IMG/VR virus record: IMGVR_UViG_3300045522_000058 | Direction: 5' to 3' (one strand) | Source: a virus | DNA length: 64,000 nt | Shown: in pieces, positions 1 to 64,000 of the stretch | Position numbering within the stretch: the stretch's first letter is position 1 | Layout of the letters: each line of letters begins with the position of its first letter | Translations under genes and position numbers: made by a program | The notes under the pieces: model-generated | Seen by the model: the letters and a program-made list of their open reading frames with translations, nothing else | Database searches by the model: none | Told to the model about the DNA's origin: nothing

Positions 1-112
1 AATTCCCCATGGAATATTATCTGCTTTCATTGACGTTTATAGCAATCCCCTGCCCCTGTTGACGGGAGTATAAAGTCTAGCTATTTCCTTATTTATCAAA
101 AGGAGAAAGCAA

Positions 113-358
113 TTGTCGAAGCAAACTCGAAAGCAGGCGGCTGAAATTATCGGTTTTCATCTGGGTTGGGACATCAATGATGTTAAGGATGGCGTATATC
201 ACCCGAGTACATACGTCTCACCACGCGTTTATACCTGTGGAAATGAATATTATTGTTGCCCAACCGCTGCGCAGAAGACATCAAAGGACTTCGAGTGGCA
301 GGTGGTTGGAGAACACTATGGTCGCAAGGTCTATTGTGCGAGGCCAAATTCCCTGTAA
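113..358 (+). CDS. Hypothetical phage-like protein (81 aa)
   Basis: ORF with AAAGGAG upstream of a TTG start; no recognisable domain. Confidence 0.55.
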   Translation: MSKQTRKQAAEIIGFHLGWDINDVKDGVYHPSTYVSPRVYTCGNEYYCCPTAAQKTSKDFEWQVVGEHYGRKVYCARPNSL

Positions 359-408
359 TTTTTTCTGGGGAACGGATATATATGGCATTATACGAATCTG
401 GAGGCGTT

Positions 409-1389
409 ATGAGCGAAGACAAGGCAATGCTGTCTCACAAATTCATTCATGCAGATCGTAAAAGACCACTGCAGGTTAAAACGGCTCTGTTGAACGAATT
501 CGGAATGTCTGACGAACTTGCCTCTGAGATGACATCCAGGATGTTTGGTTTTCGTTCGTGGAAGCAGCTTGAAACTGCATATAATGATCTTCGAAATGCC
601 AGCTCGACACCTGATGAACAGGTTGAAGCTGATGTCATGATCGAACGACGGTTTGAGCAGGCGAAAGTGCTGGAAGATTGTGGCATGAAAGGTTTCGCTC
701 TTAGCCATTTGGTTGTCCTCTGCTTGGAGCCGACAGGTAGTGAAAGAAAACCATCTTTGCGAAGGATGAATGAAAACCTTTTTCTCGCAGGTGATATTGC
801 TGAAAACATTGAATATGATTTGATGTCGCAGGAACTCATTAGCTTTTCAAAATCCTTAGAAGCAATGAAACGGATTCCTCGTGTATGGCTGGATTTCCTC
901 GCAAGGGAGGTCGGGTGGTTCGTTCGCCCAGTCGAAGGTATAAAGCACTTACTCTTTCGTCAGGTCGGTGAAACGCGAAGTCTAGACGGTCACATCTATC
1001 CAATTTACATGACTTCGTTCAAACACACTCCGGCCGTCGAGGCTGCCGAGATTGTTGAATTGCAGAAACTGGTAGAGCAACAAGCCACCAGAGATCGTGC
1101 GGTTGTTATATTCTCGAAGCCAACATGCAACACAAAGGTTGCAATCGAGCGCGACGATCCGAACATGCAGGTTCTTTATGGGGGCATGGCATTGCAAGAC
1201 GGCGAGTGGTGGAATTTTGTATTGCGACCCAATGCTGGTTTTGAGGACGTGCTCGTTCAGAAGGGTAAATTCAAAGGAGCTACACCGTCTGTGCGGTTTG
1301 CCAAAAAATTCGGTTATGAGGCAGCACTCATTGATATGATCGATATTCACAAGGCCCTTAATGGAGAGGGTATCAACATGAATGAGTAA
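409..1389 (+). CDS. Hypothetical protein (~326 aa)
   Basis: Long ORF (253-1389); GGAGG at 400-404 favours ATG 409. Confidence 0.7.
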   Translation: MSEDKAMLSHKFIHADRKRPLQVKTALLNEFGMSDELASEMTSRMFGFRSWKQLETAYNDLRNASSTPDEQVEADVMIERRFEQAKVLEDCGMKGFALSHLVVLCLEPTGSERKPSLRRMNENLFLAGDIAENIEYDLMSQELISFSKSLEAMKRIPRVWLDFLAREVGWFVRPVEGIKHLLFRQVGETRSLDGHIYPIYMTSFKHTPAVEAAEIVELQKLVEQQATRDRAVVIFSKPTCNTKVAIERDDPNMQVLYGGMALQDGEWWNFVLRPNAGFEDVLVQKGKFKGATPSVRFAKKFGYEAALIDMIDIHKALNGEGINMNE

Positions 1390-1467
1390 GATGAAGCCTT
1401 CATGTTAGGTGAGGATTTTGGAGGGTGGAACCATGTTTTTGTCAGATAAGTTAGCCTTTGTCGCTGA

Positions 1468-1956
1468 CTAAGGTCTCGGCGCATTCAATCTTTCCTCTTG
1501 CCACGACGAGATCACTCTCTGGAAGAACGGCAGCTCGAACGGGGTGTCGACGCCATGCTCCGCCTCGGCGTCGAAGAATTTGCCGTCATAAGTCAAGAAG
1601 ACGTGTGTTCCGCAGGAAAATCCGGCATCTGCGGATAATTGGTTTATGTCTTCCCATGTTAGGCCTTCAGGCGGTGTGATGTTGGGCCAGTATTCGGCGA
1701 TCAATTCCTGGTCGAATGGCCCCCCGCTGTCGAATGTGCATCCGGTATCTGGATCTACTTCGATGAAGCCTGCAATGTCGACAGCCTGCAATCCTTCGAT
1801 CTCTGGTAGCTTCGCGGCAATGTCATCAGCGAAGCCATCACAGAGGCCGTGGTTGATCGTCATGACATCGGGCGCTTGTCCAGTCGCGATGTATTCCTCA
1901 CGTAGCGCTATAATGGCTTCAGCGATTTTCTGTTCAGCAATTTGGATGTCCGACAT
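1468..1956 (-). CDS. Hypothetical protein, possible papain/transglutaminase-like Cys-His-Asp fold
   Basis: 162-aa ORF with INHGLCDGFA ... GTHVF ... FFDAE motifs; fold call is inference. Confidence 0.6.
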   Translation of the reverse strand: MSDIQIAEQKIAEAIIALREEYIATGQAPDVMTINHGLCDGFADDIAAKLPEIEGLQAVDIAGFIEVDPDTGCTFDSGGPFDQELIAEYWPNITPPEGLTWEDINQLSADAGFSCGTHVFLTYDGKFFDAEAEHGVDTPFELPFFQRVISSWQEERLNAPRP

Positions 1957-2032
1957 TGAGTATTACCCGAGCTTAAATGTTTTGATGCCTTCAGACTCTC
2001 AGAGCATATTGCTAGCCACAATATCCAGCTAG

Positions 2033-2132
2033 TCAGCACATCTTCATAGAAGGCAGGAATACATCCTGGATATTGGTGGCAACTATCTTTGCATGCTCTG
2101 ACATCAGTATCGTGTTACGCCCGAAATCTCGA
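2033..2132 (-). pseudogene. C-terminal fragment of IS-interrupted kinase-like gene
   Basis: Minus strand reads (I)RDFGRNTILMSEHAKIVATNIQDVFLPSMKMC*, in frame with ORF 4699-4119 once 2140-4125 is removed; supplies the missing DFG motif. Confidence 0.8.
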
Positions 2133-2139
2133 ATAACAA

Positions 2140-4125
2140 GCGCTCTCCGACATCTGAGGTTGACGTTTCAATTAAATCTGATAAGAATTAATACCTAAGT
2201 TGGGCTTGTGGTTGATATTTGATCAGAACATTTGAAACACGTCTGGATTTAAGAGCGGATGATTTGCTTCCGCTCGTAGACGTGTTGGATCAATATAGTT
2301 CGGTTATGAACCATACCCAAAGAGTTATTCATGCCAAGCTGAAAGCGGGTCACGTCTGGACTGGTGATTTACATAAAAAGCTCTATCGTGATCTTGGAAT
2401 CGGCTCCGTTCATCTGAATATGGCATATCGCCAGTTAATGGCTAAACTTAGCTCCATCAAAGAACTGGCAAAATCTCGCGTGAATGACCTGAAGGACAAG
2501 ATCAAGTCTAAAGAAGGTGAAATTGGCAAGAAGAATAAGGCCGTTGCTAAAAACAAGCGCGACACGCAAAAACTGCAGGCTGAGATCGCGATCTGGAAAG
2601 AACGTGTTTTGCGTTTTAAAGCGGCAGTTAATGATGGGCATACAGATTCAGAAAAACATCTGAAACGTTCGATCAATGAATATTATGCTTATTTAGATCA
2701 GTTGCGTGAATTAAAGGTAATTCGCAAAAATCTTGAATTTGCCCTGCACCAGAATAAACGGCGTTTGGGTAATTTGCGCGATAAACTGAAAATAGCGGAA
2801 AAAGCAGTTTCCAATCCATCGATCTGCTTCGGAACAAAAAAGCTGTTCAAACAGCAGTTTTATCTCAAAGAAAATGATTTTAAAGATCATAAAGAATGGT
2901 CTGAGGCATGGAGAGCCGCGCGTAACAGCCAATTTAAATTTGAGGGAGACTCCTTACAAGCGGGAGGTAATTTATTTGCCAGATTATCTGTCAGAGACGA
3001 TGGCCTGTTTGACCTTGAACTGCGTTTACCGGAGAAGCTGAAACATCTGGCTCAAGAAACCATTCGTAATGGCCATGTCAATTTGGTGCGTTTTTATGGT
3101 CTGTCGTTTAATCACGGTTCGGATGTTGTTCGTGAAGCTCTGAGCAACAAACAGCCTGTGACTGTTTCATTCATCAAGGATGAAACATCATGGAAGGTAT
3201 CGGTCACCGTTGATCAGAAGCTCGAATGGATTGAGCCTGATTATAGCTGTGGTGCATTGGGCGTTGATTTTAATGCCAATCATGTCGCTGTTTCGCTCAT
3301 CGACCGTTTCGGAAACCCAGTTAAGTCATGGACATTGCCACTTAACACATATGGTTTGAGTGGTGACCAGGCTCAGGATTTAATCCGCAAATGCGCCAAG
3401 CAGATCATCGACATTGCGTTGGAATATGGCGTGCCAATCGTCAGCGAAAAGCTCGACTTTGCACGTAAGAAACGGGAATTAAAAGCTGAGGATGGGGCTA
3501 AATACGCCCGTATGTTGTCAGCCCTGACCTATAGCGGCTTTGACGCAGCATTGGCTTCAGCCTGTGCGCGTTTCCGCGTTGCACACAGGCGGGTTAATCC
3601 CGCCTATACCTCTTTGATCGGTCGTGTGAAGTTTGCTAGTAGTTATGGCTTGAGCGTCCACACAGCTGCCGCAGTTTCCATTGCTCGCAGGGCAATGGGA
3701 TTTTCCGAGGGATTACCTCGTCAGTTGAATGGAACAGTGATTGTTCCATTCAACAATTCCGAACATGTCACCTTTGCTCTACCTGCAAGGAAAGAAAAAG
3801 GCGCTGTGGCTAAGGCCAAGCCTGCAAAGCATGTGTGGTCGGAATGGAGAGAGTTGAACAAGGAAATGATAAAGGCTCATGCAGAGCAAAGGCTGTCTGG
3901 ACGAGTTAAACGTTCCAGACCCTTCACCCGTCGTCACTGGCGGGAGTGTGGTGGTGCATCTTATCTGCACCATGGTCTTTCTGGATTAATCGGCCGTGCC
4001 GTGACGATCCAGCTTAGTCGTAACGGCCAAGGGCTGGCCAAGCGCCAGGAAGCAATTCCTGAAATGAAAATCCAGCAAAGAGGTCAAAACACAGTTTCAA
4101 CCTCTTTGCTGGATAGCCATAACAA
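2140..4125 (+). mobile_element. TnpB-only IS200/IS605 (IS1341-like) element, ~1986 bp
   Basis: ATAACAA at both 2133-2139 and 4119-4125; perfect 15-bp subterminal hairpin at 4070-4084/4100-4114; encodes TnpB and no TnpA; removal restores the host ORF. Confidence 0.8.
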
Positions 4126-4156
4126 TCCTGTCGGCGTCGGTCCTTCCTATATTTGA
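2219..4156 (+). CDS. tnpB: IS200/IS605 accessory TnpB-like RuvC protein (645 aa) with long coiled-coil insert
   Basis: RuvC-I GALGVDFNANHVAV, RuvC-II IVSEKLDF, VNPAYTSLIG...SVHTAAAVSIARR; HVWSEW tail; no Zn finger. Confidence 0.85.
   Translation: MIRTFETRLDLRADDLLPLVDVLDQYSSVMNHTQRVIHAKLKAGHVWTGDLHKKLYRDLGIGSVHLNMAYRQLMAKLSSIKELAKSRVNDLKDKIKSKEGEIGKKNKAVAKNKRDTQKLQAEIAIWKERVLRFKAAVNDGHTDSEKHLKRSINEYYAYLDQLRELKVIRKNLEFALHQNKRRLGNLRDKLKIAEKAVSNPSICFGTKKLFKQQFYLKENDFKDHKEWSEAWRAARNSQFKFEGDSLQAGGNLFARLSVRDDGLFDLELRLPEKLKHLAQETIRNGHVNLVRFYGLSFNHGSDVVREALSNKQPVTVSFIKDETSWKVSVTVDQKLEWIEPDYSCGALGVDFNANHVAVSLIDRFGNPVKSWTLPLNTYGLSGDQAQDLIRKCAKQIIDIALEYGVPIVSEKLDFARKKRELKAEDGAKYARMLSALTYSGFDAALASACARFRVAHRRVNPAYTSLIGRVKFASSYGLSVHTAAAVSIARRAMGFSEGLPRQLNGTVIVPFNNSEHVTFALPARKEKGAVAKAKPAKHVWSEWRELNKEMIKAHAEQRLSGRVKRSRPFTRRHWRECGGASYLHHGLSGLIGRAVTIQLSRNGQGLAKRQEAIPEMKIQQRGQNTVSTSLLDSHNNPVGVGPSYI
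3920..4145 (+). ncRNA. Candidate omega (re)RNA overlapping the tnpB 3' end; guide ~4126-4145
   Basis: Nested stems (GGCCGT..ACGGCC, CAGGAA..TTCCTG, 15-bp hairpin) run up to the element end. TnpB guide RNAs are known to derive from the right end plus flank. Boundaries approximate. Confidence 0.5.
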
Positions 4157-4699
4157 GAAGACGAGGTCAGTGACAGTGATGCCTGTCTTTTGAGCATATT
4201 CGTTCAACGAGATATAGACGTCAGTCAGCTTTTGAATGTCTTCAGGATGCTTTTTGACAGCCAATTTAAAAACTGGATCCTCTACCAATTCATAGTTGCC
4301 ATTAAGGAATGGCCAAACGATACGGCAGATGCGCTGCTTATCGCCATTATCATCATTCATTTCATCAAAAACGTCACCGACTTCTTCTCGGATTATAGCG
4401 AAATATGGTCCGAATTCGTCCACCATTCGATGTACGCTATCAATTTTAGGAAAGAGAGCATTCGGATTATCGACGAGGTAAGAAGCTAACGCCGCCTCTT
4501 CTTCGCAATCAGTGATCTTGAAAACTTTTTGATCATTAAGAAGGAAGCATCGTCCTTGAATACCAGAGCCAATCTCCGCCAAAATTTCCAGAGATAGCGA
4601 GGCTTCAAGAATTCTAACCCGTTCTTCAGTATCAGGAAGTCTTATGGATTGAAGGTCAATTTTGCCATCCGAGGTCTGCGGAATATCAGAAATAATCAT
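4119..4699 (-). pseudogene. Kinase-like (APH/protein kinase fold) gene, N-terminal part, IS-interrupted
   Basis: EIGSGIQGRCF (Gly loop), VFKIT, DLVFSNIG catalytic-loop-like motif; truncated just before DFG. Confidence 0.75.
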
Positions 4700-4758
4700 C
4701 TTATTATCAAGGAGTTTTAATTTATTTCTAATGTTAAGTTATGAAAATAACAAGAGAA

Positions 4759-5724
4759 TTAATACGATCTAGGTAAGCCCCAAAATCGTATGCAATGAGG
4801 GCCATTAGGTGTGTAGCGCAGTATCTGGACAGGTGATTTAACGGTTGAGCCAATCGAGTCTGATATGGTTATTGAAAAGCTTGTCTCTGAAATGCTACCG
4901 TCTTCCCCAGAACAAGCATTGGCTTCAATAATTGGGCCAAGAGGTAGCTCAACCTCCGTCATAGGACTGTTTGCTATTTCAAAGTTGGCCCCCCTGTCAG
5001 CTGCAAAATTAAGTGCGTCAATAATATTCTCCGAAGTAAATGGTGTCATGCTATCGCTAGGGAATGACGACCCAACAACATTCAAAACAGCATTGTAGGG
5101 AGGAACGCCTCCGCGCACCATAATAAAATTTGTATCAAATGTTCTTTGCTCAGTTGACGTTATATCAATCAGATCTGGCCAAGAAGCCGTTGAAATGGAT
5201 AATGGTGCATGATCAAAATCTTGTCGGTCTAAATCAAAGCTTGTTGTGATAGTTTCACCGTCCCCAGTAAAAGTTATATTCCCAGTTTTAATATTGTCAC
5301 CATAATTGAAATTGACCATGTGATAAGATAGATAGGAATCCTCTGTTATTTCAGGAGCAGTTCCAGCTGGAATAGGCATGATAACGCCATAAGAGTTTGG
5401 AACGTTTGTTGAAATACTTGGCTCAGACTTGAAGCCAGTCGCAATAAATTGCATCACTCCCGAGCCTGAATATTTACCGTTTCCATAAACCTTTACGTAG
5501 GGTTGAGCTGAAGACTGTGGGTGCGATCCTGTAGTACGCGATACAATGCCATCTATAAATCGAGGTTTTTTGTTCGTCTCGCCGCCGTCAGTTTCGGGGG
5601 GCTTTGTAGCCAGAGTTCCATTGGAATTGTAGCGGAATAGAATTTTAGTGTCAGCCGCGTGTGAAAAAGTCACTATGCTTGCCAACACCGAAGATGCTAA
5701 TGACAGTGTCATGAGTTTCAGCAT
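4759..5724 (-). CDS. Secreted hypothetical protein (321 aa)
   Basis: Signal peptide ending SHA-ADTKILFRY; Ser/Thr/Gly-rich, beta-strand-like body. Confidence 0.75.
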   Translation of the reverse strand: MLKLMTLSLASSVLASIVTFSHAADTKILFRYNSNGTLATKPPETDGGETNKKPRFIDGIVSRTTGSHPQSSAQPYVKVYGNGKYSGSGVMQFIATGFKSEPSISTNVPNSYGVIMPIPAGTAPEITEDSYLSYHMVNFNYGDNIKTGNITFTGDGETITTSFDLDRQDFDHAPLSISTASWPDLIDITSTEQRTFDTNFIMVRGGVPPYNAVLNVVGSSFPSDSMTPFTSENIIDALNFAADRGANFEIANSPMTEVELPLGPIIEANACSGEDGSISETSFSITISDSIGSTVKSPVQILRYTPNGPHCIRFWGLPRSY

Positions 5725-5910
5725 ATTTTTAATCCTAGAACAGTTGCAAAAAATATATATTATGGTTATCTGAAATAATAATTAGCAGCCACATTCAACA
5801 ACATCAATAGATGCGTCTGAAATATTTGGTATAAAGAAGCTAAGGTACTGAACACAATCGAAATAATATATCGCGACAATGCACGAGTTTATAGGGGGAG
5901 GAGAAACATA

Positions 5911-6171
5911 ATGGCCGAAAATAAGTCGCTTATAAAGAAATCGGGTATTGGTTTGGCGGTCTTGGGTTTAGTAACGTCTATTTTCCAGATTAATATCGCG
6001 GCAGCACAGACTCCCGTCGCTCAGTTCAATGTCGGAATGCGGATTGTTGATCCATGTGCCATGAAGGGAGAAAAGTGGTCAATACAATGCATTAAGTTGA
6101 AACAGCAACAAATTAGAACTGCTAAGAAAACTAAGAGTAAAAATTATATAAAGAAAAGCACCTCAAGATAG
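5911..6171 (+). CDS. Small secreted/membrane protein (86 aa)
   Basis: GGAGGAG SD; hydrophobic N-terminus, AAA-Q cleavage-like site, QFNVGMRIVDPC. Confidence 0.6.
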   Translation: MAENKSLIKKSGIGLAVLGLVTSIFQINIAAAQTPVAQFNVGMRIVDPCAMKGEKWSIQCIKLKQQQIRTAKKTKSKNYIKKSTSR

Positions 6172-6253
6172 AGGTGCAATATATTCGCAAGCAATAAAAT
6201 CGGCTATAGTAATAAGCAACTGAATTATATTTATTATTATCGATGCGACTTTT

Positions 6254-6670
6254 CTAATCGGGTTTTGGATACCCGACATTGATGATTTCTACACGATATC
6301 CGTTCTTGGTTGCCTGCTCCCAGAAGTCAGAAGCGAAATAGATATCAAGTTTTTCGGACATAAAATGATTGAGATGCGTTCGTGTGAAATCTAGCTTCAT
6401 ACTCTCTAAAGCGCGTCTGCGCTGGCTTTCATCAATGCGCATACCGCCTGGAGCAAAATTCTCAAAACAGCTTCCGTTAGACACTACTAAGCCATTTGGG
6501 TTGATCGCTACTGCTATGACACCTTTTGCTGTGTTGTTATCTTTTTCAGCGTCAAATGCTCTCAGATGCGCTTCAAGAAGGGATCTCAATTTAGGTGTCA
6601 GCGTCTTGTTGCCCTGTGTGGATTTAATGAGTTCGTAGATAAAATCACCGATTTCTTTGTCAAAGCTCAT
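6254..6670 (-). CDS. Hypothetical protein
   Basis: ORF 6254-6760; probable start MSFDKEIG at 6670. Confidence 0.6.
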   Translation of the reverse strand: MSFDKEIGDFIYELIKSTQGNKTLTPKLRSLLEAHLRAFDAEKDNNTAKGVIAVAINPNGLVVSNGSCFENFAPGGMRIDESQRRRALESMKLDFTRTHLNHFMSEKLDIYFASDFWEQATKNGYRVEIINVGYPKPD

Positions 6671-6841
6671 TCGGGTACCCTTTAATTTGAAACAGATGTC
6701 AGAAATAATGATCTTTGAGATTAATGTAATTAACGTAATCTGCAAATTAAAAATACGCAAAAAACTGGTAATATTCGACTTGGATAATTCAAAATATCGG
6801 CCACACTATCATTAGTTCATATTTATATAATTTGGAGCGTT

Positions 6842-7840
6842 TTGTCGGTGGCTTTTAGATTTATTGATTTGTTTGCAGGTATAGGTGGCATTCGCACCGC
6901 TGCTGAAATAAACGGCGGCCAATGTGTATTTTCTTCTGAAATCAATGAAAGTGCCGCTGCCACATATCAATTAAATTATGGTGAGAAACCCGTTGGTGAT
7001 ATAACAAAGGTGAACGAATCAGATATTCCGTCACATGATGTGTTGTTTGCGGGGTTTCCGTGTCAGCCATTTTCGATCTGTGGCTTTAAAAAAGGTTTTG
7101 AAGACACTCGTGGAACGCTGTTTTTCCATATAATGAGAATTGCACGTTACCATAAAACGAAATGTTTAATTCTAGAAAACGTTAAACATCTGAAGGACCA
7201 CGATGGTGGCGACACGATGAATGTCATCATTAATACTCTTGTTGAATCCGGATATCATGTTTCCTACAGTATATTAAATGCTGTAAATTTTGGATTACCA
7301 CAAAACAGAGAGAGAACAATAGTCGTCGCTTCTTTGGATAAATCATTTAATTTTGACAATTTAATTCAAAATAAATCTATGAGCATGGCCTCGATACTTG
7401 AGAAAGATGCGGAATTTGAATATCTAAATGCGAACGATTACACACTTCTATCTGATGACGTTATTAAGAGACAGCCCCTTTCGGGACTTCGTTTCGTAGG
7501 ATACAGGAACCGAAATTTAAGAAAAGTCGGTGTCCGTGAAGGTACAGAACATCTATCCAGGGTCCATAAGCAACCAAATAGAATTTATTGTTCATCTGGA
7601 ACACATCCTACGTTGGCAGCTGGAGAAAGCTCTGGACGTTATTGGATTTTCATTGATGGCAAAGTTAGAAAACTGACGATGAAAGAGTGTTATCGTCTTC
7701 AGGGATTTGGAGACAATTTTATAATTCATCAGAACCCAACTGCAGCATATAAGCAGATCGGAAACTCTGTTCCAGTTCCAATGATCGCTGAAGTCGTGCG
7801 TTCGGCTGTTGAGCAGAGGCTGATAGGCGGCCGTTCGTAA
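6842..7840 (+). CDS. dcm: DNA (cytosine-5)-methyltransferase, orphan
   Basis: FIDLFAGIGG, AGFPCQPFS, ENV, QNRER, YKQIGNSVPV motifs; no adjacent endonuclease gene. Confidence 0.95.
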   Translation: MSVAFRFIDLFAGIGGIRTAAEINGGQCVFSSEINESAAATYQLNYGEKPVGDITKVNESDIPSHDVLFAGFPCQPFSICGFKKGFEDTRGTLFFHIMRIARYHKTKCLILENVKHLKDHDGGDTMNVIINTLVESGYHVSYSILNAVNFGLPQNRERTIVVASLDKSFNFDNLIQNKSMSMASILEKDAEFEYLNANDYTLLSDDVIKRQPLSGLRFVGYRNRNLRKVGVREGTEHLSRVHKQPNRIYCSSGTHPTLAAGESSGRYWIFIDGKVRKLTMKECYRLQGFGDNFIIHQNPTAAYKQIGNSVPVPMIAEVVRSAVEQRLIGGRS

Positions 7841-7865
7841 AAACGCCGCTGTAGCAATTTAATTT

Positions 7866-8073
7866 AAAATAATCCGCCTGTGCGGCGGTTAACGAGAAGA
7901 AAAAATCGCTACGCATCGTTAGTATATTCAGAGCCGCCTGTGCGGCGGTTAGCCGTTCGTGGAGTTCTTCTGCGATGGGCACTGTATTCAGAGCCGCCTG
8001 TGCGGCGGTTAGCCACCGGATGGAGACGCCTGATCGATCAGGCAAATTCAGAGCCGCCTGTGCGGCGGTTAGC
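7866..8073 (-). CRISPR. Type I-F-like CRISPR mini-array: 4 repeats (28 bp), 3 spacers (32 bp)
   Basis: Repeat GCTAACCGCCGCACAGGCGGCTCTGAAT (minus strand) at 7926-7953, 7986-8013 and 8046-8073, with a degenerate copy at 7866-7893; exact 60-bp period; CCGCC/GGCGG stem in the same register as the Cas6f substrate. Confidence 0.9.
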
Positions 8074-8280
8074 TCTCCCGAAAAGAGGGATAATGTAGGC
8101 GCAGCAACAATTTCAAAGAACAATAGGGTCAGACCCCAATTTTTTGAAGGTACAATAAAACCCAGTAGATTCAAGGCTTATTTTTAATCGCAATAAAATC
8201 GGGGACTGACCCTATTGTTAGAAAAATATTGTTAGATATCCTTAAATAAACGCAACAATAAGCTTATTATTGTCACAGTA
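8074..8280 (-). promoter_or_regulatory. CRISPR leader with long inverted repeat
   Basis: AT-rich region on the non-degenerate side of the array; IR 8119-8143 / 8195-8219 (23/25 match). Confidence 0.6.
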
Positions 8281-8337
8281 TTGTTGACTTCTTCATTTGA
8301 AATTCGTAAAGAGTTTTCAATGAAAGGAACCACCAAA

Positions 8338-10209
8338 ATGGTTTTAAATCCCCTCACCGTTCTCAAGCAGTCATTTGGTTTTGATGGTTTTCGTCCTTTG
8401 CAGGGCGAAGTCGTAAGTCATGTTGTTGATGGCAATGATTCCTTGGTTCTGATGCCTACAGGTGGTGGGAAATCTATTTGTTATATGGTGCCATCCATTT
8501 GTCGCGATGGCGTCGGAATCATTGTTTCTCCATTGATCTCTCTAATGCAGGATCAGCTGGATTTTCTAGAGTTTCATGGAATTGAAGCTGCAACGCTTAA
8601 TTCGACGGTTCCGGCTACTGAACAAAAGGAAATCAAAGCTCGTCTAATCTCTGGCGATCTCGAACTTCTGTACGTGACACCTGAGCGTTTTTCCAATGCG
8701 CAGTTCCAGAAGCTTCTGGGTGAAATCGATATTGCACTGTTCGGTATCGATGAAGCGCACTGTGTGTCTCAGTGGGGTCATGATTTCCGTCCTGACTATC
8801 GAAACCTCGGTCTTCTCAAGCAGAAATTCCCGAATGTACCTGTTGTTGCGGTCACTGCTACAGCCGATCCTGAAACCGTTGAGGACATTCTGACGTCTAT
8901 CGACATTGCAGATGCTCAAGTTTTCAAGTCCAGCTTCGACCGCCCGAACATTTCGTACTCGATCAAGCCAAAGAGCAAAAAATCTAAAGCGCAGATCATC
9001 GACTTCCTGAATGCTCGTAAAGGCGAGAGCGGTATCGTTTATTGCATTGGCCGCAACACCGTTGAGAAGACCGCTCAGTGGCTAAAAGATGAAGGCTTCA
9101 CCACTCTCGCATATCATGCTGGTATGTCTGATGCTGATCGTTATGACAACCAACAGGCATTCATGGATGGCCAGGTGGACATTCTGGTCGCCACTGTCGC
9201 CTTCGGTATGGGTATCGACAAGTCAGACATCCGCTTCATTGTTCATCCTGATTTGTCGTCGAGCCTCGAAGCCTGGTATCAGGAAACAGGTCGAGCTGGC
9301 CGTGATGGTCAGAAAGCAGATACCCTGACGTTTTATAATGCGGGCGACATTTCCAAGCGCCGTCGCATGATCCATAAGGGCAACGGGTCTACATCGAATA
9401 AGCGTACAAATTATGCGAAACTCGATGCCATGCTTGGTGTGTGCGAGACAGTATCGTGTCGCCGTAAGGCCGTCCTGAATTATTTCGGTGAGACCTATGC
9501 TGGTTCGTGCGGCAACTGCGATATCTGCGTGACGCCTGTTCAGACGCGTGACGGCTCGGCCGAGGCCAAGGCTGTCATCAAGCTGTTGAATGAAGTTGGC
9601 GAGCGTTACGACGCTTACGACATCGTTTCGTTTGCCTGCACCTCGACCTCGAAGATCAAGGACGCGAGCGTCGCCATCCGTAACGAGTTCAACGCGGTCG
9701 ATGCCAAGGACCACGAATGGTCTTCGTATGTCCGTCAAATGCTGTCGTCGGGCCTTCTGCAAGTTAATCTGTCCAACTACGGCTACATCAGCGTGACTGA
9801 AGCTGGCCAGGCAGTTCTCAATGGTGCTGCATTCGAACTGAATGCCGAGAAGGTTCAGATTGAGACTTCCGTAAAAAAAGTGGGTAGTAAGCCGTCAGCT
9901 CGTGCGGCCACGTCGCGCACACCTCGCAAGCCCCGTGAAGACGGTGACTACGTGTCGTCCGGTTCAAGCCGTCGCAAGTCGTCGAAGGGGTCACCACTTC
10001 TGGAAGCTCTTCGTCGGGAACGTAACCGTATCGCTCGTCAGCTGGGCCTGAAGAAGTATTACGTTATTCACGACAGCGCCCTCAAGGAAATGTCCGAACA
10101 GCGTCCGCGCAATGGCTCAGAGATGATGTTAATCAAGGGTGTCGGGCAGGCAAAGCTCGACAGATTTGGCACCGAGTTCCTGAGCGTGATCAAGCGCTAC
10201 GCGGCGTAA
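8338..10209 (+). CDS. recQ: RecQ family ATP-dependent DNA helicase (helicase, RQC, HRDC)
   Basis: [42 protein letters not shown], Zn-binding CRR..CGNCDIC and C-terminal HRDC; start after AAAGGA. Confidence 0.95.
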
Positions 10210-10407
10210 GAGTTGCGTAACGACAGTAATGAAATTATGGGATGCGCGACAGCTTAGGTCACATCTCGCAAGGTTTATGGTGATTCAACCCAGGATCAAG
10301 AACTATATGAATTGCGCTCTGTTATAGATTTTAAACCGAAAACTTGTTGACAGTATCGGTTGTAAAAGGTGAAATGTTAATTAAGACAAAAAGCAGGTGT
10401 AGCGATT

Positions 10408-10629
10408 ATGGATGATAATTTAATAGATAATAGAAGCCCATATCTTTGGGATAATATAATGTACTATTCGGCCACAAATGCCCTTATTTGTTTTCTCAAT
10501 GGCATTTTGATCTTTGTTTTTACCGACAAGGGAATATGGACTGGCATACCGCTCAAGTTTGCAATTGCTTGCTGGGTGCTTCACGTAGCGATTTCGCTTC
10601 ACTGGATTATACGGCTTAAAAGAAGATAG
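10408..10629 (+). CDS. Small membrane protein (73 aa)
   Basis: Two hydrophobic segments; GCAGG upstream. Confidence 0.55.
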   Translation: MDDNLIDNRSPYLWDNIMYYSATNALICFLNGILIFVFTDKGIWTGIPLKFAIACWVLHVAISLHWIIRLKRR

Positions 10630-10655
10630 GTGAAGTATTCAAAGGTTGGTAAGTG

Positions 10656-10693
10656 AAATGCAGACGGATATCACTTGGTGGCCGCCTGCATTT
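10656..10693. terminator. Hairpin between convergent genes
   Basis: AAATGCAGACGG ... CCGCCTGCATTT. Confidence 0.5.
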
Positions 10694-10733
10694 AGTTCAA
10701 CTGATATCGAACATTTGTAAGATATCACGAAAT

Positions 10734-11579
10734 TTACATCCGTGGCGTCGCATATGATGTGTCTTCATCGTTGTTTTCCGACGTCATTAGGCTGCCAACC
10801 CTGAATTCTTCTCTGTATGCGAGCTTGGCGCTATCGATCCCGGTCCATGCGTTTTGCCACGATAGGTTCTGACGTCCTTCAACCTTCCGGTGTTCAAATA
10901 TCGACTGAAATGGGCGACACAATTCGTCTCGAAGGATAATAGTGCCTCCATCGGGACCAAGCCATTTTACAAATGAGTTTGTGAATTCAGGATCGTTACC
11001 CTTTAGAGCGCGACTAAGGATAGTGTTGAATAGTTGCAGCTGATCAGGTTGTTTTAGGCGAAGTCGGACAAATGCTATCGCGAATTTCACATCTTCCGAA
11101 TTGATATCGGCATCCTGATCGACCTGCTTCGGGACGTGGGCATGTAGTGTCCTCGGGATTTCCATATTGGCGCTTTCGTAAACTTCTTCCTTGGTTAAGG
11201 TTAAACCATCTCTCGGGATGTAAATGTCACCTTTAAAGTCGACGGTCACCTTCATGACGAATGCAGTTGGCTCCCATGTTTCCAGTTGTGCTAGAGCATC
11301 GTTGCTGAGATCACTGAGATAATCGGAATGGTCTCGACAAATCACGCCACGGGCTTCCAATTCGGTTGGCTTGATGAAGCTACTATAGGCCTCGTGAAAG
11401 CTGGAGGCATTGCCGACAGGAGACAGATATGGAACCGGAAATTCATTGCCGATATCCTGAAGCATCATAAAGCCTTCAAAAAGCACTGGGAGAGTCATGT
11501 TACGCCTTTGATTAATTTCATTGGATGAAATTGACTGCATTTGTGGCAAGATACAATTGCGATAGCTCACTTTGCGCAT
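10734..11579 (-). CDS. Hypothetical protein
   Basis: 281-aa ORF; real start probably MTLPV (~11498). Confidence 0.65.
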   Translation of the reverse strand: MRKVSYRNCILPQMQSISSNEINQRRNMTLPVLFEGFMMLQDIGNEFPVPYLSPVGNASSFHEAYSSFIKPTELEARGVICRDHSDYLSDLSNDALAQLETWEPTAFVMKVTVDFKGDIYIPRDGLTLTKEEVYESANMEIPRTLHAHVPKQVDQDADINSEDVKFAIAFVRLRLKQPDQLQLFNTILSRALKGNDPEFTNSFVKWLGPDGGTIILRDELCRPFQSIFEHRKVEGRQNLSWQNAWTGIDSAKLAYREEFRVGSLMTSENNDEDTSYATPRM

Positions 11580-11706
11580 GTGAACGGATCGCGGGTGGTG
11601 GCAAAGGTCATATTCCTACTCTTATTTATATACTTAGACATTATTGACGACGATTGTTTATTCAATGACCATATTTGTATTCCTTAACGCCAATCAGGTA
11701 GCAAAT

Positions 11707-12213
11707 ATGCATCCAATCATTTTTGAACTTTCCTTTCAGGCAGCTATCGTTGTTTGCAACAGAGGTCGCGTATGGGAAGCAGCAGAAACTGTCGGACATC
11801 TAAAAAACGATGATCTAGATGCATTACAGAAATCTCGATTATCAGAATTTGAAGAGGTGCTGAATCCCCTTATTGCTATTGAAGACGAGTTCGGCAGAGG
11901 TGCTTGTCTTAACCTGAAGATGGAGAAAGAAATGAATTTCTTAAAGACTATTATGTACGAGTATGATCCTCCTCTGTATTCACCCGAACATTTTCGCAAT
12001 GCTGAAAGATACAGGAAAATTAGTGGCGACAACTGGGTATGGACGGAATGGGCAGCGCCTGGATATGAGAACCATAACCCCTACATAGATCAGACGAGTG
12101 CAACGGTTGAAAAAATGTACAGTCTGAACCTAGGTATCAATGATGAAGGTGCGAAAGTCGAGTTTCGAATGGAAAACGACAACCATGAAACTCGACGTCG
12201 CAGTCTTCACTAA
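11707..12213 (+). CDS. Hypothetical protein
   Basis: ORF 11644-12213; CAGG upstream of ATG 11707. Confidence 0.6.
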   Translation: MHPIIFELSFQAAIVVCNRGRVWEAAETVGHLKNDDLDALQKSRLSEFEEVLNPLIAIEDEFGRGACLNLKMEKEMNFLKTIMYEYDPPLYSPEHFRNAERYRKISGDNWVWTEWAAPGYENHNPYIDQTSATVEKMYSLNLGINDEGAKVEFRMENDNHETRRRSLH

Positions 12214-12293
12214 TTTAATTTCGCCATATTTGATATTTCATCAATTTGGATGCTTCAGCGAACAACTCGCGATGTCCGCCTTTTTGCTTTTTA

Positions 12294-12671
12294 TTAGCGT
12301 TTGTTGTCGAAGGAAAACTTGCCTGCGCCAGTGGTTACGAGCAACAGGAAGACGAAGCTAAACAGGATGGACGCATCACCGCCATTGGCAACCGGATAGA
12401 AGCTCTGAGGTGCATGTGCGATGAAATAAGCGAAGGCCATATGGCCGGATAAAATAAAAGCGACAGGACGTGTGAAAAGGCCAACGACCAATAGTACTCC
12501 GCCTGCGACTTCGAGAATAGCTGAAATCAGTGAGAGAGTTGATAGTGTATCAGGGCCAGCAACGGGAAAGCCGAATAGTTTTTGCGAACCGTGAGCAAAA
12601 AAGAGAAGCGCTGTCATAATTCGCAGAACGGCAATTGCGTAAGGCTGAAATGAATTTAGTTTTTCTGTCAT
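12294..12671 (-). CDS. DoxX family membrane protein
   Basis: LRIMTALLFFAHGSQKLFG, EVAGGVLLVVGLFTRPVAF, NGGDASILF, GAGKFSFD. Confidence 0.9.
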   Translation of the reverse strand: MTEKLNSFQPYAIAVLRIMTALLFFAHGSQKLFGFPVAGPDTLSTLSLISAILEVAGGVLLVVGLFTRPVAFILSGHMAFAYFIAHAPQSFYPVANGGDASILFSFVFLLLVTTGAGKFSFDNKR

Positions 12672-12816
12672 TAATAGCTCCTTGCATTGATGATGAAACA
12701 TCATTCATCGAAATTATTATCGAAAACAATCAACAAAAACGTGATTTCCGAGGTGACAAACTGTCAATAAATTGATAACGGGATAAATAAATCGGTAGAT
12801 TTAATTCGAACCGATA

Positions 12817-13011
12817 ATGGAGAATTCAATGTCACATCTGCTCGACGATTATCAGATCAGAAAGCTGGAGCGCAAAAAGCGTTTCGAGGCCGAGTATGGT
12901 CGCAAGCTGGTGACGTGCACTGCGTGCATTGGTTCCGGCCGTTACGACCACAATGGCACACCGCCATGCGGTAGCTGTAACGGCATTGGAAAGGTGCGAG
13001 AGCGCGACTAA
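12817..13011 (+). CDS. Small DnaJ-type zinc-finger protein
   Basis: CTACIGSG and CGSCNGIG (CxxCxGxG twice). Confidence 0.65.
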   Translation: MENSMSHLLDDYQIRKLERKKRFEAEYGRKLVTCTACIGSGRYDHNGTPPCGSCNGIGKVRERD

Positions 13012-13199
13012 TCGGGGTTTTTGAGTTGCCTAGAGTGTGACCAGATATCGAAAAATCCCGCATATTCCGCAGCAACAGAAGGATATTTTGTCAGGTGGAT
13101 GCCTAGTGCGTTATTAGGATATTTGCCTCGCAGGATGAACCGCTCATCGAATGCGTCGAACGCGTGAGCGGTGCCGTTAAAGAGTGTGATTTTTGGCAT
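13008..13199 (-). pseudogene. Short ADP-ribosyltransferase-like fragment
   Basis: LFNGT..FDAF..LGIHLTKYPSVAAEYA resembles the H-G-T / G-x-Y-F-T..A..YA ART pattern; only 63 aa. Confidence 0.35.
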
Positions 13200-13300
13200 C
13201 GATAATATTCAAGGTGACGCTTCTGAGGATATTTAATGCGATAGCAATAATCCAATCTAATATGTCGCGAAATTATTTTCTCATTTATTATCTAAATATA

Positions 13301-13329
13301 TTGACGACTATTTATGAAGCCTATATAAA
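13301..13329 (+). promoter_or_regulatory. Sigma70-type promoter
   Basis: TTGACG-N17-TATAAA. Confidence 0.75.
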
Positions 13330-13335
13330 AACATC

Positions 13336-13435
13336 AACGGCCATGGGTGTGGTTCCTTCTATTCACATTGAAAACGAAACACCGTTCCCGCTTTCCGTTG
13401 CTCTAATGATTGTGGCACTTTCGAGTGCCATTTTT
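13336..13435 (+). ncRNA. Motif RNA unit A (leader/sRNA upstream of TROVE-like/TerD gene)
   Basis: GGCCATGGGTGTGGTTCCTTCT at 13339-13360, then A-rich and C/U-rich tracts, then a TGGCACT-TTCG-AGTGCCA hairpin with TTTTT. Confidence 0.6.
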
Positions 13436-13471
13436 CATTTCGCGCGGTCGGCCTGTAAAAAGGAGCGATAA

Positions 13472-15625
13472 ATGAAAAAGACCAATCAAGCCATCAAGAT
13501 GAGTGACGCAATCCTGCTTCTGCAGAATGGTTTCATCGACGTACCCGAAGGCGCTCCGCGCTCGGGCAATGAAATCGCAATTGGCACCATTGTCTCCAAT
13601 ATGGCTTATTTTGGTTTTGTTCCTTCTAAGGCAATCGTTGATGCAATGTCTGCTCTAACAGATGTTGATCTCGTTGAACTCTGGGCTAAGCTCAAGCCAG
13701 CTTTCAAATACGTCACCGCTGCCGACCGTAAGATGGGAAAGTTCGTCGTCTACAAGAATTTCCCCAAGGAAGTTCTTTCAATGAGCGAAGGCGAATATTG
13801 GCTAAAGCAGATTTTAATGTACTGGGGCTTGCCGAACGAACTCTTCACCGAAGAAAAAGAGCCTCGCGAGCCTATCTACGAAAAGATTTCACCAAAGGTC
13901 CTCGATCTGGCGGACGACGAGACACGCCTCAATATTTTCAACAAGCTCACCAAGCAGTCGTCTGACTGGACCGATTTCCAGAAGGAACAGGCAGGATTCT
14001 TGATGAAGTCCTATCCGTCAGCGATTATCGATCTTGATGCTTTCACGCAGAAGACGAATGGCATAAAACTGATTGCCTCGGCGTGGTCGGCCGTCCTGAA
14101 TGGCGAACGCTCGGTCAAGGTTTCGACCGCGACTGACGTCATGCGTCTTGCCGCAGCCCTGTCGGATATCGATGTGTCGCTGCGCACAGTCAGCAAGTTC
14201 CGCAAGTTCTCGCGTTCTGAACGCCGTCTTCTGGTCTCGCTTCTTGATGGGGCGTCCAACCTCGAAGGGGACTTCGCGCTACGCGCCGAACGTTGGAAGC
14301 GTCTGTTGTCGTTCATTCGTCCAGGTGAGTTCAAATTCGACAAGGTTAAGGCTGCTTATGATCGGCTCTACAAGGGTGAGCTTAAGACCGTGGCTACAGC
14401 CATCGAAGTTGGCTTGCTGAATAAGGATGTCGCTGTTCTTAAGGTTCTTAAGACGCGTCCTGGCGAGTTTATGCGCCGTCTGCACAAGACCTACGCTATC
14501 TTTGGTCGTGCGGCGCTGGAAATGTTTGTTTCGGTGATTGGTAATTTATCAGTTTCACAGCTTGTCAAACTAGACGGCTATCTGTCGTCAGTTAACTCCC
14601 GTAAGACGTACATCGTGACACCTTCTGGATCATGGGCGAAGGCTCAGGTCATCGACAATAAAAAGGCTCATGTCGCTCAGGAAGACTTATCGTTCATCCG
14701 TAGCGCTATCTCGGCCGAGATTGGTAGGCGTCTCAAGGGCCTCCATCCTGACGGTTTCGCAGTGGCCGCTGATACACTGAACGTGAAGCTGCAGGGGAAC
14801 GGTCAGGAGCTGGCTCCGTATGGTCGTGGCACGGTCTTCGACATTCCGCAGGGCGTTACCTTCATGCGTACGGCAAGCTATTGGCAAAACGACCGGAAGT
14901 ATGGTCACGTCTGGTTCGATAATGGCTTTAATTTCTTCGGCCATGACTGGTCACCGAAGGGATCGGTCTGCTGGAATTCTGTTAATCCTTTCGGTGATGG
15001 AAGGCATTGGGGAAGTAAAAATCCACAGAATCCAGGTTGTGTATTTTCTGGTGATCCGACAAACGCCAAGGAGCTGAAAGGTCGTGCTTGCCAGATGATA
15101 GACCTATACCCGCAGGAATTGATCGAAAAAGGCGTCCGATACGCAGTCTGGAACATTTTGGCTTACAGCAACATCATGTTCTCGGACGCAAAAGATGTCG
15201 TTGCCTCGCTGCAATGGGGGGAAGATGCCGAGACTGGCGCAATCTATGAGCCGTCGCGCGCTCAGATGGTGTTCCCAATCACAGGCAAGGCTCTGACCAA
15301 GTTCGTCGCCTATATCGATCTGATCGAGCGCAAACTGGTGTATCTTGACATCGGCTTGAGTGGTTCCGTTCAATCCGCTCGCGACAATGAGAAAAGATTG
15401 TCCAGGATGATGCCTTCCATCGTGGAGCATCTGGACACGCTGCCGTCGATTGCAGAACTCTTTGGCCATGCGGTCAACGACAAGGGAATTCCAGTTGTCT
15501 CAAATGACGAAGGTCTGGAGATCAATGGTCCGGCATACGTGTTCAAGCGGCTCAATGCTGACAACAATGTCGAGCAGATCGACATCGAGGAAATTCTGAA
15601 GGCAAAATCATCAACGACAGCATGA
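13472..15625 (+). CDS. TROVE-like repeat + TerD-domain protein (Prok-RING_4-type family, RING absent), 717 aa
   Basis: ATDVMRLAAALS, RWKRLL, RPGEFMRRL, PYGRGT, SGDPT..CQMIDL (TerD-like); clear paralogue of 34745-36925. Confidence 0.8.
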   Translation: MKKTNQAIKMSDAILLLQNGFIDVPEGAPRSGNEIAIGTIVSNMAYFGFVPSKAIVDAMSALTDVDLVELWAKLKPAFKYVTAADRKMGKFVVYKNFPKEVLSMSEGEYWLKQILMYWGLPNELFTEEKEPREPIYEKISPKVLDLADDETRLNIFNKLTKQSSDWTDFQKEQAGFLMKSYPSAIIDLDAFTQKTNGIKLIASAWSAVLNGERSVKVSTATDVMRLAAALSDIDVSLRTVSKFRKFSRSERRLLVSLLDGASNLEGDFALRAERWKRLLSFIRPGEFKFDKVKAAYDRLYKGELKTVATAIEVGLLNKDVAVLKVLKTRPGEFMRRLHKTYAIFGRAALEMFVSVIGNLSVSQLVKLDGYLSSVNSRKTYIVTPSGSWAKAQVIDNKKAHVAQEDLSFIRSAISAEIGRRLKGLHPDGFAVAADTLNVKLQGNGQELAPYGRGTVFDIPQGVTFMRTASYWQNDRKYGHVWFDNGFNFFGHDWSPKGSVCWNSVNPFGDGRHWGSKNPQNPGCVFSGDPTNAKELKGRACQMIDLYPQELIEKGVRYAVWNILAYSNIMFSDAKDVVASLQWGEDAETGAIYEPSRAQMVFPITGKALTKFVAYIDLIERKLVYLDIGLSGSVQSARDNEKRLSRMMPSIVEHLDTLPSIAELFGHAVNDKGIPVVSNDEGLEINGPAYVFKRLNADNNVEQIDIEEILKAKSSTTA

Positions 15626-15684
15626 CATTTACTGGTTTTTTGATTCGTGTGGTTGACCACTAAAAATAAAAGCCAGTATTATTT

Positions 15685-15825
15685 GGCCTAGAGGAGTGCT
15701 TATCGACTGGGAGGTACTCTCACCGTCGCATGTGCGATCCGGTTGGTATAGCGGATAAAACGATAGTTTGAAGAGTTGTCGGGATCCCGAGGGAGGTAGT
15801 TTGAGAATACCTCCCTCGAAGTTTA
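15685..15825 (+). ncRNA. Candidate structured RNA / long 5' leader
   Basis: Downstream of TTGACC..TATTAT; four consecutive hairpins including CGAGGGAGGTA/TACCTCCCTCG; no ORF. Confidence 0.4.
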
Positions 15826-15947
15826 TAAATATCCGTTCAATGGCATGACGTTATCTGCAGGGGAAATCTCTTTGATGCTGTTCTAGCTTGCAATTCTGCA
15901 GGTTATCTTGGTGATCAGAATTAGGTTGTCGCCATCAGGAGAAAATT

Positions 15948-16583
15948 ATGGCCTTTGAAAAAATAAACACAAACGTTGCATTGGCGACGAATGCAGTATT
16001 GGCAAAAGATATCGATGTTTTGAAGACAATGGGAAATCGTAAAAGCGATGAAAATCCTATTCGTGTTCATCAAGGCAAAGATGGTGATTTGATCGTAGCG
16101 ATAGGTGGATTTGCGGTCGAAAACGAGACGCCAGGAAGCCGATTTGGGATTTCGGCAGAACTGGTCAGCATAATGACGAAGGCCGCCGAAGACGGGTCTT
16201 TCTATCTGGAAATCAGCAAGGACGGGCCTGCGGTGCCAACTACGAAGCCTTTTGTTGACCTCTCTACGGGACATTTAAGGCTTATGGATTACCATATTCT
16301 GGAGGATTTGACTGGCTCTAACGTCCCTGCCCCTCTGAAAGTATATGGTCATGGATATGGTTGGATAATTGATGTTAAGTCGGCTGGAACTGATGACGAA
16401 CTAAAAGAAGCAGGTCTCTCTGACGGTATAATATCCATAATTAAATCTGCTCGTGAAGCAGGTGCGGATATTCTTGATTTTGATAGAGACGCCGATCTCG
16501 ATCCCGGTTTTCCTGAGTTCGACGCGGTGACAGATGAACTAGTGAAGCCAGAAGAAGACGCTCCAAGTGTACCTGGGATGTAA
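15948..16583 (+). CDS. Hypothetical protein (211 aa)
   Basis: AGGAG SD; C-terminal DLSTGHL..GYGW..DFDRD module. Confidence 0.75.
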   Translation: MAFEKINTNVALATNAVLAKDIDVLKTMGNRKSDENPIRVHQGKDGDLIVAIGGFAVENETPGSRFGISAELVSIMTKAAEDGSFYLEISKDGPAVPTTKPFVDLSTGHLRLMDYHILEDLTGSNVPAPLKVYGHGYGWIIDVKSAGTDDELKEAGLSDGIISIIKSAREAGADILDFDRDADLDPGFPEFDAVTDELVKPEEDAPSVPGM

Positions 16584-16654
16584 ATAAGGTGGCGGTCTTA
16601 AGATTTAATGCCATTATATAGTGAAGTTTAAGCCGAGACTGACGTTTCGGCTTT

Positions 16655-17083
16655 TTACCTGAGCATTGCACTTGGTTTAAATTCATCATTCAATGTGCAA
16701 TGCCTCCCAAAGATAGCCTTGATCGCCGCCCTGCCCGTCACAACGGTTGCTGCACTGCGGTGCCAGCCGTCCCATATCGAATAGATGCCATCATCTTTCT
16801 GGACGATGATTATAGGCTCCTGAATATCCTCGACTGCTAGACAGGACCATCGCATTTCGTCATCGAGGTCGTTTTTTGCGATATCGAGTTCCTCAAGCCA
16901 GAATTCGTCCCATTTTTCGCGGGACATGATCTTTAAAAGAGCTTCGACAGATAAATCTATTTCGGACCACTCAAAGTCCTCAATAGGAATCTGTTCATCG
17001 TTACAGTCGCCCATAATGCGGGCATGTTCCATCATTTGAATTCGATCCATCGCCATTATTAAATTTCCTGTTACGCTGATCAC
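16655..17083 (-). CDS. ParB/Srx-like domain protein
   Basis: EPIIIV..YSIWDGWHRSAA (DGxHR motif). Confidence 0.65.
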   Translation of the reverse strand: MISVTGNLIMAMDRIQMMEHARIMGDCNDEQIPIEDFEWSEIDLSVEALLKIMSREKWDEFWLEELDIAKNDLDDEMRWSCLAVEDIQEPIIIVQKDDGIYSIWDGWHRSAATVVTGRAAIKAIFGRHCTLNDEFKPSAMLR

Positions 17084-17114
17084 ATAATAATCGTGTCACT
17101 AGCAAACTGAAACC

Positions 17115-17543
17115 TTGATAAATGCTTTTGAAATCGTGAAACTAGATACGAAAAACTGGAGCATAAAAATGAAGGCAACCGACTTACGCCAACTTACATT
17201 ATCAATTGTCAAAGGTGAGAAAACTGAAGTATCGCAACGTGAACAGAATGTGTCCGCTGCATTTATTAAAGAACTAGTTTCAGGGTCGGCGGATCTTCAT
17301 GATGCAATATATGCAGATTCTGATGTGTCTATGATTATCAAGGAAGTGGAGGGAAATATTTATGTTCTTACTACGGACGGTAAAACATTTGCTCCATTTG
17401 ATGATAGTTTAGGAGAACCAAAAATCGGTTGCGATAACTATTATCTCAATGAAGAAATTGACAGTATTGGTGAAATTTATGCGCGTGTTGTGACGATTGC
17501 CGAGGCATTGGCATGCGAACCAGCAGCATCTCCTGCACTATAA
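17115..17543 (+). CDS. Hypothetical protein
   Basis: ORF; probable start MKATD (~17169). Confidence 0.6.
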   Translation: MINAFEIVKLDTKNWSIKMKATDLRQLTLSIVKGEKTEVSQREQNVSAAFIKELVSGSADLHDAIYADSDVSMIIKEVEGNIYVLTTDGKTFAPFDDSLGEPKIGCDNYYLNEEIDSIGEIYARVVTIAEALACEPAASPAL

Positions 17544-17774
17544 TTATTTTATTGCGAAATATGATTTGTCGTACATAATTCAAGGAGCTGTTTCATTCGA
17601 AATAGGCTCCTTTTTATTAGGAGGGATTATGCTGCGAAAGTATGAAAATAATACGATTTATTTTTACAAAAAGCCCTTTAAGCGTGGAGTGGATGACGTC
17701 TATACGCTTGCTCCTTTGAGGTCTGCTATAAAAACTCTGATCGCGAAAATTTTCTCTCCAAAGGATACTCATAA

Positions 17775-18134
17775 ATGAAGATTAATGATCTCTACATTGC
17801 TTCTGATCGAATACTGAAAGGTATTAGAATTGAAAATGATTTTGCATATGCTGAAGAGCCGATGATGCGTTCACTAGCAAGCGCGTTTCTACTATCATCG
17901 CTTGCCCATCCTGAGGAAGTCTCCGAAGCTCTTCAAAATAACAGCGATGTTTATATTTTAGCGCAAGAAAGCGCCGAAGGAATGAGGTTTGTCAACCGGA
18001 CCTATCTTGTTCCTTCAAAACAGCTTTTAGAAGGCGTCGCACTTTTCTATTCACGAGCTGATGCTGAAAAAGCGTATTCTGCACAAGGGCACAATGTCAG
18101 CGTTTTGACCGTCGAACAGGCACGCGAGATTTAA
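17775..18134 (+). CDS. Hypothetical protein
   Basis: ORF with AAGGA upstream; tightly followed by the next ORF. Confidence 0.6.
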   Translation: MKINDLYIASDRILKGIRIENDFAYAEEPMMRSLASAFLLSSLAHPEEVSEALQNNSDVYILAQESAEGMRFVNRTYLVPSKQLLEGVALFYSRADAEKAYSAQGHNVSVLTVEQAREI

Positions 18135-18135
18135 A

Positions 18136-18492
18136 ATGTCTGAGATCGATCAAAAATGTGAGAAAATTGATCACTTAAACGACTTGATTGCGTTCGAGGG
18201 AAAAGATGTAACGATCTTACTAAGGTTTGATAAGTCGGTTCGAATGGCGACAGTCAGTGTTGATGACGTCGTTGTTATGACCGGGAACTTTGATGACTTT
18301 TATCCTGGCTGTCATGGCGGATGGCATTACGATTTAGCCAACGAAACTTTCGGCTATCTAACTCCAAGAGGTATGGCTAAAGCGCTTCAAGCAGCGTTGA
18401 TCTCTCGTGGAGCAATGTCTGTCGTAGTTGAAGAATTAGAATACGATTGGAACAAGTATAGCTCCGCGAAGCCGTATCAGAAGAGTCAATGA
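18136..18492 (+). CDS. Hypothetical protein
   Basis: Starts 1 nt after the previous stop; DFYPGCHG motif. Confidence 0.6.
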   Translation: MSEIDQKCEKIDHLNDLIAFEGKDVTILLRFDKSVRMATVSVDDVVVMTGNFDDFYPGCHGGWHYDLANETFGYLTPRGMAKALQAALISRGAMSVVVEELEYDWNKYSSAKPYQKSQ

Positions 18493-18544
18493 TGGCTTCA
18501 TAAAAGGCTACGATTTCGTAGCCTTTTAATATTAGTCCATCTAG

Positions 18545-19570
18545 TTACATGCCGTTCCTGTTTGCGTGTTCATCGAACTTTGCCTCGTATCCGTCGATAG
18601 TTGCAATCGCAGCTTCGAGTTTTGATCGAAGTTCATCGAGGCCTTTCGGTGGCTCGTCCTTGTAGTCCGGGCCAAACCGTTCATTCTTGTTAATGAAGTC
18701 CAGTGTTGAAAGAAGGTTGGCCGCTTGGAATGATGCAGCCGTAAGAGGATTGCGTCCCTGACCGCCATTGCTTGAAGGTGTTAGAACCAAGTCATGTACG
18801 TAAAGACCAGCCATAAAATGCCGATAATCGGCAAGCGCAACGAGCGTATCTCGAAATTTATCATCAGCTACGGCGTCGGTTAAATCTGTGCGCACTGTTT
18901 CGACCGCACGATCAATGGCCAGTTTCTGTTCGTAACTGAGATCGCACCAACCTCTGCCGGATTCTAAAATACCGAATAGCCCAGGAACCGGAACTTCGCG
19001 TCCGTCGAGGAAACCATAATTATCTTCGTAATAACCTCTGAAGGTAGATGCATTATAGAACTTGTCGTCCCCATCTTTAAACCGCAGTTTGGCATCTACG
19101 AGCATCTCGAAAACCGTATTAATTTCATCGGCAGTCGTGAATCCGAAATTTTTCGAGATAATGTTATGATAAGTGCTTTCAGCAATGACATAAACTCCGA
19201 GATACGCCATCTCGTCGGGTAAATCTTTGTTGAACTTGATGGTAGGCAATGCGATGCCATTTCCGTCATCAACGTATCCAAATGCTTCCGATGCAAAAGA
19301 ATCCCAATTGTCCTTCTTGAACGCGCCCAGAAGCATTTTTAGTGACACTTGGCCTTCGTCAGGGATGAAATTCCCATATTCGCCAGCATTGCCCCGCAAA
19401 AGCAAGGAAACAGCCGTAAAGCGATCCTGTGAAAAGAGTGCAGGCTTTGCAGCAGTTGCCACGGCGTCTGGATACCCGCCAGTCGTAGGTTTAATGACCA
19501 CAGCAATAGCTGGTTCGTCTTCAGACAAGCAACGACCAGTGACGGCATCGGAGAGATATGAAATACCCAT
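18545..19570 (-). CDS. Hypothetical protein (341 aa)
   Basis: Long ORF with AGGAAG SD. Confidence 0.75.
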   Translation of the reverse strand: MGISYLSDAVTGRCLSEDEPAIAVVIKPTTGGYPDAVATAAKPALFSQDRFTAVSLLLRGNAGEYGNFIPDEGQVSLKMLLGAFKKDNWDSFASEAFGYVDDGNGIALPTIKFNKDLPDEMAYLGVYVIAESTYHNIISKNFGFTTADEINTVFEMLVDAKLRFKDGDDKFYNASTFRGYYEDNYGFLDGREVPVPGLFGILESGRGWCDLSYEQKLAIDRAVETVRTDLTDAVADDKFRDTLVALADYRHFMAGLYVHDLVLTPSSNGGQGRNPLTAASFQAANLLSTLDFINKNERFGPDYKDEPPKGLDELRSKLEAAIATIDGYEAKFDEHANRNGM

Positions 19571-19847
19571 ATTGGCTTCCTAACATTTAATGGTGTGCGT
19601 TATTAATCAGGTGTTCTGCATGAGACTTAAAATATGAGTTCAATTTTCCTTATCATTGTCATTCCCGTGCCGTTCGTACTATGAAACGTCGTTCAGACGC
19701 ATAAAACAAAATCCGATATGATTAATTGCAACATTTAAATATTGGAGAAACTTAAATAGCCAAATCAAAATAAGACATCAAATAAAATGTTGTAATTATG
19801 TGAAAATACGTTATTAATTTCAGCAAGAATTATGAGGAATTAAAGCT

Positions 19848-20312
19848 ATGACCGCTCTTAAGACGAAGATTGTCGCCGAAAATCGCAAGGCTCGGCACAA
19901 CTATGAAATCATTGAAACTTTTGAAGCGGGAATTGTGCTGACTGGAACAGAAGTCAAATCCTTGCGGAATGGGTCTCCAAACATCGCCGAATCCTATGCA
20001 AGCCCTGAAGGTAACGAAATCTGGATCATTAATTCTTATGTTCCAGAATATACACAAGGCAATCGGTTTAATCACGATCCACGTCGCCATCGCAAAGTGC
20101 TGCTAAGCCGTCATGAAATTAACAAGATGCAGAATGCGGTTGCCCGTGAGGGCATGACCCTTGTTCCATTGAAGATCTATTTCAATGAAAAAGGTCGTGC
20201 AAAGGTGGAGCTTGCCATCGTAAAAGGGCGCAAGAACCACGACAAGCGCGAAGCGGATAAGAAACGTGATTGGCAACGCGAGAAGTCGCGTCTTCTCAAG
20301 GCTAATAGTTAA
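19848..20312 (+). CDS. smpB: SsrA-binding protein SmpB
   Basis: [52 protein letters not shown]. Confidence 0.97.
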
Positions 20313-20315
20313 GGA

Positions 20316-20600
20316 GTGCAAGGTATGGAGTGTGAACGGATCAAGGTCGCAAATAACGATGTTATCGGCGCGACAATCGCACGCTTACAATTTTGTAAGG
20401 CTAATGTGGCTGGCCTTCTTATCGATGACGAAGGCAATGGATATCTGATTGATCGCTTTGGCACCTATGTTGGCCGTGAACTTCATCCAGCAGATGCGAC
20501 GAATGCAATTCTGCAACGAGAGTTGGAAGGTGTCGCCTTTGAACGCCTGACTGCTGAGGAAAAGGAAAAGAGAAAATCCACTTCACCGTGGGCGTTGTAA
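20316..20600 (+). CDS. Hypothetical protein
   Basis: AAGGAG directly after the smpB stop; likely co-transcribed. Confidence 0.6.
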   Translation: MQGMECERIKVANNDVIGATIARLQFCKANVAGLLIDDEGNGYLIDRFGTYVGRELHPADATNAILQRELEGVAFERLTAEEKEKRKSTSPWAL

Positions 20601-20613
20601 AAGGGATTTAATA

Positions 20614-20871
20614 ATGGCTGCAGATGAAGATAATGATGTGAAATATTTGGTTTTATGGGCATCGACCAATCGAAAGTTTACAGTCGCTCACGTACAGTGG
20701 TTCGACCGCAATGACTATCCAGAAGAAAACATGTACGCCATGTATAAGGATGAAACGACTGCGGATATCGTTGCCCTGCTTTTAAACAACCTTGTCGATG
20801 GGAATAGTCACTCGGCGCAGACGTTGCTTCAGCTTGATAAGCTAACCAAGAAGAATGGCACAGACTGGTAG
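20614..20871 (+). CDS. Hypothetical protein
   Basis: ORF in the same run; AAGGGA upstream. Confidence 0.55.
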   Translation: MAADEDNDVKYLVLWASTNRKFTVAHVQWFDRNDYPEENMYAMYKDETTADIVALLLNNLVDGNSHSAQTLLQLDKLTKKNGTDW

Positions 20872-20947
20872 GCAAGGTTACAAACTATATTATTTACAGT
20901 TTGAATAAAATGTTGGCCAATCATGAAATGTTCATTCTGAAACGGAT

Positions 20948-21379
20948 TTGAAAGGAAATATTTTAATGTCGCAAGAAACCGAACGAGATATAAGTAAAAC
21001 TGAGATTTGTGTAGTGTTATTGATTGTGGCTGCTTTTGTCTTGGCAATCGGCATTGTTTGTTTTGATGCAATAAAAGATAAAGAGCGTTATCCGCTAGAA
21101 GCCATGAAAATACATCAGGTGATGACTAGCCAAAATGAGATTGATTGCAAAGCTATCCGACGAATCGACACTGGCATCAGCATTCAGAACGCAAAATGTT
21201 ACGGAACTGCGACCTGCGCCGCAAATGACACTGAAGCCGGATTAACCATTTACAACGCTATAAGTGGCAAGGTTCTCAGAAAAATATACCGTACATCGGA
21301 TAGGAAAAGTCCTTATACAAGTTATGGTGCTGATTATGAGGAATTTCACAATTTTTGCATCTCTTACACTGAACTATAA
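20948..21379 (+). CDS. Hypothetical single-pass membrane protein
   Basis: N-terminal hydrophobic helix; Cys-containing exported domain. Confidence 0.6.
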   Translation: MKGNILMSQETERDISKTEICVVLLIVAAFVLAIGIVCFDAIKDKERYPLEAMKIHQVMTSQNEIDCKAIRRIDTGISIQNAKCYGTATCAANDTEAGLTIYNAISGKVLRKIYRTSDRKSPYTSYGADYEEFHNFCISYTEL

Positions 21380-21464
21380 ACGGATTATCCTGAATTTCCA
21401 CTTAATTTAGAGCGAAACTTGGTTGAGGTGGCTTGATAAGATGCTTCAACCAATCTCGCTTACC

Positions 21465-22835
21465 TCAGCAACTAGGTGTCTGCCCCCAGCGCGGTTTGCG
21501 TTCTGCTTCCCAAGATGGGGTCATGCCGTCAAATGACGATGGTGCTGCCGATATATGCTGTACATTCCAGCAACTTAGATCGCTGTTAAATGCGGTTGCA
21601 TCATAAAACATGGTTGTCATGGTTTGGACGTTAGACACGTTCCAGTCACCGATAGGCTGATTGAATGAACTGGCTCCGTAAAACATGCTGTACATGGTTT
21701 CTACTTTGCTTGTATTCCAATCGCTAAGGGGCTTATTAAATGAAGTTGCTGCATAAAATAAGTCGCTCATATCTTTTACATTAGACGTGTCCCAATTATT
21801 AATTGTTTGATTGAATTCGTAGGCTCCTAAAAACATTCCCTTCATGTTTGTCACTTTAGATGTATTCCAGTTGCCAATCGGTTGATTAAATGCATATCCG
21901 CCGCCGAACATGCTGGCCATTGACGTTACGTTCGATGTGTTCCAGTTACCAATTGGTTGATTGAATTTTTTCGCGTAAAAAAATACTGAAGTCATGTTTT
22001 GAACATTGGCAGTGTTCCAATTGTTCAACGTTTGATTAAAAGATTCAGCTTGAAAGAACATTGATGAGATGTCTGTTACGCTAGAGACGTCCCAATTTCC
22101 AATAGGTTGATTGAATACGTTGGCATTATAAAACATGCCTGCCATGTTTGTAACATTTGATGTGTCCCAATAGGAGATATCTCCATTGAAATCGGTATCT
22201 TGAAACAACCAGGACATATCGGTCACCTGTCCTGTAAACATCTTGTGTTCGCTCTGTGATAAAGTGTATTCGACACCATCGAGTTCAATTGCGCCGCTAT
22301 TGTGTGCAGCATTCCATAACCTGTTGCGGTCAACAATGAGCATGTCTCTGCACTCTGGTCCAGTGCCTACTTTGCCGATATTTTTACTGTCGTAACAATC
22401 GATTTGTTCATTGTATACAGTCAGATCAAAGCTAGTGCTGACTTGGTTTTTTGCATCACTATGGGATGCAGTAATAGTAACCGTTGCATTGGATTTCTGT
22501 GTTGGTGTACCAGATATTATACCGTTATTTAGGGTTACGCCTTCTGGCAGTCCTGTCACAGTGAAATCAATCTCATTGGCTGAGACTGGTTTGTTTCCAA
22601 CGATGGATACCAAGGAAGATAAGTGAATTGGAGACATTTCCTTATTAAGGTATATAGCATTTGACGTGAATTCGTTGAACACAATTTCGATTTTATCGCC
22701 GTTGCTGCTGTTTTTAAGTTCCAGTAAGACGGGCATTTTTCTAAAATAGAATTTTGAATCTGCATTTGAAGCTGTAATGCTGGCTATAAGAGCGCTAACA
22801 GTGGTTATGCCGAATATGATGGGTTTGATGCGCAT
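21465..22835 (-). CDS. BspA/DUF285-repeat surface protein with Ig-like domain
   Basis: Signal peptide; GLPEGVTLNNGIISGTPT (Ig-like); about ten 25-aa repeats WNTSNVTxMxxMF..A..FNQPIGN. Confidence 0.9.
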   Translation of the reverse strand: MRIKPIIFGITTVSALIASITASNADSKFYFRKMPVLLELKNSSNGDKIEIVFNEFTSNAIYLNKEMSPIHLSSLVSIVGNKPVSANEIDFTVTGLPEGVTLNNGIISGTPTQKSNATVTITASHSDAKNQVSTSFDLTVYNEQIDCYDSKNIGKVGTGPECRDMLIVDRNRLWNAAHNSGAIELDGVEYTLSQSEHKMFTGQVTDMSWLFQDTDFNGDISYWDTSNVTNMAGMFYNANVFNQPIGNWDVSSVTDISSMFFQAESFNQTLNNWNTANVQNMTSVFFYAKKFNQPIGNWNTSNVTSMASMFGGGYAFNQPIGNWNTSKVTNMKGMFLGAYEFNQTINNWDTSNVKDMSDLFYAATSFNKPLSDWNTSKVETMYSMFYGASSFNQPIGDWNVSNVQTMTTMFYDATAFNSDLSCWNVQHISAAPSSFDGMTPSWEAERKPRWGQTPSC

Positions 22836-23061
22836 ATTATAAGCTCTAGATTGTATGGAGAGTAATTATATACATATCGTGGATTGAATCAATTTTTCCG
22901 AAATAAAAAAATTATGCACTAGCTTTCACGTTTAAAAACGCTTGGCCTGTCTTATTTTTTTACATTTTTATTTCTAAACGACAGTCAACTGTCTTTTATT
23001 ATTGACGCCGATAATTCTATGCGACACCATACTGTCTATTAGACGTATTGATGGACTGAAA

Positions 23062-23436
23062 ATGCCAGATGATGACGAAATAACAATTGATGAACTGGTG
23101 AATCTATCCGGAGTTCCTCGTAGAAATATCCGCTACCTTATTTCTGAAGGTGTCGTTCCAGAACCTTCTGGACAAAAACGTTGGGCGCGTTATGGGCCTG
23201 ATCACATTCATGCGTTGCAGGTTTATTCTGCTCTTAAGAAAAACGGTGTTTCATCGCTGGATATAATTAAGGACAAAATTGAATGCGCGGATGAAAACAC
23301 CCCTACCCTCGTAATTGATCATATCGATGGGGTTAAAATTCAAATAGATCAGGGCGTTATAGATAAAATGGGTTCGGAAAATCTGATCAATCAAATTACC
23401 AAAGAAATTAAACGCAAAATCGCAAAGAAGGGATAA
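23062..23436 (+). CDS. MerR-family HTH regulator
   Basis: TIDELVNLSGVPRRNIRYLISEGVVPEP..RYGPDH. Confidence 0.8.
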   Translation: MPDDDEITIDELVNLSGVPRRNIRYLISEGVVPEPSGQKRWARYGPDHIHALQVYSALKKNGVSSLDIIKDKIECADENTPTLVIDHIDGVKIQIDQGVIDKMGSENLINQITKEIKRKIAKKG

Positions 23437-23440
23437 ATAC

Positions 23441-25750
23441 ATGCCAACAATTGATTTGAAGCACCCTCTTGAAACATTTATCGGCAATCGTACGCGTAGC
23501 AAGCATCCGGTGCCATTGAAGAAGACCAGCTATGACATTGAAGTCGTGTCTGGACTGGCAATCGTTCGCTCGACCCGCGTGTTCAAGAACGTTGAAAAGC
23601 GTCCGATTGAAGCAACGATGACGTTCCCTGTTCCATTTGATGCCGCCGTCTATGAAATCCAAGCCAAGGTCGACGGTCGCGTTCTAACTGGCAAGGCGCA
23701 GGCCGCAGTTAAAGCTCGTGAGACCTATGAAAATGCAATTGATGACGGAAAGCGAGCAATCCTCCACGAAGAGCTTCTGCGAGGGCTTCACATGCTCTCT
23801 GTTGGTAATGTTGCTCCAGGTTTAGAAATCGAGGTTTCAGCCACTTATGTTGTTCCAGTTACACTTGCTAAGGGAAACGGATCGTTTCGAATACCACTTA
23901 CCGTGGGGCAGATTTATGGCGTCACTCCGCTCGAAGACAGCGACGACATTGCTACAGGCGGTGACGTAAAGTCGGTATCCGTTACAATCTCAGCCGATAG
24001 AGGAACCGTTCAGATCGGCGGCAAGGACGTAACCAAAAAGACAAAGGTGCAGTCGAACCAGCCAATCGAAGTCCGTGTCATTGGGCTTTATGAAGACACG
24101 CCATCTTCATTGTCTGGCACCTCTGCTGACGGCAAAATCGTCAATATTGATTTCAAGCCTCTCTCCAAGGCTAAGTCGTCGCTCAACATGCATATGTTGC
24201 TAGATGTCTCAGGCTCGATGAATGAGCGCGTTAGCTCGAACTCCAATGGCGATAAAACCAAGTGGGACGCAGTCTTAGGTGGCGTAGATGAAGCGACTGA
24301 TGAAGTCGTGAAGTCTGCGGATCGCATCACGGTTTCGACTTTCTCAAGCCAGTGCACCATTCACGGTTCCACGACTGGAGACAGGCTCAGTTCCTATGTT
24401 CGATCCCTACCGATTGTGTCTGGTGGAACAAATCTGGCGGAAGCTGTCGCCAAGGTTGTGTCTCATGAAAAGGAAGCCAACGTCCTTCTTGTGACCGATG
24501 GCAAGAGTTGGAACAAGATCGACGTCCAAGCGGCGATTGCGAGCGGCGCTCGTTTCACCGTCGTTCTCGTGGGTGAAGATTCTCTGGAAATCAATGTCGG
24601 TTATCTTGCAGCGATGACTGGTGGTCAGATGTTCATCGTTCGTGGGGCAAACGTCCGCAAGGCGATTAGCGCGGCCATCAAGTCAATGCGTAACGTCTCG
24701 TCGCCGATTGTCCCCATCAAGGACGCGCCTGTTCATCTGACACGTCACATTGCTGGTGTTGAGATCAACGCAAGCTTTAAAGAGGTCAAGCATGCAGGTT
24801 CTGTAACAAATGATTATTTCAAAATTGCAGTGGGAGCATTCGCGGATAATCTCGCTGTTCAAGCCATGGAAGAGGAAGCTGGTGCTGTTTACGCGGCCGA
24901 GGCTGGGCTTGTTACCCATCTAACATCCATTGTCCTTGTTGATGAGGAAGCCGAAGCTGTGGATGGTATTCCTGCGACACGCAAAGTAGCCCTGCCTGAG
25001 CCTGCTACTGCTTCACGCTCCCTAGGTGCTTTCCGGTCCATGTCATACGCAGCGGCGGCACCTCAGTCTCTTAATCTGGTGGCATCAGGCGCTAGCCAGG
25101 CATTCATGTCTGCTAGCCCCAATACGGAGACAAGGACGGCAATGACGACGGCCACCCTCGGGATGTCAGAGGCTGTTGTGGGCGCACAAACTACAGGATG
25201 GGGTGACGCAGATCCTGTTCTGACCGGAATGGGACCTCTGATTGCTGGTAGGGAAACGACTGCAGTCAATCCTTGGCAGGACTTCTCGGAATTTCCAAAT
25301 CGTCTGCCTAACTATCCTCTCGTTCCAAAACCGTTGAAAATCGACGAACCGTCAGATTTCAAGATGGATATGGACGAATATACGAAGAAGATGTTGGGTC
25401 TTAAAGATGATTTTGCATTCCCTGCCCGCTATCTTAAAAAAGCGTACGATCCAAAGTCAGTTGCCAAGCTGGTGCTGCATGCAATTAACTGGGAAGAAGA
25501 ACCTGATCTTCTTCTAAAAGGAGACATAAGCCGCCTTTCAAGAGCGACACAGATTCAGATGCTTGGTCTCTCTCAGGAAAAGGCAATCAAGAAGCTAGCC
25601 AAGTCCTTGAATGTCTCTGAAATGATCGCTCTGATTGCTGTCTTGGCCAATCAGGTAAAGAACCGAACTGCAGCTAGGATCGCTCGGGCTGTGCTTACGG
25701 AGGTCAAGTTGAAGAAGCTGGCCAGCGCGAACGAAGCGCTCGGGTTCTAA
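23441..25750 (+). CDS. VIT and vWA domain protein (769 aa)
   Basis: N-terminal VIT (FKNVEKRPIEATMTFPVP, ARETYENA); MIDAS DVSGSM, GGTNL, VTDG. Confidence 0.9.
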   Translation: MPTIDLKHPLETFIGNRTRSKHPVPLKKTSYDIEVVSGLAIVRSTRVFKNVEKRPIEATMTFPVPFDAAVYEIQAKVDGRVLTGKAQAAVKARETYENAIDDGKRAILHEELLRGLHMLSVGNVAPGLEIEVSATYVVPVTLAKGNGSFRIPLTVGQIYGVTPLEDSDDIATGGDVKSVSVTISADRGTVQIGGKDVTKKTKVQSNQPIEVRVIGLYEDTPSSLSGTSADGKIVNIDFKPLSKAKSSLNMHMLLDVSGSMNERVSSNSNGDKTKWDAVLGGVDEATDEVVKSADRITVSTFSSQCTIHGSTTGDRLSSYVRSLPIVSGGTNLAEAVAKVVSHEKEANVLLVTDGKSWNKIDVQAAIASGARFTVVLVGEDSLEINVGYLAAMTGGQMFIVRGANVRKAISAAIKSMRNVSSPIVPIKDAPVHLTRHIAGVEINASFKEVKHAGSVTNDYFKIAVGAFADNLAVQAMEEEAGAVYAAEAGLVTHLTSIVLVDEEAEAVDGIPATRKVALPEPATASRSLGAFRSMSYAAAAPQSLNLVASGASQAFMSASPNTETRTAMTTATLGMSEAVVGAQTTGWGDADPVLTGMGPLIAGRETTAVNPWQDFSEFPNRLPNYPLVPKPLKIDEPSDFKMDMDEYTKKMLGLKDDFAFPARYLKKAYDPKSVAKLVLHAINWEEEPDLLLKGDISRLSRATQIQMLGLSQEKAIKKLAKSLNVSEMIALIAVLANQVKNRTAARIARAVLTEVKLKKLASANEALGF

Positions 25751-25757
25751 AATTGAT

Positions 25758-25783
25758 GGGGTGCGGGCAACCGTGCCCCTTTT
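25758..25783 (+). terminator. Intrinsic terminator
   Basis: GGGGTGCGG-GCAA-CCGTGCCCC followed by TTTT. Confidence 0.75.
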
Positions 25784-25860
25784 ACATTGCGTTCGGTGAT
25801 AATATTTTATTTAACAACATTCCTCGTGAGCGTATGGCTCTCCCAGCTTAGGAAATAATA

Positions 25861-26148
25861 ATGTCGGATCTAACTGAAAATCTGTGCGGGAAAACCATAG
25901 AGAACCTTGAGAAATATGATCTCTCTGCGGAAATGTTTTTTACGGACGGCACTTCTTTGGACGCTACCGTGAGCGGCACTGAGGAAGCATGGATCAATGT
26001 GGATAAGGGCGATTTCATCGGGAAGACAATTACCTCTGCCGAAGTAACTGAGACCTCCCTCGAAATTAAATTTGACGACGGTTCATCTGCCAGTATCGAC
26101 GCTTCAGGAACGGAATTCTCTTGGATTAACGTTTCTAGCTATAAATAG
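25861..26148 (+). CDS. Hypothetical protein made of two ~46-aa repeats
   Basis: GKTI..F.DG.S....SGTE..WINV occurs twice. Confidence 0.7.
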   Translation: MSDLTENLCGKTIENLEKYDLSAEMFFTDGTSLDATVSGTEEAWINVDKGDFIGKTITSAEVTETSLEIKFDDGSSASIDASGTEFSWINVSSYK

Positions 26149-26243
26149 ATGATGTAAGTCAAATCCACAAATATTATTCATAAAAATACGAATAGAGGCT
26201 GCCGAAATGACAGCCTCTTGGGAATTTTAATTATTTGCGACTT

Positions 26244-27308
26244 TTAAGATGCTTTCCCAACAAGTGTATATTGCTTTTCGTTCTTCTCATTTCGAGATAA
26301 ATGAACGAGGGAAGAATAATTCGCCGCAACATGAATATTCATTCGAGAATGCCCACGAGAAAGAAGGTAGTCTCGCAATGGACGAAACGTGGTCAATTTC
26401 GTCTTGTTTAGATAGGTGACCGTATCGTTTTCGATCTCTGTGAGATTGCCGTGTTCGCCCTTGAAACTGATCATGTCGTCATTGACTTCAAAATGACGGC
26501 TTTCAACAAGATAGCGTTCCAAAATCTCTGAAGATGGGAAGCTGTGTTGCGTGCTGCGACGGCTCAATGCGTTTAGCATGCTATTTGCTAATCGATTAAC
26601 GCTGACTTCATCGTGAATGGAAAATACTTTTTCGGCAGAATTGAGCAATACGTTGTCACGTTCTTCATACATAAAAAACATCGCATCACCGTCATGATAA
26701 ACCCAGGACGTTGGATCAATTTCAATGGCTTTACGATAATATTCCATGGAAAGAGGTGCAGGATCGATCTGACCAACTGTTGCAATGCCAAGAATTCCTG
26801 GCAAAGTACGTGTGGCGCACATGATTTTTCGATAGATTTTGGCGTCGTTCTTAGACGTGATAAAGCATTCTTCGCATTCAGAAAGTGCAGGTCGCGATAG
26901 TTCGACAAACTTGCAGTCAAAGAATTTAAATCCTTTAGCGCCGCCGATGTCTTGGATGAGATAAATCAAATCCTGTAGACTGGTTTCAAAAACGTCACCG
27001 ATTTCAGACTTGATAGCATTCTTGAGGTCACTGTAGAGCCAGATAGATTTCGAAGTGATGATTTTGTTGCAGATATCGAGCGTGGGCAGAACTTCGAGGC
27101 TTGCTTTCTTCAGGAATGCCTGCTGCAGGATTTGTCGAACCCGTTCGCGCGTTCCAATGTCGAATTGAGAAGCTGTCGTATCAAGCGTGGGCGCTACAAT
27201 GCCAGTAAAGCCATAGTGATAAAGAACGATGTCGATGTTTCGATCAACCATCGATTTGGCTGATAGATTTCTAACGAGAAATTCGACTACTTCGGTCTTT
27301 ACTGGCAT
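26244..27308 (-). CDS. Hypothetical protein with N-terminal sigma-region-4-like HTH
   Basis: PTLDTTASQFDIGTRERVRQI resembles the sigma4 TLEEIG..TRERVRQI motif. Confidence 0.7.
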   Translation of the reverse strand: MPVKTEVVEFLVRNLSAKSMVDRNIDIVLYHYGFTGIVAPTLDTTASQFDIGTRERVRQILQQAFLKKASLEVLPTLDICNKIITSKSIWLYSDLKNAIKSEIGDVFETSLQDLIYLIQDIGGAKGFKFFDCKFVELSRPALSECEECFITSKNDAKIYRKIMCATRTLPGILGIATVGQIDPAPLSMEYYRKAIEIDPTSWVYHDGDAMFFMYEERDNVLLNSAEKVFSIHDEVSVNRLANSMLNALSRRSTQHSFPSSEILERYLVESRHFEVNDDMISFKGEHGNLTEIENDTVTYLNKTKLTTFRPLRDYLLSRGHSRMNIHVAANYSSLVHLSRNEKNEKQYTLVGKAS

Positions 27309-28184
27309 TGTAGCTTCCCTTCATTCAAATATTAATAGAACGTTAATTCCGCGTTCTATGTATGAAAAATGGATACCTGTGTCAACTAATTACGTAGATA
27401 ATCATTATTTAATCGATAAAAATACCAATTAAATAAACCAATTAATGAGTAAAATTTTAATTATTTAAGGGAAATTCATTTAAATCAATCAGTTAATGGA
27501 TTTCCCATTAAATAATAGGTGCACCATAATAAAACACTTTATTTTGCAGGGTGTGGATAACTAAGCGGCAAAATACGCGCCCTCACTTATTTATTCTTTT
27601 GTCGGCAGGAGGTGTGAAAATTTGTCTACTGCATAATTAATAATTAAATTAATGCCGAAAGGATTGCCATAATGGAAAATATCACCGGAACAAGTGCCGT
27701 AAATTCACGAGGTGAAGTCGCTGTATTTTACGACGGTAAATTACGTCATTATGGAGCAAGTGCCACAAACTGAGAGAAACCAGTTGTGGCACGACAAATC
27801 GCCAATCTCCAGAAGGTTCGGATAAGCTTATGCGTTTGAATGGCTTGTATCGCGACGCTTCCAATGCATCGCGTAAAACAAACTGCCGATGGCCAATAGC
27901 TCCAGCACGAAGAATGCACCAGTCATTCTCGGGGCCACGCTGAACTGTATCATAGCCGACAGTACCACCACAGACAGCAACGCTGATGGCTCGATGAGCA
28001 GTCGGTTCCGTTTGAAGGCGAAATGACACTCTCTAACGAGTGAAGTCCGGTTTTGGCCAAAAGCTGCCTTTTCTTCGGGCCGCGATAAGACAACCTTGGG
28101 CCGGGAAAAATGTTGCTAAGCAATCTTTTATGTTGAATCGCCTGACACCGCATTGCAAATGAAATGTATTGCAGGAGATTTTGA

Positions 28185-28829
28185 TTGCTCGATCATTTGG
28201 GAACCACGGTTACAGTAGGAGGAGCGGACTACGACATCTCCCACCTCGCGCCTTTCATCTATACTCTGAAAGCGGCTGGTCCTAATGGCATGGACATCAG
28301 GGTGCGCGTCAGCTTCTCTTGTCATGTCTTCAGTGAAAAGGCCGCACACAATGCTGCCTTCGATTTTCGAGATCATAACGGAAGCCATCGAATCTTCTGC
28401 GCGAACCGCTACGCCAAATGCCTTACTCTTCAACAAGGCGTGCAAAACCTGTTCGATCAGAACGGCATTACTTGGGAGATGAAGGACCACAATCAGGTCG
28501 AAAACATGGCCGCATTGGCGCACAATCCGGCTGTGCGGATCGTCAGAGGCATACATGACGTGATCCTCTACTACTTCTATCCGAGTAACTCCGAACACTT
28601 CGAGATCGAGATGAACGTGCTGACCTGTCATGAGCGGGCGGTAAACACCACGGACAAGCACAAGTGGAATATGAAGCAAGCTGTGCGAGCCTGCTATTTT
28701 AGCAAGGAGCGAATGCCGATGACCGAGGATAAGCGCCGAGAGCTTGCCCAAATGAAGGCCGACGACGTGCGGGCTAAGCGGGCTGCCAAGCGCGATAAAC
28801 GGAAGGCATCGAAAGCGAAGAAGTCCTAA
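28185..28829 (+). CDS. Passenger hypothetical protein (214 aa, basic C-terminus)
   Basis: AGGAG SD; GC-richer than the flanks; followed by a strong hairpin at 28835-28860. Confidence 0.7.
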   Translation: MLDHLGTTVTVGGADYDISHLAPFIYTLKAAGPNGMDIRVRVSFSCHVFSEKAAHNAAFDFRDHNGSHRIFCANRYAKCLTLQQGVQNLFDQNGITWEMKDHNQVENMAALAHNPAVRIVRGIHDVILYYFYPSNSEHFEIEMNVLTCHERAVNTTDKHKWNMKQAVRACYFSKERMPMTEDKRRELAQMKADDVRAKRAAKRDKRKASKAKKS

Positions 28830-29294
28830 ATGACAAAAGGCTCCCAGACGGGAGCCTTTTGAGAATAACGAAGCGGGTGCGCCTTACCGTGGTTTACCGA
28901 ACCTCAAGAGAGGTGCGCAGCTACAGCATCAAGGCTATCACCAAGAAGTCCCGCCACCTGAAGCTACCTCATACATACAAAAAACAGGCAGGGTTAGCAA
29001 CAAAAAAGCGCATGAAAGTTTTCACAAACATGTGAGAACAGCTATGCGGAAGAGCCTGTTCGAAGTTAAGACGCTGAATCTACGTAGTTTCTTGCGACAT
29101 GACAAGAGGTGATGTCCTGCACAGTGTCATTTCGCCCTTAGCCGGAGCCGACCGCAACAGTTGACTCGACTCCACGCGACTCCCCTGATATGGGTCCTTT
29201 CATGTTCAGATCGATACGAATAGAGCGCTGACCTTTTTCTCCGCCCGAGTGACGGAGTGGCCGCCTATGTCCTGCGTATTGAACGGAACTAAAC

Positions 29295-38690: not shown

Positions 38691-39281
38691 TTAAAGCGAG
38701 GGAGCCAAGCGCTGATCGAGGATCGATTGCACATCATCGCTCACTTCAAGGTTCAGGCCAAGCTTGTTAGCAATCTCTTTCGCCGCTGAGTAGACTTCTA
38801 GTGGGCAATTTTCGAAAGCCCAAATTTCAAACGAATGATATTCACTTGGACGATTATCGGAGGTTACTCCTCCTTGGTGAAATGCATGTGCCTGCTTGGG
38901 AAGTTCATACATTGCCATAAGCCTGAACTCTTCAGAAAGTTTAACTGTTTCCTCAGTTTTGCGTACCGTGTCGAACTGAAACATGATACCTCGGTCTGTG
39001 AATGGCTTACAAAGCGAAACGACGGCATCTGGAGATCTGGAACCTTCTAAAGATCGTTGATCGTCGACCATCTTCTTCAGCTGAATGACAGGTCTGGAAA
39101 TGCCTTCGATAAGTGTTTTGGGGTCGAGGCCACGCTCCTTAGCGATCTTGATGGCCATATCCTCCAGGATTGCCACCCGTTCAGCCATTGACGTCGAGGC
39201 TTCCGCTTCAAGACGTGGCTCATTTTGGAAAGCAGTGAAAAAAGCATTTGTTGCAGCTTTGATCTCGTCTTTATTTTGCAT
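38691..39281 (-). CDS. Hypothetical protein
   Basis: AGGAG SD; 196-aa ORF. Confidence 0.65.
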   Translation of the reverse strand: MQNKDEIKAATNAFFTAFQNEPRLEAEASTSMAERVAILEDMAIKIAKERGLDPKTLIEGISRPVIQLKKMVDDQRSLEGSRSPDAVVSLCKPFTDRGIMFQFDTVRKTEETVKLSEEFRLMAMYELPKQAHAFHQGGVTSDNRPSEYHSFEIWAFENCPLEVYSAAKEIANKLGLNLEVSDDVQSILDQRLAPSL

Positions 39282-39338
39282 TGCGATCTCCTGTTATCGG
39301 TCTAAGTAATGCGGTTTTGTCATAATCTGAATTCGGCA

Positions 39339-39545
39339 TCACGCCATTTGATGGGCCGCAACCTTGATTAGCTCGTCGGCATCGACATCATGAAGTTCGG
39401 CAACATTCTTTGCGATTTGTGTAATGATATTTTTGCGCTCGCGTTGCGCAAGTTTTTCAACCTGCAGGCGCTCATCATAACGTGTTGCACGTACGAAAGA
39501 CATTACGGCACTATAAATCTCATGATTGAGTTCGTAGGCTTGCAT
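39339..39545 (-). CDS. Hypothetical protein
   Basis: GAGGTG SD. Confidence 0.55.
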   Translation of the reverse strand: MQAYELNHEIYSAVMSFVRATRYDERLQVEKLAQRERKNIITQIAKNVAELHDVDADELIKVAAHQMA

Positions 39546-39770
39546 GAATCACCTCTTGTTGCGCATTAAATATCTAGTGTTCATGAGATATTCAACATAA
39601 AAATATTATTTCATATCAAATAAATAATTTATTTAAGTGCCATAGGTGATTTTATTGATGAAATAGCATGAGCATCTGGCGAATTGTAAATGCTTATTGG
39701 AGTGAAATATAGATTATTAGCTTGTTTTTCCTTTAAATAATTGCTAATCAGCTTGCGAAAGGAACGTGCT

Positions 39771-40472
39771 ATGTCTTCCCGTGATCAAGCTGATGCGAAA
39801 ATTGCTTTTTATGGTGATCCTCATGGCGACTATCGTCCGATGAAGTCACTGGTTTCAGCGCGGCCGAATGCTGTCGTTTTTCTCGGGGATATGGATTTGT
39901 CGCGTTCGTTCGATAATGAAGTGAAGCCTCTGACAGAAGCTGGCATCGAAAGCTGGTATATCCACGGCAACCACGACACAGATCGGGAGGACTGGCACGA
40001 TTTTCTCTTTGAAAGCAAACTGGGAAAGTCACGAAACCTGAATGTTCGCGTAGAGAATATTAATGGTGTTCGGATTGCTGGATTGGCCGGAGTGTTCCGC
40101 TCAAAAGTCTGGCATCCTAGGGATGGCAAAGGTGAACAGAAGTTTCAGAGCCGCGCTGAATTCATGCGCATTCATCACCTCGCCTCTTGGCGCGATGGTC
40201 TCCCGCTTGGTCAGCGCTCTACGATCTATCCGGAAGACGTCGACAAGCTTGCAAACATGCGTGCGGATGTCCTTGTGTCACATGAAGCACCGTCCTGCCA
40301 TCGTTATGGCTTTTCGGAAATCGATCTGGTCGCTCAAATGATGGGTGCAAAAACTATTATTCACGGTCATCACCACGAAAGCTACGAGGCAACCCTGCCA
40401 TGCGGCATCAAGGTGATTGGATTGGACAAAGCAGAGATCGCTACGCTGTCCGTTTCAGACTTGGTAGCCTGA
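39771..40472 (+). CDS. Calcineurin-like metallophosphoesterase
   Basis: GDPHG, FLGDMD, IHGNHD, VSHEAP, IHGHHH. Confidence 0.9.
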   Translation: MSSRDQADAKIAFYGDPHGDYRPMKSLVSARPNAVVFLGDMDLSRSFDNEVKPLTEAGIESWYIHGNHDTDREDWHDFLFESKLGKSRNLNVRVENINGVRIAGLAGVFRSKVWHPRDGKGEQKFQSRAEFMRIHHLASWRDGLPLGQRSTIYPEDVDKLANMRADVLVSHEAPSCHRYGFSEIDLVAQMMGAKTIIHGHHHESYEATLPCGIKVIGLDKAEIATLSVSDLVA

Positions 40473-40489
40473 TAACAAGGAGAGAGAAA

Positions 40490-40987
40490 ATGGAAGATAT
40501 CCAAGGCGTATTGTATGAAACCGGAAGTGGCAAGTTTTTGAAGCTAATTCCATCGAATGCGCAGTTTCATTCGTCGCGTGAAAATGCGACGCCGATTAGC
40601 AAGGCGGATTTCGATGATAAAGCGAAATTGCGTCAACTTCTCGATCATCATAACGTCGACTGGTATTTTGGAACAATCGAGTTTCGTTCTTTGGAAATCA
40701 AACCGCTTGCTTTACCGAAAGAAGCTGAATTCGATATCGCCTTCAAAGTTCCTTCAAATGGTAAGGAATGGCAAAGGCACTATAATGATGTAGAGGCTGC
40801 AGTTTTAAAGGCGGCATTCGCTGATTATAGTTTGCTTAGTGGCACTACGACCGACAAAGATGGTGGCAAGTTCAATCTGAGTGTGGAGATGCCAGGTTCG
40901 GACGCAGAAGTTTCGGCAAAAGTGCTATCGGAATTGGCTAAACTGCTGCCGACGATGCAAATTTTGACAATCGAATTTTATCACTGA
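40490..40987 (+). CDS. Hypothetical protein
   Basis: AAGGAG SD before MEDIQG. Confidence 0.6.
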   Translation: MEDIQGVLYETGSGKFLKLIPSNAQFHSSRENATPISKADFDDKAKLRQLLDHHNVDWYFGTIEFRSLEIKPLALPKEAEFDIAFKVPSNGKEWQRHYNDVEAAVLKAAFADYSLLSGTTTDKDGGKFNLSVEMPGSDAEVSAKVLSELAKLLPTMQILTIEFYH

Positions 40988-40994
40988 GAGTAAC

Positions 40995-41246
40995 GTGTTA
41001 AAGATTAAGAAGACGCTTTCAGAGCGTATTACAGACGCTGATGATCGTGGAGGACGTTATCTCGCTGATGCAAACGAGGCTGCAGAACGTGGCGACCAGA
41101 AGAAGGCTGAAATGCTGTATGAAAAGACCAATACTGGCTTGATCGCTCGAACAATCTTCGTGAAAACAATTGAAAGATTTTTGAGTAATGGTCTAAAGGA
41201 CGGAAACCTTCGTGGGGTTGGGGGGCAGATGGCTTCCGTCCTTTAG
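40995..41246 (+). CDS. Small hypothetical protein, possibly frameshifted
   Basis: ERITDADDRGGRYLADANEAAERG; an alternate frame from 41129 gives QYWLDRSNNLRENN*. Confidence 0.5.
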   Translation: MLKIKKTLSERITDADDRGGRYLADANEAAERGDQKKAEMLYEKTNTGLIARTIFVKTIERFLSNGLKDGNLRGVGGQMASVL

Positions 41247-41474
41247 GGCAATCCAACTCATGTCGATTTGCCATTGCTTCCAACCCTAAGGTTGAAACCA
41301 TAAGCTGGAATACACCAGCAATATATGTATGTTGGCTGTCTATCCGTCGTAAGTCAATTACCTCTAAAGAAATAATCAACAAATTATTTTGATATTACTA
41401 AAGAGGTAATATCTCAATTTAAACTGGTTGATATCCTATCGAGATACCACCTTAAATAGGTTTAATAATTCGAT

Positions 41475-42785
41475 CTATGGCTTCAAGGTTTTAATATTGT
41501 CTTGGTTATCATCGTTCGCGATTCGAGCACGTTCAATAAAATATGCTGCCGCATCCGTAATGTCTGGTTCCAAATCACGACCATCCAAGCTGTCAAGGAT
41601 ATCTTCGTTGATGTCGAAATCTTGTCCTAATACGCGTTTGAGATCCTCATGCGTCGCCGGAAAGTAATCTACATTGAGTTCGCAGTCATAATTGCCCTCG
41701 TAATCGTATCCACCGTTGAAGGCAGGATTTTTCATTAGCCAGAGGCCTTCTTTGACATCATCCAGTTCGATGTAATCACCTAAATCATCAACTGTATTGA
41801 ATAGATGTCCAGTGAAACCAAGGATGAAAGGATGGGTCTCCCCTTCCCTGCTGTCGTCATCCAGCCAGAGGACAATAGCTTCATCCGGCTGCTGTCGCAG
41901 GCGTGCTTGCCATACCTGATTTTCGATTTCTGCAACTTGCATGAACATGTCGTTATCATGTCTGCTACTGAGCAGGCCGAAGTCTGTTTCTACGCTTTCT
42001 TGCTCAGAGGAAATATCTTCAGAACGAACATTGAGAAGCAAGAATGCTCGAATATCGTCAACAGAAGCATTCTTCTTTAAAACGTTTACCCCATGATTTA
42101 AAGAATAACTATCGCTATTATTTACGACAGTTATCAATTCATTATTTCGGTAGTACATGCTGATATTATCAGAAATTATCAGGTCACCTGGTTCGATTTT
42201 TTGATTGCAAAATACTTCGCTGACTGGCCGTTGTGTTTCGAAGATTTTTTTTGATGTGGAACGCGAATATGTTTGGATGACAGCTGGAAGATCGATTGTA
42301 CGTACTCCATCAAGATCATTATATCCGACACGGTCATAGTTACTGTCATCTTCGCGCGGGTCAAAAATGTCGACATCAGTATTAGCATTTGGATCGGGTG
42401 TCCGAGTGATGAATCGTCCCTGAATTTTTCCATTGGTTACGCAATCAACATGAATTAGAATAGGACGATTGTTAGTGGCACTCAGTTTCTGGACATAGGT
42501 GAAGATTTCTTCGTCTGGAAGATTGGGGATAAGATTATTCCACTGAATATGGTATCCGGATTTTCCGTCCTGATCTTTCCATGTATTGTCCCAGTTTGCA
42601 GTGTGTATCTTCAAATGTCTCCCGTTCTTAAGAGCAACTGTAAATCCGTCTCTATAATCATTTGTCAAAACTGTACCAAGCACGAGTTCACGAGTTGTAC
42701 TACAGTTGAAAATCATTTTCTTACCAGGTTTTAGGCTTTTGCTGTTATTTGAAAACGAATAATGCATTTCGAAACCTCTTTTCAA
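41475..42785 (-). CDS. Hypothetical protein (436 aa)
   Basis: Long ORF. Confidence 0.7.
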   Translation of the reverse strand: MKRGFEMHYSFSNNSKSLKPGKKMIFNCSTTRELVLGTVLTNDYRDGFTVALKNGRHLKIHTANWDNTWKDQDGKSGYHIQWNNLIPNLPDEEIFTYVQKLSATNNRPILIHVDCVTNGKIQGRFITRTPDPNANTDVDIFDPREDDSNYDRVGYNDLDGVRTIDLPAVIQTYSRSTSKKIFETQRPVSEVFCNQKIEPGDLIISDNISMYYRNNELITVVNNSDSYSLNHGVNVLKKNASVDDIRAFLLLNVRSEDISSEQESVETDFGLLSSRHDNDMFMQVAEIENQVWQARLRQQPDEAIVLWLDDDSREGETHPFILGFTGHLFNTVDDLGDYIELDDVKEGLWLMKNPAFNGGYDYEGNYDCELNVDYFPATHEDLKRVLGQDFDINEDILDSLDGRDLEPDITDAAAYFIERARIANDDNQDNIKTLKP

Positions 42786-42825
42786 TTAAAGAAAAATCTA
42801 TTTAATTAGTGCAACACACGCATTT

Positions 42826-43365
42826 TTAATCAATAACGCTGCATTCATCCAGTGCATTTCTAAGACTGTTATAGTGTTCAACCCATTTTCCATATTTTTT
42901 CTTGTCATGAGAGTGTTCTTCAATGGGTTTGCACATAAAGTTTTCAGGAATGGCGTGTCTTAATTGAACCTTTGTTCCATCACAATAGGCACAGTGCGAC
43001 ATAATCAAGGCTGGATTGATACCAGTGCCGCCGCAATATCCGCAGCAATTGTCATGACCCAGGGAATATCTTACACGATGATATGAATTGATCGTCCGCC
43101 AGCTGTCTGATTGAGAACGAACAAAATCTTCCGTTTCACCAAAAGTGCGAACGATATTGGAACCTTCGGCCGAAGCGAATTCGGGAAAATAGAAACAATG
43201 AGCGTCTCCTTGTGCCGCAGCGACATTTCGAATGTGATTACTGTAATTCAAAATTTCAGCAATAATAAATTCCTTGATCTGGCCCTCGGACAGATTATTT
43301 CCAAAAGATCTACGCTCAAGCCAACAATTATGTCCTTCAAAAAATAGGCGCATTTTTCTCTCCAT
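42826..43365 (-). CDS. Hypothetical protein with CxxCxGxG zinc finger
   Basis: CGYCGGTG..CAYCDGT. Confidence 0.6.
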   Translation of the reverse strand: MERKMRLFFEGHNCWLERRSFGNNLSEGQIKEFIIAEILNYSNHIRNVAAAQGDAHCFYFPEFASAEGSNIVRTFGETEDFVRSQSDSWRTINSYHRVRYSLGHDNCCGYCGGTGINPALIMSHCAYCDGTKVQLRHAIPENFMCKPIEEHSHDKKKYGKWVEHYNSLRNALDECSVID

Positions 43366-43581
43366 TCTTTGTAAAGGATTAGCCGCTTTTAGGATTTAAT
43401 GCACGTTCAAAATAAACTTTAAGGCATTTATTTGTCTTCCTAATGGCGCACCCCAATGATTATTCCTTGTTAAAGGGGCCTTATTGATCGTGTGTAACTA
43501 TTTTTTATAAATACGGCAAATTATTGGGAAAATTAATTATCTTGAATTTTGGTCAGATAATGATATGTAAACCGTTTAGAG

Positions 43582-43929
43582 ATGGAGAAAATTATGTCGC
43601 AGTCGATTAAAAAGAATTTGTCTGCTGCCTTTCAGGCGGGATTTAATATCAGCTTCACGGGTGGCGGCACTGAGGCGCTTCGCAAAGATGTCGGTGATGA
43701 TTATTTTCTTATCACAGATACTTCAGGTTCGAGCGTCGATGCAGACCCAAGTTTGACTGAATGGGTGGTTGGCCGATATTCGAATTCTGAAGAAGGTGAA
43801 TATCATTGGACTATGGTCACAGAGCCTTTGACACTCAAACAAGCAATTACTTTTTATGAAAAAATTCCGTCTCCTCTCGAAGTCGAAAAGGTCGTAAAGA
43901 GTTGGGCTGATCTTGGCGTAGACATCTAG
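43582..43929 (+). CDS. Hypothetical protein
   Basis: ORF; GGAG upstream of MSQS. Confidence 0.6.
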   Translation: MEKIMSQSIKKNLSAAFQAGFNISFTGGGTEALRKDVGDDYFLITDTSGSSVDADPSLTEWVVGRYSNSEEGEYHWTMVTEPLTLKQAITFYEKIPSPLEVEKVVKSWADLGVDI

Positions 43930-44003
43930 CTGTTGACGTCAGTCATTGAGAAAAAGAATGCACCTGTATGAAAATACAGGTGCATTCTTACATAGTGTCG
44001 TAC

Positions 44004-44864
44004 TTATCGGCCACATCCACCAAAGGTGTCGCACTTGCCTGAGTTCCCGAGCATATCTTCTTCATCCGGTGCATCTTCAAGATCAACGGCATCAGGCATT
44101 GGAACTGGTGCCTTATATTTTCCTCGACCGCTATTCGCCCATTTGCGAACTTCGTCAGCACCTGCAGCGCCCATATGACGTTGAGGTCGGAACATTGTCT
44201 TGCCGACTTCCTGTTCGATTTCTTTCACTGCCTGCCAGTCGCTATCAGTAAAGCGCTGCATGTCTTTGCGATTAGAATTAATGCATCGGCACTCACGTGA
44301 ACGATGCGGTAGAACTTCCCATCCAGCGCGCTCAATGAGGGAATTGCGTGCGTCTTCTGAATATGTGGCAAAGGGAGCGACCATCATACGACCGCCGTGG
44401 TTCATTGATTTGATAATCCATTCAGGAAATTCAGCGCGATCCTGACTTTCTTCTCGTCTGACACCAACCAAGCAGATCGCACGACAATCAGGGTCAAATT
44501 CCTCAAGCCATCGCTGACCTGGTTCGATCTTTAGAATGTAAGAACACCATTGGTATCGTTGTGTAGGAAAGCCCTTTTTATCTCTTGCAAGCTGCCTGAA
44601 ACCAATGCTCGAAGTCCTGTACGGCGTGAAGCCAAGGGAACGAACCCACTCTTCACCCTTCTCGACGCGTTCTTCCCAGCCGTCGGCCATCCAGCCAGTG
44701 TCAGTAAATACGACAGCAACGCCTTCAATCTGGTTTTCGTAGGCCCATTGAATGAGAGCAATACTATCATTTCCATAGCTGACGAAAATTACGAACCTAA
44801 TTGGTTTAATCAAATCGCGTTCGTGTTCACGCTCTATAATATCAATGGCGTCAATATTTTCCAT
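44004..44864 (-). CDS. PAPS reductase-like (PP-loop) protein
   Basis: FVSYGNDS, FTDTGW, FPTQRYQWCS..LKIEP, VGVRREESQDRA. Confidence 0.8.
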   Translation of the reverse strand: MENIDAIDIIEREHERDLIKPIRFVIFVSYGNDSIALIQWAYENQIEGVAVVFTDTGWMADGWEERVEKGEEWVRSLGFTPYRTSSIGFRQLARDKKGFPTQRYQWCSYILKIEPGQRWLEEFDPDCRAICLVGVRREESQDRAEFPEWIIKSMNHGGRMMVAPFATYSEDARNSLIERAGWEVLPHRSRECRCINSNRKDMQRFTDSDWQAVKEIEQEVGKTMFRPQRHMGAAGADEVRKWANSGRGKYKAPVPMPDAVDLEDAPDEEDMLGNSGKCDTFGGCGR

Positions 44865-44893
44865 TTTAAAAATTCCTGATAAAAATTATGAAA

Positions 44894-45688
44894 TTATTCG
44901 CTGATGTTAGTATCAGTATCTGAACTGATCACAGTGGTTTCTTCATCTGCGCTTTTACTGATATTTTCAGATGAATTATCGCTGAAGGCATTCTCACGAT
45001 AAAATGAGTGAGCTTCATGTTCGAGGCTGTTTAGATATTTCAGAGCTGCAATGCCTTCAATACTTAGATCGCCTTTCATCGGCTTGTTCCAGCCGCGAAC
45101 GTGGCAAACCCAAGCCTGGATTGCATGAGGTCCAAACCGACGTAAAAGATCGGCAATAAATAATAGTTTTTCTGCAGGGATTTCTTCTGTATCCGCAGTA
45201 TATGACCAAACATGCGCAAAAAGTGCTGGCTGACCAAGTCTGCTTTCTGCTTGAATGTCTTTAATCCAATGGGTTCCGATAAAGACATCATTCGAATTCA
45301 GAAGTTGAATGACCGCTCCCTGAACTCGAATTGCGGTATCTAGCAGTGCATCACGATGCGAGAGTTCTCTTGATACTTGATGGCCAATCTCGGTGAGAGT
45401 TGTAGCGAGCTGGTCCTGATCAATTTCTTCGAGACTGTCCTGACTAGTAATCAGTTCTGCAAGACGTTTAATGTCATCCGCGACAGAATATGTTGTTGGA
45501 TCGGAATGCAATATATCCAGATGCCCAGCATATACCTGCTCAATATGAGGGTAAAATTTATGAAGAGAAGCAACGACTGAATCAGCTTGCCATTCTGTCA
45601 GGGTGCGATCCCCCTGCTCTCCTTGAGAGATTGAAGGATTAAATATTGCGGCAAATAGTTCTTGATATAATGCGCTTCGAATTTTCAT
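44894..45688 (-). CDS. Hypothetical protein
   Basis: 264-aa ORF with AAGGA SD. Confidence 0.65.
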   Translation of the reverse strand: MKIRSALYQELFAAIFNPSISQGEQGDRTLTEWQADSVVASLHKFYPHIEQVYAGHLDILHSDPTTYSVADDIKRLAELITSQDSLEEIDQDQLATTLTEIGHQVSRELSHRDALLDTAIRVQGAVIQLLNSNDVFIGTHWIKDIQAESRLGQPALFAHVWSYTADTEEIPAEKLLFIADLLRRFGPHAIQAWVCHVRGWNKPMKGDLSIEGIAALKYLNSLEHEAHSFYRENAFSDNSSENISKSADEETTVISSDTDTNISE

Positions 45689-45714
45689 ATTAGCATCCTT
45701 TGTTTGTGTTGGAT

Positions 45715-45990
45715 TTACCAGACTCCGTCACGTTGGAATTCAAGGATGCCATCTGCCTGAAATTTAAGAATGCATTTGTCACAAACGGTACCTTCAGGGA
45801 TATGATCTGGCCTTCCTCCCTTGAAGATATGGAGCTGCATGTCTGCAACAACACTACCGTAATGCCCTACGAGTTTATCGCCAAAAATAGTGGCCGCGCA
45901 TTCATACGCCTGTTCCGCTTCGGGTCTGTCGTCCCAAAGGGCTGGATATTCAGTTTTACAGCATACGCATGTGACTTTAATATCGGACAA
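45715..45990 (-). CDS. Small Cys-containing hypothetical protein
   Basis: CVCC..CA..CDKC; GGAG SD. Confidence 0.55.
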   Translation of the reverse strand: MSDIKVTCVCCKTEYPALWDDRPEAEQAYECAATIFGDKLVGHYGSVVADMQLHIFKGGRPDHIPEGTVCDKCILKFQADGILEFQRDGVW

Positions 45991-46106
45991 TGGAAGGCTC
46001 CTTTTTATATTATTAATATCGTATTGAATGGCGAAAATAATTCAAGGTGTTTAATTACGGTAAATAACTAAATTGCGACTTTTAAATTATTTTATCATAG
46101 CTATCA

Positions 46107-46658
46107 TTGAGGTGCATCATGGAGGAATTCATGCATCTAAATCACACTATGAACGTCATTATTGAGGCGGAACCTTATTTATCAGAAGCATCCAAGTTTC
46201 GAAAGATTCATCAGCATGCACAAGAGAAGTGGCAGGCGTTTCAGATCAAATATGGCGCATACGCGATGGCACCAAATGGGACTGGTCTTTTTTTCAGTGA
46301 TAAATCACCTGAAGGTTGGACCAAATCGGAAGGCCGACATGGATTTTCCAGGCCACGCCCAGGTACGGACGCCGACGAGGAATTAAATGAGCTCCCTCGT
46401 TTCCCAAAGGCGTGGGACGTGTTCGGTGATAGCCTAGTGTTTGATCTAGAGTTTGAATTGAATGGAATACGAAATTCCGTTGCTATATCAGAATTGTGGG
46501 AAGGGCCAGAAATTGGCTGGAATAATCAAAACGTATTTTGTGCCCTTATTCCAAATCCAATTGATGCAATATTAGAAATTAAATCAAAGCATCCTGATGC
46601 ATTTATTCTTGGTGGTGTCGAAGAGTGGCAACTACCTGGAGGACTTCGGCGAATTTAA
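46107..46658 (+). CDS. Hypothetical protein
   Basis: ORF; GGAGG upstream of an internal ATG. Confidence 0.6.
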   Translation: MRCIMEEFMHLNHTMNVIIEAEPYLSEASKFRKIHQHAQEKWQAFQIKYGAYAMAPNGTGLFFSDKSPEGWTKSEGRHGFSRPRPGTDADEELNELPRFPKAWDVFGDSLVFDLEFELNGIRNSVAISELWEGPEIGWNNQNVFCALIPNPIDAILEIKSKHPDAFILGGVEEWQLPGGLRRI

Positions 46659-46944
46659 AAATGCCCCAAAAAGAGTGAGAGAAAAATACATGACTATGGA
46701 AAGCTTTTATCCCAAGACTGCAGCCGAGGCTTTGAATTGGATCGTGGCTAACGAACATTTTGAAGGTTATCACGCAAAGCGAAACGATGCCGAAGGACTA
46801 GTTTTGCGCAACGACGAGAAGGACTGCTTTATTCCGAGAGGTCTGTTGCCTGAAGACGCAATGAAACCATCGGATTATGAATCCACGAAGCGAATGTTTG
46901 AACCAACTGAAGATGGTCTGGCTCTTATAGCTAGGTCGCAATAA
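46597..46944 (+). CDS. Hypothetical protein
   Basis: ORF; probable start MTMES (~46690). Confidence 0.45.
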   Translation: MHLFLVVSKSGNYLEDFGEFKNAPKRVREKYMTMESFYPKTAAEALNWIVANEHFEGYHAKRNDAEGLVLRNDEKDCFIPRGLLPEDAMKPSDYESTKRMFEPTEDGLALIARSQ

Positions 46945-47179
46945 GTTCGCCTCATCCTCATATTTGTTGCAATTGTGCAACGAATTAACGCGGCCGCCGC
47001 ATATCGTGCCCTCACAGGTTGCAGAATCGTTTTGTACCGGTTATGCGTGTCTCCGGGTATTGGGAGTTTAGTGGCGTGGGGCGTAATCAGACCAAGTAGA
47101 TATTTTTACACTGGGGTTTATTGTGAACCTTGGCGCTGCTTGTTTATGTCTTATGTTAGTAACTCTCAGGTAATAGATT

Positions 47180-50100
47180 TTGCTTGGGGTTAAGATGAAG
47201 ATCACCACGAAGAATAAGTCTTTAACGCTCGCGTCCACTGCCGTCGCGTTATTGAGCGGAAGCGTCCTTTATTCCAACGCTGAGCCATTTCCTATTTACT
47301 CTGCTGTAGATAAGGCCGCGCTATCTGTTTCAAACGGGTCTAATGGAGGGTACTCATTTGGTTCAGAGTACTCAATCCAAGCGTCAACCTCTGGGCCAGG
47401 TAAGAGAGCATGGGGAGTGTTGGTTTCGAAAAGCCCAACAAGCCCCTCCACGCTTTCTCTCAATGTTTTTAACTCAGGTTCATTACTTATTGAAACCAGT
47501 GGGGACAAAGCTCATGGCGCTCAAGTTGGAGCTAAGGGCGGGAACGCAGACGGTTCGGACCAATCTGTACTTACAATAGGCGAACGGATTGTCGTGAAGA
47601 CAGCAGGTGCTGATGCGTTCGCACTTCACGCGATTGATGGCGGTACGATCAACAGCTCAGCCGACATATCTACAAGCGGAAAGAACGGCTTTGGTGCGTT
47701 CGCAGAGTCCTATTCAAAAATAAACCAGACGGGCGGCTCTATCATAACCACTGGCCAGAATGGTCACGCACTGATCGCAAACAATGATCGCAATGCAGTT
47801 GGTGGCAAAATCGTAGCAACTGATACAACTATCGAAACCTCAGGTGATTGGGCACATGGTGCATTCGCTGACAATGGTGGCGATATTGAACTGAATGCTG
47901 GCACGATCACTACAATGGGCGCTCGCGCATTCGGCATTCTGGCGTCTAAGAATTCGATTGTGACATCAAGTGCAGCGGTTACAACAAATGGTGCCAAAGC
48001 GCATGGTGTACAAGCTGGCGCTAACGGCAGCACTGCTGATGGCTCAGATAAATCGGTGATAACACTGACCGAAGGTGCATCGGTTACCACAAAAGGAAGC
48101 GATGCTTTTGGTATGCATGCCATTGACGGCGGCATTATCAACAGCTCGGCTGACATTAATACAGCTGGAAAGAACGGCTTTGGCGCGTTCGCTGAGTCTT
48201 TCTCTGAAATCAGTCAGACTGGTGGCAGGATTTCCACGACAGGCGTGAGTGGTCATGCCCTCGTTGCGAACAACGACCGCAATTCGCAGGGCGGAAAAAT
48301 CGTAACCACTGACACAGAAATCGTGACTATTGGCGATTGGGCGTATGGCGCATTCGCTGATAATGGTGGCGATATCGAGTTAAATGGCGGCAACATAGAT
48401 ACAAGCGGAGATCGCTCGTTCGGTCTGTTAGCAGCCAAGAATTCTACGCTGACTTCTAGTAGTCAGGTTACTACATCAGGATCGAAGGCGCATGGCGTTC
48501 AAGCTGGTGCTAACGGAAATACTGCGGACGGCACAGATCATTCAGTCATAACGTTGAACGAGGGTTCCAATGTTGTCACATCCGGCAACGATGCCTTTGG
48601 TCTTCATGCAATTGACGGCGGTAAGATTGCCGGAACTGTTTCAGTTTCGACTTCTGGCGTGAATGGTTTTGGTGCATTTGCCGAGTCATATTCCACAATC
48701 GATCTTGCCGACTCTGAAATCGTCACGACTGGCGCAGATGGCTATGGATTGATTGCCAACAATGACAGAGGTGCTGACGCGGGCGTTATCAACGCAACGA
48801 ACACCAATGTTGTCACAAACGGAAAATTCGCTTCTGGTGTTTTCGTCAAAGATGGCGGTGCGGTAAATTTCACAGGTGGTTCGGTCACTGCGAATGGTCT
48901 TGACGCTGCGGCTTTGGAGATTAATGGAAGCGGCACTATTGCCGTTGATGGCACCGTTCTTAAGAGTGTTCAGGGTCCATCGATCCTTGTCGGCCTCTCT
49001 GCTTCTGACGACATCGCAAACGTTTCGTTTGGCGCTGGAACAGTCGCAACAGCGAACAACGGTGTGTTGGTCCAGGTTAACCGTACGGGCGAAGGCGAAG
49101 ACGGTGTGATGAACCTGACGTTGAAGGCAGGTTCAGAATCCAGCGGCGACATTGTGGATCTTGACGAAAAAGGATCGGGAGCTACCCACGTTAAGATTGA
49201 AGAGAATGCCAAATTCAATGGAAAAATTTCCGGCATTACCAATCTGAACACAGAAGCAGGTACACAACTTTCGTTTGCTGAAGGGACAGAAATAGAAGGA
49301 AACGTCGTAGGCACGGGAACTCAGCTGACTTTCCATGCAACCGGAGCGACAATTGGCGGCGATGTTGAATTGAACAACGGTTCCGTTACGCGCGGTGGTG
49401 CTATCGGAGCGCCAATTATTGTTGGCGGAAGCGTTGCTGTTGATCAGACGTCCTTTATGGGTGGAAATTGGAACATTGGTGGTAATCTGACCGCCAATGG
49501 AACGCTACGACCTGGGAATTCCATTGGCACAATGACCGTCGCAGGGGACGTTACATTTGGTGCTGGCTCCGTTTACGAGGTTGAAGTTGCAGGCGATGGG
49601 ACCAGTGACCGTATCGACGCCGCAGGCAAGGCAATCCTGAATGGTGGCCGTGTTGACGTATATGCATTGGATACTAAGGTCAGCTATCAGGACGGCCAGA
49701 CTTATACGATCCTGACCGCAGGCGGAGGCGTTGATGGCCAGTTCGATGAAGCTGTATCCAAATCTGTTTTCCTGACAACATCCCTTGGCTATCAGGCAAA
49801 CCAAGTGGATTTGACCGTTGGTCTGGTTGCAGACCCAATTGACCCAGTTGATCCGGAAACCCCGCCTGTTGTCTTCGAGAAGGTTGCACAGACAACCAAT
49901 CAAGTGGCAACTGCTCGCGCATTGGATGGCCTGGAACAGAGCGGATCGTCGCTAGAACTGTATAACTCGGTTCTCTTCCTGACGAATGAAGACGAAGCAC
50001 GGGAAGCCTTTAACCAACTGTCAGGCGATACGCATGCATCGGTAAAGACAGGCCTGATCGATACAGCAAATTTGACTGCGGATGCGATCAACAATCGCTT

Positions 50101-51034
50101 ACGTTCTGCCTTCGAAGGCGTGGCTGCGAAGGACGCCCCTGTCCTGTCGTTCGCTCAGTCACCGAAAGGCAGTGCACCGCAACCGTTCGAAGCCGTTGCG
50201 CCTGCTTCATATGATTACGGCGTCTGGGCCTCAGGTTTCGGTTCTTGGGTTGATCACGACGGCAACTCGAATGCAGGTGGCCTGAAAACTTCAACTGGCG
50301 GCTTCTTGTCCGGCGTAGATGTAGGATTTGCCTCTGGATGGCGTCTCGGCGTTGTCGGTGGTTACAGCCAGACCGATCTCGATGCCAAGGGACGTTATGC
50401 TTCGGCAACGAGCGACAATTGGCATCTGGGCATCTATGGCGGTAACCAGTGGGGGCCAATTGGACTGCGTGCAGGTCTCGTCCATACTTGGCACAGCATC
50501 GACTCTTCGCGATCTGTTTCCTACTCAGGCTTCAGCGACAGCCTTGCTGCTGATTACGATGCCCGTACCTTCCAGGCCTTCGGTGAGTTGGGATATCGCA
50601 TTGATACATCTGTGGCTGCGTTCGAGCCATTTGCCAACCTCTCGCACGTTCGTTTGCACACCGATGGTTTCACTGAACAAGGTGGAGCGGCAGCTCTGTC
50701 TGTCGATAGCGAAACGACTAGCACAACATTCACAACACTCGGATTGCGCGCCTCGGCCCCTTTTCAGTTCGGAGCAACCAAGGCTAACTTGAAGGGAACT
50801 CTCGGCTGGCGTCACGCCTATGGTGATATCACGCCGGAATCCTCACAGTTCTTTGCAGGAGGAAGTGCCTTTACAGTGGAAGGAACCCCGATTGCCAAGG
50901 ACGCCGCTCTCGTAGAGGTTGGGTTCGATATGGCAATCACTGAAGCCTCGACATTTGGTGTGAGTTACGTTGGGCAGTATGGCAACGGAACTACGCAGAA
51001 TGGCTTCAATGCTAGCTTGAATGTGAAGTTCTAG
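47180..51034 (+). CDS. Autotransporter (type Va) with beta-helix passenger
   Basis: Signal peptide; Gly/Thr/Ser/Asn-rich repeats; GTLRPGNSIG; C-terminal beta-barrel ending LNVKF. Confidence 0.95.
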   Translation: MLGVKMKITTKNKSLTLASTAVALLSGSVLYSNAEPFPIYSAVDKAALSVSNGSNGGYSFGSEYSIQASTSGPGKRAWGVLVSKSPTSPSTLSLNVFNSGSLLIETSGDKAHGAQVGAKGGNADGSDQSVLTIGERIVVKTAGADAFALHAIDGGTINSSADISTSGKNGFGAFAESYSKINQTGGSIITTGQNGHALIANNDRNAVGGKIVATDTTIETSGDWAHGAFADNGGDIELNAGTITTMGARAFGILASKNSIVTSSAAVTTNGAKAHGVQAGANGSTADGSDKSVITLTEGASVTTKGSDAFGMHAIDGGIINSSADINTAGKNGFGAFAESFSEISQTGGRISTTGVSGHALVANNDRNSQGGKIVTTDTEIVTIGDWAYGAFADNGGDIELNGGNIDTSGDRSFGLLAAKNSTLTSSSQVTTSGSKAHGVQAGANGNTADGTDHSVITLNEGSNVVTSGNDAFGLHAIDGGKIAGTVSVSTSGVNGFGAFAESYSTIDLADSEIVTTGADGYGLIANNDRGADAGVINATNTNVVTNGKFASGVFVKDGGAVNFTGGSVTANGLDAAALEINGSGTIAVDGTVLKSVQGPSILVGLSASDDIANVSFGAGTVATANNGVLVQVNRTGEGEDGVMNLTLKAGSESSGDIVDLDEKGSGATHVKIEENAKFNGKISGITNLNTEAGTQLSFAEGTEIEGNVVGTGTQLTFHATGATIGGDVELNNGSVTRGGAIGAPIIVGGSVAVDQTSFMGGNWNIGGNLTANGTLRPGNSIGTMTVAGDVTFGAGSVYEVEVAGDGTSDRIDAAGKAILNGGRVDVYALDTKVSYQDGQTYTILTAGGGVDGQFDEAVSKSVFLTTSLGYQANQVDLTVGLVADPIDPVDPETPPVVFEKVAQTTNQVATARALDGLEQSGSSLELYNSVLFLTNEDEAREAFNQLSGDTHASVKTGLIDTANLTADAINNRLRSAFEGVAAKDAPVLSFAQSPKGSAPQPFEAVAPASYDYGVWASGFGSWVDHDGNSNAGGLKTSTGGFLSGVDVGFASGWRLGVVGGYSQTDLDAKGRYASATSDNWHLGIYGGNQWGPIGLRAGLVHTWHSIDSSRSVSYSGFSDSLAADYDARTFQAFGELGYRIDTSVAAFEPFANLSHVRLHTDGFTEQGGAAALSVDSETTSTTFTTLGLRASAPFQFGATKANLKGTLGWRHAYGDITPESSQFFAGGSAFTVEGTPIAKDAALVEVGFDMAITEASTFGVSYVGQYGNGTTQNGFNASLNVKF

Positions 51035-51160
51035 TGTCAGCCCTAAAACGTAGACGCTCATCAATGTAATATGTTAAAGGAATGGCTCTGAATAATTTCC
51101 GAGCCATTCCTTTTTCAATTGGCATGAGTTTTCAGGCGGGAGAATTATCCGTAAAAATAC

Positions 51161-52456
51161 CTACCTGATTGCAGGTGCCAGAATGTCATCTTGTTCGTCA
51201 TCTTCATCGAAATCATCGTCGTATTTTCCAAAATATCGATCAAAATCGGTGCTGTGGTTGGCCTGATTGTCAATCTCTCCTTCGTCAATAATGTCGAGAT
51301 CACAGTTATTTCCGAAAACAGCCATATCCAGCAGATCGGGACATTCATCTGAAAAATATGCCATTGAATTCGTTGCGAGATCAAAATGGATCATAGGCGA
51401 GAATTCGCCATCATCATTTTCTATCGATTGTACGATATCAGGAAGAAAATCTCGACCACGGTCAATTGCATAAATTTTAATATCAGTGTTCAGTCCATCA
51501 TCGTTAATGCTGGTCATAATTATATGAGCAGAATAATTGGAGCAAAGCGCAACATTCTCGTGATAATAAGCACGCTGTAGTGGGGTTAAAGTTGGGATGA
51601 TGAAAACATGATCATCATGATCGTTATATCGCAGCAGCTTTTTGCCCCATGTCATGTCTCTATCATTCAAAGCTTTATAGACCTTGTCTGATTTATTGGC
51701 GAGCAATGGCAATATTTTTCTCGCCACTGCTTTCTGCATATGTTCAAGCGTATATGCCGATAAAGGACCAGGTAAGCCACCATCCGCATTCAGAACATCG
51801 ACAGAGTCGAAATTCTTTAACAGACCGATATTTGTGTTCTCTGATCTGAGGTCGTAACCCCTTAAAGCAGGTCGCAACAAGTTCATAACCGCTGCGAATT
51901 CTGAATAAACTACAGAGCGACCAGCATCCCTAAACAATAAACGAACTTCATCTTTTTTCTTGGTCACTTCGATGAATGAACCCTGTCCCAGAATGGTTGG
52001 ATATTCATCATCTGGTTTATTCGGATCGAGCCTATATAGGTTGGCCAAGTAATCCATTGAACCAGGCTTTGACGCGTTGACCTCGTATTTGATGCGATAG
52101 CTTGGCGTGCTTTCATTTTCTTCATTAAGGTAGATATCAAGAGATAAGAGAGGTTCGTATGCAGTTGGGTAAATGCTTTTGCGTTCCGTAAGTTTCGAAA
52201 TTTTGAGGGTTACGCCATTTTCTAAAGTAACCAGTCCGTCAGTTTCTGCCTTCTTATGTAAAGCAGAAAGCGGCTCCAAAAGATTGCAAATTGACATCGA
52301 TGCAAAACCACCCTTCAGCTCCCTCTCATCATCAAATGCAATAGTGCTGATCCTGTCGTCAGTGAGATACTCACCATTGTTGATCTGTTCCATTGTAAAA
52401 TTATGCCCCCAGAGGGCATCATCAATGAGTTTTTTCTGTTCTGAATTTGGTGTCAT
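51161..52456 (-). CDS. Hypothetical protein (431 aa, acidic tail)
   Basis: Long ORF. Confidence 0.7.
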   Translation of the reverse strand: MTPNSEQKKLIDDALWGHNFTMEQINNGEYLTDDRISTIAFDDERELKGGFASMSICNLLEPLSALHKKAETDGLVTLENGVTLKISKLTERKSIYPTAYEPLLSLDIYLNEENESTPSYRIKYEVNASKPGSMDYLANLYRLDPNKPDDEYPTILGQGSFIEVTKKKDEVRLLFRDAGRSVVYSEFAAVMNLLRPALRGYDLRSENTNIGLLKNFDSVDVLNADGGLPGPLSAYTLEHMQKAVARKILPLLANKSDKVYKALNDRDMTWGKKLLRYNDHDDHVFIIPTLTPLQRAYYHENVALCSNYSAHIIMTSINDDGLNTDIKIYAIDRGRDFLPDIVQSIENDDGEFSPMIHFDLATNSMAYFSDECPDLLDMAVFGNNCDLDIIDEGEIDNQANHSTDFDRYFGKYDDDFDEDDEQDDILAPAIR

Positions 52457-52489
52457 TATTCTACGCTTTCTCAGGCTAATTTCTCAATA

Positions 52490-53485
52490 TTATAGATATG
52501 GGAATCTATTGGTTTTCATTTGTCTGGCCGCTTCTGGGTTATATCGATAATTTGAAACGTCAGGCGAGCTATCCTTGAATTCTTCGCGAGGGCAACCAGA
52601 CATAGCACTCCTGTAACTCGCGAAGTCATTGCGTTTAAACCATTCAAGGGCCTGCCAATGCAGTCCTTCCGGTTTCTTGATGGCAGTACCTAAAAGGGTG
52701 CTGAAGCCGCCTCCTGATGGACCTTCGTAACTGTCCCACATGTTTGCCATATCAATCCGATAAAAGAAGCCAGATCGATCAAATTTGCGGGTAATCTGAT
52801 GGTAATTTACATTGGGGTCCGTCATAGCAAAGGCAGAATTGATCGCCCTTCGCAAGAAACCTTCGGCTTTGTCAATACTTACCGTTTCATCGCCACTTTG
52901 TAGGCGTTCGAGCAGCTGAAGCTCGCTATGTCCGTATAGGCGGAATGTTGGATTGTTATTATAAATTTCGATCAGCGTTTCTAGTTGTACGTTGAAAGGC
53001 GTGATTTCATCTCGCTGGAAAGTTGGAATTGAACGGACATTCCTTCGGGAGTTTTCATCGTCGATGCTTCCGTGCAGTGCTGTAACTTGAGGAACGGCAT
53101 CCTGACGATAGCGCATGCTGGTATTTCGCCTGGTGTATTCAAGTGCATGCCATTCCAGTGCATTCCCGACAGTCGATGCCATTTCGTGGAGGTCAATCAG
53201 CAGAAGATCCTGATCCTTGGTTACCCGCGATCCATTTTGGTAGTATGAAAGCCCGTCTATCGAACTCACCTGGAAGTAATCGCGTTTGTCATTCCAGCGC
53301 TTCATAGCGGCATTAAGCGCTTGTTCCAAGAAATATTCGCTACCGTCGCCACCTATGAGCGAATCTTTGAGTGGATCAAGATACCGAGCGATTTGCTGGG
53401 GCAATACCGGGTCTCTGTCAATGTATTTTACGAATAGCTCGATCTGCCTACGCAAAGGGGTTGCCTTGTTTTCTTCAGCCATATT
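52490..53485 (-). CDS. Hypothetical protein
   Basis: ORF 52490-53668; GGGAG before MNMAEENK. Confidence 0.65.
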   Translation of the reverse strand, partial: NMAEENKATPLRRQIELFVKYIDRDPVLPQQIARYLDPLKDSLIGGDGSEYFLEQALNAAMKRWNDKRDYFQVSSIDGLSYYQNGSRVTKDQDLLLIDLHEMASTVGNALEWHALEYTRRNTSMRYRQDAVPQVTALHGSIDDENSRRNVRSIPTFQRDEITPFNVQLETLIEIYNNNPTFRLYGHSELQLLERLQSGDETVSIDKAEGFLRRAINSAFAMTDPNVNYHQITRKFDRSGFFYRIDMANMWDSYEGPSGGGFSTLLGTAIKKPEGLHWQALEWFKRNDFASYRSAMSGCPREEFKDSSPDVSNYRYNPEAARQMKTNRFPYL

Positions 53486-53799
53486 CATTTTTCTCCCAAA
53501 GCAGTTTTTCAGTCCACAATGACAACGTGACACAGCCATCTGCGAACCACCAACGATTTCACTATCGTTTTTTAAAAATGGTTTCTCTTCTAATATTCTG
53601 CAGTCATTTAACGCTGCATTGTCCATCGAATAGGCGATACTAAAATTAATATCTGACGAAACTTTCAATAAAATATTGTTTATCGATGGTTTAAATGTGC
53701 ATAAATAATGCAGATACTCTCACATTTTTTCATGTACACGATTGACAAGAATTAAATAATTGACTATCTATTGAAATGTCGATTGAGAGATTCTCTTAA

Positions 53800-54210
53800 A
53801 CGAATATGGTGCTAAACCGAATGAGTAATAGGTTTTCTGGACGCGGCTGCGACGCCGCCACCTCCACCATAAGCACTGCGACTTAACTCCCAAGAGTAGA
53901 ATTGGGTTGAGGGGAATTAAGTCTTAGCGGATAAAACCTATGTTGTGACGCCACCCAGGCGGACATGGCAGTGATGGTGAAACGCAGTGTTTATGATGGG
54001 GGTGATTTAGGTTCGACAGGAGCTGAAAGTCATCTCGTTGTACTCGGCATGATACCACCGCATCGGGTCAAAAATGTAGTTGCAAACGACAACTTCGCTC
54101 AGGGTCGTGCTCTCGCTGCCTAACCGCAGTGCGGGAGATCCGCTTTAAGTCCTTAGGGTTAGCACCTTAAGGCGGGGTTTGGTGGCACCTGGCAACAGAA
54201 CGCCACCATT
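53800..54210 (+). ncRNA. ssrA: Circularly permuted two-piece tmRNA (alphaproteobacterial type)
   Basis: 3' piece ends CCTCCACCA at 53869; intervening segment 53870-53997; 5' piece starts GGGGGTGATTTAGGTTCGAC at 53998; tag ANDNFAQGRALAA* at 54082-54123; terminator hairpin GGTGGC..GCCACC+T. The start coordinate is approximate. Confidence 0.92.
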
Positions 54211-54463
54211 TTTTCTTTAAAACCTCCCCCTCCTCAATGTCATGCGAGTAGTACACCCGTTTTACGATACGGTTAAATCCGTACTGCTAATATTGACGTT
54301 CGTAATGTGTGACTTCTGTGCTTATTAAACGATGCCTTATGGCTTTATCATATGAAGACCACCGAGATATTAATAAGCGATCATAAACCTTATTAAATAA
54401 TGTTGACGACAGTGGTAATATGGGAGACCATTTTATTACAAATCAATATTAAAAAGGATTTTC

Positions 54464-54829
54464 ATGCGTATTTTTATTATGGCATTAATTTTACTGCTTC
54501 CTACGCAAGCATTCGCCGCTTATGGCGGCTGGGCCTTCTCTCCGCCGAAGCGTTTTGAAGGCAAACCTCCTATGCCATATACGATTATAGCGCTTCCTGT
54601 GACGAAAATAGCAAAATATTGCTCTGCATATAAACGTTTCTATAATATCATCTATGGCTGCGCGACCATTCGCGATAAGCCAAAAAAGCATTGCGTGGTC
54701 TTTATTCCAGATAAATCGCTGCCAAATCTAGCGTGGCCAATAGGTGGAGTGCTGATAATTAAGCCGGAAATGATATTCAAACATGAGTTAGCACACTGTA
54801 ATGGTTGGCCAAAGGACCACCCTCGTTAA
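54464..54829 (+). CDS. Secreted hypothetical protein with HELAH zincin-like motif
   Basis: Signal peptide ending AFA; FKHELAHCNGW (HExxH). Confidence 0.65.
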   Translation: MRIFIMALILLLPTQAFAAYGGWAFSPPKRFEGKPPMPYTIIALPVTKIAKYCSAYKRFYNIIYGCATIRDKPKKHCVVFIPDKSLPNLAWPIGGVLIIKPEMIFKHELAHCNGWPKDHPR

Positions 54830-54926
54830 TTAGGGTGCTTTAATTAATTATGCAAAAAGATGCGATTTAATGAAATTAGTGCTTGATATTCGAAATTCAG
54901 GTCTATAATAAAGAGACATCAACAGC

Positions 54927-55011
54927 GCGGACTTGGCGAAATTGGTAGACGCAGCAGACTTAAAATTTGCCGATTTTAATCGTGGGGGTTCGATTCCCCC
55001 AGTCCGCACCA
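54927..55011 (+). tRNA. trnL: tRNA-Leu (anticodon TAA)
   Basis: GCGGACT/AGTCCGC acceptor stem, GCAGA-CTTAAAA-TTTGC anticodon arm, variable arm, GGTTCGATTCC, encoded CCA. Confidence 0.95.
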
Positions 55012-55087
55012 GGCCCCTTAGCTCAGTGGATAGAGCACCGGCCTTCTAAGCCGGGTGTCGGAGGTTCGAGTCCTCCAGGGGTCGCCA
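55012..55087 (+). tRNA. trnR: tRNA-Arg (anticodon TCT)
   Basis: GGCCCCT/AGGGGTC acceptor stem, CCGGC-CTTCTAA-GCCGG, GGTTCGAGTCC, encoded CCA. Confidence 0.95.
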
Positions 55088-55394
55088 TTCTTCGGCTATT
55101 TCGGATGGAAATGTTGGATTAAACATTTTCCTTTCGTCGTGGAACCGATACGAACGTTGAAAAACCAAATTTCGCGATACTAATTGCCTGATGCCGATTA
55201 ACAAAATATGCGCTGAGTCAACTCTGAATGCTTATGTTACATCAAAATTGCCACAGAGTTTCGCATGAAACCACAATGGTCGATATAAATCTGCTATTAA
55301 TGCATGATTGAGACTACTATTTATTGACATACTTATATCTTTAAAATAGACATCCACTTAATTAAGCCCTGCAGAACATGCCAGCAGGCACGAA

Positions 55395-55802
55395 TTGGAA
55401 AGAAAAAAGATGTCATATTATTTTCCGGAAAAATTTGAATGGTCTCTAGACTATTTCAACGTGAAAACTGTTGTTTCGGGTGCCAAAAATACCACTCAAA
55501 ATGTTGTCGAAAAGTGGCTTGGTGATAACGGCTACGAACAAACTACATTCTATAAATGGGTGGTTTCTCGGAGTCTTGGGTTGATCGATGAAAAATTCGA
55601 TCATGGTGTTTTCTACTACGTTCACCTGAATAGCTATCTGCGAGATACAGCTTACGCTGTCTGGAACTGCGTGGATGGTCGTTTGCGCTTGGAAGGCGTT
55701 CCTGAAAAAGAGCGAGAGAAGAAAGCTAATGCAGCTCAACGGGATTTCGTGACTTTTGCTAAGGAGGCTTTCTCCAACAAGCCTGAGAAGAAAGGAAAAT
55801 AG
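55395..55802 (+). CDS. Hypothetical protein
   Basis: ORF after TTGACA-N17-TAAAAT; probable start MSYYF. Confidence 0.6.
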   Translation: MERKKMSYYFPEKFEWSLDYFNVKTVVSGAKNTTQNVVEKWLGDNGYEQTTFYKWVVSRSLGLIDEKFDHGVFYYVHLNSYLRDTAYAVWNCVDGRLRLEGVPEKEREKKANAAQRDFVTFAKEAFSNKPEKKGK

Positions 55803-55853
55803 AAGTCGTTAAATCAAGGCTGAATAATAATCTAACGAAAAGGGAAGTATAAT

Positions 55854-56048
55854 ATGGACAGTAATCTGGTCTATTATTTGGGTGTCATTGGGGTCATGGC
55901 TTGTGGTGCCATATTTATCTTTTTATTTCCAGGTGGTGGATTTTTGAACAATAATGCTAAGCGCCGTCGTCGAGAAAGAGAAATTGAACGTCAAACGTTA
56001 CTAAAAGAGCGTCGGGAATTGGTAGAAGAGCTTTCTGAACTTCGATAA
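55854..56048 (+). CDS. Small membrane protein
   Basis: One TM helix followed by a charged coil. Confidence 0.55.
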   Translation: MDSNLVYYLGVIGVMACGAIFIFLFPGGGFLNNNAKRRRREREIERQTLLKERRELVEELSELR

Positions 56049-56224
56049 TAAGAAGTCGATAATTGGCATTTTGGCTATCCAGAATTTGAGGTTGAACTAA
56101 GTTTTTCCTTAATGTCGGATAGCCATTTTTTTTGAACTCTAGCCAAATCTATTATCCCAGTTAGTACTGGTGCTTTGCGAGCACTTTTAAGAAATTTGGT
56201 TTATCATTTTTTCTCGGAGACATT

Positions 56225-56620
56225 ATGGATATTGAAAGAGAGCTAACAAATTGCGAGCGTCCCTATCTTTACGGACGTGCTCATCATTTGGCCATTGCAT
56301 TGCACAGAATTACTGGCCTTCCATTATTTGCAACTTTTGACGTCGACGACTGGACGCAGCAATATTCATTTATTCACGCGTATGTCAAAGATGGCGATGA
56401 AGGAATAGACATTCGTGGTCGATTTCCTATATCAACAATTGGTAATTATTATCCATTGAATAATCCATTCGAAGCTGAGATCGATGAAGAGTATTTGATG
56501 TTTATAGGAAGTGGTAAAACGACAACACTGCTTGAAAATGGGAAAGTTTATGCCGACGCATTGGTGTTCGCGGAACAGATCGTCGGTGAACTTGGAATGA
56601 ACTCGTTGAAAATGGGTTGA
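56225..56620 (+). CDS. Hypothetical phage-type protein
   Basis: YLYGRAHHLAIAL..IHAYV..IDIRG. Confidence 0.65.
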   Translation: MDIERELTNCERPYLYGRAHHLAIALHRITGLPLFATFDVDDWTQQYSFIHAYVKDGDEGIDIRGRFPISTIGNYYPLNNPFEAEIDEEYLMFIGSGKTTTLLENGKVYADALVFAEQIVGELGMNSLKMG

Positions 56621-56928
56621 TGGATATTGTGGTATTGAAGGTTGCCGCGCTCGCCCTTGTCTCATTCAAATGTTTAAATGAAATTAATTTCATAGTAAAA
56701 AAGGGCGCTTTGATGACCGATAACAATCTTCCGTATTCGTTCGACCTATTATTTGATCTCAAATCTCGCGAGGACCTTGTTCGTCATTATGCCAATCTCA
56801 AGCAGGAAATCGGCCAGATTGATGAAGTGATGTCCAGCCATAATATTGAATTCACTATCGACGAACTTGCTGTCATTTCTCCTGACGACACCAAGTTCGA
56901 TGAGTCAGCCGCGCGGAAACCATATTAG
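56617..56928 (+). CDS. Hypothetical protein
   Basis: ORF; probable start MTDNN. Confidence 0.45.
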   Translation: MMDIVVLKVAALALVSFKCLNEINFIVKKGALMTDNNLPYSFDLLFDLKSREDLVRHYANLKQEIGQIDEVMSSHNIEFTIDELAVISPDDTKFDESAARKPY

Positions 56929-56961
56929 GATTGCAGGCGCAGCTGGTTGGTATGTGAAAAA

Positions 56962-57510
56962 TTAATATACCATCAGCTCACTCGTATCCTTGAGATAGAG
57001 AGGATGGCCTGGAGATCCATTATTGGTGATCTTGAGAGCATGCAGTGTCAGGCCAGAAGCACGCAGAGCGTCGGTGACAGCCTGTCCGTGATGAGCCAGC
57101 TTCTTGTGGAGTGAACCGTACGCCATAACGACGATTTCCGCCTGCTTCGCCTGCTCAACGATTGTCCGCAGGTTCTCTTCTGTGCAAGGCACCACACCAG
57201 GCTCCAACAACATCTTGGGATGTGTTGCGCGGTAGTCCATGACGTTGGTCTTCACATAGCGGCCATAACCCCATCGACGAGTAAACTTCTGTTCCTTGAA
57301 GACAGTAGGGTCGTCGACATCAATGACAGCTGTGCTAGGGTTCATGCCGATCCATAGGACGAAGCCAGGTTTCTCGGCACCATCCCATTCGCGGGTTAGC
57401 AGACGACGGTATCGGCCGCAGTCTGAGAACACGGCATCTCCGCGAATTTCTTCCTTTACCTTTAGACGGACCTTGCCGCCTGGATCGTGCAAATCGTGAG
57501 ACATCGTCAC
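56962..57510 (-). CDS. DUF1643 family protein
   Basis: AVFSDCGRYRRLLTREW, IGMNPSTA..DDPT, PGHPLY. Confidence 0.9.
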   Translation of the reverse strand: MTMSHDLHDPGGKVRLKVKEEIRGDAVFSDCGRYRRLLTREWDGAEKPGFVLWIGMNPSTAVIDVDDPTVFKEQKFTRRWGYGRYVKTNVMDYRATHPKMLLEPGVVPCTEENLRTIVEQAKQAEIVVMAYGSLHKKLAHHGQAVTDALRASGLTLHALKITNNGSPGHPLYLKDTSELMVY

Positions 57511-57872
57511 TCCTTGGGTTCTGGGTTGTTTATAGATAGCCTGCGGACTTCATTAATGACCTCTGGGTCAACAAGATACATCTCTGCACCATTTGAATTG
57601 ATGTAGACGCGCTTGGCCGAGACAACGACGTTCCTGAGGGCTTGCAAGAGTTCATCATTACGCTTCTTAAGGGACGCGATCTCTCGACCCTTGGCGTCGA
57701 TCAGATCTTCGGTGTCATCAACGCAGCAAAGACCGACGACGGCATTGCCCTCGTCTTCAGCCAGTTCTTCCGCCTGATCTCGATGGATCGTGGCATCGAG
57801 CATGATGCCGTTTCGGTCGACATTCATCCATGCAATAACGTCAGGCTTAGCTTGGGGAGAAGCTGATGTCAT
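57507..57872 (-). CDS. Hypothetical protein
   Basis: Overlapping stop/start in a minus-strand gene run. Confidence 0.6.
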   Translation of the reverse strand: MTSASPQAKPDVIAWMNVDRNGIMLDATIHRDQAEELAEDEGNAVVGLCCVDDTEDLIDAKGREIASLKKRNDELLQALRNVVVSAKRVYINSNGAEMYLVDPEVINEVRRLSINNPEPKE

Positions 57873-58058
57873 TTATCGAGCCTTCAAAACTCGGTCGATC
57901 ATATCATTTGCAGCGGCCTTATTTCTGAAAGCCTCGGCCGCAATATCCATGTTTACGCTGTAAATGGACACGGTATGACCCGTAGGAACCGTATCCAAGT
58001 GGCTAATTTTATCCGCTCGCTTCCGATTTAAATCCGGGGTTTCAAGTTCAATTTTCAT
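57873..58058 (-). CDS. Hypothetical protein
   Basis: Abuts the next ORF; AAAGGA SD. Confidence 0.5.
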   Translation of the reverse strand: MKIELETPDLNRKRADKISHLDTVPTGHTVSIYSVNMDIAAEAFRNKAAANDMIDRVLKAR

Positions 58059-58116
58059 ATTAATGTCCTTTCACTAACTAATTTTGGGTCAAAAATATGA
58101 ATCTGGAAAGCCAGAA

Positions 58117-58515
58117 TTATCTTTTAAATATCCGATACTCCGCATCAGGCCGCTTATCCACACGCCAAGCATTCCGACCTGCATAATGGGACGCTCTCTG
58201 TTTCAGCTTTCGCAACGACGGCATCCGATAAAAGCGATTGATAATCAGTTTAAAGAGTACGCTTTCATCGTGCATCCAATCGTCGGGATAAATGATTTCA
58301 CCGTTTCGGTCACGATTGTAAATACGGATCTCATCATGACGGCCCTTGTAATCATTGGAGAGCGCGAGTTCGGAAATCTTGGAGATATTGATCTGTTTGC
58401 AGCAATCAATCCATTCGACGGTTTCGGCGTCGATGACACGGTTTACGCGACCGTACACCACCCAAGAGGTATCTTTTTCGCAGACAATGTCATTTCGTCT
58501 CAAGTAGGTTCTCAT
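58117..58515 (-). CDS. Hypothetical phage-type protein
   Basis: ORF in the minus-strand run. Confidence 0.55.
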   Translation of the reverse strand: MRTYLRRNDIVCEKDTSWVVYGRVNRVIDAETVEWIDCCKQINISKISELALSNDYKGRHDEIRIYNRDRNGEIIYPDDWMHDESVLFKLIINRFYRMPSLRKLKQRASHYAGRNAWRVDKRPDAEYRIFKR

Positions 58516-58567
58516 TAATAGTAGCCTTCCTCGGATACCGCGTCTGCGATCATACTGATAATTGAAT

Positions 58568-58846
58568 TCATTTCACCCATCCGTCTTCGCAATCGAAGCA
58601 GTAAAAACCATTCTGGCGCTCGCCTGCATTTTCTGAATTTTCATACCACCAACCACAAGTGACACAGGTGAAAATCTTGTCGTCAATGTTCAGGAGGAAT
58701 TCCCGATTGTCCTCCAGATGGAGGAAGTCCTCACCAAGAACATCACTAATACCCTGTTCAAGCGATTTAATTGTGCCGCTCAGATGGTACGCAACATCGT
58801 TGGCCTGTTTGCGTCTGAGATCGATTTCGTCAGAAGTGGCTGTCAT
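58568..58846 (-). CDS. Small zinc-finger protein
   Basis: CVTCGWW..CFDC. Confidence 0.6.
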   Translation of the reverse strand: MTATSDEIDLRRKQANDVAYHLSGTIKSLEQGISDVLGEDFLHLEDNREFLLNIDDKIFTCVTCGWWYENSENAGERQNGFYCFDCEDGWVK

Positions 58847-59037
58847 GTGCCTTCTCTGGGCGATGCAAATGATAAACGCTTATAGTTTTATTTTGAAACG
58901 TTCGAATTGGAAACATATTGAATTCCTAGAGCTTTAATTCAAACACAATGACAATGGGAATCAGCCCCTTTTTGCATTGCTGACAAATATCAATTAAAAT
59001 TAATTATTTCAATAGTCGTTCTCGAAATCAGATAATT

Positions 59038-59334
59038 TTGTATATTATTATGTCAGAATTTAAACAATTAAGGCCACAAAAAAAGGAAACTATGGTGATA
59101 TTTCGAATGGGTATTCTAATATTTTTTACGCTTGCTGGTCTCTATTTGGCGACTAATCATGCCGATGCTCGTGAGCCATTGAACCAGAAAGCAAATAAAT
59201 CTGCGGTGGAATTAAAAACCACGACATCTAAGAAGTCGGAAAGGAAGAAAATACAGAGAAAACCAGATGGAACCCTTGGATATCGATACACCTGCTCACC
59301 AAGCGGATTCGGGCAGATGGGTAAGTGCTGGTAG
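59038..59334 (+). CDS. Small secreted protein
   Basis: Signal-like segment ending ADA; AAAAGGA before MVIF. Confidence 0.45.
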   Translation: MYIIMSEFKQLRPQKKETMVIFRMGILIFFTLAGLYLATNHADAREPLNQKANKSAVELKTTTSKKSERKKIQRKPDGTLGYRYTCSPSGFGQMGKCW

Positions 59335-59381
59335 CAGCGCTTGTCGCCGTTTCATCGATACCGTTTTCCAGAATTTCGACG

Positions 59382-59762
59382 TCAAATGCGAACTGTTCGC
59401 CAAACCTTCTGAATCCTGTCAGTTTCGAGCCGCCAAGGCGTTCCAGCCTCAATGAAATATCCTCCACTTCGACTTCGTTGGAGCTTGATGATAGCCAAAT
59501 CATACTGTGCAAAGAACTGCGACATAGGTGAATAAATCGAGGCGGGGTCTGCAAAAATTGGGGTGTCGATTTCCTCAAGAGTGCTTTCGGTAAAACCCAA
59601 CTTTAGTCCCGAAGCATAATCCTTCATCTCCTGAAGGAGGCGCTTGGCGTCCTCGCCTTCGACCTCGAAAATATTGGCGATAAACTTTAGTGGAACATCC
59701 TCATTGTCGTGCATAAGATTGTCCATGATGACTTGGATTTGCGCTGGATAGGGCGTTGCCAT
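59382..59762 (-). CDS. Hypothetical protein
   Basis: ORF 2 nt after the upstream stop. Confidence 0.6.
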   Translation of the reverse strand: MATPYPAQIQVIMDNLMHDNEDVPLKFIANIFEVEGEDAKRLLQEMKDYASGLKLGFTESTLEEIDTPIFADPASIYSPMSQFFAQYDLAIIKLQRSRSGGYFIEAGTPWRLETDRIQKVWRTVRI

Positions 59763-59764
59763 TC

Positions 59765-64000: not shown

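Follow-up and report, generated by a model that had tools for sequence, protein, structure and literature searches.

A TnpB-only element with ISL3-like terminal repeats in a kinase-fold gene of a putative Rhizobiales megaplasmid family

The locus described here consists of two pieces of a kinase-fold gene separated by an element of 1,978 bp (2141-4118), which carries only tnpB and a structured 3' RNA and holds no transposase gene (Table 1). It lies within the window, by which we mean the whole 64,000-nucleotide stretch of DNA that was analysed (IMG/VR record IMGVR_UViG_3300045522_000058). About 130 metagenome records contain proteins of the window, on contigs as long as 1,002,252 bp. Over its whole length the window is collinear with positions 242-312 kb of contig 2 (1.19 Mb) of Mesorhizobium sp. 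SP-1A. From these data we infer that it is part of a family of megaplasmid-like replicons of about 1 Mb in the Rhizobiales (Alphaproteobacteria). No close relatives of the TnpB were found in phages or viral contigs.

Table 1. Features of the interrupted locus, in window coordinates
Feature	Position	Strand	Basis or remark
3' part of kinase-fold gene (IRDFGRN... to stop)	2033..2132	-	alignment to six intact homologue C-termini
Left flank TCTCGA; last two bases (GA, 2131-2132; RA) are the candidate TAM	2127..2132	+	flank bias
Left copy of target-site duplication (ATAACAAG)	2133..2140	.	7/8 to right copy
Left terminal inverted repeat, ISL3-like	2141..2164	+	22/24 to family consensus, first base changed
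Possible tnpB promoter	2160..2188	+	-35 box TTGACG lies in inverted repeat; 9/12 consensus match
Long TnpB, 645 aa; coiled-coil insertion at about residues 63-198 (~135 residues)	2219..4156	+	profiles, fold matches
Predicted omega-RNA scaffold	3905..4118	+	folding and consensus structure; 5' boundary approximate
Last three stem-loops of omega-RNA	4025-4039, 4046-4061, 4070-4114	+	predicted fold
Right terminal inverted repeat, degenerate in window copy	4095..4118	-	alignment of relatives' ends
Right copy of target-site duplication (ATAACAAT)	4119..4126	.	comparison with relatives
Predicted guide segment	4119..4138	+	scaffold end; start uncertain by about 1 nt
5' part of kinase-fold gene (GxGxxG, Lys61, Glu68, catalytic Asp178)	4127..4699	-	homologue alignment

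Deletion of positions 2140-4125 creates an open minus-strand frame of 226 aa (4699 to 2033) reading ...DRIV-IRDFGRN..., in agreement with the original reading, in which a TnpB element had entered a kinase gene two codons before its DFG motif. The uninterrupted alleles that it anticipated in relatives exist: a search with the 5' part of the gene returned six intact proteins, 226-228 aa long and 59-76% identical, which read RFVIRDFGRN across the junction and whose C-termini align with the orphan 3' piece of the window, and a syntenic empty site is present in sister replicons. Three intact loci match the rejoined junction at 63-66 of 80 nt in a gap-free alignment, and the neighbouring genes at the intact loci are the same as at the window's kinase. 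The insertion in the kinase gene is real, the match to the homologues being far above chance. The 5' part now continues into the element as far as a stop at 4097 and lacks DFG; the gene is therefore presumably inactivated. An intron-like (IStron) rescue of the kinase can be set aside, as tnpB runs antisense to the kinase gene and a search for an intron found none.

By its motifs and predicted structure, the product of the interrupted gene belongs to the protein-kinase-like superfamily. It has a Gly-rich loop, the beta3 Lys, the helix C Glu, the catalytic Asp, DFG and a two-lobed fold, with G46, K61, D178 and D196 invariant over 32 alignment rows. Profile matches to kinases are weak (E 8e-4) and a Pfam search gave no match, while the model (pLDDT 89) matches both APH(2'') aminoglycoside phosphotransferases and protein kinases at a TM-score of about 0.4. 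Ranked by language-model features, the relatives of this protein are mostly phage proteins.

The ATAACAA copies noted earlier as a 7-nt repeat are present at 2133-2139 and 4119-4125, but they are the matching part of an 8-bp target-site duplication with one mismatch (7/8; ATAACAAG at 2133-2140 and ATAACAAT at 4119-4126). When the ends of relatives with 70-81% TnpB identity are aligned, conservation drops abruptly at inverted repeats on both sides. A blind scan of relatives for an inverted repeat plus a duplication recovered inverted repeats of 19-23/24 with perfect 8-bp duplications in four of them (L007, L009, L010 and L012) and in the 43% identical copies on the Rhizobium plasmid pRlX5. The duplication is 8/8 in 10-11 other elements, among them these four and L075, L076, L033 and L036, and the 8-mer is different at every site; L060 has 7/8, and L030, L137 and L061 were left out of the 8/8 count since they have no clean 8-bp duplication (L061 fits 7 bp). 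The sites of L009 and L076 occur empty in the SP-1A replicon, with a single copy of the 8-mer and identical junction sequence. As the duplications differ from site to site and the empty alleles hold one copy, ATAACAA is a target duplication. The assignment to IS200/IS605, elements that make no duplication, is thereby refuted: other copies, which on that assignment should have the same ends, carry inverted repeats and other 8-mers. That a TnpB-only unit with inverted repeats of about 24 bp and an 8-bp duplication sits in a conserved kinase-fold gene is practically certain.

Both ends of the window copy itself are damaged, and it has probably lost the ability to transpose. The middle of its right repeat has been replaced and now forms a near-perfect 21-bp hairpin with 4070-4090; the same change moves the stop codon, which lies inside the repeat in several relatives, so that tnpB reads to 4156. 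For the possible promoter at the left end, counts of promoter matches are at chance level, and both boxes are largely kept in relatives.

The identity of the ends bears on which enzyme moves the element. Two elements with an ISL3 transposase (PF01610) from Rhizobiaceae genomes, L071 and L068, have 8/8 duplications; the ends of L071 match those of the TnpB elements of pRlX5 and MHM7A at 20-22 of 24 positions, the ends of L033/L060 are matched at 21-22 of 24, and an end of L068 matches the left end of a Methylobacterium TnpB element (L061) at 24 of 24. The ends of the window subgroup reach at best 13-15/24 against the few ISL3 ends sampled, and the frame GG.TAT.CG...GGTTGA is common to ISL3 ends, relatives' ends and the window subgroup. 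Because the relatives' ends match those of ISL3 transposase elements, the element is most likely non-autonomous and mobilised by a borrowed ISL3 enzyme. No ISL3 transposase was found in the SP-1A genome or on three other host plasmids, so the enzyme would come from the host or a visiting element. An autonomous element with the exact ends of the window subgroup was not found in 301 genomes of the family and 401 of the order; a plasmid search for these ends returned one match (H35) with no transposase annotated there, and a search of viral contigs only a chance match inside an ORF. Two of the sampled ISL3 elements sit in prophage-like DNA. MITEs with such ends also occur, of 221-230 bp on rhizobial plasmids and of 52 bp at 56073-56124 of the window.

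The tnpB product matches TIGR01766 (E=4e-9) and, below the cut-off, NF040570, and its model retrieves Cas12k and Cas12f in Foldseek (E about 1e-8, with low TM-scores); a Pfam search gave no match, and no solved structure matched the TnpB alignment by sequence. The profiles and the model together indicate a TnpB/Cas12 fold with RuvC-I, II and III. The RuvC residues D350, E410 and H481 do not vary among 32 proteins spanning 40-100% identity; His481 stands in place of the RuvC-III Asp, and the zinc finger is absent. We found no activity assay of an Asp-to-His RuvC-III variant in the literature, where such variants form branch RIIIr-4 and are presumed active (PMC10691335). Relatives in Pseudomonas lie behind an IS607 serine recombinase (the transposase) and have no inverted repeats, whereas this TnpA is absent from the window element and from all copies with inverted repeats, a distribution that points to an IS607 ancestry of tnpB as the presumed direction of change. 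A second, unrelated TnpB of about 420 aa, which has a zinc finger, occurs in three copies on the SP-1A replicon with the same inverted repeats and 8-bp duplications, and its best plasmid matches are also IS607 TnpBs. With two unrelated TnpBs inside the same ends, the ends have been colonised at least twice.

The 3' end of the element is predicted to specify an omega-RNA. The segment 3920-4138 folds much better than shuffled sequences (z=-5.0), in part through the enlarged hairpin, and relatives have a conserved consensus structure over the last ~220 nt; an Rfam search with this RNA gave no match. In known omega-RNAs, three stem-loops precede the guide, and the one farthest from it pairs with the 3' end of the scaffold (PMC10690162, PMC10097598), the pairing covering positions -6 to -2 in ISDra2. 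Here, the loop 4029-4035 contains GGCT (4032-4035), complementary to the terminal AGCC (4115-4118). This 4-bp match recurs in nine of ten close relatives, the exception (L010) being below the hairpin filter, and in Methylobacterium L061. In L036, and by eye in L060, GGGT stands against a terminal ACCC, so that the loop co-varies with the end; in L030 and L033 the match is only 3 bp, groups differ in register by 1 nt, and the zinc-finger type has a loop-to-end match of 6 bp. Swapping the ends lowers the loop match in all but L010. As the loop is complementary to the terminal bases of the repeat, the repeat tip is most probably where the scaffold stops, and the guide would open with the duplication, at 4119, 7 nt earlier than the start at 4126 originally proposed. 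The predicted guide matches the intact kinase alleles at 17 of 20 positions, with TCGA directly before each and two of the three mismatches in its first 8 nt; neither the window nor the SP-1A replicon yielded another target within four mismatches. The empty sites of L009 and L076 in SP-1A are perfect targets of the predicted guides.

The TAM had been expected within ATAACAA, which is target duplication; the candidate is instead the GA at 2131-2132, outside the repeat. Directly 5' of the left duplication, RA is present at eight of eight sites of close relatives, against one of eight on the other side and a background of about 0.16. The motif was picked post hoc on six sites, L075 and L076 being fetched later (8-9 sites in all), so the raw chance of 8/8, about 4e-7, is to be read beside that of the two later sites alone, 0.025. 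L137 likewise has GA at its left flank, though its flanks show no duplication. The zinc-finger copies, with identical ends, have TA at the same position (3/3), the group of 43% identity has other bases there, and the flanks of autonomous ISL3 elements show no such bias. Position -2 thus differs by TnpB type and position -1 is A for both. That the motif follows the nuclease and not the ends suggests selection for insertions beside a usable TAM, while the A at -1 in both types means that a one-sided preference of the transposase could contribute. Both the omega-RNA and the landing sites appear adapted to the borrowed ISL3-type ends.

Taken jointly, these observations are on the whole best read as a borrowed ISL3 transposase, a flank-derived guide, a TAM of sequence RA lying beyond the duplication, and either homing into empty alleles of sister replicons or their elimination, a combination that we consider fairly probable. 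An IS607-type tnpB/omega-RNA module would have lost its serine recombinase and become packaged between ISL3 ends, and an ISL3 DDE transposase acting in trans would insert the element, duplicating 8 bp; these steps are very likely. Transcription of the omega-RNA would then pass through the right repeat, the first stem-loop pairing with the repeat's last bases, and the guide would be the right flank, opening with the duplication, which we hold to be likely. TnpB would require RA immediately 5' of its target. An empty allele would offer RA followed by the whole guide match. In a filled allele, the left junction would keep RA with no more than about 8 matching bases, and the guide match at the right junction would have no RA before it; as neither filled junction has both RA and the full match, the element would spare itself. 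If a sister replicon, incoming or co-resident, carried an empty allele, this would be cut, and either the filled allele would serve as repair template (homing) or the rival would be lost; insertions beside RA would persist for this reason. For this last part we lean only slightly towards acceptance. Homing into empty alleles of sister replicons, which includes the cutting of sibling alleles proposed originally, is a plausible best guess at function from sequence comparison. A wider version, in which ISL3 ends on giant Rhizobiales replicons were colonised at least twice, each TnpB rewiring the pseudoknot and using its own TAM as a homing drive, with the His-type nuclease active and needing only RA, is possible but somewhat doubtful.

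The most serious alternative keeps this architecture but has a TnpB that does not cut, being a passenger or an RNA-guided binder or roadblock, with the RA bias due to the transposase or to chance. The His in place of the RuvC-III Asp, the lost zinc finger, the nuclease-dead Cas12k among the best fold matches and the A at -1 in both TnpB types would fit such a protein, and ISL3 elements, which form circles, presumably transpose by copying out, so that rescue of the donor site is not obviously needed (10.1101/2023.06.07.543989). Against this, Altae-Tran et al. argue that conserved rearrangements of this kind stay active (PMC10691335). Moreover, D, E and H are invariant over the whole range of identity, position -2 changes with TnpB type under identical ends, and the co-variation of the pseudoknot implies selection on a flank-derived guide; we therefore consider a non-cutting TnpB unlikely.

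The remaining alternatives concern the ends. Duplications of 8 bp and G-G ends also occur in the IS6 and IS1595 families, and an origin of the ends in one of them and not in ISL3 would accommodate the modest match of the window subgroup to the sampled ISL3 ends. The 21-24/24 matches of relatives to ISL3 and the frame common to the window subgroup speak against it, IS6 (PF13610) is absent from SP-1A and pRlX5, and the IS1595-like element in the window has ends unrelated to those of the TnpB element, which leaves this origin very unlikely. Weak PF13610 matches in a Pseudomonas plasmid proved to be IS3, not IS6. Still less probable is an IS605-like unit that had inserted into a palindrome and is bounded by TTGAC and TTCAA, which mark the inner edge of each repeat, with the outer part of the inverted repeat as guide: GGTTGA is native to autonomous ISL3 ends, the palindrome is wholly missing from empty sites and it is the outer end of the repeat that takes part in the pseudoknot. 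A duplication-free IS200/IS605 element, its TAM inside ATAACAA and its guide from 4126, would explain the TnpB-only content and the strong hairpin near the right end, but retains next to no probability beside inverted-repeat ends, one-copy empty sites and a repeat that is always 8 bp and differs at every site.

Why TnpB rides on DDE transposons, with neither scarless excision nor a shared target motif, is an open question (PMC13565253), and the family presented here amounts to a natural controlled experiment in which two unrelated TnpBs have identical ends and their own flank motifs. It also pairs filled with empty alleles across sister replicons, and a TAM outside the duplication, cutting by His-type RuvC-III TnpBs and homing as a means of maintenance on megaplasmids all become testable; a TnpB with a two-base TAM would, if true, be of interest as a tool.

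The element shares with the IS200/IS605 and IS1341 groups (ISDra2, IS608) a TnpB, an omega-RNA at the right end and a guide derived from the flank. Unlike it, these have hairpin ends, no inverted repeats or duplication and a Y1 transposase, and their fixed 4-5-nt left-flank motif repeated at the right end is not found here. Inverted repeats and target duplications are both absent from IS200/IS605 and from IS607 (PMC13565253). The closest autonomous relatives (37-41% identity) carry the serine recombinase TnpA of IS607, and CboIStron (PMC10690162) resembles the window element in that three stem-loops, with a nexus pseudoknot, precede the guide; in place of the GG core of IS607 and its lack of inverted repeats and duplication, however, the window element has both of the latter, no TnpA, and RA rather than TGGG in the flank. 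With the RIIIr-4 branch (PMC10691335) it shares the His at RuvC-III, and it differs in its coiled-coil insertion of ~135 residues and the lack of an RHH partner. The ISL3 family (ISPpu12/ISPst-like elements, with passenger-carrying and MITE derivatives) has the same 24-bp repeat pattern and 8-bp duplication; inverted repeats of ~24 bp starting GG and the 8-bp duplication are found here too, the window copy's ends being damaged, whereas the transposase gene is missing and the cargo is an RNA-guided module. TnpBs between DDE-type ends have been known since 2023, as branches DDE-1 to DDE-6 and solo TnpBs with matching ends (PMC10691335), and their transposon partners are ISL2, IS630 and IS1031 (PMC13565253); a TnpB with an ISL3 partner was not found in the texts searched. 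Like the window element, DDE-associated TnpBs have inverted repeats and a 3' end near the element end, and they are mobilised in trans, as the window element probably is. What sets the window element apart from DDE-1 to DDE-6 is its probable ISL3-like partner and the sharing of ends by two unrelated TnpBs, together with the TAM-like motif outside the duplication and the co-variation of the pseudoknot described here for its family.

The ISL3-like inverted repeats that bound the main, long-TnpB element of the window are also carried by several other elements. On contig 2 of Mesorhizobium sp. SP-1A, part of which is collinear with the window, three elements of 1,355-1,360 bp (L016, L017 and L020) have the same ends and encode a zinc-finger type of TnpB that is unrelated to the long TnpB of the window, the L017 element containing a frameshift. 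As the MITEs and the tnpB remnant with these ends sit on rhizobial symbiosis plasmids, the ends have spread outside the megaplasmid family. The long TnpB itself is present in a second copy, adjoining recA on a replicon of the same ~1-Mb kind; its ends are older and diverged, and its duplication is 5/8. Within the window, a mini-element is built from two copies of the main element's inverted repeats, its flanks sharing ATTTT alone, without a clean 8-bp duplication.

Locations of elements and genes in the window and compared loci
Feature	Location	Description
MITE, ISL3-like ends	L062:2501-2721	rhizobial symbiosis plasmid
MITE, ISL3-like ends	L064:2501-2730	rhizobial symbiosis plasmid
Decayed tnpB remnant, ISL3-like ends	L063:2501-3279	rhizobial symbiosis plasmid
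Second long-TnpB copy	L011:3932-5901	
Mini-element	window 56073-56124	52 bp
ISXO2/IS1595-like element	window 27744-30455	25-bp inverted repeats
Inner inverted pair of that element	window 27998-29155	
Kinase paralogues	SP-1A contig 2, 622.3-623.4 kb	29-36% identity
Gene downstream of kinase	L002:6696-7778	360 aa
SmpB-like gene, tmRNA, tRNAs	window 19848-20312, 53738-55084	
Two genes with similar starts	window 13472-15625, 34745-36925	~720 aa each
CRISPR-like array	window 7865-8074	four ~30-nt repeats, 60-nt spacing
Inverted repeat pair	window 8119-8219	25 bp, 51 nt between

A separate element of the window contains an ISXO2/IS1595-like ORF and an inner inverted pair. The small kinase has two distant paralogues in tandem in SP-1A, and in one sister replicon the intact kinase is immediately followed by an additional gene.

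The replicon is megaplasmid-like, with an SmpB-like gene, a permuted alphaproteobacterial tmRNA and two tRNAs. Two further genes have starts that look alike, the first being the most conserved long stretch relative to SP-1A (85% nt).

A mini CRISPR-like array lies between a cytosine methylase and recQ, an inverted repeat pair following immediately. No cas gene was seen near the array and no convincing spacer target was found among the compared loci; its repeats resemble those of type I-F.

Follow-up and report, generated by a model that had tools for sequence, protein, structure and literature searches.

The stretch of DNA analysed here (64 kb, hereafter the window) carries, between a dcm and a recQ gene, four copies of a 28-nt unit at positions 7866-8073 (plus-strand coordinates), whose starts follow one another at exactly 60, 60 and 60 nt (Table 1). 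The copies that start at 7926, 7986 and 8046 are 100% identical and the copy at 7866 agrees with them at 21/28 positions, so the 28-bp repeats, 32-bp spacers and degenerate trailer repeat named in a preliminary description of this DNA were borne out. The three spacers, each of 32 nt, are mutually unrelated and have GC contents of 0.38-0.59. When both strands of the 64 kb were searched for matches to the repeat at 20/28 positions or better, these four sites were the only ones, which excludes chance, and 7866-8073 is a genuine CRISPR array with three spacers. Tandem Repeats Finder called nothing at 7866-8073, as is expected because the spacers differ. The array is identical, with the same three spacers, in a second assembly of 99.97% identity, and collapse of a longer array during assembly is unlikely since the two independent assemblies agree.

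The transcript sense of the array is the minus strand, with the leader upstream and the decayed repeat at the trailer end. On this strand the repeat folds (-10.1 kcal/mol) into a 5-bp G+C stem at positions 6-10/16-20 that closes a 5-nt loop, with G20 just ahead of the cut site and the last 8 nt as a 3' tail, which is the form of a Cas6f hairpin and agrees with the register proposed earlier (stem 6-10/16-20, pentaloop, 8-nt handle); the 28-nt repeats and unique 32-nt spacers are likewise those of a type I-F array. The 8-nt handle of the window repeat is CUCUGAAU. In the trailer repeat the handle has decayed to ATTATTTT, and as it was swapped for the U-rich tract AUUAUUUU, the hairpin and its tail resemble a terminator too and scored terminator-like in a terminator scan. 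Repeats 1-3 begin with GCTAAC and the trailer repeat with GTTAAC, i.e., position 2 is C in all three and T in the trailer. New repeats are copies of the leader-proximal repeat, and the three spacers would thus have been gained once T had changed to C in the first repeat. This pattern suggests past spacer acquisition in the window's lineage by copying of the leader-proximal repeat. A perfect palindrome of 16 nt, GCCTGATCGATCAGGC, lies inside spacer 1; it has GATC at its centre and competes with the repeat hairpins in the minimum-free-energy fold.

Table 1. Positions of the array, its leader, the flanking genes and other recognisable features of the window
Feature	Position	Strand	Remarks
dcm, C5 cytosine DNA methyltransferase, trailer-side flank	6848..7840	+	86% nt identity to the gene preceding the array in L114
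Terminal (trailer) repeat	7866..7893	-	sense GTTAACCGCCGCACAGGCGGATTATTTT; stem-loop kept, handle decayed
Spacer 3, oldest, 32 nt	7894..7925	-	no match found
Repeat 3	7926..7953	-	same sequence as repeat 1
Spacer 2, 32 nt	7954..7985	-	no match found
Repeat 2	7986..8013	-	same sequence as repeat 1
Spacer 1, newest, 32 nt	8014..8045	-	16-nt perfect palindrome inside at 8028-8043
Repeat 1, leader-proximal	8046..8073	-	sense GCTAACCGCCGCACAGGCGGCTCTGAAT; fold computed
Conserved leader, ~140 nt	8074..8215	-	alignment A1 and pairwise alignment
25-nt inverted repeat	8119-8143 / 8195-8219	.	core ACCCCGATTTT ... AAAATCGGGGT, kept in 7/7 aligned leaders
recQ helicase, leader-side flank, divergent from array	8284..10209	+	81% nt identity to the L113 gene beside the leader
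smpB	19848-20312		window gene
IS1595 fragment	29422-29919		
PAPS-reductase-like gene	44004-44864		
Autotransporter	47180-51034		
Two-piece alphaproteobacterial tmRNA	53738-54214		
tRNA-Leu and tRNA-Arg	54927-55087		

Upstream of the array lies an AT-rich segment (8074-8280), which contains the conserved leader. Seven leaders were aligned (alignment A1), i.e., that of the window and those of the comparison loci L112, L115 and L116 (all three directly downstream of cas2-3) and L113, L121 and L110, and the window leader is a homolog of those that precede cas-adjacent arrays in this repeat family. It holds the block GTTCTTTGAAATTGTTG at 8105-8121, and the blocks that are invariant across the seven leaders include GTTCTTTGA and CTTG. 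A TTGAAT element (8169-8174) and a TACCTT element (8147-8152), 16 nt apart, lie between the arms of the inverted repeat and make a putative pair; judged from A1 they are likely the promoter, and a sigma-70 consensus scan of the leader called no site. The arms of the inverted repeat, about 50 nt apart, flank a promoter-like TTGA-16/17-TAnnnT element in 7/7 leaders (window, L110, L112, L113, L115, L116 and L121), and the inverted repeat may be the site of a regulator or of an integration-host-factor-type protein. In a pairwise alignment with L113, which belongs to a relative described below, the identity was ~87% over the proximal ~135 nt and the sequence further upstream could hardly be aligned; the rest of the intergenic region beyond the ~140-nt leader is not conserved. 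Conservation of the proximal part and not of the part upstream points to constraint on the leader during most of the time since the two lineages split.

No cas gene was detected around this array. A tblastn search of the 64-kb window with the I-F Cas set of L112 gave a best E of 0.55, and a Pfam scan of 50 window ORFs found no Cas family, so the array is an orphan within the 64-kb window, as had been read earlier from the open reading frames. About 30 of the 50 scanned ORFs match no Pfam family, i.e., the window is ORFan-rich; in addition to the genes of Table 1 it encodes a DUF285 repeat protein, a VIT-VWA protein and RING-domain proteins, and the best identity of its RecQ among 301 sampled alphaproteobacterial genomes is 46%. 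Over 15.7 kb the window agrees at 100% identity with contig Ga0485381_00007 of JGI 3300045179 (1,002,202 bp), and the proteins of the window are found on 139-152 JGI contigs, of which the longest has 1,002,252 bp. This replicon of ~1.0 Mb is either a reduced chromosome or a giant element. A 616-aa ORF at 2306-4156 gave a weak TnpB-related match (TIGR01766, E = 3.9e-9), with the RuvC-like motifs GVDFN...NPAYTS...HTAAA and no zinc ribbon. A link between the array and this element was considered and rejected, as they are 3.7 kb apart with four genes between them.

The family to which the array belongs was examined through its stem-loop and its handle. A genome scan (one genome per species, two copies of the 15-nt stem-loop core) gave 108 loci, nearly all of them with the classic I-F repeat GTT[CGA]ACCGCCGCACAGGCGGCTTAGAAA, and the sharing of this core with 108 classic I-F loci places the window array in the I-F family. 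The handle CUCUGAAU occurred in 0/108 of these loci. It differs at 3/8 positions from their dominant handle, CTTAGAAA, and is neither of the canonical handles CUUAGAAA and CUAAGAAA; a literature search on the handle sequence returned no relevant paper. A metagenome scan keyed on the 3' half of the stem plus the handle gave 13 loci, 11 of which are arrays of 60-nt period with 28-nt repeats ending in CTCTGAAT. In L112 the genes cas6f, csy3, csy2, csy1, cas1 and cas2-3 lie between two arrays with the CTCTGAAT handle. The same six genes occur in L124, L125 and L127, with csy4-csy3-csy2-csy1 on one strand and cas1-cas2-3-leader-array on the other, and the main array of the CUCUGAAU-handle lineage directly follows cas2-3. 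The divergence of the csy1-csy4 operon from cas1-cas2/3 was observed at L112:904-9267, L124:4983-13477, L125 and L127, where the start codons are about 20-80 bp apart. The type I-F-like assignment made in the preliminary description is upheld by the shared stem-loop core and by the I-F1 genes that the handle lineage adjoins.

The Cas proteins of this lineage are divergent. The identity of cognate Cas2-3 to proteins named Cas3f in the sources does not exceed 31%. In phmmer searches against PDB chains Cas6f and Cas8f had no match, and Cas5f matched Csy2 with an E of no better than 4e-8. Named members are Sinorhizobium meliloti (array repeat GTTGACCGCCATGTAGGCGGCTCTGAAT) and Roseibium, both annotated as type I-F. 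The divergent handle had been thought to define a variant subtype, and of that idea the distinctness stands, as the low Cas2-3 identity and the Cas6f and Cas8f without PDB matches indicate; the rank of subtype does not, since the gene set is the ordinary one of I-F1 and the named genomes are annotated as I-F. By sequence, CUCUGAAU is a tag of a divergent, mainly alphaproteobacterial lineage inside I-F. Some loci of this lineage depart from the common arrangement. S. meliloti L138:3403-10745 has csy1-4 and the same handle, with a Cas3 of 1057 aa that has no Cas2 domain and no cas1 called within 10 kb, and L137:7742-11711 has only small ORFs at the cas3 position; the two may be an adaptation-less or decaying variant. 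The cas-adjacent array at L124:13606-15920 has the handle CTCTGAAG, and the array at L121:11998-12565 has CTCTGAAT. L121 is part of a contig of 596 kb on which the Cas2-3 protein of L124 is encoded too, with no cas gene within ~12 kb of the L121 array, and the variants CTCTGAAG and CTCTGAAT may thus serve one system.

The site between dcm and recQ is also occupied by an array in a relative of the window (~80-86% nucleotide identity). L114 (Ga0182743) has a homolog of dcm (blastn identity to window 6820-7824, 86%), and an array trailer follows it after ~100 bp. L113 comes from the sample of L114; here 15 repeats, truncated where the contig stops, are followed by the leader and recQ (81% to window 8046-10222) and further on by homologs of window 10791-11499 and 12291-12649. 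The dcm-then-trailer order of L114 and the array-leader-recQ order of L113 together indicate dcm-array-recQ synteny in a relative whose array there has at least 24 repeats; when longer contigs bearing the relative's recQ were sought, only those of 3.5-4.3 kb were obtained. The all-array contig L117 has the same repeat as the relative and may add 24 more repeats. One old repeat of L114 begins with GTTAAC, like the trailer repeat of the window, and no spacer is common to the window and the arrays of the relative. A segment of ~790 bp, window 11500-12290, with an ORFan of 182 aa at 11665-12213, is missing from L113; it lies between a shared gene at 10734-11579 and DoxX at 12294-12704 and was either inserted in the window or lost from the relative.

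L116, from the same metagenome as L113 and L114, carries a partial cas1, cas2-3, a leader and an array whose repeat, GTTTACCGCCGCACAGGCGGCTCTGAAT, equals positions 5-28 of the window repeat. Its GC content is 42%, compared with 45% for the window; the cas contigs L116, L127 and L128 have 42-44%, and values of 49-60% were obtained for the lineage's other members. We infer that L116 belongs to the same genome as L113 and L114, with which it has the sample, the repeat and the GC content in common, and the relative probably has cas genes, from which its dcm-recQ array is remote. The conserved site with a large array in the relative argues that the window array is the ortholog of that remote array and not a mini-array of a mobile element.

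The preliminary description had placed the array among the mini-arrays that mobile elements use against one another or as RNA anti-CRISPRs. A giant extrachromosomal element of ~1 Mb would then borrow the I-F Cas proteins of its host against competitors, or its decoy repeat RNAs would soak up the Cas6f and Csy proteins of that host. Such an element would be in keeping with the many ORFs without a Pfam family and with the IS and TnpB elements in the window, and orphan arrays are common, enriched on plasmids and shorter than cas-linked arrays (PMC9071438). But the relative has a large array at the syntenic site, the full leader is homologous to those of cas-adjacent arrays, and the data show no host with a cognate I-F system that recurs together with the window; the smpB, two-piece alphaproteobacterial tmRNA and tRNA genes fit a small chromosome equally well. 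The three spacers, searched with E values of up to 10, matched no GenBank phage or PLSDB plasmid, and they had no match in IMG/VR, searched at full length with N at every sixth position and with a CC PAM plus the first 23 nt, so the earlier proposal to look for phage or plasmid protospacers with a CC PAM yielded none in these collections. In the 64-kb window no self-target lies within 10 mismatches, the two closest sites having 11 mismatches each, and among 138 fetched loci only the spacers' own copies matched at 23/32 or better. Of the 270 unique spacers of related arrays none matched the window or related loci at 25/32 or better, and the 2-kb array region matched phage and plasmid DNA only in short recQ and dcm fragments. 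With the conserved large-array site, the lack of targets in these searches and no co-recurring cognate Cas, we consider the mobile-element reading improbable.

The spacers also bear on a possible role against incoming cas genes. Almendros et al. (2016) are said to have described the orphan CRISPR4 array of E. coli, whose spacers target I-F cas genes so that an incoming I-F system destroys itself. A 'vaccination' array of this kind could be imagined for the window by analogy only, as a cas-less I-F array is kept here where relatives have I-F systems. Its spacers would target I-F cas genes, but with a threshold of 23/32 none matched the nine cognate cas loci among the 138 fetched (L112, L116, L124-L128, L137 and L138), or any other fetched locus. 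This result speaks against a CRISPR4-like role, which we regard as very improbable.

A more serious alternative is a working remote array, whose cognate I-F cas genes would lie at a different place on the 1.0-Mb replicon or on a further replicon of the cell. Many I-F genomes have such small second or third arrays, and the relatives hold cas loci away from the dcm-recQ array. The leader is intact and conserved, the full repeats are identical and the stem-loop is kept in 4/4 repeats; perfect repeats and a conserved leader are also what would be expected of an array in use. This possibility was examined by recurrence, with three homology searches in which Cas2-3, Csy3 and Cas6f of the relative were compared with a collection of 5.8 billion proteins. 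The searches found a small cognate clade, of which no homolog occurs on more than 15 contigs, against the 139-152 contigs for the window proteins; the comparison misses fragmented genes and cas genes outside the cognate clade. Since the window organism has been widely re-assembled, a cas gene of its own should show a similar recurrence, and by this indirect argument the cas module appears to have been lost from the whole organism. The array has only three spacers against at least 24 repeats in the relative, and the spacers are the same in two assemblies. A working remote array is on this evidence unlikely, if less so than the two readings above.

We therefore favour, as the probable explanation, that the window array is a contracted, cas-less relic of a remote array of a divergent alphaproteobacterial I-F lineage, left after loss of the cognate cas genes. 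In the ancestor, as presumably still in a relative, a long dcm-recQ array would have served a complete I-F system whose genes lay at another place in the genome. Cas1 and Cas2/3 would have inserted spacers at the leader end, and Cas6f would have cut after G20 of each repeat, so that the next crRNA bore the CUCUGAAU handle for Cas5f and Cas8f. In the lineage of the window, the cas module was apparently lost and the array shrank to three spacers. Without Cas6f and the Csy complex the array would have no immune function at present, and its record is best read as past activity followed by inactivity. With leader and repeats intact, the array could be transcribed, and the arrival of a cognate I-F module would probably make it functional again. 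We also considered that the array is kept in use, its transcripts being loaded by an I-F effector for the CUCUGAAU handle supplied in trans (from a co-resident element or from a mobile module of a partner cell) or acting as decoys. This is improbable; if it were true, the ORFan-rich replicon of ~1 Mb would be a long-term carrier of portable immune memory.

Orphan I-F arrays that outlive their cas genes are already well documented, and the window array by itself matters little. The handle CUCUGAAU would provide a simple tag for a divergent, mostly alphaproteobacterial I-F lineage, of relevance to repeat typers and to handle-based crRNA design; Cas6f and Cas8f of this lineage are too distant from the Pseudomonas proteins for sequence matching. 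The window and its relative form a natural pair, with one array site expanded in the relative and collapsed and apparently cas-less in the window, which could be of use for studies of array decay.

Compared with known systems, the array is unlike the short arrays of mobile elements in several respects. It shares with phage and plasmid mini-arrays and with RNA anti-CRISPRs (solitary repeat units) the short length, the absence of nearby cas genes and I-F-type repeats, but it has a ~140-nt leader homologous to those of adapting arrays and a large syntenic ortholog, has no detected target, and no phage or plasmid backbone can be recognised around it. Type I-F3 systems (CAST) have a short array beside tniQ-cas8/5-cas7-cas6 and a Tn7-like end, with a handle of the CUGAUAAU type. 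This reading was rejected for the window, which has no csy or cas6 homolog and no Cas family among its 50 scanned ORFs; its handle differs, and the cognate loci have cas1 and cas2-3.

The nearest counterparts are the orphan arrays of gammaproteobacteria. Orphan or remote type I-F arrays of Legionella pneumophila are reportedly described by Deecker and Ensminger (2020). Like these and CRISPR4 of E. coli, the window array has a 28-nt I-F repeat with a Cas6f hairpin, a small number of 32-nt spacers and a leader of its own; it lacks cas genes in its vicinity and occupies a fixed chromosomal site common to cas-positive relatives. It differs in its handle, CUCUGAAU instead of CUUAGAAA or CUAAGAAA, and in that no anti-cas spacers were found, and its host is an uncultured organism with alphaproteobacterial markers, whereas E. 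coli and L. pneumophila are gammaproteobacteria. With the I-F1 system of Pseudomonas aeruginosa PA14 (Csy, Cas6f/Csy4) it shares the repeat length, the stem 6-10/16-20, the pentaloop, G20 at the base of the stem, the 8-nt 5' handle and the 32-nt spacers, and the cognate lineage has the same six genes; the cognate csy operon, however, is divergent from cas1-cas2/3 and not co-directional with it. Named alphaproteobacterial I-F systems are those of S. meliloti (GCA_033713205.1), with the CTCTGAAT handle and the CCGCC/GGCGG stem, and of Roseibium sp. RKSG952. Their arrays are cas-linked, their repeats differ in the loop and at the 5' end and their GC content is ~60% against 45% for the window, while their Csy3 proteins are 52-55% identical to Csy3 of the window's relative.
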